Sequence record: NC_070999.1
DNA length: 64,000 bases
Strand: one strand, 5' to 3'
In this document: positions 1 to 64,000 of the stretch, piece by piece
How the letters are laid out: each line of letters starts with the position of its first letter
How positions within the stretch are numbered: position 1 is the stretch's first letter
Program-made: the position numbers and the translations under genes
The notes under the pieces: generated by a model
Database searches by the model: none
Told to the model about the DNA's origin: nothing
The model's input: the letters and a program-made list of their open reading frames with translations, nothing else

Positions 1-1620
1 ATGAGTAGACAACCTACTAACTTTACGCTGCTTGATCCTAAAACGTTTCCAATAGAACTCATGTCACCCGTGACAGTAGCTGATTCGTTTGAAGGTCAAA
101 CCACTAACTTGCACGAAGACGGACTCTACTCGACCAGGATCTTTGGTCGAGTAGGTACTGATGAACGAGATAAAACTGAATCTTACATTAATACCTTATT
201 ACCTATTTTTAATCCCACGTATTTTAAAGCATTGGTGCAGTTAAAATCACTTTACTTAGATATAGTAAAGGGTAAGACATATGCTGTATGGGATGAGACA
301 GAACGTGATTTCATAAAATCTAACGTCCTGGAAGGTGATACAGGATTTGCGTTTTTTATGACTCATTTTGGTGAATTAGATCCAAAACCAAATCAGTCTT
401 TTAAACGAACTCAGAAGATCACGCTGGTTAATAATTTCCGTGATCGAGCTTTGAATAAACATATTCCAGTTATTCCAGCAGGTATTCGAGACATTGAAAT
501 CGGACCGACCGGATTAGTTACTGAAAATGAGATAAACGATCTTTATCGTAAATTGATTTTCCGAACTAAGTCACTAACTACGAAAAACCCTGACCCACTT
601 GATCCAGTTTATGACAACATTCACTGGGGGATGCAGGAGTCTTTGAATAACATTGACCAACATCTCTTTGAGTTACAGGAAGGTAAACGAGGATTCATGC
701 AACGTCGAATGAGTCGACGTTCTATCCACTCCGCAACCCGTAACGTAATCGTCTCTCGTAAAGTCTCTGTAGAGAATATGGACGATAATGCTACTGGTGA
801 TCCTAACTCTACTTTTATTGGGATGTACCAAGCACTACTTGGTTATAACCTAGTTGCGACCCATGAACTTCTTAATGGTTTCTTATCTGAAGTATTTACT
901 CCTGGTTTGGATAAAGCACGTTTAGTAGAACCTAAGAGTTTAGAGAGCGCTTACGTAGATGTGGATCCTTACACAGTAGATAAGTTTACTTCCGCTGATG
1001 GGATTGGTAAACTCTTTAATGGTTTTAGTGATCCTAACGTTCGTAACCGTCCTATTAAGGTAGCAGGTCATTACTTAGGTCTACTTTATGATGATGGTAA
1101 AAACGTTTGTTTAGTTCACGATGTAAATGATCTAGGTGAAGGAATGGATAAGAAGTTTCTTCATCCTGTTACCTATATGCAATTCTTTTATATCCAGACA
1201 GTAAAAGCGATTGAAAAGAAGATGTTACAAATTACTCGTTACCCAATTACTGGGATAGGTTCGATTGTACCTACACGAGTGTTTGTTCTTCCAACTACAG
1301 CCACATCAGAATCAAGAACGTTGATTGACATTGATGGTAGTAAGTTGGATAGTTTTCACTTCTTTCCAGTGTGGACTAAAAATCCCAGTTTCTTTGATGG
1401 GATGAGTATTAGTAACGTACGTTTAGCAGCTGCGGGTGGAGATTTTGATGGAGATCAGCTCTCTGCAAACTCAATACAGGCTAAAGATTCAGTAGAAGAA
1501 ATTGAAACTTTGTTTGGTAAACGTATATTCTATATTTCTGGAGCAGGTGACTTTCTATATGACCCTGTACAGGAGCCACACGCATTCCTTTTACGTTCAT
1601 TGACCAATGGATTATCGTAA
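1..1620 (+). CDS. virion RNA polymerase beta' subunit, catalytic part (phiKZ gp180-like)
   Basis: Carries GGDFDGDQ (catalytic DFDGD Mg-binding motif), GLYSxxIFG and GKRGFMQRRM beta'-type motifs; adjacent to a beta subunit. Confidence 0.93.
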   Translation: MSRQPTNFTLLDPKTFPIELMSPVTVADSFEGQTTNLHEDGLYSTRIFGRVGTDERDKTESYINTLLPIFNPTYFKALVQLKSLYLDIVKGKTYAVWDETERDFIKSNVLEGDTGFAFFMTHFGELDPKPNQSFKRTQKITLVNNFRDRALNKHIPVIPAGIRDIEIGPTGLVTENEINDLYRKLIFRTKSLTTKNPDPLDPVYDNIHWGMQESLNNIDQHLFELQEGKRGFMQRRMSRRSIHSATRNVIVSRKVSVENMDDNATGDPNSTFIGMYQALLGYNLVATHELLNGFLSEVFTPGLDKARLVEPKSLESAYVDVDPYTVDKFTSADGIGKLFNGFSDPNVRNRPIKVAGHYLGLLYDDGKNVCLVHDVNDLGEGMDKKFLHPVTYMQFFYIQTVKAIEKKMLQITRYPITGIGSIVPTRVFVLPTTATSESRTLIDIDGSKLDSFHFFPVWTKNPSFFDGMSISNVRLAAAGGDFDGDQLSANSIQAKDSVEEIETLFGKRIFYISGAGDFLYDPVQEPHAFLLRSLTNGLS

Positions 1621-4600
1621 TGCAAGAACATCCAGTAAACTTTGACGAACTTAGCGGACTAGAGGGACTGTTATACTCTCAGTTCGTTAAACTACACGGT
1701 ACGCGAGAACGCGCTAACGATGTAGTGAACCCACGATATCAAGTAGTCGGTGATATCATGTTACCTCGTAATAGTCTCATTCATTACCAGGGAAATATTC
1801 CTGGTGAGTTGGGACCTAGTAACACCGCTGCCTTTATTAGCAACTACGACAAACGTATTAACATCTTTTTTAATGTTAATTATGAAACTCCTCTGGGAAC
1901 AACCAAAATTGTTCCTATTCAGTTAACCAAATTGATTAAGCAATATGAAGGTGGTCATTACCTTTATACTCGTGCCCGTCAATACCAAACTGTAATTCAC
2001 AAAGAAGGTGAATTGCTAGTTAACAACTTAGCCATTGGTAAGATTCCTGTTCAGTATCGCAGACAAACTGTATTCACCCCGTTTCAACGTTCCTATAATG
2101 AGCTATATACATTAATGGAGTCAGTGAATGAGTTTAGTCAATACGATATTCATCAGTTTGTAGAGTTTAAACTCCCTCGCTCGTTCCCTTCTTATAAAAC
2201 GTTAGAGCTTAAATTTGAAAAGTATAAACGTTTCTTTAATAATGAAGGCGTTATTGAGAAGTATGAGAAGGAAGCTTTAAAAGAGTTCCAAGCTGAGGAA
2301 TCTTTCTGGCTATTAGATCTATTTGGTATTCTGATTGGTTTTGAGAATAAGCAATACAGTCTATTTAATCGATTGAATGATCGAGCTAGAAGTCAACTAG
2401 AAATGATCTTTAGTTATAACGGAGTGTGTTGGATTGCTAATCTTCAAACACTGATCAATTTGATTGGGTATGATGATAAACCAGAAGACACTTCTCCCCG
2501 TCCTATTAAGTTTAACTACTTCAAGCGTTTCTACCTTGCTTTGATTTCTCTGGTGAGTCCGCTTTCTGAAGAAGTTGTGGAAGAGAGTTATGAGCAACCA
2601 GAAGAAACCACCAAAGAAGAGGTGGTGGCAGATCGATCGGAAAAAGGAGGGAGAGGATCTGGACGAGAGTCTGAAGAAAAGTCCCCTCTGGTACCTAATA
2701 CTACTCCTGGTGGCTTGGCTGATCTTTATGCCAGCAGTAAGGGAACTACTCCTGCGGTGTCTGATACCTCAGGAACAAAAGGAGAGAAAACTCCTGAAGG
2801 AACACTTCCTGGGAGTTCCGAATCCGAGAACAACTCAGTTCCTACTGAAACCACTGAGAAATCCCCGGAAGAAGAATGGGGTGCTGATATAGACGATAGT
2901 GTCTTTGAACGTGCTAGTATCGAACAAGCCACTATTGTTAACTCTGAAGAAGCTTATTCGCCAGTTAGTACTATCAATCGTATTCTGGAACGTAAAGCAG
3001 CCAGAGGTCAGTTAACAACAAAAGAGAAAGAGTATTACACTAACGCAAGTGTTTCTTATTTAGACATTGAGTTTGGTGGTCATTTACTTTCAGAGATTGT
3101 TGATATCAAACCTGAAGACTTGGTGATGAAACCTAAAACGTTCGCACCTAAGTCAGAAGCTGTTACAGATGAGTCTGTATTGCGCTCTAGAAGCATGGAG
3201 CTCACTAAGGGATATGTAGAACAGTTCCTTGAACGAGATATCATGGGTGCGGTTCTTGCTGTTCAGAACGGCGGCACTGCTTTACTGGATCTGAATCGTG
3301 AAACCATTATCACCGCTGATTCCAAGTACGATGTTTACAAAATGAAACTCCAACCTGTGGATAATGGTAACCAGTCTACCAGACAGTTCCGTTTACCTAA
3401 GGTAGCTTCTGACGGTAGCTTTACTATTAACGGGGTTAAGTCTTACGCTCAGTTAGTACGTATGGATCTTCCGGTTAGAAAGATCAATCCAGTTAAGGTT
3501 GCCATTAGTTCTTATTACGATAAGAAACTGATGATTGAACGTTCTGCTTATAAAGTAGACGATTACAATCATTGGCTTAAGACTAATATCATCCAGAAGA
3601 GTTATGAAGACAAATCCATTACAGTTAAATTAGGTTCATTCAAATCTGAACTTAAAGAGGTGTGTTGGTATTACTCGGTACTTGCTTCTCGTTTTAAAGA
3701 AATAACTGTTGGTGGTTTGGAATTTAACTTCGATACTGAATCCATCTTGGTAAAACACCCTAAATGGAAGAAGTACTGTAAAGGTGATAGTTGGGTCATT
3801 GGTGATGAGCACGGAGTTCCTGTACTAATCGATAACACTGGTTTGGTAATGATCGACGGTGTAGAGAAAGGTTACATTGAAGAGATCCTTCGCTTACCTA
3901 TGGCTAAAGCTCCAGTCCCCACTGCCACTGCGAACATTAATGGATATAAGTTCCCTGTAGTGGTGGTACTCGCTTACTGGATTGGTTTTAGTGAACTAGT
4001 GAAACGTCTCAAACCTACCCATCGTGTTGTTGAGCCAGGTACTCGTCCTATGCTTAATGCTAACGAGTATATTGTTCAGTTTGCTGATGAGCGTTTGATT
4101 CTTGATCGTCGAGATGGACTGAGTACTCTGATCTTCTCAGGACTGAGAAAGTTAGATGGACTAGCCAACTTCTCCAAAGCTCAATTGGATGATCCTAACG
4201 TATGGTTCAGTTTGATTAATGATAGTCGTGTTAAACCGTCCCACTTTAAAGAGATGGATTTGATTTACGATATGTTCATTGATCCTATCACTGCTCGTGA
4301 ATTGGAACGTCGTGGCTATCCTCTCATTATGGATAAACTGATCACCCGGGCTGTGGAAATGCTTCTTAATAACGAAGCAGAACACGAAGTGGAGATTGCT
4401 GAACAGCGTTTGGTTGGTTTCGAGAGATTCCCTGGTCACGTTTATCGTGAACTAGTTAAGTCTACCAGACAGTTTAGGAACAAGCCCAATACTGGTAAGA
4501 AGACCTTTGACCTAAACCCGGAAGCTATCATGATGAATATCCTGACTGATAGCAGTATGCAACCAGTTGAAGAAGTGAATCCGGCTCATCAGATCAAGCA

Positions 4601-5987
4601 ACAGGAAGAAGTTACCTTTGGCGGTACCTTTGGTCGAAGTGATCAAGCGATGGTAAGACGTACTCGTGGTCAATTGCCAAGTTACGCAGGGATCATCTCT
4701 GAAGCCGGTAAGGACTCAGGTAAAGTAGGATTTATCTCTTATCTAACTTCTGACGCCAAGATTGTTGACTATGCTGGTAACGTGGATGTAACTCAAGAAA
4801 CCACTAACGCAGGTCGTGGTTCAGTAACCGCTAACCTACTTTATGGTACAACACGAGATGATAGCAAACGCACTATGTTCTCAGGTGTTCAGCTAAGTCA
4901 ATGGATGGCTACTGATAGTTATGTCGCTAACCCTATTAGAACTCCTTCTGATAGTGTAGTAGCTTATCGTAACTCAGAACTCTATTGTTCTTATGCTAAA
5001 GAGTCGGGTATCGTTACCGCTATTACCGCTGACGGCATGACTGTTAAGTATGATAATGGTAGTGAAGATAAATTCCCACTTGGCTATGAAGTAGGTAAAG
5101 GTGCGGGCGAGTACCACAAACATCTTAAAATCACCGATATGAAAGTTGGTGATAAAGTTGATAAAGGTGATGTACTTGCTTGGGATGATTGTTTCTACAC
5201 TCGGGATTTGACTAATCCAAAACGGATCGTTATTAAACTTGGGACAATGGCACGTATTGCATTAGTAGAAGATCAATTCACATTTGAAGACTCCATAGGT
5301 ATTACCCAGAAGTATGCGGATCTGAATACCACCCCTTACTTGAAAAACAATGCGTTTAAGATCGGCTATGAACAAGCTATTAAACTCTACGTTAAGGTCG
5401 GTGACAAGGTTGAGTATGATCAAGTACTAGCTGATGTGATGGATCCTTCTTCCGCTATGTTCGAAGAGGAAGGTACTAACTCTATTGCTGGTTTAGATCG
5501 TCTTGGTATTAAACAGATCAAAGCTAAGCAAGCTGGAGTGATTACCAAGATCGACGTTATTTATAATGGTGATCTTGATACAGCTGAGGAGTCTTTGAAG
5601 ACGTTTATCCAAGAGCAAGATAAGCTACGTGCCAAGAAAGCTAAGTTCCGGGAGCTTGCTGCTGATAATGGTAACGTAGGTGGTAACACCTCAGTAGGTA
5701 AATCTAAGGTTTATCCTAACACTGCTTCTGTTACTATTACCATTGAGAGTAAACTCACCACCACCACTGCTGATAAGTTCGTAGCAGGTAACCAGATGAA
5801 AGGCACGGTAGGGTTCATTTACCCAGATCCTATCTATACTGTCGATGGTCGAGAAGTTGATGTTAAGTTCTCTTTGAAGTCTTTGCTTAACCGAATGGTT
5901 TTGAGTCTTCGTGATAAACTGGTAGCTAATGAATTGAACCATGTTTACACTAGTCGCATGATGAAGAAATATGGGAGATATGAATAA
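1620..5987 (+). CDS. virion RNA polymerase beta subunit (phiKZ gp178-like)
   Basis: 1455 aa; C-terminal beta motifs (TFEDSIG, DKFVAGNQMKG equivalent to GDK..GRHGNKG); TAATG coupling to the beta' gene; size and synteny match phiKZ-like phages. Confidence 0.9.
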   Translation: MQEHPVNFDELSGLEGLLYSQFVKLHGTRERANDVVNPRYQVVGDIMLPRNSLIHYQGNIPGELGPSNTAAFISNYDKRINIFFNVNYETPLGTTKIVPIQLTKLIKQYEGGHYLYTRARQYQTVIHKEGELLVNNLAIGKIPVQYRRQTVFTPFQRSYNELYTLMESVNEFSQYDIHQFVEFKLPRSFPSYKTLELKFEKYKRFFNNEGVIEKYEKEALKEFQAEESFWLLDLFGILIGFENKQYSLFNRLNDRARSQLEMIFSYNGVCWIANLQTLINLIGYDDKPEDTSPRPIKFNYFKRFYLALISLVSPLSEEVVEESYEQPEETTKEEVVADRSEKGGRGSGRESEEKSPLVPNTTPGGLADLYASSKGTTPAVSDTSGTKGEKTPEGTLPGSSESENNSVPTETTEKSPEEEWGADIDDSVFERASIEQATIVNSEEAYSPVSTINRILERKAARGQLTTKEKEYYTNASVSYLDIEFGGHLLSEIVDIKPEDLVMKPKTFAPKSEAVTDESVLRSRSMELTKGYVEQFLERDIMGAVLAVQNGGTALLDLNRETIITADSKYDVYKMKLQPVDNGNQSTRQFRLPKVASDGSFTINGVKSYAQLVRMDLPVRKINPVKVAISSYYDKKLMIERSAYKVDDYNHWLKTNIIQKSYEDKSITVKLGSFKSELKEVCWYYSVLASRFKEITVGGLEFNFDTESILVKHPKWKKYCKGDSWVIGDEHGVPVLIDNTGLVMIDGVEKGYIEEILRLPMAKAPVPTATANINGYKFPVVVVLAYWIGFSELVKRLKPTHRVVEPGTRPMLNANEYIVQFADERLILDRRDGLSTLIFSGLRKLDGLANFSKAQLDDPNVWFSLINDSRVKPSHFKEMDLIYDMFIDPITARELERRGYPLIMDKLITRAVEMLLNNEAEHEVEIAEQRLVGFERFPGHVYRELVKSTRQFRNKPNTGKKTFDLNPEAIMMNILTDSSMQPVEEVNPAHQIKQQEEVTFGGTFGRSDQAMVRRTRGQLPSYAGIISEAGKDSGKVGFISYLTSDAKIVDYAGNVDVTQETTNAGRGSVTANLLYGTTRDDSKRTMFSGVQLSQWMATDSYVANPIRTPSDSVVAYRNSELYCSYAKESGIVTAITADGMTVKYDNGSEDKFPLGYEVGKGAGEYHKHLKITDMKVGDKVDKGDVLAWDDCFYTRDLTNPKRIVIKLGTMARIALVEDQFTFEDSIGITQKYADLNTTPYLKNNAFKIGYEQAIKLYVKVGDKVEYDQVLADVMDPSSAMFEEEGTNSIAGLDRLGIKQIKAKQAGVITKIDVIYNGDLDTAEESLKTFIQEQDKLRAKKAKFRELAADNGNVGGNTSVGKSKVYPNTASVTITIESKLTTTTADKFVAGNQMKGTVGFIYPDPIYTVDGREVDVKFSLKSLLNRMVLSLRDKLVANELNHVYTSRMMKKYGRYE

Positions 5988-6857
5988 ATGACTAACACTA
6001 ACAAAGAAGTGTTTGGGTTAAAAACTATCCAATCACTTTTTCGGGAAGTTGGTCTCTATGGAGGGCGCATAGACGCCCTCTTTGGGACTGGTTGTGTAAA
6101 CGCCATGCATAACGTTGTTAAGCATGTTAATCCTAACTACAACCCGATTGTAGCTGTTCCTACTTACTTGGCTAGTGATGTGTTTAAGTGGGTTCAAGAA
6201 TACCTTGTGCGAGCAGGTAAGGTGCCTACTGGGTTTAAGGTAGATGGAAAGTGGGGACCCGCTAGTAAAGGCGAGTTAGAAAAACTCTGTAACATCTATG
6301 CTCAGGATAATAACCTTCCTCAATATAGTTACGCATGGACTAGCCACAAGAACTTAACTCCTGAAGTAATTAAGAAAGTTGAAGACTGGATGGTGAAGTG
6401 GGGTAAGCCATTAGATCATGTAAGTTATCTTTTTAGTTGTTTTGCTTTGGAGACTGGACGTACTTTTGATCCTGCTGCTTTGAATAAACATAGCAAAGCT
6501 AGAGGTCTTATCCAATTCATGCCAAATGGGTCTATGAAAGATCTTGGCGTGACTGACGATCAGTTAAAGGTCATGTCAGTGTTTGAACAACTTGACTGGG
6601 TTTTCAAATACTTTGAAAAGTACAGCTATATCAAGAAGTGTAACTGTCTTGAAGATTATTACCTCTCTATTTTCTATCCTGCTCATGTCGGTAAAGATCC
6701 TAACTTGGTAGTTGGTACCAAGGGAACTAAACTCTACGAGCAAAACTCCGGGTTTGATTCCGAGAAGAAAGGTTTTTACACCGTTGGTGATATTGCTTCG
6801 GCGATTACTACTTTCTATTGGGAAGGTATGGATCCAAAACTTCGTCTTGCTAAATAA
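5988..6857 (+). CDS. peptidoglycan-binding domain plus lytic transglycosylase (modular endolysin-like)
   Basis: N-terminal repeats of PG-binding type (IDALFGTG, VDGKWGP); C-terminal SLT-like motifs LETGRTFDP and ARGLIQFMP. Confidence 0.8.
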   Translation: MTNTNKEVFGLKTIQSLFREVGLYGGRIDALFGTGCVNAMHNVVKHVNPNYNPIVAVPTYLASDVFKWVQEYLVRAGKVPTGFKVDGKWGPASKGELEKLCNIYAQDNNLPQYSYAWTSHKNLTPEVIKKVEDWMVKWGKPLDHVSYLFSCFALETGRTFDPAALNKHSKARGLIQFMPNGSMKDLGVTDDQLKVMSVFEQLDWVFKYFEKYSYIKKCNCLEDYYLSIFYPAHVGKDPNLVVGTKGTKLYEQNSGFDSEKKGFYTVGDIASAITTFYWEGMDPKLRLAK

Positions 6858-6866
6858 GGTATTCTC

Positions 6867-7031
6867 ATGGAAAACACTGTCGACAACATCATTACGTTGT
6901 CTAATATGTACGAGGTCGTTTCACAGACCTTGAAGAAAGTAGGTTACGAGTTCCAAGCTCCCTTGAGCGAAGTTGAGGAACAAGAAGTAATCTCCCGTCA
7001 AATCAAATCTGCTGTATTGGGAGAAGAATAA
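6867..7031 (+). CDS. small hypothetical protein, 54 aa (MENTVDNIITLSNMYEVV...), absent from the ORF track
   Basis: AAGG SD before ATG 6867; open frame to TAA 7029-7031, which overlaps the next ATG (TAATG); fills the intergenic gap. Confidence 0.7.
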   Translation: MENTVDNIITLSNMYEVVSQTLKKVGYEFQAPLSEVEEQEVISRQIKSAVLGEE

Positions 7032-8551
7032 TGATTCCTCAAAGCACTATTCTAGTTGTTACTCCTATCGCAATGGAAGCAGACCAGAAAGGTACTGTAT
7101 TGTCAGAAGGTAGTTCTGATATCATCAAGGGCCTGAACGACACTACGGCGTCTCTGGGTGGATTCACTCCTGACAACATTGCAACTGAACTCCCTGATTA
7201 CACCAAACTTGTTCCTGAACACACTGAAGTAATGGAAATGGTTTCTACTAAGCTGGCAGAAATCATTCGTAGTTCTCTGTACGTAATTAGTAAATACGTT
7301 AAACCTATTTTGAAGGAAGCGGATCACGAAATCGCTCGTAATCTGAATGTTCAGAATGTGGTCGATCTCTCATTTGACTATCTGAATGTCAAAATGGTTA
7401 ACATGGAACCGGATTTCCTTAACTCTCCGTTCTGTCCAACCGAACTTCCTAATACCTTGAAGGAAACTTCCAAAGTAGCACTTAATGAACTACTTAAAGG
7501 TAATTGGGCTGATGACAAAACTGGTGAAGAACTGATTGATCTGATCCGTGTTGATTCTGGTGTTCTTTATACTTTCTTTGAAAGTCCTGATGAAGTACTG
7601 GAAGTGTATCGCCGGATCTTTGTTAATAAAGCTTGGCATGACTTCTTTAGTAGCGCCGGTATTCAGAATGGTGTTGTTGATGTCATGCATCAAGATAGTT
7701 ACCATATTGGTAAATTCCGTGCTATTGTTATTGCCAACTTGTTGGTAAATAAACTGTGCGCCATGGAGGATCCGATGGAAGGTGTAACTGGTGTTAGTCT
7801 GGTTGACTATCGTGGTTCCCTTGCTATGACTCGTGATATCCTGTCTGGTTCATTGGTACGTTTCCGTAACATTTGGTTGGGTCAGGCCGCTAGCGGTATT
7901 GTAATCGTTGATGGTGACGTTAAGTATACAGAAGCTAACTGGGGTTTACTCAACGGCACTAAACTTCTTACTGGTAACGTTACTGTCGGTTACAATAACA
8001 AAGTCCTGGGTCTCTTTAGTGAAGCTTCAAGTTACAGTCTGTCTGAATACGTTCTTGGTTATCTGTATGCTAAAGAACGCGGGTATCGTGTTAAAGATAT
8101 CATGACCGACGCTAATGTAATTGAAGATGCACTGAGAGAATACCAGCAAGATCTTACTACTCGTCTTTATGACAACCTTCAGAAAGTCTCTAAGGAATCT
8201 TTCATTACTGCGATTAAGCGTATGGAGATGCACGAGAACTTTGAAAGTGTTGTTAACACTATGGACGAAAGTGTTCCTAAAGGTGTTCGTATTCTTAGCA
8301 AACTTCAAGAAGCGATGAACCTTAATGATTTCTTCGGTAATCCGATGATGATCGAGGACATCTGTAAAGGCAAACGTTCCCTGCTTCAAACTGGTATGGC
8401 TAAAGAACTCTGTCTGGTATTTGGTTCAGAGATCGCAGCCGAAATCCTGTTGGAGAATGCTAAAGGCGAACCAGGTCCAGTAGAACATCAGCGTAAAGTT
8501 CTCACTGGTGCGATTATCAAAGCGATTATCAAACGGATCTATACCAAGTGA
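7031..8551 (+). CDS. virion structural protein (phiKZ gp177-like by synteny)
   Basis: 506-aa ORF in the conserved vRNAP-to-protease operon; overlapping start/stop junctions. Confidence 0.6.
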   Translation: MIPQSTILVVTPIAMEADQKGTVLSEGSSDIIKGLNDTTASLGGFTPDNIATELPDYTKLVPEHTEVMEMVSTKLAEIIRSSLYVISKYVKPILKEADHEIARNLNVQNVVDLSFDYLNVKMVNMEPDFLNSPFCPTELPNTLKETSKVALNELLKGNWADDKTGEELIDLIRVDSGVLYTFFESPDEVLEVYRRIFVNKAWHDFFSSAGIQNGVVDVMHQDSYHIGKFRAIVIANLLVNKLCAMEDPMEGVTGVSLVDYRGSLAMTRDILSGSLVRFRNIWLGQAASGIVIVDGDVKYTEANWGLLNGTKLLTGNVTVGYNNKVLGLFSEASSYSLSEYVLGYLYAKERGYRVKDIMTDANVIEDALREYQQDLTTRLYDNLQKVSKESFITAIKRMEMHENFESVVNTMDESVPKGVRILSKLQEAMNLNDFFGNPMMIEDICKGKRSLLQTGMAKELCLVFGSEIAAEILLENAKGEPGPVEHQRKVLTGAIIKAIIKRIYTK

Positions 8552-9294
8552 TCGAATTCGATAAGCTGAAGAAAGACACAGGGCGGATTAATTCCGCCCT
8601 TAAAGTCATGCCTGATAATACGGTCGTTGCTCTTAAGAAGATGACGTGTTACATTCCTAAGCGTTTCGAACAATCTGGTTTGGCTGAAGTTGGTGATTCG
8701 GTAAATACAATTATGGCAGTCGGGGTGGTGGTCGATGACTACTATTCTTGCTTTGGTTCTCTGACACGGTTTAGCATGAAACCCGGTGATACTTCTGAGG
8801 AAGTTATTAAAGGTGAACGTTACTATGTCATGCATTTTGAACCGGGTGATGTTGTTATTGAAAACATCTTTGTTCCGCAGGACGCTAACCTGATCTATTA
8901 CTTCTATTTGGAATTCATCAAATACGCTCGTTATCCATGGTATATGGATGAAAGTGTACTATTGAATATCTTTGATGAAAGTTCTTATTTTGCAGGTAAG
9001 AAAGTCGGTAGTTCTGCTCAAGTACTCAGAGTGTTGTTTTCGTTAACAATGCGAGATCCTGTCAACTTGGATATTCCGTTTCGTTATTCCCCGCAGTTTA
9101 AAGATCTCTCCGTGAAACCTCGTATCATCGGTATTAACAACCCGGGTCAACTACTTAATAGCACATTTAGTAGATTGTCTTCAGGTTATATGTCTGATAA
9201 CATTGTCAGTGGTATTCTTAACCCAGATACACAGATGACAACGTTGGAAGAGGTGATCCGTGGTCTTCCTGAAGAGTATGGAGAGTTACAATGA
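8548..9294 (+). CDS. virion structural protein (phiKZ gp176-like by synteny)
   Basis: 248-aa ORF with GTGA overlap, directly upstream of the prohead protease. Confidence 0.6.
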   Translation: MIEFDKLKKDTGRINSALKVMPDNTVVALKKMTCYIPKRFEQSGLAEVGDSVNTIMAVGVVVDDYYSCFGSLTRFSMKPGDTSEEVIKGERYYVMHFEPGDVVIENIFVPQDANLIYYFYLEFIKYARYPWYMDESVLLNIFDESSYFAGKKVGSSAQVLRVLFSLTMRDPVNLDIPFRYSPQFKDLSVKPRIIGINNPGQLLNSTFSRLSSGYMSDNIVSGILNPDTQMTTLEEVIRGLPEEYGELQ

Positions 9295-10145
9295 GTGAAA
9301 TTAGCTTTGGGAATATCGTTCTAGCTAATAGTGGTAAAAAAGGTATTCTCAAACCAAACTCAGATGGTATTTACCGTTTGAATGCCGGTGGGTTTAATAT
9401 CCCTAATCACGCTGGTATTGTTTATCCTGCTAACAAATATATTCGTGAACAGATGGAAGCTAATAGCGACCTTAACCGTCGTGTTAGCATGGGTTATTGC
9501 TTGATGGAACGCGAACATCCGCAACCTTTCTTCTATGTAGAAGAGAACGGTGTTCGTTATCGTAAAGCAATGACATCTGTTCTCGAGTGGATTAATCGTC
9601 TTCGTAGTTATGACGACGATAATGTTTGTGGTTTAATTACAAAGGTAATCTTCCGTCCAGAAAACCCTAATAATCTTTCAGCTCCTATTTGGAATGAAAT
9701 TGATTGTAAACCATTTGGGAAACGGGCAGAAGAGTTTAGAGAATCTTTGGAAACTCCTGAACATAACACTGCCGTAAGTATTCGTACTCAGATTTCTCCA
9801 TTTAAGCCTGGTGAAACTCGTAAAGAAGTGGAATACTGGACAGGGTATGACTGGGTAAAGGAACCTGGGTTCTTACATGCTAATAAGCACATGACAGCTG
9901 GTTGTGAGTCCATGCTTTCTGATTTTAATCTGGGGATGGATAACGTCATTAAGTTCAAAGCTTCTGATGTTATTGAACAGATTGATAACCAACTAGCTCT
10001 TGCTGCTAATAGTGACTTTGAACTCCAACGTGTAGGTGGTATGGAATCACTTAACATGATGAAGGGTATGGTAGAAGCTGTTAAACGCAATTACAAGTCT
10101 GGTGACATAGCACGTATTGGTGTTTCTTTTAGCGACGTATTCTAA
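9291..10145 (+). CDS. prohead (head maturation) serine protease (phiKZ gp175-like)
   Basis: Motifs EREHP (catalytic His), AVSIR (Ser) and TGYDWVKEPG; C-terminal self-cleavage-like AGCES and GGMES sites. Confidence 0.85.
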   Translation: MSEISFGNIVLANSGKKGILKPNSDGIYRLNAGGFNIPNHAGIVYPANKYIREQMEANSDLNRRVSMGYCLMEREHPQPFFYVEENGVRYRKAMTSVLEWINRLRSYDDDNVCGLITKVIFRPENPNNLSAPIWNEIDCKPFGKRAEEFRESLETPEHNTAVSIRTQISPFKPGETRKEVEYWTGYDWVKEPGFLHANKHMTAGCESMLSDFNLGMDNVIKFKASDVIEQIDNQLALAANSDFELQRVGGMESLNMMKGMVEAVKRNYKSGDIARIGVSFSDVF

Positions 10146-10149
10146 TATT

Positions 10150-10179
10150 ACCTACTTCTCCTTAATTGGGGAAGTAGGT
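10150..10179 (+). terminator. intrinsic terminator of the vRNAP/protease operon
   Basis: ACCTACTTCTCC-TTAATT-GGGGAAGTAGGT hairpin followed by a T-rich tract. Confidence 0.85.
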
Positions 10180-10253
10180 TTATTTATGTTTTTACTCTGT
10201 TTGACATTTATCGTAGAGCTATTTCACTTAATATATCCATCAGGAGTTTTCTA

Positions 10254-10811
10254 ATGCATTTTAATCTGGAAGTTATTCGTCGTTACACTCATGCTATTGA
10301 ATTCGTAGAACAAGCCTTTACTATTGAGAATACCTTTAAGGAAATGATTCCTGTTTGGGAGAAGCTTCTTTCCGAGGATGGAAGCTCTATTATTGTTCGT
10401 GAAACACTAACACGTTCTAAAGCTCAATTGGTTCAATTGTACGCTCGTGATCTGATGAAATATGTAAACTCTATTATCGGGTTGACTCTGTTCCCTATTA
10501 CTCAAGAAGATATCAAGGTAGGTAACTGGCGAGTAGATTCCATTATTCTCCAGATCGCTAGTAATGAGATTAAAGATCATCGTCATTTGTTTGATTTGAT
10601 GATGACTAACTTGTATGGTGTTCCTACTGTAATGTTTGAGTTTAGTAAGGAAAAGAGTTCTACTATTCTCGCCAAGTATCTAGAGAGCACTTTCCAAGGT
10701 ATTAAACTTCAATATGATGAAACAAGAGAAGTTTCTTTGGTAGGTTTGGAAGACAAACTGGTTAGTTATCTGAACTCTGAAGAAGTTGAAACGGTTATCA
10801 CTTTGAACTAA
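10254..10811 (+). CDS. hypothetical protein
   Basis: 185-aa ORF with AGGAG SD. Confidence 0.7.
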   Translation: MHFNLEVIRRYTHAIEFVEQAFTIENTFKEMIPVWEKLLSEDGSSIIVRETLTRSKAQLVQLYARDLMKYVNSIIGLTLFPITQEDIKVGNWRVDSIILQIASNEIKDHRHLFDLMMTNLYGVPTVMFEFSKEKSSTILAKYLESTFQGIKLQYDETREVSLVGLEDKLVSYLNSEEVETVITLN

Positions 10812-10830
10812 TTAACAGTTTCATGTAACT

Positions 10831-10850
10831 GGGAGATAATATTATCTCCC
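10831..10850. repeat. perfect 20-bp palindrome GGGAGATAATATTATCTCCC
   Basis: Read directly; intergenic. Confidence 0.8.
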
Positions 10851-10897
10851 ATAATCTAAATCCCAAACAGTTGGGTAATCAAAAAGAGGAATAAATA

Positions 10898-11779
10898 ATG
10901 TCCTATAGTAAAACTTCCGTCGACTTTGTAGTAAATGGTAAACGATATATTTTTGGTACCGTAACCCAAGTTCAAAAAACAGAAGAAGAAACAGGAAGCG
11001 TTAAGTTCCAACCAAAATTAAACTTGGTATGGAATCGGTCCACATACGCAAGCATGTTCGAACCATTAAGGTTATCTGTTCCTCTAACACCCGAACTTAT
11101 CAATTCAATCAAAGATGTGATCTCAAATCCCGATCCAAGAGCCAAAGTAACAATCGGTAAAACGCTTTCTGTTTACAAAAATAAATCACTTTATTTGAAC
11201 TCTGCTAATACAGTTGTTAAACTGTATTCTAGCGAAGAAGTTTTAGAGGGGTTGAAACTTTGCGAAATCCTAGAATCTATATTGAAATGGATGGATGACA
11301 TTAGTTATACTGTAGGCGATACCTATCAGGAAACTATTGAACACCTGAATTATAATGAAGATCTAGTTTTGTTAAAAACTGCACACCCATTTAACTTGTC
11401 ATTTATAACACGTGAGTACTTCACCCCACTTGACGAGAAATCAGGAGAACGTGTTATATTAATTTCTGGAAAGCAGAAATTTACCTTTCACCGCATTCCT
11501 GAACCAGTTGAAGAGGCTAAAAAGAAACTAAACGCAAGATTTGAACAGTTTCTAGAAACTTTTAAAGATATCAAAAACAAATTAGATACTAATGATATCT
11601 GCTACTTGCAAAACACAGTCCCGGTAAGATTCGTTTCTTGGGAAAACTGGCAGGATCGTTTCGGTAATAATGTCCAAACATTGTCGTTGTTAGATCAAGT
11701 TACAATGCAATACTTGACAATTCCGGTCGATCTTGATATAATGAATAAAATTATTGATAAACTGGAATCTGTAAAATAA
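10898..11779 (+). CDS. hypothetical protein
   Basis: 293-aa ORF with GAGGA SD, followed by a terminator. Confidence 0.75.
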   Translation: MSYSKTSVDFVVNGKRYIFGTVTQVQKTEEETGSVKFQPKLNLVWNRSTYASMFEPLRLSVPLTPELINSIKDVISNPDPRAKVTIGKTLSVYKNKSLYLNSANTVVKLYSSEEVLEGLKLCEILESILKWMDDISYTVGDTYQETIEHLNYNEDLVLLKTAHPFNLSFITREYFTPLDEKSGERVILISGKQKFTFHRIPEPVEEAKKKLNARFEQFLETFKDIKNKLDTNDICYLQNTVPVRFVSWENWQDRFGNNVQTLSLLDQVTMQYLTIPVDLDIMNKIIDKLESVK

Positions 11780-11793
11780 AGTCACAAACTGTT

Positions 11794-11823
11794 AACAGAA
11801 GAGGGGTTACTCCTTCTTCTGTT
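11794..11823 (+). terminator. intrinsic terminator
   Basis: AACAGAAGAGGGG...TCCTTCTTCTGTT hairpin plus T-rich tail. Confidence 0.8.
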
Positions 11824-11835
11824 ATTTTTATAGTT

Positions 11836-11868
11836 CTATAATTTTTCAAACCGATATAATTATGGTGA
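11836..11868 (+). promoter_or_regulatory. putative early (vRNAP) promoter
   Basis: CTATAATTTTTCAAACCGATATAAT..GTG; copy of a motif repeated 10 times upstream of accessory genes. Confidence 0.7.
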
Positions 11869-11933
11869 ACAGCGAATCGCTGGAGAGACGAAAAGTCGTT
11901 CTCTCAATTCTTATTTGTTTAAGGGAGTCTTAG

Positions 11934-12839
11934 GTGAAACGAAGTTATCAAGATTTCTTTCTAGGTCATAGTCCTGATTTAATAGGGCGTTTATATTGTA
12001 ATAAAATGTCTGGTGATAATGAACCACGAATTACAATATTCAAAATGGATAAGTGCTTTACTAACCACTCCATTGAGGTATCTGAAACTCTCTTAAAAGC
12101 TGTTAGAAAGCTTTCTAAGGGAAAGATGGGTGAACGTACTAGTATTCCTGTAAAGTCTCTTACAATCGTTCGTGGAGAGTCTGGGAGAATGTTTATAACT
12201 AGGGGTGAAACAATCTCTATTTGTTTAGTGGATTATGTCTCTGGTGAGCTAGTAGAAGAGAATGAACTTAGGCTAAAAGAAAGTTATGACTTTCTAATTA
12301 AGACATTGAGTTTAATTCTAAAATGGGGTAAAGAGAGTAAACCTGGTAGTAAACCAAAAATTAAATTCCCACTACATCCATCTGCTGATAAAGTAAATAA
12401 CAAAAGTTACTTTATTGATTATCCTAATAGTGAAACTCCTAGTGTATTTAGTTGGTATGAACTTCCTAATGCAGGAGGATTTAATATCAACATAGAAGGT
12501 GGTCAATACACCGGATTTGTAACTAATAAGAATGGAGAAGTACAAGGTCATTTAACTGATTTAATTGAAGGGCTTGAACTAATTCAAAAGAACAGTCAAG
12601 TTTATCAAATGGTTAAATTGAGCAAATCTAATCCTAGTCATTATATAACGTCTTCTCCCGGTGAACATAAAGGTAAAGATGGTAAACGTATTCCAATAGT
12701 AGTAATCAACTTTGATAATACTAAGTCTTTAAACAAAGTGTTATTTGCAGGTTATCCTGAAACACTTAAAGATTTGATTGTTAAGTTAAAAGAAGCTAAT
12801 AAAGGTTTAGCCAAACACTTTAATAAGGAAATAGAATAA
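11934..12839 (+). CDS. hypothetical early protein
   Basis: 301-aa ORF, GTG start with GGGAG SD. Confidence 0.7.
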   Translation: MKRSYQDFFLGHSPDLIGRLYCNKMSGDNEPRITIFKMDKCFTNHSIEVSETLLKAVRKLSKGKMGERTSIPVKSLTIVRGESGRMFITRGETISICLVDYVSGELVEENELRLKESYDFLIKTLSLILKWGKESKPGSKPKIKFPLHPSADKVNNKSYFIDYPNSETPSVFSWYELPNAGGFNINIEGGQYTGFVTNKNGEVQGHLTDLIEGLELIQKNSQVYQMVKLSKSNPSHYITSSPGEHKGKDGKRIPIVVINFDNTKSLNKVLFAGYPETLKDLIVKLKEANKGLAKHFNKEIE

Positions 12840-13555
12840 TGAACACCACAACAACATCAAAGATATTTGAACCGGAAATGATGCTGGAAGCTGTTAAGGA
12901 CGGATCAGTATCTGTACCTGAATTTATTACCGTGAATAACAACGGAAGTTTTACAGTACCTGTTTCAGAAAAGGATCATTTTAAATTAGCATACCTTAAA
13001 TGGTGTCAAATGTTCTATATTCAAACTAGTAAACGCAAGACATATATTGTTCTAGCCGATGAGGCTAAAAAGATTATTCTTGCTTTGTACAGAAATGACA
13101 CAGAACTTTTGGAAAAAGCCGAATCAGTTAAACACGAAAATATGTTCTCTGCGCAAATGGTAGCACAACTCTGTTTTGTTTTGTTGACCATGCGGATTGA
13201 CTTGACTACCGATTTAGTTAAGTTCGGTGACTTCGATCTTATTGGTAGTGGTGATAAAGTTGAATACGTCATTGTGATGAAATTGCGTGGTTGTAACTTT
13301 ATCACCTTTAAGTTTACAGCTGGTTGTATAGATGTTAGTACAGATTCAGTAAGTTCTAAGCAGCCTACTCCACACATGCTACACATGTCTATTATTACCA
13401 TACTTGATATGTGGAAAATGGTTGAAGAAGATTTAACCATTTTATCTATTACTAAGCTGGTAGATGACGATCTAGATCAAGTTGCGCACCAATATTTATT
13501 ACGAGCATTACCTATTAGCGTTAAACGTATTGTAGAGACAGAATTCATCAGTTAA
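12839..13555 (+). CDS. hypothetical early protein
   Basis: 238-aa ORF with TAATG coupling. Confidence 0.72.
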   Translation: MNTTTTSKIFEPEMMLEAVKDGSVSVPEFITVNNNGSFTVPVSEKDHFKLAYLKWCQMFYIQTSKRKTYIVLADEAKKIILALYRNDTELLEKAESVKHENMFSAQMVAQLCFVLLTMRIDLTTDLVKFGDFDLIGSGDKVEYVIVMKLRGCNFITFKFTAGCIDVSTDSVSSKQPTPHMLHMSIITILDMWKMVEEDLTILSITKLVDDDLDQVAHQYLLRALPISVKRIVETEFIS

Positions 13556-13565
13556 AATTGGCAGT

Positions 13566-13600
13566 TCTATAATTTTTCAAACCTATATTACTATAGTGTA
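13566..13600 (+). promoter_or_regulatory. putative early promoter
   Basis: CTATAATTTTTCAAACCTATATTACTATAGTGTA; includes TATATTAC, as in phiKZ early promoters. Confidence 0.75.
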
Positions 13601-13634
13601 TAGATAAGAAAGTTATTTTAATCTAGGAGTTTAT

Positions 13635-14327
13635 ATGAATATAAATAAGGACAATATCAAACCGCCATATGCGTATATCACAAAACCATTGTTGGAAGCT
13701 GTGATTTCAGAACTACCTGTTTTTATTTCGATGGTACCTTCCGGTCGCGAAAGTTTCTTTCAATCAAAGGTCGATCAAAAAGTAATAGTTTCGGTAATGA
13801 AATCTCAACACTATGGAAATAATGTTGAGACTATTACTTTAACATTAACCTCCAATACACCTGTAGGCAATACTTTTATTAGCAACCATGGAGATTTTAA
13901 AGTAATACCTTTGTTACACTCCACATCTGAAATTTCTCTTTCTGATAATTCGGAAAATAAATATAAAGAACTAGTAGAAAGTCTCCTTGTATCTTGGGCT
14001 AGCGGATTCTTAAAACCAGAGATGTTTAAACTCGAGACTTTTAATAAAGACTTTATCAACCCCTTCGATGAAAACTTTCAAATAGGTTTTGAAAAAGCTA
14101 AAAATAATAAAGGTTATACTCTTACGCTGAATCGCGGTGACGAGCTACTCTATCTTTCCGAAACAACCATGACTTACGGGAATGTCGATAGAGTGTTCAA
14201 TAACGATATCACCAACCTTTTATGTACAATGTTTTTGGCAACAGATAAACCTATCGGTCTATACCTACTACCGCAACAAAAGACCCCTGGGATTTTTGAT
14301 AGGCCGGTAGCTGTAATCAACCCTTAA
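13635..14327 (+). CDS. hypothetical early protein
   Basis: 230-aa ORF with AGGAG SD. Confidence 0.72.
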   Translation: MNINKDNIKPPYAYITKPLLEAVISELPVFISMVPSGRESFFQSKVDQKVIVSVMKSQHYGNNVETITLTLTSNTPVGNTFISNHGDFKVIPLLHSTSEISLSDNSENKYKELVESLLVSWASGFLKPEMFKLETFNKDFINPFDENFQIGFEKAKNNKGYTLTLNRGDELLYLSETTMTYGNVDRVFNNDITNLLCTMFLATDKPIGLYLLPQQKTPGIFDRPVAVINP

Positions 14328-14373
14328 TTTTAACTGTAATTAAACTTAATAAACAATAAAGGAAATCAAAACA

Positions 14374-14808
14374 ATGTCTAAAGCAAACGCATTCGCTAAA
14401 TCCATGGATTCTTCTATCGCTGAACTGGTTAAGAATGCAACCATTCACAAAGACACTCATCACGTAGCTTTTGCTACACCTACTCTTCCTAAAGGTATCA
14501 CTGCTGAATCGTTGACTCTGCATAACGATTTCGTTAATCAGGTATCTGTAGCAGCTGAAGCAGCTCTGAGCGAAATTGCTATTGCTCAGTATCCTGATAC
14601 CAAGGTCACTGATTGGGATGCTGAACTGAGTCTGATTCCTGGAATCGACATCACCGCAACTGCAATGTTGAAAACTACAGTTGGTGAAGAGACCATGTAC
14701 GGTGTTACTGATCTGTGTGTGGATCACATGTTCAATGAAGAACTTTCTACCTGGTATGACGAGTTCCAAGGTGTCAACCAGGAACGTGTTAAGAAACTGT
14801 TTGATTAA
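14374..14808 (+). CDS. hypothetical protein, likely highly expressed
   Basis: 144-aa ORF with AAGGA SD; strong optimal-codon bias (GCT, CTG, ACT). Confidence 0.75.
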   Translation: MSKANAFAKSMDSSIAELVKNATIHKDTHHVAFATPTLPKGITAESLTLHNDFVNQVSVAAEAALSEIAIAQYPDTKVTDWDAELSLIPGIDITATAMLKTTVGEETMYGVTDLCVDHMFNEELSTWYDEFQGVNQERVKKLFD

Positions 14809-14819
14809 TTGAACGTTAT

Positions 14820-14849
14820 AGTTACTCTCGGCTTAGGTCGAGAGTAACT
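14820..14849 (+). terminator. intrinsic terminator
   Basis: AGTTACTCTCG...CGAGAGTAACT hairpin plus T tract. Confidence 0.8.
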
Positions 14850-14879
14850 TCTTTACCTTACTTTTATTTTAGGATAAGT

Positions 14880-15242
14880 ATGAGACAAGATCCAATTCAG
14901 ATGTTTGCAAATTACAGACACTTGGTTAATAAGCTAGTCTATATCAAATTTAGTAATGACTATATGGCAGCTCGATTGAAAATCCTTAAAGAGCTTCGAA
15001 GGTTTGCATGTGACTTTGAAAAAGGGTCTATTGATATAGATTCCTACAAGGATAGTTTCAAAATAAGAAAAATCTACATTCCAGATACCTATGAAATTTG
15101 TACAGCAGAGTTATGGACAATTGCGATTAATAAAAACTCTGTTAAGGATTTGGTGTTATTTCTTAAATCAGAAGGGCTAAATATAGATGAGTACGAAAGT
15201 CTGTGCCAAAGTAGTAAAGAGAGTTTGGTTGGAGGGGAATGA
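14880..15242 (+). CDS. hypothetical protein
   Basis: 120-aa ORF with AGGA SD. Confidence 0.65.
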   Translation: MRQDPIQMFANYRHLVNKLVYIKFSNDYMAARLKILKELRRFACDFEKGSIDIDSYKDSFKIRKIYIPDTYEICTAELWTIAINKNSVKDLVLFLKSEGLNIDEYESLCQSSKESLVGGE

Positions 15243-15786
15243 TCGTATTAGCGCTGCTGTGTTTCAACATCATCTAACTGAGCAAAGTTGGTTGCGAGTT
15301 AACAAGGATGAAGAATCAGAAGAGTTTGTTAACTTTCACGATAGTACTAAGGTGACTTTCTTCTTTGGTGGTGAACTAATTATAATCCACAGTAATGACT
15401 TTATTCCCGTGATAGATTCTTATGAAGACTTTATTAAGAAACTTAAAGTCATTCAAAACAGCGTAGAAGACGCTATAGAGAGGCTTCAGTCTAAAGACAA
15501 GGAAACGTATTACTTTAACATCAAACGCTTTCTAAACGACTCTGAAGGACCTTCTTCGATATATACTTCCACTATTGCTATTACGTCCTCTACTACACAT
15601 GGGAGAACATTTGAAATTGCATCATGCGACCATAAAAGTAGAATTTACTTAGGTGGTAAAGGTAATTCACTTCGTTTTCTAAATAGGTTTAATAATTTCA
15701 TCATTTTCTGTGTAGGGGAAGTTGAAAAGACTCTCGCTAAACATGGAGATACTTTAAGGGACTACAAAGATAAAATAAGATTTTAA
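15187..15786 (+). CDS. hypothetical protein
   Basis: 199-aa ORF with a 56-nt overlap of the previous gene; start uncertain. Confidence 0.6.
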   Translation: MSTKVCAKVVKRVWLEGNDRISAAVFQHHLTEQSWLRVNKDEESEEFVNFHDSTKVTFFFGGELIIIHSNDFIPVIDSYEDFIKKLKVIQNSVEDAIERLQSKDKETYYFNIKRFLNDSEGPSSIYTSTIAITSSTTHGRTFEIASCDHKSRIYLGGKGNSLRFLNRFNNFIIFCVGEVEKTLAKHGDTLRDYKDKIRF

Positions 15787-15795
15787 GATACAAAC

Positions 15796-15823
15796 TTTTT
15801 CAAACCAATATCATTTTAGTGTA
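15796..15823 (+). promoter_or_regulatory. putative early promoter
   Basis: TTTTTCAAACCAATATCATTTTAGTGTA variant of the motif. Confidence 0.6.
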
Positions 15824-15862
15824 TTGAGTAGGAATTGTTTAACTTCAAAAGGAACATTTGTT

Positions 15863-16387
15863 ATGAAAAAGTATTTTGTTGCTGCTATGATCTCTATGGT
15901 AAGTTTCTTCAGTGTAGCTACCGAGGTTAAAGTAATTGGTTGGAAAGAGAAACAAGACGATAAGCTAGTCACTTATCAAATCAGCAATACCGGTAATAAA
16001 GATGGCGTTCTCACTATCGGTTGTGAAAAGAAAGGCGAACCCTTTACAGTTAAATATGCAATTAACGGTAAAGAAGTGGAAATGTTTATTATCGAGACTC
16101 TGAGTACTCGTGGTAAAGATACCTTTCCGTATGTCAGCATTTATGGTCTGAATTCCATGACTTCTGATATGGTACTGGGGCAAATCGAGAACACCGATCA
16201 AGGTTTTGTAATCAGTCGTTTTGAAAATGGTGATCGTGCTCGTTATCGTGAGTCACGGGAAACTGGTGACAAAAGCATGACACCTATTCCTGTCGGTAAC
16301 GAACTGTTTACTGGTTATGAATTCGTTGGTGAATATGTAGCTGATTTGAAACAGGTATGTGGTAAAACTGAAGATCGTAAATTTTAA
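15863..16387 (+). CDS. exported/periplasmic hypothetical protein with Sec-type signal peptide
   Basis: Likely start ATG 15863 (AAGGA SD); MKKYFVAAMISMVSFFSVA is signal-peptide-like. Confidence 0.72.
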   Translation: MKKYFVAAMISMVSFFSVATEVKVIGWKEKQDDKLVTYQISNTGNKDGVLTIGCEKKGEPFTVKYAINGKEVEMFIIETLSTRGKDTFPYVSIYGLNSMTSDMVLGQIENTDQGFVISRFENGDRARYRESRETGDKSMTPIPVGNELFTGYEFVGEYVADLKQVCGKTEDRKF

Positions 16388-16397
16388 GATCCAGGAT

Positions 16398-16424
16398 ATT
16401 TCAGTTCTATATTACCTGACTGTA
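16398..16424 (+). promoter_or_regulatory. putative early promoter
   Basis: ATTTCAGTTCTATATTACCTGACTGTA, containing TATATTAC. Confidence 0.6.
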
Positions 16425-16450
16425 TTAACCTTGCGGTAGTTTGTACCAAG

Positions 16451-16479
16451 CTCCTATTCTCCTTGTAGGAGAATAGGAG
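16451..16479 (+). terminator. hairpin (terminator or 5' stabiliser)
   Basis: CTCCTATTCTCCT-TGT-AGGAGAATAGGAG; 13-bp arms. Confidence 0.65.
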
Positions 16480-16511
16480 TAAACACTTTCATGTGATAAA
16501 AGGAAATTATT

Positions 16512-17144
16512 ATGAAAATTCAATCTATGTTGCTAGCTCTGTTTATGGCTGTAGTTGGTTCTGATGTAGTGGCGATGTCAGCCGATCCCGAACCGATTAA
16601 CTACAACATCCGTGCCGCTGAAGCGGTAATCACCAACACCTATGTGAACAATCAGGGTAATCCGGTTTTGAGTATTGAGCTGAAGAAAGGTATTCAATCT
16701 CAAACTGTTTATTTTGTTTGTGCTAAAGGTAACAGTGATTACTCGGTGTTCTATGATTTTACTGATATCAATAACCAGGCAACTGATTACTCAACTGGTT
16801 TTGCTATTCAGTACTATCCTAAAGGGCATGGTAACAAGGCTCGACTGGTTTATGACGATTGGGATAACAACCTGATCCTGTCCGATCGTCGTAATGCTAC
16901 TTTCACTCAAGCTATGGAACGTGCTGGTAAACTTAAGGGCGGTACTATCGTATTCGCCTTTTACTCTACTGACAACTATGAGCAAGGTACGCCGACCGCC
17001 TACTCCTGGTCCATGCCAGTTGAAGACTTTGTTAAGAATGTAAACGGAGTTGTAAAGGGTGAAGAGTTTGATGGCGCTTGTGATCACGCTCTGGTTAAAG
17101 GTTACTTACCTAAAGTTCAGTACCAAATGCCGCGTATGCGTTAA
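16512..17144 (+). CDS. exported/periplasmic hypothetical protein with signal peptide
   Basis: MKIQSMLLALFMAVVGSDVVA leader; AAGGA SD. Confidence 0.75.
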   Translation: MKIQSMLLALFMAVVGSDVVAMSADPEPINYNIRAAEAVITNTYVNNQGNPVLSIELKKGIQSQTVYFVCAKGNSDYSVFYDFTDINNQATDYSTGFAIQYYPKGHGNKARLVYDDWDNNLILSDRRNATFTQAMERAGKLKGGTIVFAFYSTDNYEQGTPTAYSWSMPVEDFVKNVNGVVKGEEFDGACDHALVKGYLPKVQYQMPRMR

Positions 17145-17156
17145 TATTATAACTAG

Positions 17157-17184
17157 AGGTAACCTAGAACGTTCTAGGTTACCT
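17157..17184. repeat. perfect 28-bp palindrome AGGTAACCTAGAAC-GTTCTAGGTTACCT (probable terminator)
   Basis: Read directly. Confidence 0.8.
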
Positions 17185-17231
17185 TGTTCAACTTTCATTA
17201 CTTTTAAGTCTAGATAAAAGGAATATAGAAA

Positions 17232-17930
17232 ATGACCAATAATAAATATTTACAAACAACTGGCGCTTTTTTTGGTATTTTATTTTTATTTGCTTTTATT
17301 TACATTTTCGAAGTTCTCGCAGCTAAAGATGAAGTCAAGCCCATTGGTATTACTCAAGCTCAAATGGAAAAGTTGAGTAGTCGTTTTGAAGGTGATCTGG
17401 GTGAACCAGTTACTGTCATCCCTAAAGGTAAACTGGGTGTAGAATATGGTCGTATTCTTCCTAACATCACAGCTATTCGTTTCTATGATCGTGAAACTGA
17501 TGACAGTATACATCATCCGATTACTTTGATGTGTAATGCAAGGACTCAGACACTATTGGTTAATCACGATTTGGAGTATCGTGATTACGCTGATGAGTAT
17601 TCTGTATCAGAGTTTTCTATTCGTCATTATGCTAAAGGCACTACTACTGTATTTGAAGCCGATGAGAACCGCGTTAAACCTTTCTCTACTAACATTGGTG
17701 ATCGTAATCTTAAGGAAGCCATTGAATATATCATGACTCTTCCTGGTGATGATTTAATCTCCTTGGTAGTAGAAGAACCTGTAGTGGATGATGACTACGC
17801 TACATTTGGTTCCGCCTACTCCCCAATGTACACTGTAGCTGAATTTACCTATTTGGTAAAACTCCTCAATCTTAATGATTGTGTAGATGTGGAGCTGAAA
17901 CAAAAACCTGTATACAATAAACAAGCTTAA
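17232..17930 (+). CDS. membrane-anchored/exported hypothetical protein
   Basis: Hydrophobic N-terminal segment GAFFGILFLFAFIYIFEVLA; AAGGA SD. Confidence 0.72.
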   Translation: MTNNKYLQTTGAFFGILFLFAFIYIFEVLAAKDEVKPIGITQAQMEKLSSRFEGDLGEPVTVIPKGKLGVEYGRILPNITAIRFYDRETDDSIHHPITLMCNARTQTLLVNHDLEYRDYADEYSVSEFSIRHYAKGTTTVFEADENRVKPFSTNIGDRNLKEAIEYIMTLPGDDLISLVVEEPVVDDDYATFGSAYSPMYTVAEFTYLVKLLNLNDCVDVELKQKPVYNKQA

Positions 17931-17936
17931 TTCAAA

Positions 17937-17962
17937 AGAGTAGGAGCATTTGCTCCTACTCT
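17937..17962 (+). terminator. intrinsic terminator
   Basis: AGAGTAGGAGC-ATTT-GCTCCTACTCT plus T-rich tail. Confidence 0.8.
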
Positions 17963-17989
17963 ACTTTTATAAATTATTTTATTTATTTC

Positions 17990-18022
17990 CATAATTTTTC
18001 AAGTAGATATTATTAAGTTGTA
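17990..18022 (+). promoter_or_regulatory. putative early promoter
   Basis: CATAATTTTTCAAGTAGATATTATTAAGTTGTA. Confidence 0.7.
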
Positions 18023-18055
18023 ACCTAACCTATTATTTATTAAAGGAGTATAGAA

Positions 18056-18781
18056 ATGAACCACGAAATTAGTTTGCTTGAAAAAGTTAATGATTACTAT
18101 CTTAAGTTTAAGTTCTTGTTTCGCAACATCCCTATTAATCAAGACCTGTTGAAATTCTGTGTTGAGAGTATTTCACGCAACGATAAAGCTCATAATCTTG
18201 AGCATGTGTTTGCTGTATGTAAACTTGCAGTAGATATTTGTGAACAAGAGAAGATGAGCGGTCGTGAAAAGGAACTAGTGATCTTAGGAGCGCTGTTTCA
18301 CGATTTGGGTTGTTGTTATGAACGCTCTCAACATCACGTTATTGGGTACGGGCTAACCTACGAGTATCTGAATCGGTTCTGTGCTTTCGATTATACTTCT
18401 GAGGAAGTAATGATTGTGGCTAACGCGGTTTTAGAACATCGTAGTTCCAATAAGAACAAGCCGACTAACAAAGTTAGCGAAATAGTCAGCATTGCCGATT
18501 CTGGTCGTCCAAAGATCAAGTTATACATTCAAAGATGTATTCAATTCCGTGAACATCGCGGAGACCTTGATCGACTATCAACACTGGAGTTTTTCGAAGA
18601 AGTAAAGGGACACTTAGTAGAAAAGTTCGGTCCTGATGGTTACCACTGGAAAAGCTACCCTGACTTGGGCTTAACCTATTTTGACAAAGAGTGGAAAGAA
18701 TTCAGTAGTTATCTCTGTAAGGAAAGAGAAGCTGAATTTGACTTGCTTGTAAAAGAGGTCTTCGATTCACTCCGGGAGTAA
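18056..18781 (+). CDS. HD-domain metal-dependent phosphohydrolase
   Basis: AHNLEHV...GALFHDLG...HH...EH...ADS pattern of the HD superfamily. Confidence 0.85.
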   Translation: MNHEISLLEKVNDYYLKFKFLFRNIPINQDLLKFCVESISRNDKAHNLEHVFAVCKLAVDICEQEKMSGREKELVILGALFHDLGCCYERSQHHVIGYGLTYEYLNRFCAFDYTSEEVMIVANAVLEHRSSNKNKPTNKVSEIVSIADSGRPKIKLYIQRCIQFREHRGDLDRLSTLEFFEEVKGHLVEKFGPDGYHWKSYPDLGLTYFDKEWKEFSSYLCKEREAEFDLLVKEVFDSLRE

Positions 18782-18786
18782 TTGTC

Positions 18787-19251
18787 ATGTGGTACTCACT
18801 CGGCATGATAGCAGTCAGTATTGTGATAACTATCTTCACCTCATTAATAGTCAGTTACTGGGCATGGAGATATATAGCGAATCAAGAGTTCTCTGAAAAG
18901 AGAGCCTTCTCTTGGCATAGTTTCTTTAAGAACAATATCTACGCCTGTGTAGGAGAAAACAAAGGTGAGGAGTGGTCTTTAGAAATTCGTTACAACATGG
19001 ACATCAGAAGGATTAAGAACTTACATGTACTTAGACATAGTTATTCGTTGTGCATTCCATTTAACACCACAATAGCTGAGTTTAAAGAGTATGCAAGTTC
19101 ATTAAATCCTAAAGATAATCCATTACACAAGCTGATTAGAGCTGTCGCTAATGAGGAGGAGTTATCCTCTTTAGAACTCAATGAGAAGGAACTAGTCGCT
19201 TTTAATGAGTTCAAAAATAACATTATCAATCTGGTATTAGTTAAAGATTGA
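18787..19251 (+). CDS. hypothetical protein with N-terminal transmembrane helix
   Basis: LGMIAVSIVITIFTSLIVSYWAW hydrophobic segment. Confidence 0.68.
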   Translation: MWYSLGMIAVSIVITIFTSLIVSYWAWRYIANQEFSEKRAFSWHSFFKNNIYACVGENKGEEWSLEIRYNMDIRRIKNLHVLRHSYSLCIPFNTTIAEFKEYASSLNPKDNPLHKLIRAVANEEELSSLELNEKELVAFNEFKNNIINLVLVKD

Positions 19252-19287
19252 CGTGTAGTGTTGCTTTCATGACAGAACAACATAATA

Positions 19288-19319
19288 AACCTCTGGAACC
19301 CAATTGGGTTCCAGAGGTT
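19288..19319. terminator. bidirectional terminator, perfect 32-bp palindrome
   Basis: AACCTCTGGAACCCAA-TTGGGTTCCAGAGGTT between convergent genes. Confidence 0.85.
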
Positions 19320-19343
19320 ATGTTTCTTATGTTTTATTTTCTA

Positions 19344-20246
19344 TCAGGGAAGATAATTCGGTTTAGTTACGCTTTTCTTATCTTCGGCCATCATCTCGGT
19401 AATGCCACCGTCACGCAGTGCTTGCAGTGTAGCAGTAGGTTGTTTGAAGCCAGCAGGCGCAGCACGACCACTTGGGTTGTACATCGGCATACGCTTCATC
19501 ACACTACGAGCAATCTCTTTAGCAGCATAGGTGTCAAACTCGATCAGACCAGTGAACTCAGTATTGATTTCACGGACTTTACCTGATGGAGAATCTACAT
19601 CATAACTGAATTCATACTGAGCACCTTCCTTAGGCATTTGCGCAAGGACGATCGCAGCATGACGGACATCTTGCCAGTTACGAGTAGGTTCGAAGTAAAC
19701 AGAACTTGCAGAGATCTCATCAAGCAGAAGTTCGCCACCGTAGTTCAGAGTGATGATCTTCGGATGATGGATAACTGGGTCATTCAGCAGATAACTGATC
19801 CAAGCATCAAACAGTTTGGAGAACGGTTCACCTTCTGGATCAAGTGCGTTATGACTGATGGTACCGAATTGACGGCTAGAACCAACTGGGAAGGAAAGTG
19901 TAGCACCACCAGCCCAAGTGATATCATGATAGTCAACAGAAGTACGAACAGTTAAACCTGACCAGTTACGGCTTCGAGTTTCCATGTAAGCGCGCAGCAA
20001 ACCATGGAGTTCTTTACCACCGGGCATTGCGGAGAATGCAGATGGAGTAGAGAGCATCACACAGTAAGGGCGTTGCGATACATAAGGTTGTTCCTGGACA
20101 TAACGGAAGTTGTTCGGAGCAAATCCGTACTGACCGCCGTTAGCTGCATTGATTACCGGAGTATTGCCGATATCAAACGCCCGCTGAAAGTCGCTGTTAC
20201 CAGGAAGTAACATCTTATTATCACGATGTGGGGTATTTGAAGACAT
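19344..20246 (-). CDS. tail tube protein (phiKZ gp30-like)
   Basis: 300 aa, directly downstream of the sheath; strong codon bias; conserved phiKZ-like synteny. Confidence 0.8.
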   Translation of the reverse strand: MSSNTPHRDNKMLLPGNSDFQRAFDIGNTPVINAANGGQYGFAPNNFRYVQEQPYVSQRPYCVMLSTPSAFSAMPGGKELHGLLRAYMETRSRNWSGLTVRTSVDYHDITWAGGATLSFPVGSSRQFGTISHNALDPEGEPFSKLFDAWISYLLNDPVIHHPKIITLNYGGELLLDEISASSVYFEPTRNWQDVRHAAIVLAQMPKEGAQYEFSYDVDSPSGKVREINTEFTGLIEFDTYAAKEIARSVMKRMPMYNPSGRAAPAGFKQPTATLQALRDGGITEMMAEDKKSVTKPNYLP

Positions 20247-20256
20247 CGTTTATTCC

Positions 20257-22455
20257 TTATTGGGCGGTCAGACTGGTTTCGTTGTAAGCTTCCAGTACAG
20301 AGTTCATCATATAAACCCCTTTGGAGAACCACAGACGAGTAGTCGTGTACATGACAGATTTACCGTTAGGTTCATCTTCCCGGAAACCTGGATCAACTTC
20401 CCAGTTAACGATGACAGAACCAAACTTCTCACGGATATCTTTCTCAGCAGTATCTTTAACAAAGGCAATGTAGCCTTGTTGACGATACTGAGTGTCACCG
20501 GAGATCTTGATCCAAGTGTCTTGAAGTACCTTCTCTACAGAGACACACTTCCAAACGTTGGCAAGGTCTTTCAGTACAGAGTCAGTGTTATCGTAGACAG
20601 TCGGGAGAGCCGGTCGGCAATACTGAGAAGTGTTCAAAGGAGTTACCGAGATAGCACCTTTGGTGAGGTTGTTAGCAGCTGGGTCATCATCTTCGAACTG
20701 AACCAGTGGATCATGAGCAACACGCAGAGTGCGGTTACCTTCGTGATCTGGCATTCGATCACCGTAGATCTTACCATCGTTACCACCACCTGCGTAAGCA
20801 AATGCGTACATGGTATCGATATTCAAAGAGAAACGACCAAATGTCGGTTCGTCAATGATGCGACAATCCCACATGTTAATCGCTGCGCGACAAGCATGAG
20901 ATTGGAAGGTTTCAGACTCCGGATACATGACAATCTTAGAGTTCAGCGATTCCATAGTGGAATACAGTTGCTCTTGAGATTTCTTCTTCAGATATTCAGT
21001 TGCGCACAGTACAACGATGATATCTTTACGAACACCCAGGAAATCGATCAGCGCTTCTTTAACCGCTTCATTATAACCAACGTCCCACATAAAGGAAGTA
21101 CGGTTACGGATAACATCTTTGACATCCAGAGAACGGCGGTAAGAAACAAAGTAAGCTTCCAGCAGAGATTGGTTCATGTACCAATATTGCTTATGACTTA
21201 CAATAGCCGGGGAACTGGTATTAGCAACCCAAGTGCCATCAACTTCAGTAGTCCAGTCAGCAGGTGCATCCGGGTACTTACCAGTTTTATCGGCATATGG
21301 ATTAATACCACCATTAGCTTGCAGGTAACTATTCAGACCGACCCGTGTACCTTTGAGTTTGGAAGGAACGTCCACCAAACCACCAAAGACGATGTGGTGA
21401 TAGTTCTTACCATAATGGTTAACCAGGCTCAGTGGGTTCATGATCGCGCCTTTGGGAAGTACATCGGTCTTGATCACTGGCGGAGTTTGTTTACCATCAC
21501 CGTATTCAGCCGCGTACAGTTTAGCACAAACATCATTCAGATAGTTGGTATAAACATGTGCAGATTCAAACGGTGCTGCTTTATCTTCTACTGGACGGTT
21601 TACTTGACGACCGGTGAAACGATCCAGACCACCTTGTACTGAATAGCGAACGTTGTTACCACCAACGCTATTGAACAAGGTAATCATGGAATCGGGAGAA
21701 CCGATGGTAGTAGTTGCCGGTACTCGGATCCCACTAGAAAGCAACTCACCGATGTTCATGGTGAACGGATACGCGCCGTAGTTGATTACAAAACGTGCAA
21801 TCTCGTTCCAGTCAGTGCCGAAAGAGTGACCAATAGCTGCATACATCGCGTTGTAACTATCACCGATACCGGAGAGTAGTTCAAACAACGGATAGAACAT
21901 ACCTTTGGTTTCAGCAGGAACTGATTTACCAGCAGGTGCAGTAACTTCGAAACTCTTAACTTCACCTACAGCGGTATCTTGATCGACAAACATAGTTGCC
22001 GGAGAAACAAAGATACCTGGAACAGTAGGAGTGTCTTCATCTACCTTCGGATTACCAGCGATGTCAAGAACATAGTCATCACGGGTATCACGTTCGTAGT
22101 TAGGAACAGCAACACCTTCGAAGAGAACAACCCCGAGAATAGTACGCGCTACTTCGACGTTGTTGGTGAGACGCTTAAAGCTGAAAGAAGCTTGCGCTGC
22201 AGACCCAAGCTTTTGAATAGCCACCGCGATCGGGTTATAGAACGGACCATTAGGATCCATTACATCACCGAACTTCTCTTTGAAGTCAGCGACCGCGACT
22301 GTATCGCGTTTAGTCGGACCCCGAGGGGTGACCATAGCGAAGTCAGGAAAGTGAGCAGGAGAGGCGAAAACGGGGATTGGATTAGTAAGATTTTCTTTGC
22401 TAACAATACCTTCGTTTACCACTTTTCCCGGAATCACTTTATTAAAAGTAGTCAT
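20257..22455 (-). CDS. tail sheath protein (phiKZ gp29-like)
   Basis: 732 aa; sheath-type features (TPRGP, FMWDVGY); divergent from the gp28/27/26/terminase operon as in phiKZ-like phages. Confidence 0.85.
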   Translation of the reverse strand: MTTFNKVIPGKVVNEGIVSKENLTNPIPVFASPAHFPDFAMVTPRGPTKRDTVAVADFKEKFGDVMDPNGPFYNPIAVAIQKLGSAAQASFSFKRLTNNVEVARTILGVVLFEGVAVPNYERDTRDDYVLDIAGNPKVDEDTPTVPGIFVSPATMFVDQDTAVGEVKSFEVTAPAGKSVPAETKGMFYPLFELLSGIGDSYNAMYAAIGHSFGTDWNEIARFVINYGAYPFTMNIGELLSSGIRVPATTTIGSPDSMITLFNSVGGNNVRYSVQGGLDRFTGRQVNRPVEDKAAPFESAHVYTNYLNDVCAKLYAAEYGDGKQTPPVIKTDVLPKGAIMNPLSLVNHYGKNYHHIVFGGLVDVPSKLKGTRVGLNSYLQANGGINPYADKTGKYPDAPADWTTEVDGTWVANTSSPAIVSHKQYWYMNQSLLEAYFVSYRRSLDVKDVIRNRTSFMWDVGYNEAVKEALIDFLGVRKDIIVVLCATEYLKKKSQEQLYSTMESLNSKIVMYPESETFQSHACRAAINMWDCRIIDEPTFGRFSLNIDTMYAFAYAGGGNDGKIYGDRMPDHEGNRTLRVAHDPLVQFEDDDPAANNLTKGAISVTPLNTSQYCRPALPTVYDNTDSVLKDLANVWKCVSVEKVLQDTWIKISGDTQYRQQGYIAFVKDTAEKDIREKFGSVIVNWEVDPGFREDEPNGKSVMYTTTRLWFSKGVYMMNSVLEAYNETSLTAQ

Positions 22456-22477
22456 ACTCGACTCCGAAATTATGTTG

Positions 22478-22499
22478 GATTTTTTTGATCAAAAAAATC
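22478..22499. promoter_or_regulatory. perfect 22-bp A/T-tract palindrome in the divergent late promoter region
   Basis: GATTTTTTTGA-TCAAAAAAATC. Confidence 0.55.
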
Positions 22500-22569
22500 A
22501 ATCGTATGACCTTACGGCCACTAGATGGTTTAACGTTAATACGCATAACATTATTTTGGGACTAGACCT

Positions 22570-23445
22570 ATGATTATAAATGGTTACGACACCACAGTCG
22601 GTAGTCGTTTTAAAGTAAAAGACAAAGCAACTGAAACCATTCGGATGCTCCAAAGTAGTGATAAATTGGAGTTGGTGGATCAACGTGGGGTTTACGCAAT
22701 CTCTCACAAAAATGATTACAATCTCCCTCCTTTTATCTTCCCTATTTCTACGCAAAACTACATGCGTGAAAAGGTAACTATTTTTGATCAACGTCCATAC
22801 ATTAATAAGGAAGGTAGAAACGTTAATCTTCCCGAATATAATGTCATGTTGTTGGCTGCTTGTTTGCAACAAGATCTGCAAAACAATCAAACTACTTTGA
22901 TCAAATCTGTTCGCCCATTTACTATCAAAGCATTCGCTAATGCAATGGGACGTAAACTAGAACGTATGGTAATGTTGGACATGAATCAATCTATGGTGGT
23001 TCGTGTCATCTTGGCTTATTATTATGTTTGTCTTCTGGAAAATAGTCGAGATGACTTTGCGTTCGTAGCCCAGAACAGCATTCATGGTGCGCTGCGTTTT
23101 CCTATTCCTTTTATCCAAGAGACAATCAAAGATTTGGGTTTTGTTAACACTCTCCCAGAATTACTGAAAGCTTTGACCACTCATCCTGCTTTGCAATCAC
23201 TTTCTCGTTTAGATCTTCCAGGTCTGGTGCAAGCTGGCACTACTATCTTCTTTTCTACCTCTGGGTTTAAACAACTCATGGGCGCGGCTCTAGAGATGCC
23301 AGCACTGTTCACTGCTCTGTGCTGGGGCGCTGCTACTCAGCGTATTTACCAAAACACTATGATTGGTGAAGAGTTGAACGTAAAGCAAGACAAACGTGTA
23401 GAGACCTTCATTAGTACTGTTGGATATTATTTTAAATCAGCCTAA
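22570..23445 (+). CDS. virion structural protein (phiKZ gp28-like by synteny)
   Basis: 291-aa ORF, first gene of the operon divergent from the sheath. Confidence 0.65.
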   Translation: MIINGYDTTVGSRFKVKDKATETIRMLQSSDKLELVDQRGVYAISHKNDYNLPPFIFPISTQNYMREKVTIFDQRPYINKEGRNVNLPEYNVMLLAACLQQDLQNNQTTLIKSVRPFTIKAFANAMGRKLERMVMLDMNQSMVVRVILAYYYVCLLENSRDDFAFVAQNSIHGALRFPIPFIQETIKDLGFVNTLPELLKALTTHPALQSLSRLDLPGLVQAGTTIFFSTSGFKQLMGAALEMPALFTALCWGAATQRIYQNTMIGEELNVKQDKRVETFISTVGYYFKSA

Positions 23446-23461
23446 TCAACTGGGGTAATCC

Positions 23462-26278
23462 ATGACAGCTTATGTTGCTTCGCACACCCAGGAGAATAAT
23501 CCACTTGTCGATTATGCATTTAACACGATGTGGGGTAATCCAGAACTGGATTCTCAATATCAACTTAAGCTTGCTCGGGTTTCTCCAGCGCTTGGTTATG
23601 TGAATAACTTCTTCTACATGGGGAAGTCGTTTACACTACCAAGTGAAGGTGTGTTTTATCATATCTTTTCAATGGGTGGTTTAGACCTCGACTACTGGAA
23701 TATGGGTAGTCGAGGCAATCACTGGTATCCGTTTAATACTTGGGTGAAAGCTTCCACCATCTCTCATGATCGTGGTGTTGGGTTGGATGTTTATAATAGT
23801 AAAGGTAGAATCTTTCCAAGAACTCATACCTATATTTTAAACACCTTTGAGGGGAACACTTTTGTAGCATTCCCTATTAATGGTAATTATCCAATTCCTG
23901 TTAGTAGTAACATGTATATTCGTTGTTACACGACAGATATCAACACTGCGATCATTCCAAGTGATCAACAAGTCAAATGGCGATTTGGTTATTCTGGAGT
24001 AGAGTTTGTAACTGGCTCTGATTTAACCAATTTGAAGAATCATTACAACGCTTACTTAGCTTATGGTATTGGGAAAGTCACTTTCTTTGTAAATGGTGTT
24101 ATTACTGATATTAGTAAGTATGTTGGTCGTATTGGTGATTTGTTAGAAGTTTACTACGATCCAACTATCAAAATGGAAGTAAAGTACCAATACGGTAGTT
24201 TGAATGACTATTACTCTGAGAAAGACAGTAAACGAAAACTATTGATTTTCCCAGGGTTTACTGATAAACCTCGTAAATACCATTACTTTGATGATTGTGA
24301 GTTCTTCGTAGTTAATCGGTTAACTGGGGAAGGATTGTATTATCATCGTAATAGTCAGGATGCTATTAGGCAATTAACTCATCAGGATTATGGGTTAACT
24401 TCTGACTATGTAAGTTTCTTGATTAGTGAACTTATTGGGTTGAGTAAAGGTAAAGCAACTGAGAAAGATTTCGATGTTGTAGTTCGTTACAGAGATACCA
24501 AGTGGCAATTTAATTTAGGTCCTAATACCAGTCGTATTAATGATCTTTACTTACTGGAAGATCCTGCTGTAATTCTTCAAGCAATGATTGGTCCACACGC
24601 TACTGTAAAAGAGTGGACACCTAGTGAACTGGAGAAAGCTCCTTGTAACTATGTACTCAACTCTATTGCACCAAAGATTACCACTGAACGTGTAAGAGAT
24701 GCTTTAGGTTACAATGGTTGTTCTACAGCCCTGTCTGATACACCTCTATATATGCCGTTCATTACCCCTGGTGATCCAGCCTTTGAAGATATCTTCCCAA
24801 CCCCGCCTTACACTTCTGGGTTAGGATATCGCATTCCTGCTAGTTATGTTGAATCATCCACAGCTTATGAATATAACAAAGATGGATTATATATCCGTAA
24901 GAGTTCTATTCGTAATAGTGAATGGTTTAAACCAGGTCAAGATACCCACTATGTAGAGTTTGTAGTGGGTCAAGCAAGTACTTGGTTAGACTATGAAATT
25001 AGCAGAGTAGATGTCCAAGCTAGGCCAGGTTATGGTTTCAGGGTATTTAAAGCAGGTTGGATTATAGATGAGAATCCAGATCCTACTACTGACACTAGCT
25101 TGTTTGCTAATGAAGTAGCTATTACTTCTGATGGTAATGACATCTATCCTACTCCCACTGAACTGAGTATTGGTGGCGATTTAACATTAGCTAATCCTGT
25201 TGGACCTGTGACTACGGGTAGACCAGATGGTAAGTGGGCCGATATTACTGATAGTGATGAATACCAAGTTATCGACGGCGTTATTAAATGGAAGTTTGAT
25301 ACTAATAACCACGTTGGATTAGTTATCTTTGATACCATTCATTTGTATAACGAATTTGATTTAACACATGTTGATAATTCCATTTACTTTGGTATTACAC
25401 ACCAGTGGGAAATTGGTGGTGTTCTAGCTACCATGGAACCTGGTCAACTTGATGTCTGGTGTAATGGACATCCGTTGATTGAGAACGTGGACTATAAGGT
25501 TGAATATCCTTATGTTTACATTATCTCTAAGATGTGGTTAGATCAATCTGGTACAAACAAGTTTGCTTATCGTGGACGAGGACTCAGCGCAGGCGGTTTG
25601 ATTCCATCTAGCGAGCTGGGATTTGTAATGGATGGGGTGATTGGTTACAATGGTCGATATAACCTTCGGATTGATCGCCCTACAAAGACTATTATTAACG
25701 GTAGACTTTGGATTACCTCTGCGATTGATCAAGCTGAAGATATTCATCACGGAACTAATGCAGCCGTATTGAACGGATTCCCTTATGAAGTAAAGCACAT
25801 TTACTGTGATAACAAGTTTGTTGAACAGTGTGATTTACATTGGGGATTTAAAGAATCCAGAGAGCTTGATAAGAAAGTTAGTGACTACTTGACAGAACAC
25901 GTTAAGTACAAAGCTAAAGCTCCTGTTAATTATCCGTATCTTCAGGAAGATCGCTATAGACTCTTTAGTCCATTCTTAAGTCAGATTATAAATGAATTGA
26001 TCTTAGGTTTCTTACCGACTCCCACACCCAGCGATACTCCGATTAAATATCCGGATAGTGTAATCGATAATTTAACTCGCCCTTATCAATGGTTGTTGAA
26101 GTTTGATCCAATTAAACTTAACGTGGATTTGAGATTCTTCTCAGTTCATCCTTACAGTAATCTTACTCGTCCAACTGTTACTCCTAATCAATTAACAATA
26201 ATCTCTCGGGTTAACGATTTGTATCTCGACGGTAAATTGAAGATTGAAGGTTTCTTTGAGGTGTCATCCAATGTTTGA
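23462..26278 (+). CDS. virion/baseplate structural protein (phiKZ gp27-like by synteny)
   Basis: 938 aa; position between the gp28- and gp26-like genes. Confidence 0.65.
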   Translation: MTAYVASHTQENNPLVDYAFNTMWGNPELDSQYQLKLARVSPALGYVNNFFYMGKSFTLPSEGVFYHIFSMGGLDLDYWNMGSRGNHWYPFNTWVKASTISHDRGVGLDVYNSKGRIFPRTHTYILNTFEGNTFVAFPINGNYPIPVSSNMYIRCYTTDINTAIIPSDQQVKWRFGYSGVEFVTGSDLTNLKNHYNAYLAYGIGKVTFFVNGVITDISKYVGRIGDLLEVYYDPTIKMEVKYQYGSLNDYYSEKDSKRKLLIFPGFTDKPRKYHYFDDCEFFVVNRLTGEGLYYHRNSQDAIRQLTHQDYGLTSDYVSFLISELIGLSKGKATEKDFDVVVRYRDTKWQFNLGPNTSRINDLYLLEDPAVILQAMIGPHATVKEWTPSELEKAPCNYVLNSIAPKITTERVRDALGYNGCSTALSDTPLYMPFITPGDPAFEDIFPTPPYTSGLGYRIPASYVESSTAYEYNKDGLYIRKSSIRNSEWFKPGQDTHYVEFVVGQASTWLDYEISRVDVQARPGYGFRVFKAGWIIDENPDPTTDTSLFANEVAITSDGNDIYPTPTELSIGGDLTLANPVGPVTTGRPDGKWADITDSDEYQVIDGVIKWKFDTNNHVGLVIFDTIHLYNEFDLTHVDNSIYFGITHQWEIGGVLATMEPGQLDVWCNGHPLIENVDYKVEYPYVYIISKMWLDQSGTNKFAYRGRGLSAGGLIPSSELGFVMDGVIGYNGRYNLRIDRPTKTIINGRLWITSAIDQAEDIHHGTNAAVLNGFPYEVKHIYCDNKFVEQCDLHWGFKESRELDKKVSDYLTEHVKYKAKAPVNYPYLQEDRYRLFSPFLSQIINELILGFLPTPTPSDTPIKYPDSVIDNLTRPYQWLLKFDPIKLNVDLRFFSVHPYSNLTRPTVTPNQLTIISRVNDLYLDGKLKIEGFFEVSSNV

Positions 26279-27998
26279 TGGAAAACCGGTAACGCCTGAC
26301 ACAAAAGGAGTGTTCCCTGGGAACACTCCTAGTCGTCCTAATGGGGACGAACTAAAACGTGTTTGGTATATTGAACAGATTTATGATCCTGATGTTCACC
26401 CTGTTGAGGATATGACTAAGTACGTTGTTCCTTATGAAGGTGAAATAGTAATTGATCGTCCTGCTCACAAGTTTTACGAAGTTTCTCATGTAGATCGTTA
26501 CGGGACTTGGAAAAGTACCTTTGTGTCTTGGTATCCAATTCCAGAAACTAATGAGAATGATTACTCCTTGTTTCCGAAGCACGAATATGGTTTCCTACAG
26601 GGTGAATTAGCGCTCTGCATCGATTACAGTGTTCGCCCTCCGGTAGCTAGGGTGGATGCTAATGCCACTGCTCCAGATGCCGCTTACGCGTTGTTGTACG
26701 AAGGTTCCGCTGGTAAGATTATCTCTGCTAGATATTCAGGCTCTGATCTGGTAGATAATCAAATCTCTGTTTCTCCTATTGTTATTGACAACTTGGAGAA
26801 TAAGACCATCATGGGTGCTGATAGTTTCTCAGTACAACTGAATGAAGCTGCTATGCCCAATGGTAAACGTTGTACTTTGGTTTATTACGATGTGGGAGGT
26901 AACGTAATTCCACCCACTTATTCAGTAGCGGTACAACACAGCGCTTACCTGAAAGATCATCAGCTGGGTCAACGTTACGTTAAATCAATTGAACTGGTTT
27001 CACCTTGGTTTACCAACTCCACTCTTCCTAATACCTTGTTTATTCCAATTAACCTGGCATTGAAGGTAGTTGAGTTTAGGGCTAAAGTTCATTACTCTGA
27101 TGGTAGTTATGAAGAACATCCGGTAAATAGTTTTAATGGTGAATCTGGATTTACCTTGTCAGGGTTGGAACAATACAAACCAACTACCCCTGGTCAATCC
27201 ACTAACGCGCTGGTATTGTCTTATGCTTACAAAAATAATGAGCAAGCTTATATCGCGCAGCCCGGTTCTCCCAAACATACGTCAAACCGTTATACGATTG
27301 TTGCGACGACTGCTCAAGGCAGTTACAGTCCTCGTATTTACAGTTACCCTTATTGGGATCCTGCTGCTGGGTGGAAGCTTCGTCATTGGCTTACTGATCT
27401 GGATCGGCGGTATTGTAGAGATGTTACACAACTGGTCACTTTGAATGAAGCTAGTCCTGCATTCGATGGTCGTAAATATGGTGAAGAACAGAACCTTATT
27501 TTCAACCTGAATATGCGTGATGTTTCTGCCAGTTATGAACCTTGGTCGTTTGTCCAACACACTACTATTACATTGTACTCTGATGGTACGGTAGATGGTC
27601 GTAAATGGGATGTTCGACACTCTTATGGTAAACCTGCTTTCAGTGCTTTGTCTGTTGAGTATATTGAACAAGTAGGTGGAACTCAAACTGCTAAGTTTGC
27701 TGGGATGACTTCTTTGGAAGACTTCTTGAACAAAGCGTACTATGGGTTTGATCCAATCTATGATCCACGGACTGAAAGCAGAGCTCTTGTTCCAACACAC
27801 TTTGACTTGGTGAAGAATAACAACACTGCTAGAACAGGGATTCCTATCGGGGAGTTTAACAACATTCCTGTGGGTGACTTGTCATTTAGTAATGGCGAAG
27901 GTGTATATCTTCGTTGGACTCGTCGGGAAGCTTCTGGTAACGAATTGCAACTTGGTGTATCCGCTGGCGTCTGTAAGAAAGTAGTTGTTTACTCTTAA
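26271..27998 (+). CDS. virion/baseplate structural protein (phiKZ gp26-like by synteny)
   Basis: Likely start ATG 26271 after a GAGGTG SD; the ORF track starts at 26244. Confidence 0.65.
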   Translation: MFDGKPVTPDTKGVFPGNTPSRPNGDELKRVWYIEQIYDPDVHPVEDMTKYVVPYEGEIVIDRPAHKFYEVSHVDRYGTWKSTFVSWYPIPETNENDYSLFPKHEYGFLQGELALCIDYSVRPPVARVDANATAPDAAYALLYEGSAGKIISARYSGSDLVDNQISVSPIVIDNLENKTIMGADSFSVQLNEAAMPNGKRCTLVYYDVGGNVIPPTYSVAVQHSAYLKDHQLGQRYVKSIELVSPWFTNSTLPNTLFIPINLALKVVEFRAKVHYSDGSYEEHPVNSFNGESGFTLSGLEQYKPTTPGQSTNALVLSYAYKNNEQAYIAQPGSPKHTSNRYTIVATTAQGSYSPRIYSYPYWDPAAGWKLRHWLTDLDRRYCRDVTQLVTLNEASPAFDGRKYGEEQNLIFNLNMRDVSASYEPWSFVQHTTITLYSDGTVDGRKWDVRHSYGKPAFSALSVEYIEQVGGTQTAKFAGMTSLEDFLNKAYYGFDPIYDPRTESRALVPTHFDLVKNNNTARTGIPIGEFNNIPVGDLSFSNGEGVYLRWTRREASGNELQLGVSAGVCKKVVVYS

Positions 27999-28008
27999 TT
28001 CATAATAA

Positions 28009-28040
28009 GCTAACTCTAGACCGTGAGGTCTAGAGTTAGC
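28009..28040. terminator. bidirectional terminator
   Basis: GCTAACTCTAGACC-GTGA-GGTCTAGAGTTAGC between convergent genes. Confidence 0.85.
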
Positions 28041-28051
28041 AATATGTTTGT

Positions 28052-29119
28052 TTATTCTGGAATGTGTGCTAAAGCTTCCATTGCTTCTTGATTAACACGT
28101 TTACTCTGTTCGGTCTGACCTTCACCAGTTACAAGGACTTGTATCTTAGTGATTTTATTGTTAATACTTAATGCAATCTTTGAGTATTTTGCTTTAAGCT
28201 GTGTCATAGATTGTATAAAATTAAAAATCACTAAACGATCTGTTGCGATCGCTGTCTTTGTCAGATCTGTCTTGGATTGATCCGCTCTCGACTGTTCATT
28301 GATTTTCTCAAGAAGATTGTTAAGAACACCGATACAATCACCAGCTGAAACATTAATCTTATTTAGCGTAAACAAAACGTTCTTGGCTGTTTTGAGATTA
28401 TCTACAACAAATTCAAAAGTATCCTTATCGTTACTTATTTTTAATTCTTCATAATGATCTCTAATATCTATAAATTCAGAACTTGCACCTAGATGCTTCA
28501 TTCCATAGTCTTCTGCAATTTTATCGATATACTTAATCGCTTCTTTAAATTTAGTTTTATCGCAAATTAGAAGTTCGTTGATTTTGACCTTTACACTTCC
28601 GTTCCATTCTTCTTTTTCATCAAAACGGTAGCTTTGTGTGCCATTTCCTTTACTAGCAAGTTTTTCAATTTTCTTTTCAGCGACAACTTTATCAACACCG
28701 GAAACTTTAATCTGATTGAATGTATTCTTAATACTTTCAATAGTCCCTTCTATTTCTCGCTTGGTAGTATCATTAATGTCTGTTTTATTGAGATTAAGCT
28801 CGATGTTCTTGATAGCTTTTTCAGTTTCTGGAATAGTGTTTGATACAGCTTGATCTACTTTCTTACCAAACATTCCCTTAAAGAAATCTCTGATAGCTTT
28901 AATAAAGTTCTTAATCATTTCATAAACTTTTTGAGCACCTGCTTTCACAGTACTCATGAAACTTTCAGTTCCAGCCCGGTGTTTAAAATCAACCCCATTT
29001 AGTTTAAGAACTGTTTTAGCATAAACAGAGTCTGGTGATTCCAGGTCACCATTAGAAAGAGATTCAAAACCAGTTAAAGTTGTGTATATATGTTCAAGAT
29101 TATCAATATTAACATTCAT
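28052..29119 (-). CDS. putative internal head protein with protease-cleaved propeptide
   Basis: N-terminal GFES, DLES and GTES sites (S/A/G-x-E cleavage-type) followed by an amphipathic helix, as in phiKZ-like head paralogs. Confidence 0.55.
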   Translation of the reverse strand: MNVNIDNLEHIYTTLTGFESLSNGDLESPDSVYAKTVLKLNGVDFKHRAGTESFMSTVKAGAQKVYEMIKNFIKAIRDFFKGMFGKKVDQAVSNTIPETEKAIKNIELNLNKTDINDTTKREIEGTIESIKNTFNQIKVSGVDKVVAEKKIEKLASKGNGTQSYRFDEKEEWNGSVKVKINELLICDKTKFKEAIKYIDKIAEDYGMKHLGASSEFIDIRDHYEELKISNDKDTFEFVVDNLKTAKNVLFTLNKINVSAGDCIGVLNNLLEKINEQSRADQSKTDLTKTAIATDRLVIFNFIQSMTQLKAKYSKIALSINNKITKIQVLVTGEGQTEQSKRVNQEAMEALAHIPE

Positions 29120-29168
29120 TTATTTTATTCCTTTAGTTAAACTAATTAAATACAAAATATTTAAGATC

Positions 29169-29201
29169 CATAGATTTTCAGACCTATATTACTGTAGTGT
29201 A
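29169..29201 (+). promoter_or_regulatory. putative early promoter
   Basis: CATAGATTTTCAGACCTATATTACTGTAGTGTA. Confidence 0.75.
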
Positions 29202-29259
29202 TAAACATAGAAGATAATTCTTAATCTTCTTTAACTCCTAAGTATAGAGGGAATGTAAA

Positions 29260-30204
29260 ATGAACAAACAAGTTAAAATCGAAGTTCCGGCTAACGTAAC
29301 TGGTATGGAAGTTTGGAAAGCTTTTGAAGCTAAAGGCAAACCGGTTCTTCAGATCAGTGAAGCTGAATGGCAACAAGCCAGCGGCGCTACAGATTACTAT
29401 GACCACTGGAGTGAAATCTCTACCCAAGGTCACAAGGTAGCTTTGAGTATTGATGATCACGGTCGCCACGTTATCATGATAAAAGGTGAAGGATTTATCT
29501 TTCAACGTTATTCTGATAGCAGTACTACCTGGGCCCTTAACGGAATCCAGAAGTTACACGATAATGTCGGTCATTCAGCTATTGAACTGGATGGCTGGAA
29601 GTACATTTGTGAGCGGTTCAAAGTTCAACCTGTCGTTGAATGCGAACCAGCCATTGTAGATCAAGGTGAGGAGAAAGAAATGGCTCCTAAAGATAAAGTG
29701 ATTAAGATCACTGTTACCAACGAACAAGCACAATCTGAAGCTAACCAAATTAAGGAAGAACCTAAAATGACTCAAACTACTTCTGCTCTGAACCTGAACT
29801 CTGACATGAACAACGCAGCTCCTGCTGTATCCACCGATACTTCTAACCTGGGTATCAGTACCACTACTGGCGTACTGGTGGCCGCTGGTGCAGCACTGGG
29901 TACCTGTCTGGGTATTCAGTATGCTGAAAACCGTTTTGATCTGACTTCCAATGTGATCACTGGCGCAGCTGTTACTCTGGCTGCTGCTGCATCTTTCGGT
30001 GCAGCTAAAGTTGGCCTGAATGAGAAACTTGGTACTTATACCGGCATCGCTTCTCACGCAGCTATGGGTGCTCTGGTTGGTGGTTTGACAGCTCACAGTT
30101 TGAAGTTTGGTGCTGACAAGTATCTTCCTTCCTTGGAACTGCAAGACGATGCTACTGAGCTGGCTCTGATCGAAGGAACTGAACTTCCGGTACTGGAAGC
30201 GTAA
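29260..30204 (+). CDS. hypothetical protein with C-terminal glycine/alanine-zipper membrane segments
   Basis: Three hydrophobic GxxxG/A-rich helices in the C-terminal half. Confidence 0.7.
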   Translation: MNKQVKIEVPANVTGMEVWKAFEAKGKPVLQISEAEWQQASGATDYYDHWSEISTQGHKVALSIDDHGRHVIMIKGEGFIFQRYSDSSTTWALNGIQKLHDNVGHSAIELDGWKYICERFKVQPVVECEPAIVDQGEEKEMAPKDKVIKITVTNEQAQSEANQIKEEPKMTQTTSALNLNSDMNNAAPAVSTDTSNLGISTTTGVLVAAGAALGTCLGIQYAENRFDLTSNVITGAAVTLAAAASFGAAKVGLNEKLGTYTGIASHAAMGALVGGLTAHSLKFGADKYLPSLELQDDATELALIEGTELPVLEA

Positions 30205-30211
30205 CTAGATT

Positions 30212-30241
30212 ACCCTCTACTCCCAATTGGGAGTAGAGGGT
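30212..30241 (+). terminator. terminator, perfect 30-bp palindrome
   Basis: ACCCTCTACTCCCAA-TTGGGAGTAGAGGGT plus T-rich tail. Confidence 0.8.
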
Positions 30242-30343
30242 TCTAATATATTATTTATTTATTTTTCTTTAAAACTTCATAGTAGATGCTATGGAAACCA
30301 AGACACTCTGGTGAAGTAATATATTCTAAACTAGGATTTACCA

Positions 30344-33300
30344 ATGGATCAAGATAAACTTAATACAGCTAAGTCGATACTTAATCACTTGGGTATAAAA
30401 CCCGAGACATTACCCGACTTTGTTACAGATGCTTACTCTAAACAGATACCTTGTGCTGATTTGGACGAACGTGTATTAGCTCATTATGATGACGAGTCAA
30501 TGCCCACACTTAGAACAGTCAGATTTTTAAAAGACTTCTCAAGATTTGGGGCGGGTATTCATTTAGAGACGACTAACAAAACGTTTTTAAGGACAGCTGA
30601 ACTATTTAGACAAATGGGCATTAAGAACTATTTCTTTATGCTTCAACTTAATAACCCATTACTCAAAGACGTAGACCCATGGGATCCGAATCTAACTGAT
30701 GAACAAAAGTTTATGGTGTTGGAAGAATCCCAAAACAACATTTGGTACACGTTAAGGGAATTGATCAAAATTGATGGAAGACGTTTCCAAGGAAACCGGG
30801 CTGTCATCTCTTTTATCTGGGCTTGTTTAAACCATATTCCGACATTGATCCTGATGCCTAGACAATCTGGGAAAGGGAATGAAGGGAATGCATCTGTTAA
30901 AGTACCTGGTGGGTGGTGCAAAGTAAAGGACCTTAAAGTAGGTGATGAAGTTACAGCTTGGGATGGAACGCTTAGTAAAGTAGTTGGTGTTTACCCCCAA
31001 GAAAAGCAGGATGTGTATAGTGTTAACTTCGTTGATGGACGGTCCTCAATAGTCGACGCTCAACATCTCTGGACGGTTTGGGACGCAGGTAAAGGTCGTC
31101 GTGGTAAATGGTTGACAATGGACACACTTGCTATTAAGGATAGAATCCCCGAATTAGTAAGAGCTAAAAACCATCTTTCTGTTAAACTCATTGAACCTGA
31201 CAAAACTACACCTCCTGCTAATCTACCAATACACCCTTATTTATTAGGTGTTTTACTTGGTGATGGATCAATGACATCGCGTAGTATTAGTTACTACAAA
31301 CCAGATCCGGAACTCCGTGAACGTGTTAGGAAAGTCATCCCTAAAGGGTTAGAACTTAGTGTTCCTGGACCTACAGCTAAAGATCAATGGTGCACAAGGT
31401 TTGTTAAATCGTCAGACTTTCAGTTAGGGTTTAACAGGGAGTTACCTGACTTACTTGATGAACTGGGGTTATTAGGTAAAGATACTTTTACTAAGTTTAT
31501 ACCTGAGTGTTATAAACTTGCTTCTCATGGTCAGCGTCTTCGGTTACTACAAGGATTGATGGATACAGACGGGACTGCTGAGAAGGGAGGAAATACTTAC
31601 TACTCTACTAGTAATGAACAACTAGCTAATGATGTTTTATACTTAGCTAGAAGCTTAGGTAATATTGCTAGGATTAAGAAAGAGCAGAAGTATTACACAC
31701 ATAAAGGGGTGCGTAAACCAGGTCAACCAAGTTATAGAGTTCTTATTCGTAGTAGGGAACCGTGGAACTTATTCCAAGATCCTAAGCGTAAGGAACGTGT
31801 ACAGAACTGTACGAGAGGGTTGGTGTTTAACAGTAAGCTAGCTATCTACTCTGTTGAGAAGCTTCCTGAGCAGGCTGAGACGATCTGTATTGAGATTGAT
31901 CACCCTGATCAGTTGTACATTGTGGATGACTTTGTAGTAACTCACAACACTGTTGGTATGCAGGTAATGGCTTTCATATTACAGTATATCATTGGTCGTG
32001 GTTATCGTAGTGGTCTAATTACACTCGCTGCTTCTAACCGTATGCAGTTCATTAATGCTCTTAAGAAGATTCGGGCCGGTCTTCCTGAGTACATGATTAA
32101 CATGAACTACAAAGATAAGGATGCTGGTAACATCTTATCTTATCAAGCGTTTGGTCAAGATAAAGAAAACACTTTTGAAGTAAAAGTACCTAGTGGGGGT
32201 GAAGATGGTGCAGAGAACGTATCTCGTGGTAACACGTTTGAAACGCTGCTGTACGATGAGCCAGCTTGGACTAAATACATCGAGAACATTATAAACGGTG
32301 CTGGCCCTAGTACATTGACTGCTCAGAAAAATGCTCGGGAAAAGGGTATTCCTTACTTCACAGCCAAAGCAACAACTCCTAATAGCATATTGAAAGATGA
32401 AGGCAAGTATATGCATGAGGAAATGCTGGGGAGTACTGAATGGAGAGAAGTCTTCTTCGATTGCTACAGTGAAACACAGCTAGTAGAAAAGGTGATGAAA
32501 GCTTCTCCGGTGAGAACTACTTATCCTAAATTTGCAATGCAGTTTAACCATTTACAATTAGGCTTTGGTCACGATTGGGTTAAACGAACAATGGATAAGT
32601 TAGGTTTGAGTTGGGCTAAGGCTAAAATCGATTTGCTTCTAATGTGGTCGGAAGAAGGGAAGAATAAACTCTTTGATGACAAGACACGTGAGAAACTTAA
32701 CGATAGTAAAGTCGAACCGATTTGGAATGAGGAGATAAATGATACTGGCTTATTTGTAGATTGGTTTGTCACTAAGGAGAGATTAGACGAGTTAGTTAAT
32801 GATCCAACTGAGTTTATCTTAATGGGTGTCGATACATCTGATGCTATTAACAAGGATGCTTGTACATTAGTATTACGACGTATGAAGACGGGCGAGAACA
32901 TTGGGGTAGGGCGTTATCCATTAGCTTTCTTGGATGATGTTACAACTGTTCTGCGTGAGATGATCTTGAGGATTGAAAACTCTTTATTGATTATTGAGCG
33001 TAACCGCGCCGCGCACATGATCGAGCAACTGTTACTGACATTACCAAGTTACGGAATAGATCCATTTAAACGTATATTTAATGATATTTATCAAGATCCA
33101 ATTAAATATAAAAATGAATATCGTGATGTTCAAGAAGTAATGTTCAAGTTTAGAACTAAAGAGTTTTATCTGAAACATAAAGCTAGATTTGGGTTCTTAA
33201 CTAATGCTGATACTCGTAGACAGATGTATGGGTTTATATTGGAAGCTGTGAGTAATACTGGTAGTGGGATTAGGTACGGTCATTTGGTTGATGAGCTAAT

Positions 33301-33724
33301 TGGTTTGGAAACTGATATGGATGGTCGCATCGATCACGGTAAGAAAGGTCACGATGACTTGGTAATTGCTTGGTTGTTAAGTTACTGGGCCATTCGTATG
33401 TTGAAGAATAGTTCGCTGTACGGTATTCCTCCAGGTCAAGCTTTGACACAAATCTCTACTTTAACTGGTAGTCAAGATGGTGAAAACTATACCAAAGATC
33501 AGCTAGAATTGTTTATGTTGATTAAGGAACGTATTGAACAGTTAAGTAAAGAACTGGAAGATAGTGATTCTGATATGGTAGGTAAACGTATTGAGTTAGA
33601 GATACGTAAATTAGGAGAATTCATTCCTAAGAGTCTCAAACGCGTACTGACCATTGACGAAATTATTAGCAATGCTTCTGCCGAACGTAGTAAACGTGCA
33701 ATCAATAGGCGTTTTAATAGATAA
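30344..33724 (+). CDS. terL: terminase large subunit (phiKZ gp25-like), intein-containing
   Basis: Walker A PRQSGK|T split by an intein; Walker B LLYDE; nuclease motifs MGVDTS and GHDDLVIA. Confidence 0.92.
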   Translation: MDQDKLNTAKSILNHLGIKPETLPDFVTDAYSKQIPCADLDERVLAHYDDESMPTLRTVRFLKDFSRFGAGIHLETTNKTFLRTAELFRQMGIKNYFFMLQLNNPLLKDVDPWDPNLTDEQKFMVLEESQNNIWYTLRELIKIDGRRFQGNRAVISFIWACLNHIPTLILMPRQSGKGNEGNASVKVPGGWCKVKDLKVGDEVTAWDGTLSKVVGVYPQEKQDVYSVNFVDGRSSIVDAQHLWTVWDAGKGRRGKWLTMDTLAIKDRIPELVRAKNHLSVKLIEPDKTTPPANLPIHPYLLGVLLGDGSMTSRSISYYKPDPELRERVRKVIPKGLELSVPGPTAKDQWCTRFVKSSDFQLGFNRELPDLLDELGLLGKDTFTKFIPECYKLASHGQRLRLLQGLMDTDGTAEKGGNTYYSTSNEQLANDVLYLARSLGNIARIKKEQKYYTHKGVRKPGQPSYRVLIRSREPWNLFQDPKRKERVQNCTRGLVFNSKLAIYSVEKLPEQAETICIEIDHPDQLYIVDDFVVTHNTVGMQVMAFILQYIIGRGYRSGLITLAASNRMQFINALKKIRAGLPEYMINMNYKDKDAGNILSYQAFGQDKENTFEVKVPSGGEDGAENVSRGNTFETLLYDEPAWTKYIENIINGAGPSTLTAQKNAREKGIPYFTAKATTPNSILKDEGKYMHEEMLGSTEWREVFFDCYSETQLVEKVMKASPVRTTYPKFAMQFNHLQLGFGHDWVKRTMDKLGLSWAKAKIDLLLMWSEEGKNKLFDDKTREKLNDSKVEPIWNEEINDTGLFVDWFVTKERLDELVNDPTEFILMGVDTSDAINKDACTLVLRRMKTGENIGVGRYPLAFLDDVTTVLREMILRIENSLLIIERNRAAHMIEQLLLTLPSYGIDPFKRIFNDIYQDPIKYKNEYRDVQEVMFKFRTKEFYLKHKARFGFLTNADTRRQMYGFILEAVSNTGSGIRYGHLVDELIGLETDMDGRIDHGKKGHDDLVIAWLLSYWAIRMLKNSSLYGIPPGQALTQISTLTGSQDGENYTKDQLELFMLIKERIEQLSKELEDSDSDMVGKRIELEIRKLGEFIPKSLKRVLTIDEIISNASAERSKRAINRRFNR
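30875..31948 (+). mobile_element. intein with LAGLIDADG homing endonuclease (358 aa, class 3 signature)
   Basis: Starts GNEGNASVKVPGGW and ends FVVTHN before Thr+1; LAGLIDADG blocks LLGVLLGDG and LQGLMDTDG; W(B12), C(F4), T(G5) triad. Confidence 0.9.
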
Positions 33725-33733
33725 GGTGTTATT

Positions 33734-33997
33734 ATGATTCATGGTTTAATGACAGTTGTTTGGTTACTGTTTTGTTATGTTACAGGGCTTAATGATTTAT
33801 ACTTAGTTCTTGCTTGCTTTTTTATTGGAAGAGAAGTAGCACAAGCTGAACAAAGGGTGACCTCACAATACTACGGTAATAAGAGAGTAAACGCTCCTTG
33901 GTATTGTGGTCTTGAGGAAAGAGCTTGGACTAAGAAAGGACTAATGGATTTCGGTATTCCTTGGTTAGTGACTTTGTGTTATAGTTTTATCATTTAA
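33734..33997 (+). CDS. small membrane protein
   Basis: 87 aa with 2-3 hydrophobic segments; AAGGTG SD. Confidence 0.7.
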   Translation: MIHGLMTVVWLLFCYVTGLNDLYLVLACFFIGREVAQAEQRVTSQYYGNKRVNAPWYCGLEERAWTKKGLMDFGIPWLVTLCYSFII

Positions 33998-34005
33998 TTA
34001 ATTTA

Positions 34006-34038
34006 AACTCTACTTACTCCTAAGGAGTAAGTAGAGTT
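34006..34038 (+). terminator. terminator hairpin, copy 1 of the tailspike-flanking repeat
   Basis: AACTCTACTTACTCC-TAA-GGAGTAAGTAGAGTT. Confidence 0.8.
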
Positions 34039-34104
34039 ATTTTATATTCTTTATTTTACTGATTTTATGACTCTTCCTAATTAATCTTTAAAGGGATAAA
34101 GAAT

Positions 34105-36495
34105 ATGCATAACACAGGTAACCCTTTACCGTCAAAAGACATCCTTGATCTTTATGACAACTCTGAGGTGGTGGATAACTTTGTCAATAGCCAGCAGGAT
34201 GAAGTGCCAGATCGTTTCGGCACCAAACGTTTAACATTAGCTGGTTTGATTAAACGTTCTATGGCTTTGCGAAATGAGATCAATGACTTTAGTGGGGCTT
34301 TAACATTCAAACCAGAATGGTCGGACGTTCCAATGAATGTCAGTGAAGGTGTAGGTGGAGAAGGCGGTGCCTTAAACCTTCAAGCTGAAGCGTTGGGGAA
34401 CAGAAGTGAAATTAATAAGATAACCTCGAGGGAAGCTTTACGTAGAACTTATTTAGAAGTGGGTTTAAATTTAGTTGATGGTAGTTTTGAACAAGGAACT
34501 GTAATTACTTCAACTACTGATGTAGTTCTTCATGAAAAGTCAGGTAAATGTTATTCAGGTCCTATTGGTAATGTTACCGCAGGGACAGATCCGGCTGGTG
34601 AAGGGTTTACTGACCGAAGTGGGGTCATTTACCCTGCAAATATTTTGAATTTTCCTGATTTCCTAACTGCGTGCATGAAGTCTGAGTCGTTGGTAATCTC
34701 CCGCGATTATACTGTTGGTGATGTCACTATCCCTAGCGACGCCAAGATAAAGACAATAGTCATCGAGAACTGCACACTCCGGTTGTCTAATTACAACCTA
34801 ACGTTCAACCTAGCCAAAGACCTAGTGCTAGATCTGTCTAATAACGGTGTTATCGACTGCGGATTAAAGAAAGTAAAGGTAGCACAGGACTATGCAGCTG
34901 GGGCTAACGTCATAACTGTTGATGATGCCAGTGGGTTGTCAGTTGGGGACCACCTGACAACATCGATGCTTGCAGTAACGGGGTCAAAGTGGGCAAATGC
35001 GATTCGCGTTCCAGGTGACGCATTTAACACCATCACTGCAATCAGCGGTAACACACTGACGATGCAGTACGGCGTTGATGCTGGGTTCACTCTGTACCGG
35101 AACACTTGGTTGGGCAACGCACGGTTTGATAAGTCAGGTTTGAGTTTCACTGGTTCCGGTTGCGTGAAAATACTCGGCGGGGAGATCAGGGAAAGTCGCG
35201 CTGGGTATTGGCTGTCTGTTAGCGGTTCTGTGGAGGTGTTGAGTTACGCAACTCGATACTCTGGCCAGTTCCTCGATGGTTTTAAATTGAACCATGCCGC
35301 CACCATTAAATTCTTTGACTGTAATGGGTATGGTTCATATGACCCATCGAAGCAGCTGGTTGTTTGGGACAGCACCGGGAATGTGGAGTTTTATGGTGGC
35401 AAATTCCATCGAGGGAATTTCGATGTTGATATTTATCATGCGGTTGATGGTGTAGCTCATGGGGATCTTGTTGTTCGTGGGACAACTTTTGATGGTACGT
35501 CTTTGATGGCGGTTAAGTCTGATCAGGTAGACACTATAAACGGTGGTGTTGTAGGAGACCACATAACGTATCTTGGCGATTCGTTGCACTTCCACACACT
35601 AGACCCATCCGGTTCCATAGCTAGTGTTGAAATCTCAGAAGGTTCTGAGTTTTTGAATTATCAGCGAGCGGTGACAGGTACAACTTACCTAGGTGCGCGT
35701 GGTAATCAAAGCATCGGTCGTGTGGTTATCAAGGATATTTATTCTGATTGTCCACCGTTCTACTACAAGAAAAATAGTAACACAATAACCATCGGTCAGT
35801 TTGACATCGGAACTCTATCCCTAAACCGCAAATATACCGCAAACCGGTATGTACTCGGTTACTCTGAGGCAAACGCGCCAGTTGTGTATGGTGGACGTGT
35901 TATGCTTACCCCGAACGGATCAACCCGAACTAACACGTCCATCCCTGGTGGTCTTGCCATTGACGAGTTATTCCTGAATGGCCCTGGGGTGGTGAGTATG
36001 GACAGCCCAACTAACGTAGCCCGACTTATAGTGAACACAGGTTCACTATACCGTGAGGCGGGGGATCAGGCTAATATAAACACTGATGTTACTCTCCTAA
36101 ATGGAGGCACTGTGTCCGGTTCCGAGTTTAATGTTGGCCGGGTAAACACCAACACTATTTTCGGTCCCGGAGACACCACGAAATTTGTGAAGGTTGGTTC
36201 TGTCCCCAACGGTGGTGGGTATGCTGGGCGGCTCATGTTATCTCCTCGATTTACTTACGGGGGGACAGCTGGGGTTTGTGCTGATGTTATTTTCTTCGCC
36301 CTAGATGGCGTGGCTTACACGGTTGCAGCGACCACCGGTAGCGCCAACATTCCTCATGGTGCGTACTGGGCACAAACGCCGATATATGTAGGAGGGACCG
36401 GTGTTGCCGTGGTAGTGAAAGTTGTGGGCGGAGTTGTTTACGTTAACGCTAACCACCCAACATTTTCGGTGGGGTTATCAATGCGTTTATGTTAA
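34105..36495 (+). CDS. tail fibre/tailspike (receptor-binding protein with probable beta-helix)
   Basis: N-terminus HNTGNPLPSKDILDLYDN and REALRRTY...GSFEQG, typical of phage tailspike adaptor domains; Gly/Asn/Thr-rich beta-type C-terminal body. Confidence 0.8.
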   Translation: MHNTGNPLPSKDILDLYDNSEVVDNFVNSQQDEVPDRFGTKRLTLAGLIKRSMALRNEINDFSGALTFKPEWSDVPMNVSEGVGGEGGALNLQAEALGNRSEINKITSREALRRTYLEVGLNLVDGSFEQGTVITSTTDVVLHEKSGKCYSGPIGNVTAGTDPAGEGFTDRSGVIYPANILNFPDFLTACMKSESLVISRDYTVGDVTIPSDAKIKTIVIENCTLRLSNYNLTFNLAKDLVLDLSNNGVIDCGLKKVKVAQDYAAGANVITVDDASGLSVGDHLTTSMLAVTGSKWANAIRVPGDAFNTITAISGNTLTMQYGVDAGFTLYRNTWLGNARFDKSGLSFTGSGCVKILGGEIRESRAGYWLSVSGSVEVLSYATRYSGQFLDGFKLNHAATIKFFDCNGYGSYDPSKQLVVWDSTGNVEFYGGKFHRGNFDVDIYHAVDGVAHGDLVVRGTTFDGTSLMAVKSDQVDTINGGVVGDHITYLGDSLHFHTLDPSGSIASVEISEGSEFLNYQRAVTGTTYLGARGNQSIGRVVIKDIYSDCPPFYYKKNSNTITIGQFDIGTLSLNRKYTANRYVLGYSEANAPVVYGGRVMLTPNGSTRTNTSIPGGLAIDELFLNGPGVVSMDSPTNVARLIVNTGSLYREAGDQANINTDVTLLNGGTVSGSEFNVGRVNTNTIFGPGDTTKFVKVGSVPNGGGYAGRLMLSPRFTYGGTAGVCADVIFFALDGVAYTVAATTGSANIPHGAYWAQTPIYVGGTGVAVVVKVVGGVVYVNANHPTFSVGLSMRLC

Positions 36496-36647
36496 AATAC
36501 CACTTTTATGATTTAACAAAAAGTTTATTCACATCGGCTTTGTTTATACAACTATTACGATGACTACATTCTTTCCATATCATCCTTGCTTCTAGTGTGG
36601 CAACAAGACGAGCTCTTGTTCTTTGTTTAAGCTTGAATGACGTTTTA

Positions 36648-36679
36648 AGTTCTACTTACTCCTAAGAGTAAGTAGAACT
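36648..36679. terminator. bidirectional terminator, copy 2 of the tailspike-flanking repeat
   Basis: AGTTCTACTTACTC-CTAA-GAGTAAGTAGAACT. Confidence 0.8.
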
Positions 36680-36712
36680 GTTTATTTCTTTTTATATTTT
36701 AACCTACTAACT

Positions 36713-37399
36713 TTACGCTGCTTGAAAATATTTACTCATTTTGTTTTTATGTTTCTTTTCTTCTTTTAATTGTTTACTCTTTTCAACAATACCAAGAAGA
36801 TTCACTAAATCAGTTTCATTAGATTTAACAATCTGAACATTTACTTCATATTGATCGACAAGATAATCCAGGCATCTCATATATTTGTTTCGATAAGAAT
36901 CAAACACTTCCTTATCTTTAAACATCAGATCTTTAGCATTAATTTCTCTACCTTCTTTAACAGCTTTTTCTAACCTACTTATGAACTCTTCATGAGAAAT
37001 ATCAATAAAGATCACCAAGTCTGGAATAATGTCAAACCCATAAGTTTTCAACAACTTCCTATTGAAACTAAAGATCTCACTTGGTGTAACTTCTTTATCA
37101 GATTGATAAACCATAGACGTAATAAAGTTACGATCACTGATTACATCTCGTCCATGTTGCAAATACGGACCTATGACCTTTTGAAAGGCTTCTACTCGTG
37201 CTGTTCCAAATCCTTGGATCTCTTCATCCTTGGTCATTGTGTTGCTAACAAGTTTTGCTTTAAATGCTTTACTCTCAGGAGTTTCATTGAAAGGTTCTGC
37301 TGTAACTCGTGCTTTAATAGCAGCTCCGAGCTTTTTACCCACAGTTGACTTCCCCGCCATTTCCATCCCTTCGAATACGATATACAATCCCACACTCAT
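36713..37399 (-). CDS. tmk: thymidylate (dTMP) kinase
   Basis: YIVFEGMEMAGKST P-loop, AEP, and VISDRNFITSMVYQ motifs. Confidence 0.9.
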   Translation of the reverse strand: MSVGLYIVFEGMEMAGKSTVGKKLGAAIKARVTAEPFNETPESKAFKAKLVSNTMTKDEEIQGFGTARVEAFQKVIGPYLQHGRDVISDRNFITSMVYQSDKEVTPSEIFSFNRKLLKTYGFDIIPDLVIFIDISHEEFISRLEKAVKEGREINAKDLMFKDKEVFDSYRNKYMRCLDYLVDQYEVNVQIVKSNETDLVNLLGIVEKSKQLKEEKKHKNKMSKYFQAA

Positions 37400-37404
37400 C
37401 TCCT

Positions 37405-38880
37405 TTATTTATAATAGTCGCGCACTAATGTTCTAATTACAATGTACAACATCAATCCATTCCGTAAACAAGCCACACTATACTGGGTTTTAATACCAGT
37501 CATAGATGTGATTAACTTATCACCATTCTTTCTAAGCTTGTGAACCAATTCGTTAATTGACTTGTTACTGGTATATCCACCACGTAACTTATATACTACG
37601 TTGCTCAAGTCATTATAACGAATAGAGTTAGAACTCAAATACTCAAAAAGGTGAGTAATGACATCATCTACAAACTCTCTGTATTTCTCACCCTTTGGGT
37701 GATTATACTGGGTAGGAAACTCTTTAACGACTAAAGCTAGTTTATCTTCAAACTGCTTCTGTGCTTTAGAGTCATCGATTGCCTTAGCAGCAAAACCCAA
37801 TAGTTCCTGTTTGTAGAAAGAATGTCCATCAGTAATGATGGTATTGATATAAGTACGAAAAGCGTTTACATTTTTCTGGATATCTTTCAGGTCAATCTGA
37901 CCATCACTAATTACAAAACCTGATTCTGTTTCCACCAGGTTAACGCTATCTTTTACTTCATAAAGCACTTTAGTGAAATCATTAACCACACCTTTCAAAC
38001 GAGATTCCATATCGTTTACCATGTAGACAATTTTCTTATCATTGTCCATTTTGGTAAAAGTGTCGTAGTGGATACCTGTTTTAGGATCAATAATGAATTC
38101 AGCACGTGCTTTAAACAGAGCATTCCAACTACCGTAACGTTTGATGTCAAACTTCATTGACAGTTTGTTATAAGCAGTTTGAGCGACACTAGGTTTTACC
38201 AAGTAAGCAAAATAGTGGTTCATGATAGATGTTAAAATACGATAGTGGAATAACACCACCAAATTAACTAAAGCATCATCTTTCATGTTCTTAGGTAAGT
38301 TAGACTTGTGAACTTTATGCATCAAATAAACAATGGATAAGTTAAATGCGTCCGAAGATACTTTAAAGTCTTTATTAATCCATTTGCATTTGATCAATTC
38401 ATCACGAAGTTTAACTTCATCAACATCAATGATGTCAGTAAAGAAAGCTACACGATCAGCAGTTTTAAATACGATACGATGTGTACCAAGATATGGAGTT
38501 CCGAAGAACTCTGCGTGATCATTATCTTTAGTTGCAAAACCATAGACAAACCGTCTAAGAGTAGAAACCCATTTGGGAGTGATTTCCAGGTCTTCTACCA
38601 ATCCTTCAAAAACACCATATACAGAGTGATCAGTATTATAGTTGTAATTTGGAGCTAAAGCTTCTAAACCAGCAATACATTCGGCAATATCTTCAAAGCT
38701 CTCTAAACCTCCTAGTTCTCTCATAGAACGAACCGGAGTAAACATAGAGCTAAGATACTCTTCACTGCCAGAAAGTTTACTAAGGACTTCCTGTAGCTCT
38801 AAAAAGCTATTATCGTAATCTGTTTCTTCTAAAGGTTCAGGATTAAATCTAGCTTGAACCTGATGACTAAATTGATTCAT
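37405..38880 (-). CDS. conserved chimallivirus-type virion-associated protein
   Basis: 491 aa; N-terminal GLES/AGLE cleavage-type sites; position near the terminase block. Confidence 0.55.
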   Translation of the reverse strand: MNQFSHQVQARFNPEPLEETDYDNSFLELQEVLSKLSGSEEYLSSMFTPVRSMRELGGLESFEDIAECIAGLEALAPNYNYNTDHSVYGVFEGLVEDLEITPKWVSTLRRFVYGFATKDNDHAEFFGTPYLGTHRIVFKTADRVAFFTDIIDVDEVKLRDELIKCKWINKDFKVSSDAFNLSIVYLMHKVHKSNLPKNMKDDALVNLVVLFHYRILTSIMNHYFAYLVKPSVAQTAYNKLSMKFDIKRYGSWNALFKARAEFIIDPKTGIHYDTFTKMDNDKKIVYMVNDMESRLKGVVNDFTKVLYEVKDSVNLVETESGFVISDGQIDLKDIQKNVNAFRTYINTIITDGHSFYKQELLGFAAKAIDDSKAQKQFEDKLALVVKEFPTQYNHPKGEKYREFVDDVITHLFEYLSSNSIRYNDLSNVVYKLRGGYTSNKSINELVHKLRKNGDKLITSMTGIKTQYSVACLRNGLMLYIVIRTLVRDYYK

Positions 38881-38895
38881 GTTAATCCTTCTCCA

Positions 38896-39747
38896 TTAAC
38901 GTTTTCTTGGGACCATCATCTTAAGTGTGTCAGAAACGCCCTTTGGATCCGCGTAACTTAAATGTTTCTTCATCTCTTCGTTAAAGAACTCTTTAAATTC
39001 CCTAGCTGAATCTGCGTATCTTTCTACATCGTCTCGTACATCGTCCACAGATACACCATAACGACTTACTGCTTCCTGCATTCCTCTACGACAGGTCTTA
39101 TAGATATAAGCCTTTGTAGCTAATTCTACAAGCTCGTAGAATTTATCGTACATCTTGGGAGGAATCACAGAAAAATGTTCATCATAAGCCAGCACTACTT
39201 TGGCTATCATATTAAACATTGCTGCACCAGCGTCCCTTATTAAGAAAGAGTTGTTTCCAGTCATGGTGAAGCTAGTGAAAGAGCGCTGAACATTACTATC
39301 ATCCAATCCAGACATTAGACGATTCAACGCATTACCCACTTGACCACCGCTCCCACAAGCACCATTACCAGCGGTCATGTTATACCCAGAAGCTATCGCG
39401 CGATTAAGATTACCTGGGTAAACTTCAATAACTGAAATAATTTTTCTACCGCCAGTAAGGAAATCAGGTACATTTACCGCTATAATGCCAGATTGTAAGT
39501 TGGTTATTCTAGCAGAACTCAAATCAATGACTTCAGACGAACCACCTGCAACGTTAACTAATGGAGCTACCATCTTGAGTATAACCTTCTCGCGGATACC
39601 TTGTTCAATACTGTACTCGGTGTTAACTGGCGACCATACAGATCCGTAAGACTGGTTTGGGTTGTCAAAGGCTAACTTTAACAAATACTCAGGGATATCA
39701 TTTACCCCTGATATTAAATTCTGAATAGAAAAATCAACGGGGTTCAT
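38896..39747 (-). CDS. conserved hypothetical/virion protein
   Basis: 283-aa ORF with GGAGG SD. Confidence 0.6.
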   Translation of the reverse strand: MNPVDFSIQNLISGVNDIPEYLLKLAFDNPNQSYGSVWSPVNTEYSIEQGIREKVILKMVAPLVNVAGGSSEVIDLSSARITNLQSGIIAVNVPDFLTGGRKIISVIEVYPGNLNRAIASGYNMTAGNGACGSGGQVGNALNRLMSGLDDSNVQRSFTSFTMTGNNSFLIRDAGAAMFNMIAKVVLAYDEHFSVIPPKMYDKFYELVELATKAYIYKTCRRGMQEAVSRYGVSVDDVRDDVERYADSAREFKEFFNEEMKKHLSYADPKGVSDTLKMMVPRKR

Positions 39748-39762
39748 AATAACCCTCCTATA

Positions 39763-39791
39763 TTTTTTCAGATAGATATTATTTAAGTGTT
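39763..39791 (+). promoter_or_regulatory. putative early promoter for the HNH gene
   Basis: TTTTTTCAGATAGATATTATTTAAGTGTT. Confidence 0.7.
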
Positions 39792-39808
39792 ACAATTGGA
39801 GAAATATA

Positions 39809-40861
39809 ATGAAAAATAGTTATCAAAATCTTGACTTTTATTTACTAACCGACATCCTGGAACTTAAATATGACGAGTCTAGTTCATATGATGAACGTGT
39901 TCAAAAGCGTTACAATTACGTTAAAGAGCAATTGGAACTAGATCCTAACTATGAAGGTTGGGACTATCCGGAATACTATAAATTTAAATACACTGGGGAA
40001 ATAATATATTTAAATTCATTTAACTATATAGTTTCTACGAATGGGAAATTTGCTGTATTGGACGACGATGGTACAAGATTTTCTTTATGTAATGGTTCTC
40101 GTAGCGGACCGTACAGAGAAATCAGCATCAGGGATCTGGAAAACAAAAGAATACACATGAACGTCCATAGAGTACTTGCTTGTACATTCATAATGGACGA
40201 ATACAAGGTTGGGGTTTGGAAGCTGTTCTGCAATCACAAGGATCTTAACAAACATAATGACACATTCATTAATTTAGAGTGGACAACACCAAGGGATAAC
40301 ATAATTCACGCATGGGTTAACGACGCGCATAAAACTCCCAGAACTTATCATGGAGGTAACGTTTTTATAGGTAAATATATTCTAGATGATGAGTATGAAG
40401 GTAAAACTTTTTCTATAGATGGTTCCAAGGGACTAATGGATGTTGGGTTAAACCACACTTTTGTAATTTCCAGTATATTAGGTAACTCCAAATGTTGCTA
40501 CGGGTTCATTTGGTCATTTGGCGTGCCTGAAGATTTGAACGTTTATCCTTCTATACCAATAACGTTAGCTAGTAGGGTTGCAACTGATGTAACTTACACA
40601 TTAGAAAGACTGATACCTATATTGGGAAAGATAATTGAAACCGGTGAAACATTTGTTTTGTATGGAAGAACTGAAATTTCTGACAATGGATTTAGCCAAT
40701 CTCCAAGCAAAGTTTTTGAATATTCAAAAACGGGTAAACCTTATAAAGGTTGTATTTTCAAAAGAGTGTCTAGGTTAGAAGGAAATAAACACCAAAGAGG
40801 CCTCACTAGAAAACAAATGGAATACTTAGGATTAAAATCTAAATATAAACAAAACAAATAA
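39809..40861 (+). CDS. free-standing HNH homing endonuclease (I-HmuI/NUMOD4-like)
   Basis: VHRVLACTF...CNHKDLNKHND...NLEWTT..DN motif; C-terminal repeated DNA-binding-type modules. Confidence 0.85.
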   Translation: MKNSYQNLDFYLLTDILELKYDESSSYDERVQKRYNYVKEQLELDPNYEGWDYPEYYKFKYTGEIIYLNSFNYIVSTNGKFAVLDDDGTRFSLCNGSRSGPYREISIRDLENKRIHMNVHRVLACTFIMDEYKVGVWKLFCNHKDLNKHNDTFINLEWTTPRDNIIHAWVNDAHKTPRTYHGGNVFIGKYILDDEYEGKTFSIDGSKGLMDVGLNHTFVISSILGNSKCCYGFIWSFGVPEDLNVYPSIPITLASRVATDVTYTLERLIPILGKIIETGETFVLYGRTEISDNGFSQSPSKVFEYSKTGKPYKGCIFKRVSRLEGNKHQRGLTRKQMEYLGLKSKYKQNK

Positions 40862-40898
40862 CTTAACCTTCACTCTCCAATGGAGAGTGAAGGTTAAG
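40862..40898. terminator. bidirectional terminator between the HNH gene and the RNA island
   Basis: 18-bp arms: CTTAACCTTCACTCTCCA-A-TGGAGAGTGAAGGTTAAG. Confidence 0.85.
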
Positions 40899-40924
40899 AA
40901 TATCGTTATTTTATTTCAATACAC

Positions 40925-41720
40925 ATTCCATAAGGTTATCAATCTTCCACACCGAGTGCTTCGGCAAATGGTATTCAAGATAACCCTACAGGTCGTGCAT
41001 TTACTACACCACTTCTACCCGACGAAAGGTAGCATACAGTTTGCTCTGTTAGCTCTAGTCGTCTAGTAAAAGATCTAGTCTTTATACTCTAGGTCACTAA
41101 CGTCTGCGCTGTCTAAAACACCGACCATACCCGCAGGTACGGAGTGTCGGAACTCACTGTTAGGGCGTTCCTAAATAGCGAACAAGTCAGATCTAAATTG
41201 ACCTGAGTCGTTCTGGACATCTTTGTTTCATGTCGCGGTCTTACTTCGACTATAACTTTCAGACTTATATGCTGACTAAACAGCTTTACGTTTCGTCTGA
41301 AAGGTAACACCTCTTTGTTTTGCGTCCTGAGGTTTCTATTTGGGACGATCCCGCCACGTAGGGATTGGACGTCTCTTAACTGTTTGAATGCACCGTTAGG
41401 ATAAAGGAGACATGCTGACCGAGCATTATGACAACGGGAAACAATTAAGAGACTACTGGGACGATCACTACTTTTGAATTAACAGACATTGGGTAAGTGA
41501 GGACTTTTGCAATTGGTTCTGCGAATTTCTAAGTAGTGATCGAAAGGTTGAACTATCAGTCGCCCGCTTCACTTAACGCAGATGGTTAATTAGAAACCTG
41601 ATAGTTCGTAAAGGGTTAGTTATCCATGAGAGTTTTAACTTTTCCGTTAGGCTTTGAGTTTCAACAATTTGTGATAGAGCATGAAGCAACGGGAGGTCTA
41701 AAATCAAACATAAATAACTA
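40925..41720 (-). ncRNA. candidate large (~800 nt) structured non-coding RNA
   Basis: No credible ORF; many long complementary pairs (41371-85/41439-53, 41462-73/41531-42, 41550-59/41598-607, 41330-38/41591-99, 41256-64/41295-303); plus-strand A-C mismatches become G-U on the minus strand. Confidence 0.65.
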
Positions 41721-41725
41721 GAAAG

Positions 41726-41809
41726 TGGTCTCCGAGGACGGGATCGAACCGTCACGCCATAAGCGAGGGATTTTAAATCCCTTGTGTCTACCGATTTCAC
41801 CACTCGGAG
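41726..41809 (-). tRNA. tRNA-Leu(TAA)
   Basis: Cloverleaf with long variable arm; anticodon loop TTTAAAA; GTTCGAT T-loop; encoded CCA. Confidence 0.93.
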
Positions 41810-41814
41810 GATAA

Positions 41815-41889
41815 TAAGGATTATTGGATTCGAACCAATTCAATCTCTCTAATGGTGAGAGCGAGTTACCACCTAACTCTGCAATCCTT
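41815..41889 (-). tRNA. non-canonical tRNA-like gene (CAT anticodon, atypical loop, no CCA)
   Basis: Perfect stems AAGGATT/AATCCTT, GAGTT/AACTC, CTCTC/GAGAG and ATTGG/CCAAT with TTCGAAT T-loop; anticodon loop ACCATTA. Confidence 0.6.
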
Positions 41890-41896
41890 AAAGGGG

Positions 41897-42030
41897 TTAG
41901 ATCTTTCTCTTTGTCGTCATGAAAACCAGCAGGTCTCATATTGTTTATTTGTCTCGGTCACTTCAATTCGAGTCGAAGTGTAATTTGTCGGACAAATGTT
42001 AGATGGACAAGTTTCTTGAGAAAGATCTAA
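41897..42030 (-). ncRNA. candidate ~134-nt structured RNA domain between tRNAs
   Basis: Closed by a perfect 13-bp helix TTAGATCTTTCTC/GAGAAAGATCTAA, with internal hairpins. Confidence 0.45.
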
Positions 42031-42032
42031 AC

Positions 42033-42108
42033 TGGCGGTTCCTGCTGGGATTGAACCAGCGACATACGGATTAACAGTCCGCTGTTCTACCTACTGAACT
42101 AAGGAACC
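42033..42108 (-). tRNA. tRNA-Asn(GTT)
   Basis: 76-nt cloverleaf; anticodon loop CTGTTAA; CCA end. Confidence 0.95.
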
Positions 42109-42114
42109 TGAAAA

Positions 42115-42191
42115 TGGTGAACCCGGCACGGCTTGAACGTGCGACCAATCGATTATGAGTCAACTGCTCTAACCAACTGAGCTACGGGTCC
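42115..42191 (-). tRNA. tRNA with CAT anticodon, Ile2-type (lysidine)
   Basis: 77 nt; GACTCATAATC anticodon arm and A discriminator resemble enterobacterial ileX; CCA end. Confidence 0.85.
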
Positions 42192-42197
42192 ATTAAC

Positions 42198-42274
42198 TGG
42201 CGGGTCCGGCGTGACTTGAACACGCGACCAATGGCTTAGAAGGCCATTGCTCTATCCAACTGAGCTACGAACCC
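42198..42274 (-). tRNA. tRNA-Arg(TCT)
   Basis: 77 nt; anticodon loop CTTCTAA; CCA end. Confidence 0.95.
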
Positions 42275-42280
42275 TGGAAA

Positions 42281-42480
42281 GGTGGGTAGGAAATATCCTA
42301 CCCGACATGTATTACTTCGTTCTATCCCCAAGGTGCGCAAATGTCCGACCCGGTTTAGGGTTGAAATTATCAAGTGGTAGATTCGGAAGTAATAATGTTC
42401 TTTGAAATAGGGGCGAGATGCTAGACCGGGGTTTATACCGGCATCTCCTGGTGGTAAGTTCACCAAGCGACTTCTGTTCA
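42281..42480 (-). ncRNA. candidate ~200-nt structured RNA or tRNA-operon leader
   Basis: Hairpins GGGTAGGA/TCCTACCC and GAGATGC/GCATCTC; long-range ATTACTTC/GAAGTAAT pair. Confidence 0.45.
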
Positions 42481-42564
42481 GTCTACTAACATCTCTAAGT
42501 CGAGTAACTAGATTAACTATTTACGTCTACTATACTTCAACATAATATAAACATTATGCTTATT

Positions 42565-43168
42565 AAATAAAAATACTCCTAGTTAGTTGGAGTAACTAGG
42601 AGTAAAACAAAAACGCATGGAAGCATTTTTGAACGGCTCATTACTTTTTAATTAACTCTTAGTAAAAACTAATTAAAAAGTAGGTGTCGACTTAACACCT
42701 ACAAAAATCAAATCTACAGGAAATAGAACAAAACAATGAAAAAGAAAACGCAAACCAACGCACGAAGAACCCCGAGTTCTTCCTTAAGAACACTTTGGTA
42801 AATATCCTTAAGGAAGAGAAGATGTAGGGATCATCTTCTCTGGGGTAACAAGCACCTAAACGTACATGAAAGCAAGGGAATACTTTCTTAATAGTAACTC
42901 TTTAGAATTAACATTAAGAAAGTCACAGATATCTAGGAGGAGGAGAATACCTGTGACCTTTTATTACGGAGGATTTGAAATGCAAGAAGTCAACTGTTAG
43001 CGGCAGCCTGAACTTCTTTAAGTTCACTTAATTGGAATAAACTTAAAGAAATAAGGTAACAAATAATATAATCTATTACCTTAAACCAAAACGGTATAAA
43101 CCTACATAAAGAGGATCCGATCATGAAAAACTTCCACTGACAACAGGTTGAGGTTTTTCTTTCACATA
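42565..43168 (-). ncRNA. candidate hairpin-punctuated antisense RNA array (~600 nt) with five anti-SD/anti-AUG linkers
   Basis: About 12 hairpins whose plus-strand A-C mismatches are G-U pairs on the minus strand; each long linker is complementary to SD...ATG; ends in a hairpin plus U-tract. Confidence 0.65.
42574..42604 (-). terminator. intrinsic terminator ending the hairpin array
   Basis: 12-bp stem TACTCCTAGTTA/TAACTAGGAGTA, followed on the minus strand by TTTTTATTT. Confidence 0.75.
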
Positions 43169-43210
43169 TAATAAATACATCGTTGTAAATAAATAAAAAT
43201 ATTTAAGTCC

Positions 43211-43240
43211 CATAATTTTTCAGATAGATATTATTTTATT
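43211..43240 (+). promoter_or_regulatory. putative early promoter
   Basis: CATAATTTTTCAGATAGATATTATT. Confidence 0.72.
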
Positions 43241-43290
43241 GATAAACCAGTGAGGTTTATTTTTAACCTTGAGTGTAGAGAGGGTAGTTT

Positions 43291-43704
43291 ATGAGACTAT
43301 TTGGTTGTGAAGAAAAAGTAAGTGGGAGAGATCGACAAGTTTTTGTGTTTAAGGATTTTGTTATTAAACTTCCTAGAACTGAAAGTTGGTTATCGTTCGT
43401 AAGGGGTCTGTGTTCCAACTTAAAGGAAATCGAAACAGCAAAGTCTTATAGTGGATTATTTCCTGAGCAAGTTATGGAAATCAAGTGGTCTGGTTTATTT
43501 GGAATAATCTTGGTAGCTAAACGTTATCAAGAAGTGAAAGACACGACTGTACATCGCCGCAGATTTTTTTATCACTTAAGGAGACTTCATGGGAAGGATC
43601 TTTACAAGTGGAACTTTATCTGGGAAGATGATGTTAAAGTTTTCAACTACGGCTGGGATGAATACGGTCGGTTAGTGAAACTGGATTTAGGCATAAATTA
43701 TTAA
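43291..43704 (+). CDS. minimal protein-kinase-like protein
   Basis: SGRDRQVF loop, VIK lysine, alphaC Glu (NLKE), DVKVFN catalytic loop and LDLG (DFG-like), all in 137 aa. Confidence 0.6.
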   Translation: MRLFGCEEKVSGRDRQVFVFKDFVIKLPRTESWLSFVRGLCSNLKEIETAKSYSGLFPEQVMEIKWSGLFGIILVAKRYQEVKDTTVHRRRFFYHLRRLHGKDLYKWNFIWEDDVKVFNYGWDEYGRLVKLDLGINY

Positions 43705-43736
43705 TTCATTTTTAAATATTAGTTTAGGAGCAACAT

Positions 43737-44351
43737 ATGAACTTTGATCAAATTAAGAAACGTGTTCAACTGAATCTGCGCAATGCGTTTTCTGTAACTC
43801 ATGTTAAGCAAGAGTCGGTTGACACTAACTTCATTCGTGATCCTCGGATTATCAGTGAATATCGTGTAGAGTGTATCAGTTTTGTTTTGAACAATGAAGA
43901 GAAACACTTTATGTTTTATGTTCATAAACTAGACGGATTGTTCTTTACTCGTAGTAAAGAAGGGATTAAGGAAGAGTTGCTGGGTCGACTTCGTTATTAT
44001 GATTTTACCTTTGAGCTCACCGACGATCCTGAATACCGCAATGACATCACTGGTAAACTTCTGGAAAGTATTATCGGTCGCGAAGCACGTCAGCAAATGC
44101 ACAACACTTTTAATTTCTGGAGGGAAGAAGCCGCAAGTCGCGGAAACTATTTCTACTACACCCTGGGGTATAAGGTTACTGGATACAATAAACGTACCAT
44201 GTCGTTTACAGCCGACTTTGAACTTAACGTTCGAAAAGAAAATGAAGACGAGTTTACTACCTACAGTGGTCAGTTTGTAGACGGTTCTGCTGTCAACATT
44301 AAAACTGATTGGAATGGTGCTTATGTAACACTTTCTGATATCTTCTATTAA
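43737..44351 (+). CDS. hypothetical protein
   Basis: 204 aa with AGGAG SD. Confidence 0.72.
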   Translation: MNFDQIKKRVQLNLRNAFSVTHVKQESVDTNFIRDPRIISEYRVECISFVLNNEEKHFMFYVHKLDGLFFTRSKEGIKEELLGRLRYYDFTFELTDDPEYRNDITGKLLESIIGREARQQMHNTFNFWREEAASRGNYFYYTLGYKVTGYNKRTMSFTADFELNVRKENEDEFTTYSGQFVDGSAVNIKTDWNGAYVTLSDIFY

Positions 44352-44367
44352 TTATGTGATAAACATC

Positions 44368-44385
44368 CAGGGAGGTAACTCCCTG
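44368..44385 (+). terminator. short hairpin (possible terminator)
   Basis: CAGGGAG-GTAA-CTCCCTG. Confidence 0.5.
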
Positions 44386-44420
44386 TTAATTTCACACATT
44401 AATAGCCGGGGATTGGTCTA

Positions 44421-45104
44421 ATGGGAACGATTGGTTTGAAAATTAAAATGTTGTTTGTTTATGTTATTTTGAAAATTATGTCCAAAAACGTAGAAGTAAT
44501 CAACGAGAAAGTTAAAGAGTTGGTTATCTGGGCTAATGGTAAAAATAACGACAATGTTCTTTTGGGTGGCATTGGTAGCGTAGAAGTTCGCTTGGTGAAG
44601 GAAGGTAAAGGGTGGTGGATCCATATTGAAGGACTAGGTACACCTTTGATCAAGGATCGACTCACTAATGGCTTCTATGCTTTCAATAAGAAGACTGTAG
44701 GACGTCTGGAAGCTCTTTTCATTACTTGGGCTGGGGTAGACTTTAAACACGACATCGATCACGTCTGTGAGTACATCAAGGGGTTTGACTACATGTGTCA
44801 AGTTCCGGAGTTTGGTCTCTTTGATCGTATTCGTGAAACCAAGAAAGAAGTTGTCTTTACTCCTCACGAAGACTTTGGTAATTACATTGATGTGAAAGGT
44901 AATGTTGCTCGTAAAGTTTATGGTCAATATTCCTTGGAATTGTGTTTTAAGATCAGTCCGAAGTTTTGCCGAGGTTTTGTAGGTGAACTAGTTATCGACA
45001 AGATCAAACCTATCGATATCTCCACTGTATTCACTCAGAAGGAATTTAATAAGTCCCTGGGTGGGTTGGTAATGGATTACGTTCAAAACGTCGTAGAGTG
45101 TTAA
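44421..45104 (+). CDS. hypothetical protein
   Basis: 227-aa ORF; the true start may be ATG 44478. Confidence 0.68.
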   Translation: MGTIGLKIKMLFVYVILKIMSKNVEVINEKVKELVIWANGKNNDNVLLGGIGSVEVRLVKEGKGWWIHIEGLGTPLIKDRLTNGFYAFNKKTVGRLEALFITWAGVDFKHDIDHVCEYIKGFDYMCQVPEFGLFDRIRETKKEVVFTPHEDFGNYIDVKGNVARKVYGQYSLELCFKISPKFCRGFVGELVIDKIKPIDISTVFTQKEFNKSLGGLVMDYVQNVVEC

Positions 45105-45112
45105 ATAGAGAT

Positions 45113-45138
45113 GCTGAGAGGGAGAGATCCTTCTCAGT
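45113..45138 (+). terminator. intrinsic terminator
   Basis: GCTGAGAGGGA-GAGA-TCCTTCTCAGT plus T-rich tail. Confidence 0.65.
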
Positions 45139-45171
45139 GTTATTATTTTGCTGTTCAATGGAGTATAGGAA

Positions 45172-45834
45172 ATGAAAACTGTATTTAATCACGTTGATAA
45201 AGCTATTCTGGATATGGCACGAGTAGTTAATCTCTTTGCTAGTGATAAGGAGATTCTGGAAGTTCTGGAAACTGAACTAATTGGTTCTCGTGGTAAGAAG
45301 ATTAATGTTCTTACTTGTGGTCATGTTAAGCTTCAAGCTGTAATAGAAGACATGGACGTTTACCTGGGTTTCGCAGATGTTAAGTTTGAAAAAGAACGTC
45401 TTCCTACTATCTCTGGTTGTTCATTTAAAATCAACTTATTGACTAAGGATCATGACGAGATTTCTAATGATCTTCGTAAACGGTTTATCATTACTTATGA
45501 AAGTCGTTACAGAACAGCTCTACAACGTCTTGTGAGTAACTTGAGAGAAGGATCTATGCAAAGACCTGGATTCTGGGCAAAGTTGTTTAAACGTGGTTCT
45601 GTAAGCTTTAAATCGATTAACCCAGTTATTAGTGAAATGTTCACTTTGAAAGAAGTAGTACCATTTAACGGTTATGACTCAACATTAAAGTTTGATATCC
45701 TGGGCGAGATCAAGGGGATTGGAACTTACTACAACAATTACAACCCTGATATCTATATGTCAGTTTCCAAAGTTACTCCTGACAAACTCACTGATGGTGT
45801 TATTGGTAACATCATGAGCAAATACATCCTGTAA
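45172..45834 (+). CDS. hypothetical protein, tandem paralog family member 1
   Basis: Shares the RPGFWAKLFKR..VSF block with the next two ORFs. Confidence 0.7.
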   Translation: MKTVFNHVDKAILDMARVVNLFASDKEILEVLETELIGSRGKKINVLTCGHVKLQAVIEDMDVYLGFADVKFEKERLPTISGCSFKINLLTKDHDEISNDLRKRFIITYESRYRTALQRLVSNLREGSMQRPGFWAKLFKRGSVSFKSINPVISEMFTLKEVVPFNGYDSTLKFDILGEIKGIGTYYNNYNPDIYMSVSKVTPDKLTDGVIGNIMSKYIL

Positions 45835-45853
45835 TCTAGAAAGGAAAATAGTT

Positions 45854-46612
45854 ATGAAAACTTTTAACCCATGTGAAAGAATGTCCGTGTTACATTCGGT
45901 TATGGATGTTAATTATACGTTGATCCAAGATTTCCGTGAACTAGGGTATTCTCAGTTCTTTCTTCCATTGTTGAAGTATAACAACTACGCTCGTAAACAT
46001 CTGAAAGAAACTATTGCTGGTTTAAATGTTCGAGGAGAGTTTGAACTTAAAATTGGTGTAGTGTGTAAGAATCAACTTAGTTTGGTTCGTAATAAGCAAC
46101 ATAAGTATTCTCTTCACGTTGTCGACGTTTATACTCAGGATAAAGAGATTATTTCTCTCTCTGGTATTCGTGATCTGTTTAACGAAGCTCAGATCAATAT
46201 GATCATGACTAGACTGAAAGCTTGTAAATATCCTGAAGATCTTTATTACAAACACTTTGAGATTATCAGGTCAAATATTGCCAAAAGTTTAGAAGCTGAT
46301 AAACCAAGTATCGTTGATAAACTCTTCAAACGCTCTAAAAACGTTTCTTTTAACACAGGCGGGTACTTAGAAGGGAAATGGATAGAAGGTTCTTATACAG
46401 CTTACTATGGACTTTGGGGAGGTGTTGAAGTAGAAGGTCAATGTAACTATTACATAGGGATGATTAATCTTAGCATGTTCTCTGAGATTCATACTCCTGT
46501 TCATATCAAACGTTTTAAAGTTACGTTTAATAAAGATCTTAAAAGTCTGGCTACTTACTTAGCTAAAGATATCGCTAAACAAGTATGTCAGGAACTTGGT
46601 CCTAAATTCTAG
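45854..46612 (+). CDS. hypothetical protein, tandem paralog family member 2
   Basis: IGVVCKN...KPSIVDKLFKRSKNVSFNTGG. Confidence 0.72.
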   Translation: MKTFNPCERMSVLHSVMDVNYTLIQDFRELGYSQFFLPLLKYNNYARKHLKETIAGLNVRGEFELKIGVVCKNQLSLVRNKQHKYSLHVVDVYTQDKEIISLSGIRDLFNEAQINMIMTRLKACKYPEDLYYKHFEIIRSNIAKSLEADKPSIVDKLFKRSKNVSFNTGGYLEGKWIEGSYTAYYGLWGGVEVEGQCNYYIGMINLSMFSEIHTPVHIKRFKVTFNKDLKSLATYLAKDIAKQVCQELGPKF

Positions 46613-46624
46613 ATAGGAACTATT

Positions 46625-47353
46625 ATGCAAATCGATCGCACTGTCAATTTAACTTGTTATCCTGACCATGTAGATTTTGATGTTGATTATAACAAAACCA
46701 TGTATGATTTATTTAAACTTGGTCTTGAGGATTACTTTGTTAAACTCTATAAAGACATTGGACATGTCAATAGGACAATTGACGAAGCTTTCAAAACTGC
46801 TCCTAAATCCATTACCTCAGTTACTATCCGTATTGGTGTAGTCTGCGGTAAAGACATCAAAATCAGTCGTGATAGCAAACATCGTTTCTGGCTGTTTGTT
46901 GATGATAAGAGTTTCAGGGTGGGTACAGTAGGTAATTATTTTGATAGAATCTCTTTAGACAGAATTAGAGAGAATTTGGGACTCCCCAATCAGTATGCTA
47001 AACAGTTTTTTACACAGGAGATTTCTCACAACGTTTTAAACTCTATTGAGATTCCAAAGCCATCCTTTCTTGATCTTTACGCTAGACGTCGTAAAGAGTT
47101 TACTTTTAATACTGGGGGATTCAAGGAAGGTAATTGGATTGTGGTAAAAGGGTTTATCAAATACAACATGTTTGGTAAAGATCATATCAGTATAGGTGTC
47201 TCATTCACTACAGGGTTGGTCAATCGTAGTTTGTTCCCTTGTTTACACACTAGACGTTCTATGGATATCAGTAATGAAGAATACAATTGGCATGAGAAGA
47301 GTAACATCTCTCACCTGGTAGCTGAAAGTATTGTTGAATTGGTTTTCAATTAA
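46625..47353 (+). CDS. hypothetical protein, tandem paralog family member 3
   Basis: IGVVCGK...KPSFLDLYARRRKEFTFNTGG. Confidence 0.72.
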   Translation: MQIDRTVNLTCYPDHVDFDVDYNKTMYDLFKLGLEDYFVKLYKDIGHVNRTIDEAFKTAPKSITSVTIRIGVVCGKDIKISRDSKHRFWLFVDDKSFRVGTVGNYFDRISLDRIRENLGLPNQYAKQFFTQEISHNVLNSIEIPKPSFLDLYARRRKEFTFNTGGFKEGNWIVVKGFIKYNMFGKDHISIGVSFTTGLVNRSLFPCLHTRRSMDISNEEYNWHEKSNISHLVAESIVELVFN

Positions 47354-47357
47354 ACTT

Positions 47358-47387
47358 GTTTAGGGAGTTAGTTTTAACTCCCTAAAC
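47358..47387 (+). terminator. intrinsic terminator
   Basis: GTTTAGGGAGTTA-GTTT-TAACTCCCTAAAC. Confidence 0.8.
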
Positions 47388-47389
47388 TT

Positions 47390-47800
47390 TAATTTTACAT
47401 TTATATTTTTATGTAAAAAATATATGTTATGTAATTGGTTACTAAATTTGATTTTTGAACTTTACTTTTTCTTGGTTTTCCTATTCCTTTTAGATCGAAT
47501 TTATTTCGATTTATAGGGGGTTTGGGGGTCCAGGTCAAAGTGGGGTCCAAAGGTCAAGTGCGGGTCCAATTACCTAGTTCGGGTGAGTGGGCGGCTGGAA
47601 GCCTATTATACTTAATTAGTGAAATGAGTATGATGGTAAGATAAGAATGAACGTAGTGAATACCTTATCCATCAATACGAATGAACTGTAACTAGGTAAG
47701 AAGAAAAGTAATACATTTTAAAGATACTACAAACAACTTACTCTGGGTGAATAACCTAGGGTAAGGGAATATGTTTGTTCATTTAAATAAATTACTAAAG
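47390..47800. other. non-coding region with T-rich flank, G-run/GGGTCCA repeats and A-rich flank (origin- or pac-like candidate)
   Basis: GGGGGTTTGGGGGTCCAGGTCAAAGTGGGGTCCAAAGGTCAAGTGCGGGTCCAA at 47516-47569. Confidence 0.4.
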
Positions 47801-47805
47801 AGGAT

Positions 47806-48150
47806 ATGAGAGTGAATATTGAAAAAGAAGTTGAACTGTTAATAAACACTTTTAAAAATATATATTTTAATATTGATAAAGGATCATTAGTAATTTCCAT
47901 AAAACCTATTAACATTAAACAACTTGGGCATATCTCAGTTAGTAAAGAAAATGAACGACAACTTGTAGAACTATTGGATAATCAAGTTAATTTAAGATGG
48001 GGTTATGGTTTCTGCCAAGAGTCTCCCATTATTGAGATTTATTTAGGTAATGAGAAAAGGGGTTGTTGTTTTGATGGTATACAGGCGTTATCTCCAACCA
48101 CTGAGGGATTAGTAGAACTAATAGCGGAGTTATTTGAAGATTTAACTTAG
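47806..48150 (+). CDS. hypothetical protein
   Basis: 114 aa with GAGGA SD. Confidence 0.65.
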   Translation: MRVNIEKEVELLINTFKNIYFNIDKGSLVISIKPINIKQLGHISVSKENERQLVELLDNQVNLRWGYGFCQESPIIEIYLGNEKRGCCFDGIQALSPTTEGLVELIAELFEDLT

Positions 48151-48160
48151 AGAACAGTTT

Positions 48161-48565
48161 ATGCTAAGTTCATCAGGATTGATAATACTTACTAGTTCAT
48201 TGATAAAGGCTGTAACTAGTAATATACTATTTCAATGTAAAGAGACTCATGAAACGATTAAATTAGATCAAAGAGTACCAGTTTCAATATACGGTAAATG
48301 TTATTATGGAATTGTGAAACGTGATCTAATTATGGAGAATCATTTTAAACATGTAATAAAAGAACCAATAGATTATTATCTTTATTTTGGGTTTGATAGT
48401 GGTAAGGGTAGTGATATAGTTGATTTGTTTACAGCTGAAATAACAGTTGGGGTTATTACTAAATTGAAATCAGGATCTAGAGAACTAGAGTTTACACCTG
48501 GAACGTTACAAGATTCAGATTTCTACGCTTTTATTAAATCAATTGGTGAAAATCTAGTTTATTAA
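48161..48565 (+). CDS. hypothetical protein
   Basis: 134-aa ORF in a tandem block. Confidence 0.6.
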   Translation: MLSSSGLIILTSSLIKAVTSNILFQCKETHETIKLDQRVPVSIYGKCYYGIVKRDLIMENHFKHVIKEPIDYYLYFGFDSGKGSDIVDLFTAEITVGVITKLKSGSRELEFTPGTLQDSDFYAFIKSIGENLVY

Positions 48566-48595
48566 ATTTTTACGTTAAGTCTAGGAGATAAGAAA

Positions 48596-49123
48596 ATGAA
48601 ATTACGTATGGATGTATTGAAAAGTAACATTGGTTCTAAAAGTGTAGAACTTGTTAAGTTTATTCGTAAAGAGATTGAAGAGATCAGTTTTCTCATAACT
48701 GTTGATATGGATTACAGATTGGTAATGAAACGTGCTTACGGTTTACGTTACTCCATTTCCGTAATTGATACAGTTACCAAAGAAGTAAAAGATTTTGGAT
48801 TTGGTGAATACTTCCCAGCTGTAAGTGTTAAAGATTCCGAAGTGTTCTTGAAAGTGGAGCGATTCTTGCTTAACTTGTTTGGTGGGAAGATGTTTGATAC
48901 CTGGGTTAATCAACAAGTACAGAGAACCAAAGGTAGAAAGAAACTTGCTGATCTAATTTGTAAACACTATCCGGATTTAAACCATGATGGTGTTTTGAGT
49001 ATGTTAAATAAAAAGAGAACTGGTGAAGTAAACTTTATGTTACTCCCAACTCTGTTAAAGCCTGTTAAAGCTGCTTTTTGTAATTGTGAAATTATGGATT
49101 ACGAAACCTTAAGTGTAGAATAA
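48596..49123 (+). CDS. hypothetical protein
   Basis: 175 aa with AGGAG SD. Confidence 0.7.
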   Translation: MKLRMDVLKSNIGSKSVELVKFIRKEIEEISFLITVDMDYRLVMKRAYGLRYSISVIDTVTKEVKDFGFGEYFPAVSVKDSEVFLKVERFLLNLFGGKMFDTWVNQQVQRTKGRKKLADLICKHYPDLNHDGVLSMLNKKRTGEVNFMLLPTLLKPVKAAFCNCEIMDYETLSVE

Positions 49124-49129
49124 GGGGAA

Positions 49130-49774
49130 ATGAAAATGAATTGTCCTGATCTTGCCATTAACAAGTTTAATGATCACATGGCTGTAAGAGTTAATGAACT
49201 TCCGCCTACTTTACCTAAATCGTTCTTTAAAGAGTATAAGTTTAGTTTTGCAGATAGTTATGATGTACGTTCTAGATACACTAGCCGTATTGGTTGGTTT
49301 ATTCTCACAACTGAAGTTAAAGAAGTATTGGTTAACTTCCTTAAAGGTAAAAGTGTTTTGGAAGTAGGTTCTGGGACAGGTTACTTCGCAGCTCACATGA
49401 AACAGGGTGGGGTAGAGGATTACAATGCAGTAGATATTTGGGATCCTCAGTACTGGGATGAAAGAACTCCTCGTCACTTTGGTATTGATGGTAATAGTTT
49501 AGATTACGTTGATAGTAGTTATGATGTAATTGTAATGAACTGGCCACCTTATGCTGATCCATTTGCTTATAAAGTTGTTAGTAAGATGAGTAAAGGTCAA
49601 ATATTAATATTTGAAGGTGAGGGTTATGGTGGTTGTACGGGTGATGATGATTTCTTTAATTACTTGGATGAACATTTTACGCCAATGAAAGAACTTGATG
49701 ACGGACTTAATGAACATCATATCAGGTTTCCTGGTATTAATGATTATTGGTGGGTTTATGTTAAAACTAGTTAA
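49130..49774 (+). CDS. class I SAM-dependent methyltransferase
   Basis: VLEVGSGTGYFA motif I, AVD motif II and DVIVMNWPPY motif IV. Confidence 0.8.
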   Translation: MKMNCPDLAINKFNDHMAVRVNELPPTLPKSFFKEYKFSFADSYDVRSRYTSRIGWFILTTEVKEVLVNFLKGKSVLEVGSGTGYFAAHMKQGGVEDYNAVDIWDPQYWDERTPRHFGIDGNSLDYVDSSYDVIVMNWPPYADPFAYKVVSKMSKGQILIFEGEGYGGCTGDDDFFNYLDEHFTPMKELDDGLNEHHIRFPGINDYWWVYVKTS

Positions 49775-49787
49775 GGAGAGTTGCTAG

Positions 49788-50105
49788 ATGTTGAACGAAA
49801 TCGGGCACAGTAAGTTTCAGGAAGAACTTACCAAAGCTATTGTAGAAATCAAACAAAAAGCTGAAGAATCCAAACCTATGTACGGACAACATGTGTATCG
49901 TTTTCTCGATACTGTTTATCCGTATCGTTTTAAAATGTGTGTTGAATACGACGTCTGGGATCAGGATGGTAATGTAGCTATTAGTTGTTCTTTACACACT
50001 AATGTTGTTGCTGACGCTTTGGTGAAGGTTTCTGAAGATAAGCTCAAAGACACTGACTGTGTTTCAGAGATCGTATCTACTTTGACCACTAAGTTGTTTC
50101 ACTAA
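49788..50105 (+). CDS. hypothetical protein
   Basis: 105 aa with AAGGAG SD. Confidence 0.68.
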   Translation: MLNEIGHSKFQEELTKAIVEIKQKAEESKPMYGQHVYRFLDTVYPYRFKMCVEYDVWDQDGNVAISCSLHTNVVADALVKVSEDKLKDTDCVSEIVSTLTTKLFH

Positions 50106-50116
50106 TTAACAAATGC

Positions 50117-50150
50117 TAAGTTAACTCCTACCTAGGTAGGAGTTAACTTA
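50117..50150. repeat. perfect 34-bp palindrome abutting the next start codon
   Basis: TAAGTTAACTCCTACCT-AGGTAGGAGTTAACTTA. Confidence 0.85.
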
Positions 50151-50714
50151 ATGGAGAACTATATCATGAAAATATTAGAATTTGTTTTGTCAGCTAAAGA
50201 TAATGTTGATTTTTATGAGTCTGTAGAAAACTATTTATCTGACACCGATCTTTATTGCTTGGTACCTAAACAAGAAATAATTGAAAAGGACTTTTTTGTA
50301 AAATTATTAGTTGTGTGGATAGATAAAAACAAAGAAAAACAAGGAATTGTGGTCGCACATAACAGTATTCAAGAAGTGATTAAATGGTTTAAAGAAACCC
50401 ATGAGGAAGTGTATAACTTACTTCCACATTTAAATGTAGATGAGTTTGAAAAATTAGCAAAAGAAATGAAAGCTTCTTCAGAATTAACATTACGATCTGT
50501 AGATGACCCTGAAGATTTTAAAGAAGGGTTTTTTAATGAACCAGAGCCCGATGATTTTGTTCCTGAATTGTCGACAGCAAAAGAGTCGATGGATAATATA
50601 GTTAAAAATGGTTTTTACACTTGTATACAGTGTTATCCGGAAACACCAGTCGGGTTCTTTGTTTTCTATGGAAATGATTTTCAATCTCTGTTGGATCATG
50701 TTAATAGTGATTAA
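50151..50714 (+). CDS. hypothetical protein
   Basis: 187 aa; C-terminal CYPETPVGFF motif. Confidence 0.68.
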   Translation: MENYIMKILEFVLSAKDNVDFYESVENYLSDTDLYCLVPKQEIIEKDFFVKLLVVWIDKNKEKQGIVVAHNSIQEVIKWFKETHEEVYNLLPHLNVDEFEKLAKEMKASSELTLRSVDDPEDFKEGFFNEPEPDDFVPELSTAKESMDNIVKNGFYTCIQCYPETPVGFFVFYGNDFQSLLDHVNSD

Positions 50715-50735
50715 TAAAGCTATCGAGCGATAAAG

Positions 50736-51236
50736 ATGAAAGATGCTATTACCAACTACTTAGTAAAACAGTCTATTGGGTCAGACATTACTTTACAAAA
50801 AGGATTTCTGTTAAACGACAGTGGTATAGTGGAACACGAAACTAATCTCAATGATAATTTCTATCTGCATATGGTAAAGGGTGAAACTAGAACTATTGTT
50901 AGTTTAGTTAAACGTAATCCAGAGCAAGCTATTACTATTGGATCTTTTTGTAACTTTCGATCAGTTAATGATAAAATGGAGTGGTTAATAGATTCCATGA
51001 GTTATTATGTTTTTAACTGTGTAATGAAAGATCTGAAAATAGAACACTATTTAAACAAAGATCACTTGTTCACAGAAAACGATTACAATAAACTAAATAC
51101 TTTAATTGGGAAGAATGTTGTAATCAAGATTAATACTAAACATTGGAATAAATGGTGTTTAGGTTTGTTAAAGACATTACAAGGGAAGTTCATTAAAGGT
51201 GAACTTTTGCAAGATGTTAAAGTAATTCTAATTTAA
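50736..51236 (+). CDS. hypothetical protein
   Basis: 166-aa ORF in a tandem block. Confidence 0.65.
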   Translation: MKDAITNYLVKQSIGSDITLQKGFLLNDSGIVEHETNLNDNFYLHMVKGETRTIVSLVKRNPEQAITIGSFCNFRSVNDKMEWLIDSMSYYVFNCVMKDLKIEHYLNKDHLFTENDYNKLNTLIGKNVVIKINTKHWNKWCLGLLKTLQGKFIKGELLQDVKVILI

Positions 51237-51249
51237 AGGAATATAGAAA

Positions 51250-51633
51250 ATGTCAGAGATCGAAGTAAACGATATTACCTTTCAACTTGCTGCTAAATTA
51301 AATGGCAAGAGCTTTGTTAGAAGCGGTAAACGGAGAATGAAATGTTGGGATGAAGGATACGACGAAGTACTTTTATCCGATGATCCGAAAGGATTTACAA
51401 TGATCAAAGCCGCTTCAGAATTTCACCACATAGTAGTTGATGATGACGCTGGTGGGAAATATTGGATGGGGGTATTGGTTTTTGGACCAAAGAGCACTGA
51501 AGGTAAGTTAAACGCACTAATTATTAAAGTTGGAAGGGTGGATAAAAATCTTAATCCAATTGAAATTTCTGAAGAATATAATCATGGCAATGTTTTATTG
51601 GATTTAATCGGCGATTCGGCTATTATACATTAA
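51250..51633 (+). CDS. hypothetical protein
   Basis: 127 aa with AAGGA SD. Confidence 0.68.
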   Translation: MSEIEVNDITFQLAAKLNGKSFVRSGKRRMKCWDEGYDEVLLSDDPKGFTMIKAASEFHHIVVDDDAGGKYWMGVLVFGPKSTEGKLNALIIKVGRVDKNLNPIEISEEYNHGNVLLDLIGDSAIIH

Positions 51634-52250
51634 TGCAGGGTTTATTTATGAAAAATAGTGACTTATTAATAGAACTTAAAGAGTTGATTTATAGAACAAG
51701 AAATGTGATAGAAAAAAGATACGATAAAACAAGGATAGCAACAAAAACATTTAACTATAAGGATATAGTTAAATTAGTTAAAAATCCAAATTTTGATGTA
51801 GCTGTAGATATTTCACATATGTTAGGATGTTTATTGGATCTAAATACCGCGGTCTTAGAAAACAAAGTGACTGATGAAGAATTATCGGATCTAATAATTA
51901 ATATTCACAATAACCAAGTAATTAAAAATATACTAGATAAAACCCTGTGTCTCAAATACGATACAATACACACTGAACTCAATAATGAGCAGTTGGCTCA
52001 AGGAGTATTGCATTTCTTTGAACAGACCGGTGATCCAGCTCACGCTTGTATGTATATTGCACCTTTACAAAAAGATCTAAGGGAGATGATTACTCTTTTA
52101 GGATTGGAAGAAAGAGATTACGAACAAATGTGGGAAGAAATAATATCTCCTAAACTAACCAACGGTGATTACTATACCAACGTAACAATTATTATATTCG
52201 AGCTATTACGTAAAAAGAAAATGTTAATGAACATAACGGAGTGGATATGA
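51633..52250 (+). CDS. hypothetical protein
   Basis: 205 aa with TAATG coupling. Confidence 0.68.
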   Translation: MQGLFMKNSDLLIELKELIYRTRNVIEKRYDKTRIATKTFNYKDIVKLVKNPNFDVAVDISHMLGCLLDLNTAVLENKVTDEELSDLIINIHNNQVIKNILDKTLCLKYDTIHTELNNEQLAQGVLHFFEQTGDPAHACMYIAPLQKDLREMITLLGLEERDYEQMWEEIISPKLTNGDYYTNVTIIIFELLRKKKMLMNITEWI

Positions 52251-52828
52251 AAACTTACAAAGTTGAAGAACTTACTTTAAGCGAAGCTAGAACACTCTCA
52301 GGAGTTTTGTTTCATTTTACAGATAAACATACTGCTGTTAGTGAGAACGGTATTATAACACTTCTCACGAGCTCTGAGGAGGGATTTAGTCACGTACTTA
52401 AGAGTGATAGTTTCTTTATCTATCGCGAAGAGGAATCTGAAGAACCTGATACCAATGAACTTGTTTGGGTTTGTGGACTAATTAATCAAGAACAAGATGT
52501 CTTGATGATGAAGTCCGGAAAGGAAGATGTTAGCAATGTTGACAGGATCATAGTAAGTTATCTTACCAGGTTACTTAATAACGAAGAACAGTTTTATCGT
52601 TTTGTAATTGGGGATGATACATGGGAAGTTCTCTGCTGTCTCAATATCACGTCAACACAATTTCTTCTTAGGAAAATGAATACGACAATTGACAACTTGG
52701 TACGTTATTCCGATGTTTGTGAAATTGACAAGTATTATCGCAAAACAGGTATTTGGCCAGTAGCTCAAAAGTTCAGAGAACATTTAGATAATCATTACAA
52801 AGGTATCTTGGATGTCAGAACTTTTTAA
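52241..52828 (+). CDS. hypothetical protein
   Basis: 195-aa overlapping ORF. Confidence 0.68.
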   Translation: MDMKTYKVEELTLSEARTLSGVLFHFTDKHTAVSENGIITLLTSSEEGFSHVLKSDSFFIYREEESEEPDTNELVWVCGLINQEQDVLMMKSGKEDVSNVDRIIVSYLTRLLNNEEQFYRFVIGDDTWEVLCCLNITSTQFLLRKMNTTIDNLVRYSDVCEIDKYYRKTGIWPVAQKFREHLDNHYKGILDVRTF

Positions 52829-53192
52829 AGCGATCTGGTTTAGTTTTTGGTTTGATGTAAAGAAAGATGTTCCAATTAGTTTCTACAAGGAAGATATCAC
52901 AAGTTTGAGAAGCTGGGTTTATGGAACAGAGTTTAAACCAAGAAAGATAAGATTCATTAATCAACTAGGTGAAACCAGAGTTGGACTATTCTATTTTGAA
53001 TGGAACTTCTCTGGTTTAATCTTAACGCCTGTTCCTGGTACAACTGCTAAGTTAATATTCCCTAAGAAAAAGAAAGTAGTGCGTTTCGTTAATACATTTG
53101 AACGTGAGCCTGAATACGATGCACCTAAATTGTTTAACAGAAACTTATTGAACAAATGGGTTTATGTGTTTAAACCACACAAAACAATATAA
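52812..53192 (+). CDS. hypothetical protein
   Basis: 126-aa overlapping ORF. Confidence 0.65.
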   Translation: MSELFKAIWFSFWFDVKKDVPISFYKEDITSLRSWVYGTEFKPRKIRFINQLGETRVGLFYFEWNFSGLILTPVPGTTAKLIFPKKKKVVRFVNTFEREPEYDAPKLFNRNLLNKWVYVFKPHKTI

Positions 53193-53201
53193 ATAAAGTT
53201 C

Positions 53202-53234
53202 CATAATTTTTCAAACATATATTATTCTAGTGTG
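53202..53234 (+). promoter_or_regulatory. putative early promoter
   Basis: CATAATTTTTCAAACATATATTATTCTAGTGTG. Confidence 0.75.
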
Positions 53235-53244
53235 ATGTAGAGTA

Positions 53245-53757
53245 ATGTCTTTTTTAATGGAGAGTCTAGAGATGTCTGTTATTGAAAGTGTAGCTGAATT
53301 GAAAACCTTGACCAAAGCTTGTTTGAAAACTGTAATGTTCCATAATGTCTTTCTTCAACCTGGTGATTACCAATTCCGTAAACTCAAAGGTAACCTCCTT
53401 ATGGAACTGAAAGTAGAACTCCTTGATGGTAAGCGAATGCTCAACATCTACATTCACGGAAGTTCTGGTGAAAGTAAACAACTTCTATCACTTTCTCTAG
53501 GTGATTGTAAGTCTTGGTATAATAAAGATTTCATCAGAGTTATTGAGCAAGCTTTGGTAAAACAGATGTTTGTTCGTCTAGGTGAAACTAAACAGATGGT
53601 ATTTGATGATCTCGATTACTATTATGTTTACACCAAGAAATTGGATAAAGCTATTTGTAGCGAAGTAGAACAAGCTATGGACAATTTCCACTCCGGGTTG
53701 AATAAAATCAAAGCTCCGTTCCGCAAATTGCTCTCAGTGCCAGTACAACTCGTTTAA
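53245..53757 (+). CDS. hypothetical early protein
   Basis: 170-aa ORF; the start may be the later ATG following GGAGAG. Confidence 0.68.
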   Translation: MSFLMESLEMSVIESVAELKTLTKACLKTVMFHNVFLQPGDYQFRKLKGNLLMELKVELLDGKRMLNIYIHGSSGESKQLLSLSLGDCKSWYNKDFIRVIEQALVKQMFVRLGETKQMVFDDLDYYYVYTKKLDKAICSEVEQAMDNFHSGLNKIKAPFRKLLSVPVQLV

Positions 53758-53786
53758 ATCGATATTAAAAGTCTAGGGGAAATAAA

Positions 53787-54524
53787 ATGCAAGTAACTAT
53801 TAAACAACTTATGCAAGCAGCACCTTTGCTTAGTAAAGAAGTCCTTAACCGTATCAATAACTACATTGCAATTCGTAGCAGTAACTCAGTATTACCTATC
53901 CAGCCTTTTGAAATTTATGGGATTAAGTGTAAACTACTGTTTTTGAAAATCCCAAATGGTGTAAAGGTTAGTTTAAACCTCGCTGAAAAGTTTAGTCTGG
54001 AAACTGAAATTCCGTCTGACACCTTCGGTAAAAAGATCGATCCTTCCCACGTGGTTGAAATGATCAATGAAGGAATATTCGATTTTATCAGAAAGATTTT
54101 CTTTAAGATCCTAGCCTGCGATGTTGACAGTTTGCTGAAACAGTATCATGAAGCTGAAGTTGGTGATGTTAGCCATCTGTTCAATCATTATTATCCTTCA
54201 ATCGAAGTTAAGAAGCGTAGTAACGGCTACTCTTACCATAGTTGGTTAGGGGTTCCCAAATCCGAAGAAGGTACACTTCGTTATGAATCTGTTGTTCTGA
54301 ATTCCAAAGATCATCGCCTTATTGGAATCGGGAGTGTTAGTATTGTAGAAAACACCAGTACTTGGAGGCTTACTAATTACGCTGACCACAATCCAACTAC
54401 TGTTTCTACCGAACAAGATATCTACGGTTGCAAGGTAATCGATAACTTTACCGATGATTTGACCTGGCTTTGCATGAAGGGTGATTACAATCCGGAATGG
54501 TTGGATAAGCTAGTTTCGATCTAA
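53787..54524 (+). CDS. hypothetical protein
   Basis: 245 aa with GGGGA SD. Confidence 0.7.
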   Translation: MQVTIKQLMQAAPLLSKEVLNRINNYIAIRSSNSVLPIQPFEIYGIKCKLLFLKIPNGVKVSLNLAEKFSLETEIPSDTFGKKIDPSHVVEMINEGIFDFIRKIFFKILACDVDSLLKQYHEAEVGDVSHLFNHYYPSIEVKKRSNGYSYHSWLGVPKSEEGTLRYESVVLNSKDHRLIGIGSVSIVENTSTWRLTNYADHNPTTVSTEQDIYGCKVIDNFTDDLTWLCMKGDYNPEWLDKLVSI

Positions 54525-54552
54525 TAACTCAAAATAGAAAGGGATAAACCTA

Positions 54553-54921
54553 ATGCAACAAGTAGATAGTAAGTTTGAAAAGAAGATGGTAGTGTTCCTC
54601 AACAGTTTGATTAATCAGACCAAGAAGAACAAGATTGAACTTAACAGTAAAGCCGAATTCAATATTGATGGTAAAACTGTTGTATTCAGCGCTCTGCCTG
54701 AATACCGTAAATTTGGAACTCACCAAGTATGTAATTGGAATAGTCCTGTTTACAATAGCAACAAAGAAAGTGTAGTGGCTTCTTTCAAACTGAAATTGAA
54801 CGGAAATATGTTTGGTAAGTTTAGTGTTCACGTGAAACATGTGGTAGGAGATGTTCCTGAACAAGAACTTATTAAACTCTCTCGTGAAATGAAACAAACC
54901 GCATCGACTACTTTAAACTAG
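54553..54921 (+). CDS. hypothetical protein
   Basis: 122 aa with AGGGA SD. Confidence 0.68.
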   Translation: MQQVDSKFEKKMVVFLNSLINQTKKNKIELNSKAEFNIDGKTVVFSALPEYRKFGTHQVCNWNSPVYNSNKESVVASFKLKLNGNMFGKFSVHVKHVVGDVPEQELIKLSREMKQTASTTLN

Positions 54922-54932
54922 TCTAGGAGATA

Positions 54933-55568
54933 ATGCAAATGGAAATGACTGTTAGCGCAACTGAATTACTGGATAATGTAACGTTGTTCTGGAGCGGTAT
55001 TGAAACTGCTCGTAAGAACTTCAAACAAACCCAAGTGGTTGGGTTTAGCAATACCATTGAACTAAACGAAACTATTAAAGTGGAGTTCTGGAATCAGTGT
55101 AATGAAGAAGGTGATCTTTCTGTTGTTGCTAAAATACCTGGGTTGGGATATTCAGGTGACCTTAACTTCGGATACTCAGAAGTTCAAGAGGAAGAACTCA
55201 CCGAGGAGTATTATGGAAATCACCTCCTGATCTTTATTAATAGTTTGGGTAAAATCCTAGCTCATAAAGCCTATGATCAGTGGTGTGAAGAGACTAAGTT
55301 TATACAGTACGTTGATCTTAACGATACTGATAAGATGACCGAACTCCTTCCCAAGGGGTTTGGTATGGTATTGGAACCTGAAGTACGTGGTTATGATCTT
55401 CAAGTAGTGGATAGTGAAGGTCAGTTGTTATACCGAGCAGCAGGTGAAAACGTTCTGGACTTTGAAGAGAACACTTCCTGGGATAAACTCAAGCTGGAAA
55501 TTAAACTTGCTTGGATGACTGTTTACATTAATGGTCTTGCTTTCAAAGATCTAAAAGTTGTTATTTAA
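54933..55568 (+). CDS. hypothetical acidic protein
   Basis: 211 aa with AGGAG SD. Confidence 0.7.
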   Translation: MQMEMTVSATELLDNVTLFWSGIETARKNFKQTQVVGFSNTIELNETIKVEFWNQCNEEGDLSVVAKIPGLGYSGDLNFGYSEVQEEELTEEYYGNHLLIFINSLGKILAHKAYDQWCEETKFIQYVDLNDTDKMTELLPKGFGMVLEPEVRGYDLQVVDSEGQLLYRAAGENVLDFEENTSWDKLKLEIKLAWMTVYINGLAFKDLKVVI

Positions 55569-55576
55569 ACCTATCT

Positions 55577-55606
55577 AGAGTAACCCAGGATCTCCTGGGT
55601 TACTCT
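55577..55606 (+). terminator. intrinsic terminator
   Basis: AGAGTAACCCAGGA-TC-TCCTGGGTTACTCT followed by TTT. Confidence 0.8.
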
Positions 55607-55645
55607 TTTAAGTCTAGTTGAATAAGCACGATAGGAATAATTATA

Positions 55646-56110
55646 ATGATGAAAGAAGGTAGGATAAGTTATGCGATAGATGGGAATAAAGTTGTATTCC
55701 ATGATAATCAACTAAAGGGTAGTTTGGTATTGTATTTCAAACCTTTGAATCCTAAGCAAGGTTCAGATTTGATGTATGGCACTTTAAACGATATCTTGTT
55801 GTCGTTGAAGAGAAAAGAACTTATCTTGGAGTTATTCGGAATCACCAGAATAGATGTTCAAAAAGACATTATTCTTAAAGGTAAGATTTTTCTTAAATCT
55901 AGTTTCTTATTTGATCCTGAATTGAACAATTCTAAGCTACACTTTGTTTCTATTAAAAGTCGCTGCGTAATTAACGAATCAGAGATTTCTCACTTTGGTG
56001 ATACAAGACATGGATTAATTAAATTTGATCACTGTAGTATTTCCAAAGAAGATTTTGTAAGACTTCCTGCTGGAAGAGAAATTACTGTTATAAACAACCA
56101 AATCCATTAA
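55646..56110 (+). CDS. hypothetical protein
   Basis: 154 aa with AGGA SD. Confidence 0.65.
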   Translation: MMKEGRISYAIDGNKVVFHDNQLKGSLVLYFKPLNPKQGSDLMYGTLNDILLSLKRKELILELFGITRIDVQKDIILKGKIFLKSSFLFDPELNNSKLHFVSIKSRCVINESEISHFGDTRHGLIKFDHCSISKEDFVRLPAGREITVINNQIH

Positions 56111-56127
56111 TCTAGAAAGAGGTTATT

Positions 56128-57636
56128 ATGAACGCTAAATTCATTATTGAACAAATCGTTATGTCAATGTCATTTTTGAAAGCTGATCAATTTACCGAAC
56201 ATAAGTTTATTAAACAGGAAGATGAACATGGGATGTATAAGTGCTTGAAAGCAGTCATTAATCATCCTGAAACTGGTCACTTGCAAAATAAAGTTGGTGT
56301 TGCCACAATTTTAGAAGAGATCAAAGAAAAAATAGGGAGTATATTTTTCAATTGGAGTTATCTACTGGATATTCTCTCCGAGATTAACAAATTAGAAAAT
56401 GTAGAAGAACACAAGGAAGTGTTGGAGAGTTTTTATTATTGGATGCTCGGTGATCGACAAGTAACTAATGTTGATCTTTTTCTAGGTGTTATGAACCAAG
56501 ATGACCGTGCGGATCCACGCGAAATACTTGTGCGAGCTTTTCAAGGACAGTACCTAGATCTTCATTTATTTAATGAAACCATAGAACGTGCTTTTGATCT
56601 TAATCTAGACAAACAAATAGAGTTGCTTGTTGATGTCTTCAACATTCCACAATCCATGTATGAACAAATCCTAGAAAAACAAGATTCATATGAACGTCGA
56701 ACTTTTACCATCTATTCACTACGTTCATTCTTATTTGATAAAGAAACAACCTCGCCAGAACCAAAAGGTGATTCTGTTTCAGATGACACCCAAGCGGTTC
56801 AAGAAATTCTAAATAAACCAATTAAGGATAAAGAGATGAAGCAAGAACAATTCTACACCAAACTGTATTTCTATTCTGATGCAAAACGTATTATCTTCTC
56901 TGGTGGCAAGATCGAAGACATTGCTGAGTGTTTCTCCAAACTCTCTGTAGTTGATCAAGCTGACGTTTGTAACCAGTTCGGGATTACCATCACATCTATC
57001 AAACACGTTCCTGGGATTGCAACTGTACTTGCTACTATGTTCATGAACATGGAGATGGAAGTTCTCAAGCATAAGTTGTCTGATTTGGTTTCCCATGGTT
57101 ATATTGGTGAACTTCACGGTCGTATTGAACAATGTGAAACCTGGGAAGATGCAAATAAACTTCACCAGTACGTGATGTCTACTTTTAATGGAATGCAAGT
57201 TGAAAGTGTCAAAGACATTATCGTTAAACACTTTGGATTTGATAACCGTCATCAGTTCCAACACGATGGTACTCAACTAGCAGGTTTCTTTGCTGGTGTT
57301 ATCTTTGCTGACGCCATGTCTATGGTTCATCGTAAAGAAGAGTATCGTCATCAAGCAAGTCAAGAACACGCTTGTGATGGAGATTGTCCAGGTTGTTCAG
57401 AACAAAGAGAGATTCTGAATATTTCCAAACAACCTATGTTGAGTCTCAGTGCCGTAATTGACGCAATTAACAACGCTGATCTTGACACCAGTAAAGGCAA
57501 TGGTGAAACATTTGTCCCTGATATTTATAGTCGCAATTTTGGGATCGGGATGATTAAGGGTACACAAGAACCTAAACAACCAGTAAAATATCCGGTTAGT
57601 AACAAACGTCCACGCATCTTCATTATTAGTCGTTAA
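56128..57636 (+). CDS. hypothetical multi-domain protein with a C-terminal Cys cluster
   Basis: 502 aa; HACDGDCPGC motif; GAGG SD. Confidence 0.7.
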   Translation: MNAKFIIEQIVMSMSFLKADQFTEHKFIKQEDEHGMYKCLKAVINHPETGHLQNKVGVATILEEIKEKIGSIFFNWSYLLDILSEINKLENVEEHKEVLESFYYWMLGDRQVTNVDLFLGVMNQDDRADPREILVRAFQGQYLDLHLFNETIERAFDLNLDKQIELLVDVFNIPQSMYEQILEKQDSYERRTFTIYSLRSFLFDKETTSPEPKGDSVSDDTQAVQEILNKPIKDKEMKQEQFYTKLYFYSDAKRIIFSGGKIEDIAECFSKLSVVDQADVCNQFGITITSIKHVPGIATVLATMFMNMEMEVLKHKLSDLVSHGYIGELHGRIEQCETWEDANKLHQYVMSTFNGMQVESVKDIIVKHFGFDNRHQFQHDGTQLAGFFAGVIFADAMSMVHRKEEYRHQASQEHACDGDCPGCSEQREILNISKQPMLSLSAVIDAINNADLDTSKGNGETFVPDIYSRNFGIGMIKGTQEPKQPVKYPVSNKRPRIFIISR

Positions 57637-57642
57637 TGATCA

Positions 57643-57674
57643 TACCCTCTACACCTTTGCAGGTGTAGAGGGTA
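57643..57674 (+). terminator. intrinsic terminator
   Basis: TACCCTCTACACCT-TTGC-AGGTGTAGAGGGTA. Confidence 0.8.
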
Positions 57675-57702
57675 ACTTAGTATATTTTTAATTTTGTCTC
57701 TT

Positions 57703-57736
57703 CTATAATTTTTCAAACATATATTATTACCGTGTA
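57703..57736 (+). promoter_or_regulatory. putative early promoter
   Basis: CTATAATTTTTCAAACATATATTATTACCGTGTA. Confidence 0.75.
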
Positions 57737-57825
57737 CCAGTAGGAAGAGTTTTAATTTTGACTAAGGAGTTCATCATGTAACTATAATCGTATTACCTAT
57801 CAAACCAACACACAGGGTCACTAGG

Positions 57826-58197
57826 ATGAACAAATCCGATTTAATAAAGAAAATATTCCTAGGAGAACTCTTTGAAGAAAAACCCAAGAGTTACCCCAAA
57901 GTTTATTTTATCAAAGGTATGTTGCGAGATGATAACTTAAGGTTCTTTTCCACGTTCAGATATCGGGTTAATAAACATGATGTTATCATTGTTTCTATCA
58001 AGATCGCTCTTGATAATCCAGAGAACAATGTATGCATTTCATTGATCCATATTAAACCAATGAAAAAGTTCACTAAATCAATATTTCGTAAATCCTATCG
58101 AGTACTTTATAAAGGGATGGATGAGATCATTTCATCTTCATCTATTCTCCTTGCAGAGAAGCTCGACAAGCTTGAGGAAAGCCTTAATGTCAAATAG
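57826..58197 (+). CDS. hypothetical protein (possibly 5'-frameshifted; original start 57776)
   Basis: 123-aa basic ORF; the frame stays open upstream to the strong SD/ATG at 57776. Confidence 0.6.
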   Translation: MNKSDLIKKIFLGELFEEKPKSYPKVYFIKGMLRDDNLRFFSTFRYRVNKHDVIIVSIKIALDNPENNVCISLIHIKPMKKFTKSIFRKSYRVLYKGMDEIISSSSILLAEKLDKLEESLNVK

Positions 58198-58579
58198 TGT
58201 AGAAAAGTTAATCGTTATGATTAAGCAGGATGTGAGTGAGTTCCTTGATATGATCAAGGGTAAACCGTTTCCTTCTGAAATCAAAACCGAAGAAGCTAAA
58301 ATGTTCAGTTTCAGTACTACTTGCACCGGAACAGAGTTTAAGATTTCTGTTACAGCATTAAAGACAGAATTCCCCGGGAAGTTTCTGATATATATCAATA
58401 CTGCGTTTATGTCAGAACCTAAAACAAAAGAATCAATTATTATCCATGGTGTTCCACTTCACGGTACTTACGAGTCAACTCATGCTCTTGAGAATATCGA
58501 AGAAGAAGATCAATTGGATAGTGAAATCTATCGACTGATTGAAGAATCTCTTGAGCAACACATCAGTCATGCTTTGTAA
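58187..58579 (+). CDS. hypothetical protein
   Basis: Likely start ATG 58187 after GAGGA; the ORF track starts at 58121. Confidence 0.65.
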   Translation: MSNSVEKLIVMIKQDVSEFLDMIKGKPFPSEIKTEEAKMFSFSTTCTGTEFKISVTALKTEFPGKFLIYINTAFMSEPKTKESIIIHGVPLHGTYESTHALENIEEEDQLDSEIYRLIEESLEQHISHAL

Positions 58580-58703
58580 ACGCTCTGTATTGCGTTTAAA
58601 TCAATTTCTTTATTAAATACGTACGATTCAATACTTTAGAGAAAAGAATCGTTTACAAGAGCTCTCAGCTCGTTTTAATCAATATGTTATCTAGGAGAAG
58701 AAA

Positions 58704-59654
58704 ATGGATCGTTGCTTCAATATCTATGGTGCAGGTGGTGCTGGTATTAACATTCTGAACCAACTGCTTAAAGAGTCTAAGTCTCAGCAGTTTATCAAAC
58801 AAGTAGTTGGTCTGGATACCTCTGACGCCAACCCAGCTATCGATGGTCTGTTTGAAATCGAACGTCTTGGTGATACTCGTGGTTCTGGTTCCGATAAGAG
58901 TGCGAACATCTCCCGTTACCCAGACTTCGTAAAACAAGTTCTGGCTAAACATCAACCTAATAGTATCAACATTGTAGTGTTCTCAGGAGCTGGTGGGTCA
59001 GGTTCAGGTATTGGTCCGTTCCTGGTGCGTGCAATGTTGGAACGTGATATTCCGGTTCTGTCAGTAGTAATTGGAGATACAACTTCTATCAAGGAGTTTG
59101 ATAACACCATCTCTACTCTGCGTTCTCTGAATGCTCAGACTAAGCTTGGTTGTCCGGTACTGTTTGCTTATCGCGAAAACCAACTTGGTCGTACACAAGG
59201 CGAGGTTAACCGTAATGTGTTGGAAGTAATTAACAACGCAATCATGATGTTCAATCTGCAAAACGAACGTATTGATTACGCTGATGTTAAGAACTTCTTC
59301 TTCTTTACCAATGTGGTTAAAGCAGATCCAATTCTTACTCAAGTGTCGTTCTGTAACGATGAGAATGTGAAAGACTACAAACGCACCCCGGTTGCGTGTA
59401 TCTCCCTGTTCAATGACATTGATCAAATCAAAGCTCCGTTTGATAATCTCCTGTATCGTAAAGCTGGTTTGTTCGGACCTGAAACAGAAGGTCTGATTAA
59501 TGCAGCTCACGCTCTGCTTGATCACGGTTCTACTCTTAATGAGCTGGAAGTAATGATGAAGCAACAAGAGACTAAACAAGCTGAACTCTCTGGTAAATAC
59601 AAAGTACAAAAAGATCTGAGCCAAGGTTCTGATGACCACGGCATGTTCTGTTAA
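58704..59654 (+). CDS. phuZ: phage tubulin PhuZ
   Basis: IYGAGGAGINI (T1 loop), GSGSDK, GGSGSGIGP tubulin signature and RIDYAD; about 316 aa with an acidic C-terminal tail. Confidence 0.92.
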   Translation: MDRCFNIYGAGGAGINILNQLLKESKSQQFIKQVVGLDTSDANPAIDGLFEIERLGDTRGSGSDKSANISRYPDFVKQVLAKHQPNSINIVVFSGAGGSGSGIGPFLVRAMLERDIPVLSVVIGDTTSIKEFDNTISTLRSLNAQTKLGCPVLFAYRENQLGRTQGEVNRNVLEVINNAIMMFNLQNERIDYADVKNFFFFTNVVKADPILTQVSFCNDENVKDYKRTPVACISLFNDIDQIKAPFDNLLYRKAGLFGPETEGLINAAHALLDHGSTLNELEVMMKQQETKQAELSGKYKVQKDLSQGSDDHGMFC

Positions 59655-59665
59655 TATAAATGGAG

Positions 59666-59691
59666 TAGAGGAGGGGATTAACCCTCCTCTA
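59666..59691 (+). terminator. hairpin/terminator after phuZ
   Basis: TAGAGGAGGG-GATTAA-CCCTCCTCTA. Confidence 0.65.
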
Positions 59692-59698
59692 ACTTATT

Positions 59699-59977
59699 AT
59701 GCAAATTCTTTTTAATCTGTCTAGTATAGGCAACAACTTAACTGTATTGTCGGAAGCTAAAGAGAGTTTGGCATATTCCATTTTACAAGATGCGTGTCTT
59801 GACCATGGTATTCCTCTCCCACCTTCCCCGTATAGTAGAAGTCTCTCTCATGAACACAGTTATCTTTTTGAATTAGTAAAAGGATATGTGGATGAGAAAC
59901 TACTCACTGTACCTACCCCGAGTTATGCGACCTTAACCAACTTAGGTCATCTTCACTTTCAACTCGATATTACTTAA
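59699..59977 (+). CDS. hypothetical protein
   Basis: 92-aa ORF in the phuZ-polymerase interval. Confidence 0.6.
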   Translation: MQILFNLSSIGNNLTVLSEAKESLAYSILQDACLDHGIPLPPSPYSRSLSHEHSYLFELVKGYVDEKLLTVPTPSYATLTNLGHLHFQLDIT

Positions 59978-59983
59978 CAAGGC

Positions 59984-60469
59984 TTGGTTATGTTTCATAT
60001 CGATTACAATTTACTAAAATCACAAGTTGCTCTTACCTGTGTAATGTCAGGCGGACAAGCAACAGAAACTCTGGACTACAATAACGCAATCTATTACAGT
60101 AAACTCGCTCTAGATTGTATTGTTCATGTTCTCAATGATAAAGTTAACAAACCTGACGACTCTTTCTACCTGTATTGCGAAGAGTATCACAAGAACGATT
60201 GTCAATTCACCTTCCTTGGCGAAATTGTTATTGGAATGGTGGTGGATATTAAACGACAGTTCTACACCGCAGGTTTTGATCCCCGGTTGAAGTATAAGTT
60301 ACTTGAACGGAAATTTAATAATATTCCTTGTTATCGTATCTGCATGGATTTGGAAGAGACGTTCCTCTTCTTTACTCCTAAGGAAGATAAGGAAGATGTT
60401 TCTCAAGCTGTATCTGATGACCCATCTCAGGAGATGTTAAATGAGCTCTTTGGGATTTACAGTCATTAA
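59984..60469 (+). CDS. hypothetical protein
   Basis: 161 aa; alternative ATG at 59990. Confidence 0.65.
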   Translation: MVMFHIDYNLLKSQVALTCVMSGGQATETLDYNNAIYYSKLALDCIVHVLNDKVNKPDDSFYLYCEEYHKNDCQFTFLGEIVIGMVVDIKRQFYTAGFDPRLKYKLLERKFNNIPCYRICMDLEETFLFFTPKEDKEDVSQAVSDDPSQEMLNELFGIYSH

Positions 60470-60887
60470 CTTCACCAGCTTCTTTCCGTTTATAGAACAA
60501 GCTATTGATGAGAAAGGAATGTACTCATCAAGAATGATAGTTAGAAAAGATTATCCATTCCTTGTTCCTGCGTTTCAAACCTATCTAATTAGAAAGTGTG
60601 GGGTATTCTCTTTAGTTGGTTATGTAGAAGAACCGGTATTAACATCCTGGTTTGATTTTGAAACGTTAATAGAAGAGTTTGATGATTTACTACTACAGTT
60701 TAGAGAGTACCTCATATCTAATTTAGGACTAGATTTACAAGCCAGGTATACTCTGGTTCGTTATCTGGATAATTTCAACTTTATCATTGCACAAGGGGAA
60801 CAGGATGATCCGGTACTCGACCACCAACATTCATCCCTTGTGGATGATTGTGAACAAGTGGTCACTGAATGCGACCCGTTTCTTTGA
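60441..60887 (+). CDS. hypothetical protein
   Basis: 148-aa overlapping ORF with AGGAG SD. Confidence 0.65.
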   Translation: MSSLGFTVINFTSFFPFIEQAIDEKGMYSSRMIVRKDYPFLVPAFQTYLIRKCGVFSLVGYVEEPVLTSWFDFETLIEEFDDLLLQFREYLISNLGLDLQARYTLVRYLDNFNFIIAQGEQDDPVLDHQHSSLVDDCEQVVTECDPFL

Positions 60888-61098
60888 AATAGCGCAAGAG
60901 TATGTTCAAAATCGTAATCCTGAAGTATTATCTATCAGGCTACAAATGCTGGAACCTACTCAAGGATTTATGTTAAATCAAGAAGTAAGACAACAACTTG
61001 ATTTACTTATCCAAACATTAGATTCCATTGAAGAATGGGAGAAGTGCTATTTTGAAAATCAACAGTTTATTGTTATAGAAGGACAATTGAATGTCTGA
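60805..61098 (+). CDS. hypothetical protein
   Basis: Likely start ATG 60805; overlaps the upstream gene. Confidence 0.55.
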   Translation: MIRYSTTNIHPLWMIVNKWSLNATRFFEIAQEYVQNRNPEVLSIRLQMLEPTQGFMLNQEVRQQLDLLIQTLDSIEEWEKCYFENQQFIVIEGQLNV

Positions 61099-61393
61099 AC
61101 CTAAAATCTATACCCAACTGATTACATTCCCAGGTATTCCGATTGAGACAGTAACTAATGCAGTTGGTCTCTTGATGAATGTCCATGGTGTACAACATCA
61201 ACTGACAGTTAACCCAGAAGGGTTCTCTAGTGATGCACTAGTAACAGGTAATGAAGTAGCAGATATTCGTGCTACTAATCAATATCTGGAGCTTAACGGT
61301 TTGCTTGGTGGACTTTCTCGTGACCATGAGTTGGTAACTTGTGATACTAAATCAGATGGTAAGTGTCTACATCTGACTCTCACTTGTAAGTAA
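61091..61393 (+). CDS. hypothetical protein
   Basis: 100 aa with AAGGA SD. Confidence 0.68.
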   Translation: MSEPKIYTQLITFPGIPIETVTNAVGLLMNVHGVQHQLTVNPEGFSSDALVTGNEVADIRATNQYLELNGLLGGLSRDHELVTCDTKSDGKCLHLTLTCK

Positions 61394-61402
61394 GGACACG
61401 AC

Positions 61403-62035
61403 ATGTTTGTCTACCTTAATGCGTTTAATTACGATGAACTCATTGGGGGAATCGTGGAGCGTTTAGGAATTCAAGACGAACCTTTGACCTATGAGATATT
61501 GTTAAAGGCGTTCAAGAGTGTTTCAGAACGTTTAAAACGAAGGAATGAGTTTCTTTCCTCCACCAATGAAGATCCAGATAGAATGGTTGAAAAACTGGCT
61601 GATCATTATTTAGAGCTGGTCAGGATTTCCCCTCACTTTAATGATGAAACTAACCCGATCAGTTTTCTAGTAGAACTAATCGTAGGTTCAACACCTCAAA
61701 GTGTTTGGGAAGGTTATGAAATCTACCGGATTCTATCCGAGGCCCATCAAGTAGTCGGTAACGATCAAGATGGATATTACTTAGACATTGATCCAGAAGA
61801 AGCTCTAGCTATTGCTGAAACTATTCTGGATCACATTGAAAGTAATAAACTTATCGGAGAAGACCCTTTAGATTCTTTCTTAGAAGAACACATCAAAGAT
61901 CAATTGATTGGTGATGAACCTGGTTCTTTACAGTTAGAAGTAATAGATTCACCAGGTAAAGTAGTGACCTATGGAAATGCTTTGATTACATTCCCTCTAT
62001 TACTTGCCAAGGTTGAGCACTATGAAGTTATCTGA
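61403..62035 (+). CDS. hypothetical acidic protein
   Basis: 210 aa with AAGGA SD. Confidence 0.7.
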   Translation: MFVYLNAFNYDELIGGIVERLGIQDEPLTYEILLKAFKSVSERLKRRNEFLSSTNEDPDRMVEKLADHYLELVRISPHFNDETNPISFLVELIVGSTPQSVWEGYEIYRILSEAHQVVGNDQDGYYLDIDPEEALAIAETILDHIESNKLIGEDPLDSFLEEHIKDQLIGDEPGSLQLEVIDSPGKVVTYGNALITFPLLLAKVEHYEVI

Positions 62036-62444
62036 AATCCAAAAAGGTGATCTAGTTAATTTCGATATGATTACTCCAGGTATCTTTGGAGATCAGTATC
62101 GAGGTGTTTTGGTAGCAGGTGTGGTTGATTATACAGTAGCTTCTAGTATTGATCCAGAACTTAATGTAAAACACCAAGCTTTCTATCCGATGTTTAAAAA
62201 CACCGTGGATAACGTTAATGATCCGTCTCGTTACGACTATCTGCTTATTAGACCAGATCCCACCCAATCTAATCTCTTGGTTATCGGCTATCCCTGGATT
62301 AATCCAAGTTCCCTAGAAGTAACTAAAGGTCGTTCTGCCCTTATTACCATTACTACTTGGGAACAACGCTTTGAAAGTCCTTTAAAAGACTTTCTAGCTA
62401 ATCTAGGTGCGCCTTACACCATTGACATCCGTGATAAGTCTTAA
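62022..62444 (+). CDS. conserved hypothetical protein upstream of the DNA polymerase
   Basis: Likely start ATG 62022 (MKLSEIQKGDLVNFDM); the ORF track starts at 62004. Confidence 0.68.
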   Translation: MKLSEIQKGDLVNFDMITPGIFGDQYRGVLVAGVVDYTVASSIDPELNVKHQAFYPMFKNTVDNVNDPSRYDYLLIRPDPTQSNLLVIGYPWINPSSLEVTKGRSALITITTWEQRFESPLKDFLANLGAPYTIDIRDKS

Positions 62445-62458
62445 CCTCTTAATTAATT

Positions 62459-62492
62459 CCAACCTAACCTCCTTAATTGGAGGTTAGGTTGG
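62459..62492 (+). terminator. intrinsic terminator
   Basis: CCAACCTAACCTCC-TTAATT-GGAGGTTAGGTTGG plus T-rich tail. Confidence 0.85.
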
Positions 62493-62605
62493 TCTTTACC
62501 TTTAGTCTCTTTTTTTATCTTTTCACCACGATTACAATTTAGTAGCGAACTAAACATTTAGCCTCCTATCATTTGTTTTTCATAATTTCTGTTGAGGGAA
62601 CAGTT

Positions 62606-64000
62606 ATGTCAGAATCCAATCCGTTTCTCTCAGAAACGTACGAATCAGATCGTAATATAATTAAACACTCCATTGATCAGTATTCGGAATTGATTAGTAG
62701 AGTACAAGGTGAAGATAAAGAAGTTGTAAAGGCTAACTTACTAACTTATTTCAAAGCCAATAAAGAACAATATAAATCTAAACGTGCTAAAGTTATTATC
62801 AAGAATAAAGTTGGTGATAGAGAAGTAAAGATTATCCCATTCTCGTCCGTATTAAAGCATGTACAAGATAATAATTATCACTTCTCACCTAGTATGATAG
62901 CGTATACTAACTCTGATGAAGAGGAGTGTGTAAACTCTATCGGAACTCGTTTATTCATCGCTAACCGTAAGTACTATAAGAACTTACGACAAGATGCAAA
63001 AGCAGTAAACGATAAAGATCTTTATGGTAAGTATCATGAGTTACAAAACGCCTTTAAGATCTTTAACAACGCCCAATCCGGAGCCATGTCTTCCGGAGGT
63101 ACCCCAATATCCAACCACACTGGTCACACGTCACTTACATCAACAACAAGATGTCTGACCTCTACAGCTAACCTAACCAACGAACAGTTCATTGCCGGTA
63201 ATCGTTTCTATCATAACCCTGATGCTACCTTGCAGTCTATGATAGCCAGAATTCAAGTGACTGATTTTAAGCTACTTGAACAAGTAATGAGTAAGTATAA
63301 ACTTCATTACCCAACTACCGAAGATCTAATGAAAAGGGTTAAACATTGCGCTAGTAGATACTGGGATTCCGAATCACAAATGAGTCTTATAGAGACCTTT
63401 GTGGATAAACTGAAACCTATTGAAAAGGCGTCTATACTTTATACACTAGACTTGTTTTCTCTGTTCAACCATAACAGGGATGTTGTACGTGCTTTCTTTG
63501 ATAAATGGTGTCATATACCAGAAGTTGATGAATCCAAACTACTTAAACCTGATAATGGTGATAGATATGTTCTTTGTGTTTCCAAGCTCCCAAGGGATCC
63601 AAGTAAAGAACAAGTACAGGCATTAAATTATCACCATGTTCAGGTGGAAAAAGAATACAGTGATTTTATTAAGGTGTTTTTTAAATCACCGATTCCACCT
63701 ACCGGATTATTTAATGTTGTTAATGCCGTTAGGGATTGTGTCTTAACTAGTGATACTGACTCAAGTATTTATAGTGTTGATGAAATGATAGATTCTTACA
63801 CTAGTGATCAAAAGCAAGGCGTGATGTTGAACGGAGTACTTACGTATTTTATTCGCATGGTCTCTGTTGATCAACATGCACAACTATCCTGCAATATGAA
63901 TGTGTCTAAGAAAAACTTAGATCTACTTAATATGAAAAATGAATATTTCTTCTCAGGTTATGTTACAACTGACATGTCCAAGCATTATTATGCTTATCAA
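62606..64000 (+). CDS. family B DNA polymerase subunit (phiKZ gp50-like), truncated by the window end; absent from the ORF track
   Basis: ATG 62606 (MSESNPFLSETY...); motif B QNAFKIFNNAQSG and motif C TSDTDS (63746-63763) lie in the same frame. Confidence 0.88.
   Translation, partial: MSESNPFLSETYESDRNIIKHSIDQYSELISRVQGEDKEVVKANLLTYFKANKEQYKSKRAKVIIKNKVGDREVKIIPFSSVLKHVQDNNYHFSPSMIAYTNSDEEECVNSIGTRLFIANRKYYKNLRQDAKAVNDKDLYGKYHELQNAFKIFNNAQSGAMSSGGTPISNHTGHTSLTSTTRCLTSTANLTNEQFIAGNRFYHNPDATLQSMIARIQVTDFKLLEQVMSKYKLHYPTTEDLMKRVKHCASRYWDSESQMSLIETFVDKLKPIEKASILYTLDLFSLFNHNRDVVRAFFDKWCHIPEVDESKLLKPDNGDRYVLCVSKLPRDPSKEQVQALNYHHVQVEKEYSDFIKVFFKSPIPPTGLFNVVNAVRDCVLTSDTDSSIYSVDEMIDSYTSDQKQGVMLNGVLTYFIRMVSVDQHAQLSCNMNVSKKNLDLLNMKNEYFFSGYVTTDMSKHYYAYQ

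Follow-up and report, generated by a model that had tools for sequence, protein, structure and literature searches.

Very few classes of structured non-coding RNA exceeding 500 nt have been described from bacteria and phages (OLE, GOLLD, ROOL, HEARO and raiA), and each of these has opened new biology. The GOLLD RNAs, which are longer than 800 nt and are encoded near tRNA islands, comprise a conserved 3' and a variable 5' region, and a covarying long-range 'tertiary' kissing interaction in ROOL later proved to be intermolecular (bioRxiv 10.1101/2024.12.08.627333). In phages, hammerhead ribozymes are believed to serve in the processing of long transcripts (RF00163; Perreault et al. 2011, PMC3088659). 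The tRNA cluster of phage T4 also encodes species 1 and 2, stable non-tRNA RNAs of ~120-140 nt which are released by the tRNA-processing enzymes and whose function is unknown.

The stretch of 64,000 nucleotides analysed here (NC_070999.1; hereafter the window) is derived from Aeromonas phage pAEv1810 (Ferozepurvirus), a jumbo phage. Its minus strand encodes a real, conserved and highly folded RNA of ~830 nt (40899-41725) that matches no Rfam family; no transcript data are available. Like GOLLD (RF01998), this RNA is phage-encoded, ~800 nt or more in length, tRNA-adjacent and more conserved in its 3' than in its 5' part, and the function of both is unknown. Unlike GOLLD, it belongs to a family found in Proteobacteria-infecting, OBP-related jumbo phages, where it is fixed upstream of a gene coding for a DUF7484 protein and where sister-clade members carry an internal hammerhead; the GOLLD covariance model, moreover, has no match in the window RNA or, at E ≤ 1, in four relatives. 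With ROOL (RF03087) it shares a large size, a phage or prophage location and frequent proximity to tRNA islands; it differs in that the ROOL covariance model is not matched and in that there is no evidence of quaternary structure for the window RNA.

A conserved, folded and non-coding RNA on the tRNA strand

The RNA extends from the encoded CCA of a tRNA-Leu(UAA) gene located immediately 5' (41726-41809, minus strand; identified with ARAGORN and scoring 53.6 bits with the Rfam tRNA model) to an intrinsic terminator (40862-40898, minus strand), and both the tRNA genes and the structured RNA (41725 to 40899) are carried on the minus strand. The terminator, which had been recognised in a preliminary description made from the sequence alone and which held, is formed by a 17-bp stem with a U-rich tail (UUAUUUGUUU) behind it, and it also faces the end of an HNH endonuclease gene inserted on the plus strand. 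This 1.05-kb gene abuts the 3' end of the RNA and lies, on the opposite strand, between the RNA and the DUF7484 gene, which is preceded by a promoter-like 27-mer of its own, 24 nt from the ATG. The HNH gene is absent beside the RNA in AVP1, ACP1, PS1 and the metagenome copies L026-L030, with PS1 encoding another HNH gene among its tRNAs, and relatives without it have a different hairpin and UUAUGUUUG in the place of the terminator. In the family defined by the 3' module of this RNA, the module comes after a tRNA, a tRNA-like gene or a hammerhead and precedes a terminator and the DUF7484 gene, a synteny which is broken in the window solely by the HNH insertion. A strong internal terminator was not found in the RNA, the sole candidate being a weak 7-bp site (41142-41125). 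Co-transcription with the tRNAs, as had been proposed earlier, is not shown; it is inferred from the common strand, from the spacing and from the fact that no strong terminator was found inside the RNA. Promoter-like repeats occur near the RNA and a terminase is encoded a few genes away.

The preliminary description had proposed a new or diverged large non-coding RNA on the tRNA strand, and had named an Rfam search, a comparison with dinucleotide-shuffled sequences and a search for covariation as checks. The proposal is supported by strand-specific folding, covariation, synteny and the terminator. The minimum free energy of the minus strand is -242.5 kcal/mol, compared to -197.1 ± 6.9 kcal/mol in dinucleotide shuffles (z -6.6), while the plus strand of the same stretch reaches a z-score of only -2.3. 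Each half is significant alone (5' domain, z -4.3; 3' module, z -3.8), against -2.1 for a coding control. The predicted helices contain 248 G-U cells versus 16 A-C cells. Covariation was found both within the genus and in the 3' module: across the nine Ferozepurvirus copies, both partners have changed in 16 base pairs, compared to 3.5 ± 1.5 in shuffles (0/500) and one to six in slid controls. The nine available Ferozepurvirus sequences represent two sub-lineages only. As most 5'-domain helices are invariant among them, these helices are backed by energy and conservation, not by covariation.

The earlier reading that no credible open reading frame is present also held. No conserved ORF was found in the region, where ORFs of at least 30 aa span 31-76 aa, the relatives carry frame-breaking indels of 1, 2, 7 and 8 nt, and no 3-periodicity of substitutions was seen (58/60/67). 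Apart from the tRNAs, Rfam 15 yielded no family match at the gathering thresholds and only noise at E ≤ 10 with permissive filters across a 1.5-kb slice (40600-42100). In line with the preliminary description, which could not assign the RNA to GOLLD, ROOL, RNase P, tmRNA or a group I intron, the window RNA has no Rfam match to any of these, nor to group II introns, HEARO or ribozymes; by Rfam and ARAGORN the RNA is not a tRNA or tmRNA. An exact 24-mer search of IMG/VR likewise gave no match. The RNA is conserved at 97% in AVP1, 94% in ACP1 and 75% in PS1/PS2, and is also present in five metagenome contigs. Between pAEv1810 and PS1, the core of the 5' domain (41486-41289) shows 82-96% identity, compared to 74-91% for the flanking genes.

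A Ferozepurvirus-specific 5' domain and an ancestral 3' module

The view of a single RNA is refined by its division into two parts, a lineage-specific 5' domain of ~550 nt (41175-41725, minus strand) with an ultra-conserved core and nine hairpin units, and an older 3' module of ~250 nt (40927-41174, minus strand). Homologs of the 5' domain were not found outside Ferozepurvirus by nhmmer or blastn, including a search extended to 43300, and all-against-all blastn of the upstream regions recovered tRNA matches only. In D1 (41617-41720), a long, branched hairpin predicted with RNAalifold, 12 bp form the closing stem (41720-09/41628-17) and the inner helices (helices 2 and 3) carry changes on both sides. 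The perfect 10-bp helix of D2 (41550-41607; 41550-59/41598-607) retains 10/10 pairs in 9/9 sequences, with PS1 differing at four stem positions, including one change from U-A to C-G. D3 (41462-41542) has a perfect 12-bp helix (41462-73/41531-42), which is retained although three of its pairs have become G-U by a change on one side. PS1 lacks the tip of this hairpin (41482-41528) through a clean deletion, and the tip is therefore a dispensable peripheral element. D4 (41371-41453) consists of a 15-bp helix (41371-85/41439-53; 14 Watson-Crick pairs and one G-U on the minus strand) and two nested helices of 5 bp each (41393-97/41433-37 and 41412-16/41422-26), these helices (13-15) being almost invariant. 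Sequences that resemble the two motifs of the 3' module lie within D4 (CCUAACGGUG, 41400-41391; CAAACAGU, 41386-41379). The helices of the small hairpins D5 (41365-61/41352-48) and D6 (41347-43/41327-23) never vary. In D7 (41256-41303), a perfect 9-bp helix (41256-64/41295-303) encloses a small hairpin (41284-80/41275-71) which covaries (GCUG/CAGC versus GUCG/CGAC; helix 19, two pairs changed on both sides). D8 (41234-30/41220-16) and D9 (41213-00/41193-80), within 41180-41234, sit where the OBP-type relatives carry a hammerhead, and helix 22 of this region has three pairs changed on both sides.

The helices of D2, D3, D4 and D7, as well as a repeat of TGGGACGATC at 41341 and 41457 and a compound hairpin (41121-50), which folds at -16.8 kcal/mol, had all been listed in the preliminary description, and every one of them was found. 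The pseudoknot it had proposed could be neither confirmed nor refuted. Its 5' strand (41591-41599, minus strand) is a perfect 9-bp complement of 41330-41338, the 3' strand, which forms the D6 loop, with 9/9 Watson-Crick pairs in eight sequences, and PS1 keeps seven contiguous pairs through a G-to-U change and an inserted A, a single comparison. The pairing is not significant on its own, since one 9-bp complement per 800 nt is estimated to be roughly what chance would produce. The long-range pairing with strong covariation is a different one, namely 41160-56 with 41040-36.

The 3' module is common to OBP, N1M2, Yubaba, Kc263, AH04, phage D6, CF8, AerS_266, AhC3_1 and a number of genomes from uncultivated viruses, and is always located upstream of the DUF7484 virion gene in OBP-, N1M2-, D6-, CF8- and AhC3_1-type jumbo phages. 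An OBP-type nhmmer profile recovers the Ferozepurvirus loci with E-values of 2e-6 to 2e-8, in the 3' part only, while in the reverse direction a Ferozepurvirus profile gives marginal matches to other phages (E 0.06-0.4). A covariance model (R1) constructed from 11 non-Ferozepurvirus sequences has its best match in the window at 41048-40988 (28.2 bits, E 4.3e-5) and matches 9/9 Ferozepurvirus copies; it matched none of the distant relatives. A second match (29919-29979) lies inside an ORF with H1 broken and was rejected as spurious. Scans with a core-motif pattern gave nine matches in IMG/VR and 118 in GTDB genomes, against an estimated ~130 by chance, and these were dismissed as chance matches, all scoring low with the R1 model. 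The pattern was itself too narrow, missing the GGGAGAAGUUGU-type members, and so far no more than ~25 genomes, all from a single phage clade, are known to carry a member of the family.

The module consists of a hairpin (P-a) with a UAACNGU loop, a core in which CAAACN'GU and GAAGU flank a covarying hairpin, and a long hairpin. P-a (41149-41171, minus strand) has a GGAAC/GUUCC stem and a conserved 13-nt loop (GCCCUAACAGUGA); the sequence of the stem varies clade by clade, with 4/5 pairs changed on both sides, and the UAACNGU motif of the loop is invariant. The core takes the form CAAACN'GU-NNGC-(5-bp hairpin)-GAAGUNGU and is present in the window with the pairs of its hairpin, H2, retained. H2 (41015-41032, minus strand; CUACC/GGUAG), which is flanked by the conserved GAAGU, shows changes of both partners in 5/5 pairs, with 100% of cells paired. 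For 41079-41003, the fold given by RNAalifold depends on which sequences are included and is at odds with H2 as modelled at the family level; the family-level model is preferred there. The long hairpin H4 (40928-40991, minus strand) has a 13-bp base (40991-79/40940-28); within H4, PS1 differs from the rest by three pairs changed on both sides, and AhC3_1, CF8 and AerS_266 have a long hairpin analogous to it. In the relatives the distance between the module and the start of the DUF7484 gene is fixed, with the core at about -225 and a hairpin and a U-run after the module.

The P-a loop pairs, as supported by covariation, with the core 115 nt downstream, and a local helix, H1, competes with this pairing. 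The ACAGU of the loop (41160-41156, minus strand) and the ACUGU (41040-41036, minus strand) inside the invariant CAAACNGU occupy positions that are 100% paired across 14 distinct sequences, with a central pair that is Watson-Crick throughout (C-G in six, U-A in five and A-U in three) and has switched at least four times on the tree; in the window the UAACNGU loop has N = A (41158), complementary to N' = U (41038). Alternatively, 41036-41040 could pair with GUGGU (41012-41008) to form H1 (A-U in six, G-U in six and U-G in three). By analogy with ROOL, the ACNGU/ACN'GU pairing could also be intermolecular. A reading of the UAAC of the P-a loop as an Asn codon for tRNA-Asn was dropped, as the loop covaries with the core.

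In the OBP-type sister clade, a canonical type-I hammerhead is located directly 5' of the module. Its features (CUGANGA-stem II-GAAA-stem III-UC in a three-way junction with a UH cleavage site, and covarying stems I-III) are present in 12 relatives, including OBP, N1M2, Kc263, AH04, SXP01 and pEt-SU, and the predicted cleavage site lies 8-10 nt before P-a. The match amounts to 23.7 bits, versus the Rfam cut-off of 34, and stem I is very short (2-4 bp). The relatives of the window RNA resemble the phage type I hammerheads (RF00163) in their canonical core and covarying stems, and differ in that the ribozyme is embedded in a larger conserved RNA; the window RNA itself lacks the core, with no CUGANGA on the minus strand of the window and no Rfam hammerhead at E ≤ 10. 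SXP01, Survivor and pEt-SU have the 5' part and the hammerhead only and keep the DUF7484 gene and the terminator hairpin in the absence of the module, and CF8, AerS_266 and AhC3_1 have only a short leader and the module. An 11-mer (CAGACGAAACG) shared with the stem II/GAAA/stem III region of OBP was considered as a hammerhead remnant and rejected, as it corresponds to the 5' strand of D7 and there is no CUGANGA. D7 also looks somewhat like the OBP-type 'CCUUCUGAACGAAAGC' stem, which is a resemblance only.

Proposed mode of action

We favour, by a modest margin over the alternatives taken together, the interpretation that the locus encodes one large, stable non-coding RNA, the representative of an undescribed family in OBP-related (chimallin-encoding) jumbo phages, which is processed and trans-acting in a GOLLD-like manner. 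In the absence of transcript data, the promoter and the ends of this RNA, as well as its stability and abundance, rest on inference. The RNA would be transcribed within the tRNA operon; the host enzymes maturing tRNA-Leu would release its 5' end and the terminator would set its 3' end, on the assumption that the phage's own RNA polymerases obey a hairpin terminator. It would then act in trans as a folded scaffold, with the invariant loops of the 3' module contacting a conserved partner, which may be a protein, another RNA or, via ACNGU/ACN'GU, a copy of itself. In the sister clade the hammerhead is predicted to cut the transcript 8-10 nt before P-a and to free the module. In the lineage of the window, which has no ribozyme, the two parts would stay joined unless separated by host RNases. 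The RNA is considered independent of the downstream gene because the HNH gene intervenes and because SXP01, Survivor and pEt-SU keep that gene without the module.

A bolder reading, which we consider unlikely and for which no multimerisation data exist, is that of a giant modular RNA class specific to nucleus-forming jumbo phages, in which the module pentamers would pair intermolecularly, head to tail, and build RNA-only assemblies like those of GOLLD and ROOL, the sister-clade hammerhead freeing the assembling module.

On the favoured interpretation of a single trans-acting RNA, the window RNA would represent a further large structured non-coding RNA class, one matching no Rfam model. Its modular build is unusual: the 5' domain can be exchanged, the hammerhead is optional, and the conserved 3' module contains both a long-range pairing that covaries and a local helix that competes with it. 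The RNA occurs in cultured, tractable jumbo phages, and the close relative OBP encodes chimallin, the shell protein of the phage nucleus; such phages must handle RNA across a protein shell. Concrete positions, such as A41158/U41038, can be mutated, and relatives with or without each part provide natural controls, so that phage genetics in laboratory hosts (Aeromonas, Pseudomonas, Klebsiella and Serratia) can address what giant phage RNAs of this kind do.

Alternative explanations

The strongest alternative, though an unlikely one, is that 41725-41175 and 41174-40899 are two independent RNAs, separated once transcribed and each functioning on its own. Evolutionary range differs between the 5' domain and the 3' module, relatives exist with one part only (the 5' part and hammerhead, or the leader and module), and the hammerhead site in relatives falls 8-10 nt before P-a. 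Against this, the window is without a ribozyme core (no CUGANGA, and no Rfam ribozyme at E ≤ 10) and has no strong terminator inside the RNA, only the weak 7-bp site mentioned above, and RNAalifold proposes long-range helices joining the two halves, though these never vary. It is highly improbable that the region is instead a cis-acting leader, akin to a riboswitch or attenuator, in which a switch between the P-a-core pairing and H1 controls terminator read-through into the DUF7484 virion-gene operon. The fixed distance between module and DUF7484 gene in the relatives, followed by a hairpin and U-run, and the two mutually exclusive pairings, both with comparative support, would fit such a role. 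However, the opposite-strand HNH gene of 1.05 kb intervenes, the DUF7484 gene has its own promoter-like 27-mer, three relatives retain the gene and hairpin without the module, and no antiterminator alternative to the terminator stem was found.

There is similarly little to recommend a very diverged GOLLD or ROOL member. The size, the tRNA-adjacent position and a division, as in GOLLD, into a conserved 3' and a variable 5' part are in its favour, but neither family was matched with Rfam 15 at the gathering score or at E ≤ 10, nor at E ≤ 1 in the four relatives. A DNA-level element (an origin of replication, a packaging site or an array of promoters), or a decaying spacer, with the inverted repeats acting as DNA, is also hard to sustain. 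Inverted repeats abound in this non-coding region, with the terminase and the promoter-like repeats nearby; yet the folding and G-U usage are strongly strand-asymmetric, changes on both sides preserve pairing, the terminator and the hammerhead of the relatives lie on the same strand, and parts of the region are more conserved than the neighbouring genes. The remnant of a mobile element, be it a group I or group II intron or an HNH-associated (HEARO-like) RNA, is the least probable of all. It is brought to mind by the HNH endonuclease gene abutting the 3' end and by the HNH gene among the tRNAs of PS1, but the copies in AVP1, ACP1, PS1 and the metagenomes have the RNA without the abutting gene, so that the association with the HNH gene is not obligate, no intron or HEARO model of Rfam is matched, and the RNA interrupts no gene.

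Compared to species 1 and 2 of the T4 tRNA cluster, the window RNA differs in being ~830 nt in length and modular. A 130-nt element (41886-42030) is a closer analogue of these small RNAs.

A structured RNA on the minus strand

The genome of Aeromonas phage pAEv1810 (NC_070999, genus Ferozepurvirus, 235 kb; window and genome coordinates are identical) encodes tRNA-Arg, tRNA-Met, tRNA-Asn and tRNA-Leu(UAA) on the minus strand of the window. Directly after the encoded CCA of tRNA-Leu (41726), an unannotated region extends to a terminator (40898-40862, minus strand) comprising a 17-bp hairpin and a U-rich tail. This region codes for a minus-strand structured RNA under selection, bounded by tRNA-Leu and the terminator, for which no expression data at all are available. 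The helices of the preliminary description were all found with the lengths it gave, as were its TGGGACGATC repeat, compound hairpin and terminator. The only ORFs of at least 30 aa in the stretch encode 31-76 aa, indels of 1, 2, 7 and 8 nt distinguish relatives, and codon periodicity, sought in the substitutions across the stretch, is absent. Folding no better than dinucleotide shuffles would have refuted the RNA; the minus strand reaches -242.5 kcal/mol versus -197.1 +/- 6.9 for the shuffles (z -6.6) and the plus strand merely z -2.3. Tested apart, both halves are significant (z -4.3 and -3.8; coding control -2.1). The predicted helices contain 248 G-U versus 16 A-C cells, fitting a minus-strand RNA, although this count is biased as the structure itself was derived on that strand. 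Searches against Rfam 15 returned only tRNAs at gathering thresholds and, at E<=10 on 40600-42100, just noise near the terminator. The earlier view that the RNA cannot be assigned to a family thus held, with no GOLLD, ROOL, RNase P, tmRNA, intron, HEARO or small ribozyme detected.

Between the terminator hairpin and the gene for a DUF7484 'virion structural protein' (38896-39747, minus strand) lies the gene of an HNH endonuclease (39809-40861, plus strand). The HNH gene is missing from all three of AVP1, ACP1 and PS1, which carry the RNA, indicating that it was inserted and that the RNA is independent of it. The inserted gene took the place of an ancestral terminator hairpin and GATCTTTTGTAAC motif upstream of DUF7484. 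A different endonuclease gene sits between tRNA-Met and tRNA-Arg in PS1.

The RNA stretch shares 97% identity with pAEv1810 in AVP1, 94% in ACP1 and 75% in PS1/PS2, and is also kept in five metagenome contigs. Conservation between pAEv1810 and PS1 is mosaic: 41486-41289 is 82-96% and 41042-40994 90% identical, the neighbouring genes 74-91%, while the other RNA helices fall to 50-70% and the hairpin tip at 41482-41528 is precisely missing. In an alignment of nine sequences, 98% of cells are paired and 16 pairs show changes on both sides, against 3.5 +/- 1.5 in column shuffles (0/500 reach 16) and 1-6 in slid controls; covariation, the absence of which would have told against the RNA, is thus supported within the genus. 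The covarying pairs are located in the 5'-domain hairpins D1, D2 (41550-41607), D7 (41256-41303) and D9, the 3'-module hairpin H4 (40991-40928) and the terminator. Hairpins D3-D6 in the centre never vary across the nine sequences and are thus supported by energy and conservation only.

Jumbo-phage relatives and a hammerhead ribozyme

With the DUF7484 protein as query, tblastn identifies a clade of jumbo phages (63-74% identity) comprising Pseudomonas OBP, which encodes chimallin (PMC10299810), Shewanella SXP01, Klebsiella N1M2, Serratia Yubaba, Kosakonia Kc263, Erwinia AH04, Pantoea Survivor, Edwardsiella pEt-SU and the Aeromonas phages D6, CF8, AerS_266 and AhC3_1. Their common gene order is tRNAs, often a glutaredoxin/thioredoxin gene, an unannotated gap of ~0.5-1.6 kb (holding two small annotated ORFs in D6), a hairpin with UUAUGUUUG, DUF7484 and dTMP kinase, and the large-terminase gene is near this locus in most of these phages. 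The distant relatives RisingSun, FishSpeaker, pTD1 and EL (<=48% DUF7484 identity) are without such a gap.

In the OBP-type set (the eight non-Aeromonas phages and five uncultivated genomes), the gap contains a conserved 5' domain of ~650 nt, a canonical type-I hammerhead (CUGANGA-stem II-GAAA-stem III-UC, then the cut) and, in most genomes, a 3' domain of ~300 nt. Stems I, II and III all covary, with stem I variants CAU/AUG, CUAU/AUAG, CACC/GGUG and CAG/CUG, and the ribozyme scores below the Rfam cut-off (23.7 bits vs 34). It is unannotated at ~5590-5680 in OBP (locus L005 of those compared) and 4959-5045 in L006, and likewise in L010, L012, L014-L017 and L182. The hammerhead sits within a conserved RNA of ~1.1 kb, and its stem III terminal loop has a conserved CUCCA. 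Processing of long transcripts is the role proposed for phage hammerheads (PMC3088659). The sister-clade cut falls 8-10 nt before P-a, a hairpin of the 3' module. SXP01, Survivor and pEt-SU end right after the cleavage site, keeping the 5' domain and hammerhead and lacking the 3' module, a loss inferred to represent two independent events on the tree; the cut thus falls just before the terminator hairpin in these three phages. The hammerhead-bearing phages form a single clade in the DUF7484 tree (SH-aLRT 95), which implies a single gain or a single loss. Both pAEv1810 and the other Aeromonas phages fall outside this clade and are without a hammerhead, and no CUGANGA occurs on the minus strand of the window.

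A shared 3' module with long-range pairing

An nhmmer profile built on OBP-type RNAs matches the 3' part of the Ferozepurvirus copies (E 2e-6 to 2e-8), and the 3' 250 nt of the RNA are a module common to OBP-type and Aeromonas jumbo phages. Within the module, P-a (41171-41149) has a stem that differs in every clade and a loop with invariant UAACNGU. The other shared pieces are the core CAAACN'GU-NNGC-[5-bp hairpin H2]-GAAGUNGU, a short hairpin, either CAGCC or CGACC, and the long hairpin H4. The core is also present in AhC3_1, CF8 and AerS_266, at about -225 relative to the DUF7484 start, and in D6 further upstream, ahead of the two small ORFs. A covariance model of the core (R1), built from 11 sequences with none from Ferozepurvirus, has its top match in the entire 64-kb window at 41048-40988 on the minus strand (28.2 bits, E 4.3e-5) and matches every other Ferozepurvirus copy and none of the distant phages. 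All five pairs of H2 (41032-41015) show both-side changes, with 99-100% of cells paired. A narrow pattern run against IMG/VR and GTDB genomes gave chance matches only and no new members.

The P-a loop base N (UAAC-N-GU) complements the core base N' (AAC-N'-GU) in every case, N/N' being A/U in Ferozepurvirus, C/G in OBP, N1M2, Yubaba, Kc263, D6 and AerS_266, and U/A in the uncultivated genomes, AH04, AhC3_1 and CF8. Across 14 distinct sequences the resulting helix of 5 bp is always paired (100%). Its central pair is C-G in 6, U-A in 5 and A-U in 3, and it changed at least four times on the protein tree, e.g. between CF8 and AerS_266 of the same genus. The pairs in the window are A41160-U41036, C41159-G41037, A41158-U41038, G41157-C41039 and U41156-A41040. 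This comparison shows that the long-range pairing is backed by covariation. The core pentamer alternatively pairs with GUN''GU directly 3' of H2 (helix H1), where the variable pair is A-U in 6, G-U in 6 and U-G in 3, and a G at N'' occurs only together with a U at N'; both mutually exclusive pairings therefore have comparative support. As the pentamers complement each other and not themselves, the pairing could equally be intermolecular, and a covarying 'tertiary' kissing loop in ROOL proved to be so (bioRxiv 10.1101/2024.12.08.627333). The pseudoknot proposed from sequence alone (41599-41591/41338-41330) is neither confirmed nor refuted. It retains nine Watson-Crick pairs in eight sequences; in PS1, GG->AU and C->U changes in one strand and an extra A in the other leave seven contiguous pairs, which is compatible with a pseudoknot, yet is a single comparison, and about one 9-bp match within 800 nt is estimated by chance.

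The RNA thus combines this ancestral module with a lineage-specific 5' domain (41725-41175), the known diversity of which is shallow. Neither nhmmer nor blastn finds a homolog of the 5' domain outside Ferozepurvirus, and it may be an addition in this lineage or have diverged past recognition. Other Aeromonas phages have just 170-260 nt between the tRNA or tRNA-like gene and P-a. Hairpin D4 contains look-alikes of both module motifs, CCUAACGGUG and CAAACAGU, 4 nt apart (41379-41400, minus strand), conceivably an old duplication or a competitor site for the core pentamer ACUGU.

Proposed role and other elements of the tRNA operon

The RNA is predicted to be transcribed together with the tRNAs, with tRNA maturation releasing its 5' end and the terminator setting its 3' end. 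Acting in trans, it would serve as a folded scaffold that contacts a conserved partner through the invariant loops of its 3' module. Alternatively, it could be a cis-regulator of DUF7484. This is unlikely, as the opposite-strand HNH gene stands between the two in the window, DUF7484 is preceded by its own promoter-like 27-mer, and three relatives retain the gene without the module. For the preferred trans-acting RNA, the closest known kind is GOLLD, which likewise exceeds 800 nt, adjoins phage tRNA genes, has a conserved 3' and a variable 5' region (bioRxiv 10.1101/2024.12.08.627333) and is of unknown function. The Rfam GOLLD model, however, gives no match to the pAEv1810 RNA, which is therefore not a detectable member. 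No description of the RNA, or of a hammerhead in these phages, was found in the literature. On the evidence of a small clade and without expression data, the RNA would represent a new class among the large phage RNAs associated with tRNAs.

The promoter-like 27-nt repeat AATAATATCTATCTGAAAAAnTATnGGA heads two minus-strand units. One copy (43209-43235), situated between divergent genes above the tRNA operon, is kept in AVP1, ACP1, PS1 and metagenome contigs; the other (39757-39783) precedes the DUF7484 start codon by 24 nt. The repeat core AATATCTATC also occurs within the OBP-type 5' domain, ~330 nt before the hammerhead, suggesting that the OBP-type RNA may start there. Three successive terminator-like hairpins (42574-42702, minus strand) between the upstream repeat and the tRNA genes hint at a separate short transcript of ~0.5-0.65 kb (43200-42575) with tiny ORFs only. 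The 300 nt upstream of tRNA-Arg (42275-42570, minus strand) are non-coding and richer in G+C (0.48-0.50). Their folding z is -4.7 for the minus and -2.7 for the plus strand, and they may be a leader with structure or an additional RNA of the operon.

A tRNA-like gene (41812-41885, minus strand), missed by both ARAGORN and Rfam, has a cloverleaf-like form with a 7-bp acceptor stem, D arm, GGUUCGAAUCC T arm and the anticodon loop ACCAUUA (CAU, C33). It is present in AVP1 and not in ACP1 or PS1, and CF8 has an annotated tRNA-Ile2 at a comparable place. Between this gene and tRNA-Asn is a conserved element of ~130-145 nt (41886-42030, minus strand), near-identical across all Ferozepurviruses, which probably represents a second small stable RNA of the operon. 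The Leu-to-Asn gap folds with z -4.6, and Rfam gives no match. The CF8 counterpart has the same closing stem and inner hairpins, with compensatory changes (AGAUCUUUCUC/GAGAAAGAUCU vs GGAUCUGACUC/GAGUAGAUCC).

Follow-up and report, generated by a model that had tools for sequence, protein, structure and literature searches.

ROOL and GOLLD RNAs are found in phages and prophages near tRNA islands, and their function is unknown. The RNA described here resembles them in being phage-encoded, 0.5-0.9 kb in length, heavily structured, supported by covariation and located beside a tRNA island. It shares with this class a length above 500 nucleotides and a conserved structure near a tRNA island, but does not match an Rfam model of either RNA. 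Moreover, whereas ROOL and GOLLD adopt pseudoknotted multi-junction folds, the new RNA consists of tandem paralogous hairpins, and it occurs in lytic jumbo phages of Gammaproteobacteria. The stable RNAs C and D of phage T4 (species 1 and 2) are also non-coding RNAs of unknown function; they are ~120 to 140 nucleotides long, lie in a tRNA gene cluster and are processed from a tRNA precursor. These RNAs are comparable in their place beside phage tRNA genes but, unlike the present RNA, are not repeated.

Small RNAs derived from 5' UTRs are described in phiKZ and 201phi2-1, where a gene or tRNA is preceded by a transcription start and then a terminator, as appears to be the case here. One of these RNAs immediately precedes a tRNA, and conservation across genera is reported for one. 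However, they are shorter than 250 nucleotides and single-domain, whereas the RNA predicted here measures 0.5-0.9 kb and has four repeated modules. The putL and putR elements of HK022 and the EAR element of Bacillus are similar in that they directly follow a promoter, precede terminators and a long operon, and form paired stem-loops. A put element comprises two stem-loops, like one of the two-hairpin modules described below. Nevertheless, put and EAR RNAs (~70 and ~120 nucleotides, respectively) are unrepeated and act on the host RNA polymerase, while here the polymerase would be the phage multisubunit enzyme; there is no sequence similarity, and EAR, if it is in Rfam, gave no match.

Other RNAs offer partial parallels. 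CsrB, CsrC and RsmX/Y/Z also end in terminators and carry many short recognition elements on hairpins, but their GGA loop motif falls on the wrong strand here: in the sense strands of 13 homologous RNAs, 11 unpaired GGA and 71 unpaired UCC trinucleotides were counted. The UCCC loops of the staphylococcal RNAs RsaE and RNAIII and the anti-SD and anti-AUG segments of streptococcal csRNAs resemble the CCUCC or CUCCU exposed here, sometimes with CAU at start-codon distance. Those RNAs, however, are 90 to 500 nucleotides long and have defined targets, whereas six of the 13 phages lack the motif and no target stands out among the 62 initiation regions of the window.

The window, by which we mean the whole stretch of 64,000 nucleotides analyzed (NC_070999.1), comes from Aeromonas phage pAEv1810 (Ferozepurvirus), an OBP-like, nucleus-forming jumbo phage with a 235-kb genome. 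Positions 43165-42566 on the minus strand very probably encode a single structured non-coding RNA gene or leader of ~600 nucleotides that belongs to a previously undescribed family in OBP-like jumbo phages (Table 1). This RNA is a new structured RNA family. Rfam cmscan searches returned only tRNAs, whether applied to the whole window at the gathering score, to positions 40800-43400 at E<=10, or to the corresponding loci of OBP, N1M2, SXP01 and pEt-SU at E<=1, and a literature search found no description of the RNA. It is not annotated in the phage records examined, although those of OBP and AH04 have small, probably spurious CDSs opposite the RNA strand. Coding potential was rejected for both strands, as the ORFs are not conserved.

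Table 1. Features of the RNA locus in pAEv1810, listed 5' to 3' along the RNA, and of its surroundings (positions in the window)
Feature	Position	Strand	Basis	Remarks
Promoter-like box P1	43165..43201	-	AT-rich segment then TTATTATATGT	TATG at 43168-43165, presumed RNA start
5' hairpin GAAAAAC...GUUUUUC	43125..43159	-	local MFE	in PS1, outer stem kept and inner part replaced
Variable hairpin V-a, 13 bp	43052..43083	-	local folding	
Repeat hairpin R-a	43012..43052	-	model R1: 48.7 bits minus, 26.5 plus	R0 orthologue; aligned with R0 of 12 other phages (columns 164-214)
Hairpin, 13 pairs	42984..43018	-	local folding	competes over 5 nt with R-a base
Linker GCAUUUCAAAUCCUCCGUAAUAA with CAU-7 nt-CCUCC	42961..42983	-	motif comparison across phages	
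Variable hairpin V-b, 15 bp, loop UCUCCUCCUCCUAG	42919..42960	-	local folding	
Repeat hairpin R-b	42883..42922	-	model R1: 49.3 bits minus, 29.4 plus	R1 orthologue (columns 351-396)
Variable hairpin V-c, 10 bp	42815..42841	-	local folding	
Repeat hairpin R-c	42778..42817	-	model R1: 49.9 bits minus, 24.0 plus	R2 orthologue (columns 686-723)
Long U-rich linker (unit B of the original prediction)	42703..42764	-		core AUUGUUUUGUUCU
Variable hairpin V-d, 9 bp, then U5	42680..42702	-	folding	terminator-like
Repeat hairpin R-d	42643..42681	-	model R1: 44.6 bits minus, 22.7 plus	orthologue of last R (columns 935-973)
Hairpin then U4	42608..42631	-		terminator-like
Terminator, 12-bp hairpin then UUUUUAUUU	42566..42604	-	intrinsic-terminator-like	presumed RNA 3' end; unchanged in four Ferozepurviruses
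Second promoter-like box P2, TTATATTATGT	42539..42575	-		TATG 42544-42541; before 265-nt structured leader and tRNAs
tRNA-Arg, Met, Asn, Leu	41726..42274	-		downstream of RNA, same strand
Divergent early-type promoter of gp035, CCCATAATTTTTCAGATAGATATTA	43209..43233	+	motif count	

Folding energies agree with the original prediction that the minus strand is the folded one (MFE of -182.3 kcal/mol, z -15.3, versus -136.7 kcal/mol, z -6.1, for the plus strand). Local folding of the minus strand recovered all eleven of the hairpins listed in that prediction, with the G-U pairs as it had counted them (three in 42814-42781, three in 42679-42645 and two in 43083-43052). The anti-SD loop UCCUCCUCCU, the TATG box and the terminator hairpin at 42604-42574 with its U-tract are likewise present, and the proposed non-coding, hairpin-rich unit between TATG box and terminator is thus borne out. 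Its single strands are indeed pyrimidine-rich and anti-SD-like, unpaired positions being 46% U and 23% C. Among four Ferozepurviruses the non-coding region is 93-96% identical and the flanking genes are 83-96% and 87-91% identical, and the region is conserved more strongly than these genes. Pairing in the well-formed hairpins is kept by 20 one-sided changes, mostly to G-U, and by 3 compensatory changes, and is broken by 6. In V-a, 6 one-sided changes found in relatives preserve pairing through G-U and 2 break it; in V-b, pairing is maintained by 2 compensatory and 5 one-sided changes and broken by 3.

Four of the hairpins, at 43052-43012, 42922-42883, 42817-42778 and 42681-42643, prove to be paralogues of one motif with an 18-bp stem, which we call R, and the original description of the region as repeat-free, with unrelated sequences between units, was therefore wrong. 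A variable hairpin (V) lies directly 5' of every R hairpin, so the RNA is made of two-hairpin V-R modules joined by pyrimidine-rich single strands. The R copies number three to six per phage, are 40 to 50 nucleotides long and have ~20 conserved positions in common. Their consensus reads YUUUCUUWAW..UAUUY-loop-RAGUG..WUWAAGAARG, and two U.G wobbles close to the apex of the stem are conserved (UG in 24/32 and 16/32 copies). An alignment of 8 copies has 94.4% of its cells paired and shows compensatory changes in 12 of the 18 pairs, a result reached by 0 of 500 shuffles. With 32 copies from 13 phages, the share of paired cells is 95.3%, compensatory changes occur in 13 of 18 pairs and 119 cells carry a double change (again 0/500 shuffles), compared with 47-56% paired in slid controls. 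A covariance model scores the copies at 34-58 bits on the sense strand and 16-32 bits on the antisense strand.

The four copies of pAEv1810 are confined to one 410-nucleotide stretch, and a covariance-model search of the other 231 kb of the genome found no further R hairpin. The model gave one isolated hit in 719 kb of unrelated viral DNA and two in 415 kb of bacterial DNA that had been chosen for the presence of the stem pattern. A loose palindromic pattern of the stem base found only chance matches in IMG/VR, which served as a specificity control for the model, and an exact DNA pattern from the terminator had no match there. A stricter R pattern produced 54 single hits among 185,579 bacterial and archaeal genomes, all in AT-rich taxa, with no arrays and none in the host genera. 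We rejected a CRISPR array or RNA anti-CRISPR, which requires near-identical direct repeats of 28 to 37 nucleotides and unique spacers of similar length, whereas the R copies have only their structure and the ~20 conserved positions in common, are longer (40-50 nucleotides) and follow one another at intervals of 105-137 nucleotides. Dispersed intergenic repeats, such as REP-like elements or the PeSL cassettes of T4-type phages, were also discarded, as R copies occur at one locus and are not scattered.

With the covariance model, R hairpins were detected in 12 other OBP-like phages (OBP, N1M2, D6, SXP01, AhC3_1, Yubaba, AH04, pEt-SU, CF8 and three uncultured contigs), always at the syntenic position and on the corresponding strand; a search for related loci with gp035 yielded no relatives. 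The hosts of phages with this RNA belong to seven genera: Aeromonas, Pseudomonas, Klebsiella, Serratia, Erwinia, Edwardsiella and Shewanella. In place of the array of independent guide-like sRNAs originally envisaged, we find a single homologous RNA gene, 0.5-0.9 kb in size, whose versions in the 13 phages can be aligned over their full length and share four orthologous R positions. At the 5' end, the start box (T)TATRTGTRA is kept in 13/13 phages, and a GC-rich hairpin and U-run at the end in at least 8/13. As had been predicted for relatives, hairpins are kept and much linker sequence varies. The unit B core aligns with (C)UAUGUUUGUUUU, a conserved sequence that makes up the loop and 5' arm of a hairpin in other phages. 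The CCU loop of V-b is specific to Ferozepurvirus, and other phages have GGGAAG..CUUCCC at the same place.

The late-promoter core of phiKZ is T(-3)ATG(+1), that is, TATG, and in pAEv1810 the genes for the major head and the tail fibre likewise have TATG, behind a T-rich stretch, in their upstream regions. Going by this 4-nucleotide motif, the RNA may be expressed late. A 34-nucleotide near-repeat of the P1 box occupies 42542-42575, at P2. TTATATTATGT is not enriched as a general promoter (37 matches versus 49 expected). The motif of the gp035 promoter occurs in 10 copies in the window, all on the plus strand, versus 0.12 expected, and has features that fit the AT-rich early promoters of phiKZ-like phages, which are conserved at -10, -20 and -30. 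A sigma-70 promoter scan of the region found none above chance, and the T4-late motif TATAAATA showed no enrichment. The operon behind the RNA contains a Tad2-like gene in 9/13 phages, then tRNAs, followed by DUF7484 and other virion genes. The Tad2-like ORF (PF11195, E 1e-13 to 1e-17) starts 15-25 nucleotides past the terminal hairpin. This gene is absent from pAEv1810 although the RNA is kept, and tblastn of 40862-43290 found no decayed copy. The four tRNAs in Table 1 are the only ones of the pAEv1810 genome. On their own strand, DUF7484 and the virion genes lack an early-type promoter motif, and no TATG box is obvious upstream of them; they lie behind at least four terminator-like hairpins.

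These observations suggest a candidate mechanism, which we put forward tentatively, in which the RNA is a leader whose repeated protein-binding sites control read-through. The R hairpins keep both sequence and pairing and hence appear to be several copies of a site that one protein recognizes. The putative order of elements (promoter, V-R modules, one to three terminators, then genes without a promoter of their own) matches that of leaders that act by processive antitermination or attenuation. By itself or together with a bound factor, the nascent RNA would let the phage RNA polymerase run past the terminators and on through the long minus-strand operon. A stable 0.6-kb RNA would build up from terminated transcripts, and the anti-SD-like CU tracts would be a secondary feature. 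The terminator-delimited 5'-UTR-derived RNAs of the related phage 201phi2-1, one of which precedes a tRNA, provide a precedent. At the level of sequence, the RNA is placed as antitermination elements typically are, in front of an operon with a promoter before it and terminators behind; its start, end, timing and read-through are all predictions at that level. That the R motif occurs at one locus only, despite the many operons in the genome, argues against a leader, as does the fact that known antiterminator RNAs are far shorter and are not repeated four- to six-fold. Also, the P2 box behind the terminator in pAEv1810 means that the tRNAs may not depend on read-through. Overall, a structured RNA family with a role as a read-through leader is the best explanation we can offer, and we rate its chance of being correct at somewhat below even.

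With P2 after the terminator and the RNA kept without the Tad2-like gene, a trans-acting role fits at least as well. A large modular RNA family acting in trans, whose wobble-marked hairpins are the functional sites, is a possibility that we take seriously without favoring it; it could be a decoy or sponge in a Tad2-tRNA counter-defence area or self-assemble like ROOL and GOLLD. As a decoy, it would soak up, for example, a host RNA-binding or RNA-cleaving factor. More specifically, a terminated, stable RNA might display its hairpin copies to titrate or assemble a host or phage protein as a sponge, decoy or scaffold, and beside Tad2-like and tRNA genes it could be part of counter-defence or host take-over. 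The repetition of hairpins of conserved sequence, the discrete unit from promoter to terminator, the nearby Tad2-like genes and tRNAs, and the persistence of the RNA in pAEv1810 all speak for this rather unlikely explanation, which does not account for the constant place of the RNA directly after the promoter of a long operon. An RNA-only multimer, resembling the ornate ROOL and GOLLD RNAs, is improbable. Size, extensive conserved structure and a phage location adjoining tRNAs are as in those RNAs, and the stem-base sequence shared by R hairpins would allow arm exchange between copies, but the RNA is a string of simple hairpins in which pseudoknots and multi-way junctions were not detected, and the Rfam searches of the window and four relatives gave no match. 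We consider it quite improbable that the RNA is a precursor cut by a dsRNA-specific nuclease at the R stems, stacked on V, into stable pieces of ~105-140 nucleotides. The stems are long and nearly perfect and the R hairpins regularly spaced (105-137 nucleotides in the window and about 110-180 in relatives), but R is conserved in sequence at stem base and apex, which to our knowledge is not a feature of RNase III sites.

According to the original prediction, exposed CU-rich, anti-SD and anti-AUG segments that lie between scaffold hairpins pair with translation-initiation regions in mRNAs of the host or of phages. Such pairing in general is unlikely, in our view, and antisense guides against five ribosome-binding sites are weakly supported. 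The motif CAU-N4-9-anti-SD is enriched overall, with 11 occurrences versus 2.9±1.6 expected (0/300 shuffles) and 2 on the antisense strand, and anti-SD 5-mers are in excess (51 versus 29±6.7), as is unpaired UCC over GGA. However, the motif is found in 7/13 phages and is absent from the other six, including OBP. The linker at 42961..42983 is the only anti-SD/anti-AUG linker preserved across genera: an orthologous CAU..CUCCU/CCUCC is present in N1M2, SXP01, pEt-SU, CF8, AhC3_1 and D6, but not in OBP, L006-L008, Yubaba or AH04. A loop CUUUUCCU(C) is kept in ~9/13 phages, though not in the window, and ACCUCCUUA occurs in SXP01 and AhC3_1. Of the five SD..ATG pairs claimed on the plus strand, two have workable spacing (GGAGG-6 nt-ATG 42980 and GAGGA-7 nt-ATG 43123), and the other three are 14, 14 and 20 nucleotides apart. 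Linker 2 and the V-b loop prefer initiation regions (-8.6 and -7.9 kcal/mol) over intragenic sites (-6.3 and -4.7 kcal/mol), and conserved hairpins with variable linkers are what this explanation predicts. Yet, with RNAduplex, no linker outperformed shuffled ones in pairing with any of the window's 62 initiation regions (fractions 0.08-0.99), which by the prediction's own criterion counts against phage targets in the window, and the proposed pairing of unit B with the gene at 14374 (rank 10/62) is no better than chance. A generic anti-SD would also strike the phage's own strong SD sequences, and R hairpins rather than linkers are the best-conserved parts. The reading of the SD..ATG pairs as true starts of tiny plus-strand peptides seems to us the least probable of all. 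Although the pairs at 42980 and 43123 are canonical and SD-ATG is kept at the orthologous linker in 7 phages, the putative peptides vary in length and sequence (6 amino acids here, 7 to >37 elsewhere), AVP1 and ACP1 lack ATG 42866, and indels shift the frame in PS1. There is no plus-strand promoter motif between 39781 and 43209, and a plus-strand transcript would be antisense to the tRNAs. Finally, the DNA between the divergent genes is AT-rich and has inverted repeats at periodic intervals, the outer half-sites of which are conserved (CTTTCTTWA / TWAAGAAAG), and this is suggestive of a DNA-level element at a divergent promoter region, such as a replication origin, iterons, or a packaging or cruciform site. 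This is highly unlikely: the inner stems covary rather than stay conserved, the two wobbles would be A.C mismatches on the other strand, the model score is roughly double on one strand, the terminator with its U-tract is on that same strand, and GC skew has no origin-like turn here.

Non-coding RNAs of jumbo phages are almost unexplored territory; on phiKZ, a 2026 review says only that non-coding RNAs are expressed and that their role is unknown. The RNA of the family reported here is 0.5-0.9 kb long, is very strongly supported by covariation, occurs in phages whose hosts belong to seven genera and is absent from Rfam; it is a third, architecturally different case of a large structured phage RNA beside tRNA islands. 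OBP, which grows on Pseudomonas fluorescens, offers a tractable test system that is not pathogenic. The RNA heads an operon with a Thoeris anti-defence homologue, all phage tRNAs and virion genes, and therefore bears either on the handling of terminators by phage-encoded multisubunit RNA polymerases or on manipulation of the host through RNA.

The window covers the first 64 kb of the 235-kb genome of Aeromonas phage pAEv1810 (genus Ferozepurvirus; NC_070999), and positions in it are also genome positions. Among the genes of pAEv1810 are those for a phage RNA polymerase and a nuclear shell protein, and its DUF7484 virion protein shares 64-74% identity with the counterparts in Pseudomonas phage OBP and further OBP-like jumbo phages. 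The DUF7484 gene lies shortly downstream of a structured RNA region within a 2.4-kb gene-free stretch (40862-43290), which carries no annotation anywhere in the record and holds all four tRNA genes of the genome, on the minus strand. A motif-predicted early-type promoter (43209-43233, plus strand) would drive gp035. Its 25-nt motif, YMYATAATTTTTCARNNNNATATTA, occurs 10 times in the window (0.12 expected), always on the plus strand; judged by sequence, it probably serves pAEv1810 as the early promoter, used by the virion RNA polymerase, and it agrees with the early promoters of phiKZ-like phages, which are AT-rich and conserved at -10, -20 and -30. On the minus strand, two ORF-free tracts flanking tRNA-Leu (40899-41725 and 41810-42032) have folds more stable than those of shuffles (z -5.4 and -3.9). 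Elsewhere, an ORF-free 452-nt stretch (47354-47805, plus strand) is possibly a second non-coding RNA: its MFE is -143.9, shuffles averaging -98.7+-5.9 (z -7.7), GGGGTCCA/GGTCAA motifs recur in it, and it has no Rfam match at gathering score.

Local folding recovered on the minus strand each hairpin of the original prediction, with the G-U counts claimed there. The minus strand was rightly taken as the folded one, since 42565-43168 has an MFE of -182.3 kcal/mol (z -15.3) on that strand, versus -136.7 (z -6.1) on the plus strand. Three terminator-like hairpins with U-tracts also lie on the minus strand. Among four Ferozepurviruses identity is 93-96% over the 1-kb non-coding block, versus 83-96% and 87-91% for the flanking genes. 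Well-formed hairpins show 23 pairing-preserving substitutions (20 via G-U intermediates, 3 compensatory) versus 6 that break pairing, and the plus-strand micro-ORFs are unconserved (AVP1 and ACP1 lack ATG 42866, and 7 nt are deleted in PS1). The region 42565-43168 is therefore a minus-strand structured RNA under selection.

This array had been thought repeat-free, but four of its hairpins, here called R, are built to one design, each with a variable hairpin (V) directly 5' of it. The copies are clearer in phage OBP than in the window. Across eight copies, 94.4% of cells are paired and compensatory changes are seen at 12 of 18 pairs (0/500 shuffles; slid controls 44-54%). A covariance model built from these eight scores 44.6-49.9 bits on the minus strand of the window versus 22.7-29.4 on the plus strand, and detects no further R hairpins elsewhere in the whole pAEv1810 genome. 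It does find three to six copies, on the tRNA strand, in the syntenic gap of nine named phages (OBP, N1M2, D6, SXP01, AhC3_1, Yubaba, AH04, pEt-SU and CF8) and three uncultured contigs. With 32 copies, pairing is 95.3%, 13 of 18 pairs are compensatory and 119 cells are doubly changed; conservation extends to the stem-base sequence (UUCUU/AAGAA) and to two U.G wobbles close to the apex. Control sets picked for presence of the stem pattern gave one isolated match among unrelated viral contigs (719 kb) and two among bacterial loci (415 kb). A lone hairpin in a Zetaproteobacteria MAG contig (CANFEH010000046; 3239-3286 of locus L180) scores 45.6 bits with the R model, and is probably a chance AT-rich palindrome because there is no array there.

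Thirteen RNAs can be aligned end to end, and the four R hairpins of the window are orthologous to R0, R1, R2 and the last R of this alignment. The anticipated structural conservation in related jumbo phages is seen as hairpins that covary at a syntenic site. Two small annotated CDSs antisense within the conserved RNA, OBP_015 (L009 3836-3967) and AH04_23 (L015 3024-3194), are probably spurious gene calls.

Features of the window and elements shared by the 13 RNAs, in 5' to 3' order
Feature	Position	Strand	Description
R hairpins	43052-43012, 42922-42883, 42817-42778, 42681-42643	-	one common design; spacing 105-137 nt
tRNA genes Leu-UAA, Asn-GUU, Met-CAU, Arg-UCU	41726-42274	-	without annotation in pAEv1810 RefSeq record; relatives' tRNAs annotated
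Early-type promoter motif	11835, 13566, 15789, 16390, 17988, 29167, 39757, 43209, 53200, 57702	+	motif scan of window
Shared feature 1	5' end		start box (T)TATRTGTRA
Shared features 2-3	after start box		R0, then GCCAUCGUGCUU
Shared feature 4	after GCCAUCGUGCUU		UGCCAUUGUUCAU, then CU-rich stretch
Shared feature 5	after CU-rich stretch		GGGAAG..CUUCCC hairpin fused to R1
Shared feature 6	after R1		hairpin with CUUUUCCU loop, fused to R2
Shared features 7-8	after R2		CCAUAUGUUUGUUUU hairpin, then last R
Shared feature 9	3' end		GC-rich hairpin and U-run, in at least 8 of 13 phages

A Tad2-like ORF begins 15-25 nt past the terminal hairpin in 9 of the 13 phages (four have a PF11195 match in Pfam at E 1e-13 to 1e-17, and the other five obviously resemble these), and is followed by a small conserved ORF, tRNAs, glutaredoxin, and DUF7484 and other virion genes. 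N1M2_258 (L010 1929-2168; 79 aa), annotated as "methionine--tRNA ligase", matches PF11195 (E 2e-17) and is likely misannotated. No Tad2-like gene was found in pAEv1810. The genes from the Tad2-like gene to the virion genes either lack the space for a promoter of their own or show no trace of one, so they appear to depend on read-through of the RNA's terminator. In pAEv1810, the start box is partly duplicated after the terminator (P2, 42575-42539). The 265-nt leader from P2 to tRNA-Arg (42275-42540, minus strand) is nearly invariant in four Ferozepurviruses and folds with z -4.4 to -4.8; one hairpin shows a CCGG to CUAG compensation in ACP1. TATG is the core of the phiKZ late promoter, and the TATG start of the RNA also resembles T-rich TATG boxes upstream of pAEv1810 head and tail-fibre genes; a likeness of four bases is weak evidence for a late promoter. 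In pAEv1810 alone, an inserted HNH endonuclease gene (39757-40898) separates the tRNA region from the DUF7484 gene. It has an early-type promoter of its own and ends with a 17-bp hairpin, and transcription of the virion genes on the minus strand must pass through it antisense. AVP1 and ACP1 lack this gene, and PS1 has a different endonuclease between its tRNAs.

One reading of the RNA is that it pairs with translation-initiation regions. Its single strands are pyrimidine-rich (U 46% and C 23% for the RNA of the window), and family-wide there are 71 unpaired UCC versus 11 unpaired GGA. The arrangement CAU-N4-9-anti-SD occurs 11 times over the 13 RNAs, versus 2.9+-1.6 in dinucleotide shuffles (0/300) and 2 on the opposite strand, yet it is absent from 6 of the 13 phages, which are non-independent samples. 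Of the five plus-strand SD-ATG pairs originally listed, those at 42980 and 43123 have a 6-7 nt spacing, whereas the other three are 14-20 nt apart. No linker pairs with the window's 62 initiation regions above shuffled linkers (fractions 0.08-0.99), and the suggested target gene at 14374 (-18.7 kcal/mol) ranks only 10th of 62, the best region reaching -25.2. The RNA does, therefore, have an anti-SD flavour, but a generic one that is conserved only in part; specific guiding to multiple phage targets within the window is unsupported, and the antisense model as a whole is improbable. The original observation is largely right, well above chance. Its interpretation is right in part: strand, non-coding nature, bounds and anti-SD flavour hold, while the lack of repeats, the five specific targets and the independent guides are either wrong or unsupported.

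The best-supported reading, tentative as to this particular mechanism, is that the RNA is a terminator-delimited leader whose V-R modules would be repeated, putative binding sites for one protein, and which would control the read-through that feeds the long operon. An RNA acting in trans as a sponge or decoy is less likely, a ROOL/GOLLD-like assembly quite improbable, and a processed precursor RNA more improbable still. The annotated "ribonuclease" gp234 (L138 48360-49784; genome 212360-213784; 474 aa) has no Pfam match at E<=0.01 and might play a part if processing of the RNA occurs. An element acting at the DNA level is unlikely because covariation is seen in the inner stems, the opposite strand would have A.C in place of the conserved U.G pairs, and the R model is strongly strand-biased; the GC skew also makes no origin-like turn.

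Neither in the window nor in four relatives does the RNA match any Rfam family, and we found no description of this jumbo-phage RNA in the literature; a 2026 review mentions for phiKZ only that non-coding RNAs are expressed. The RNA represents a new and well-supported family of structured RNAs in OBP-like jumbo phages.
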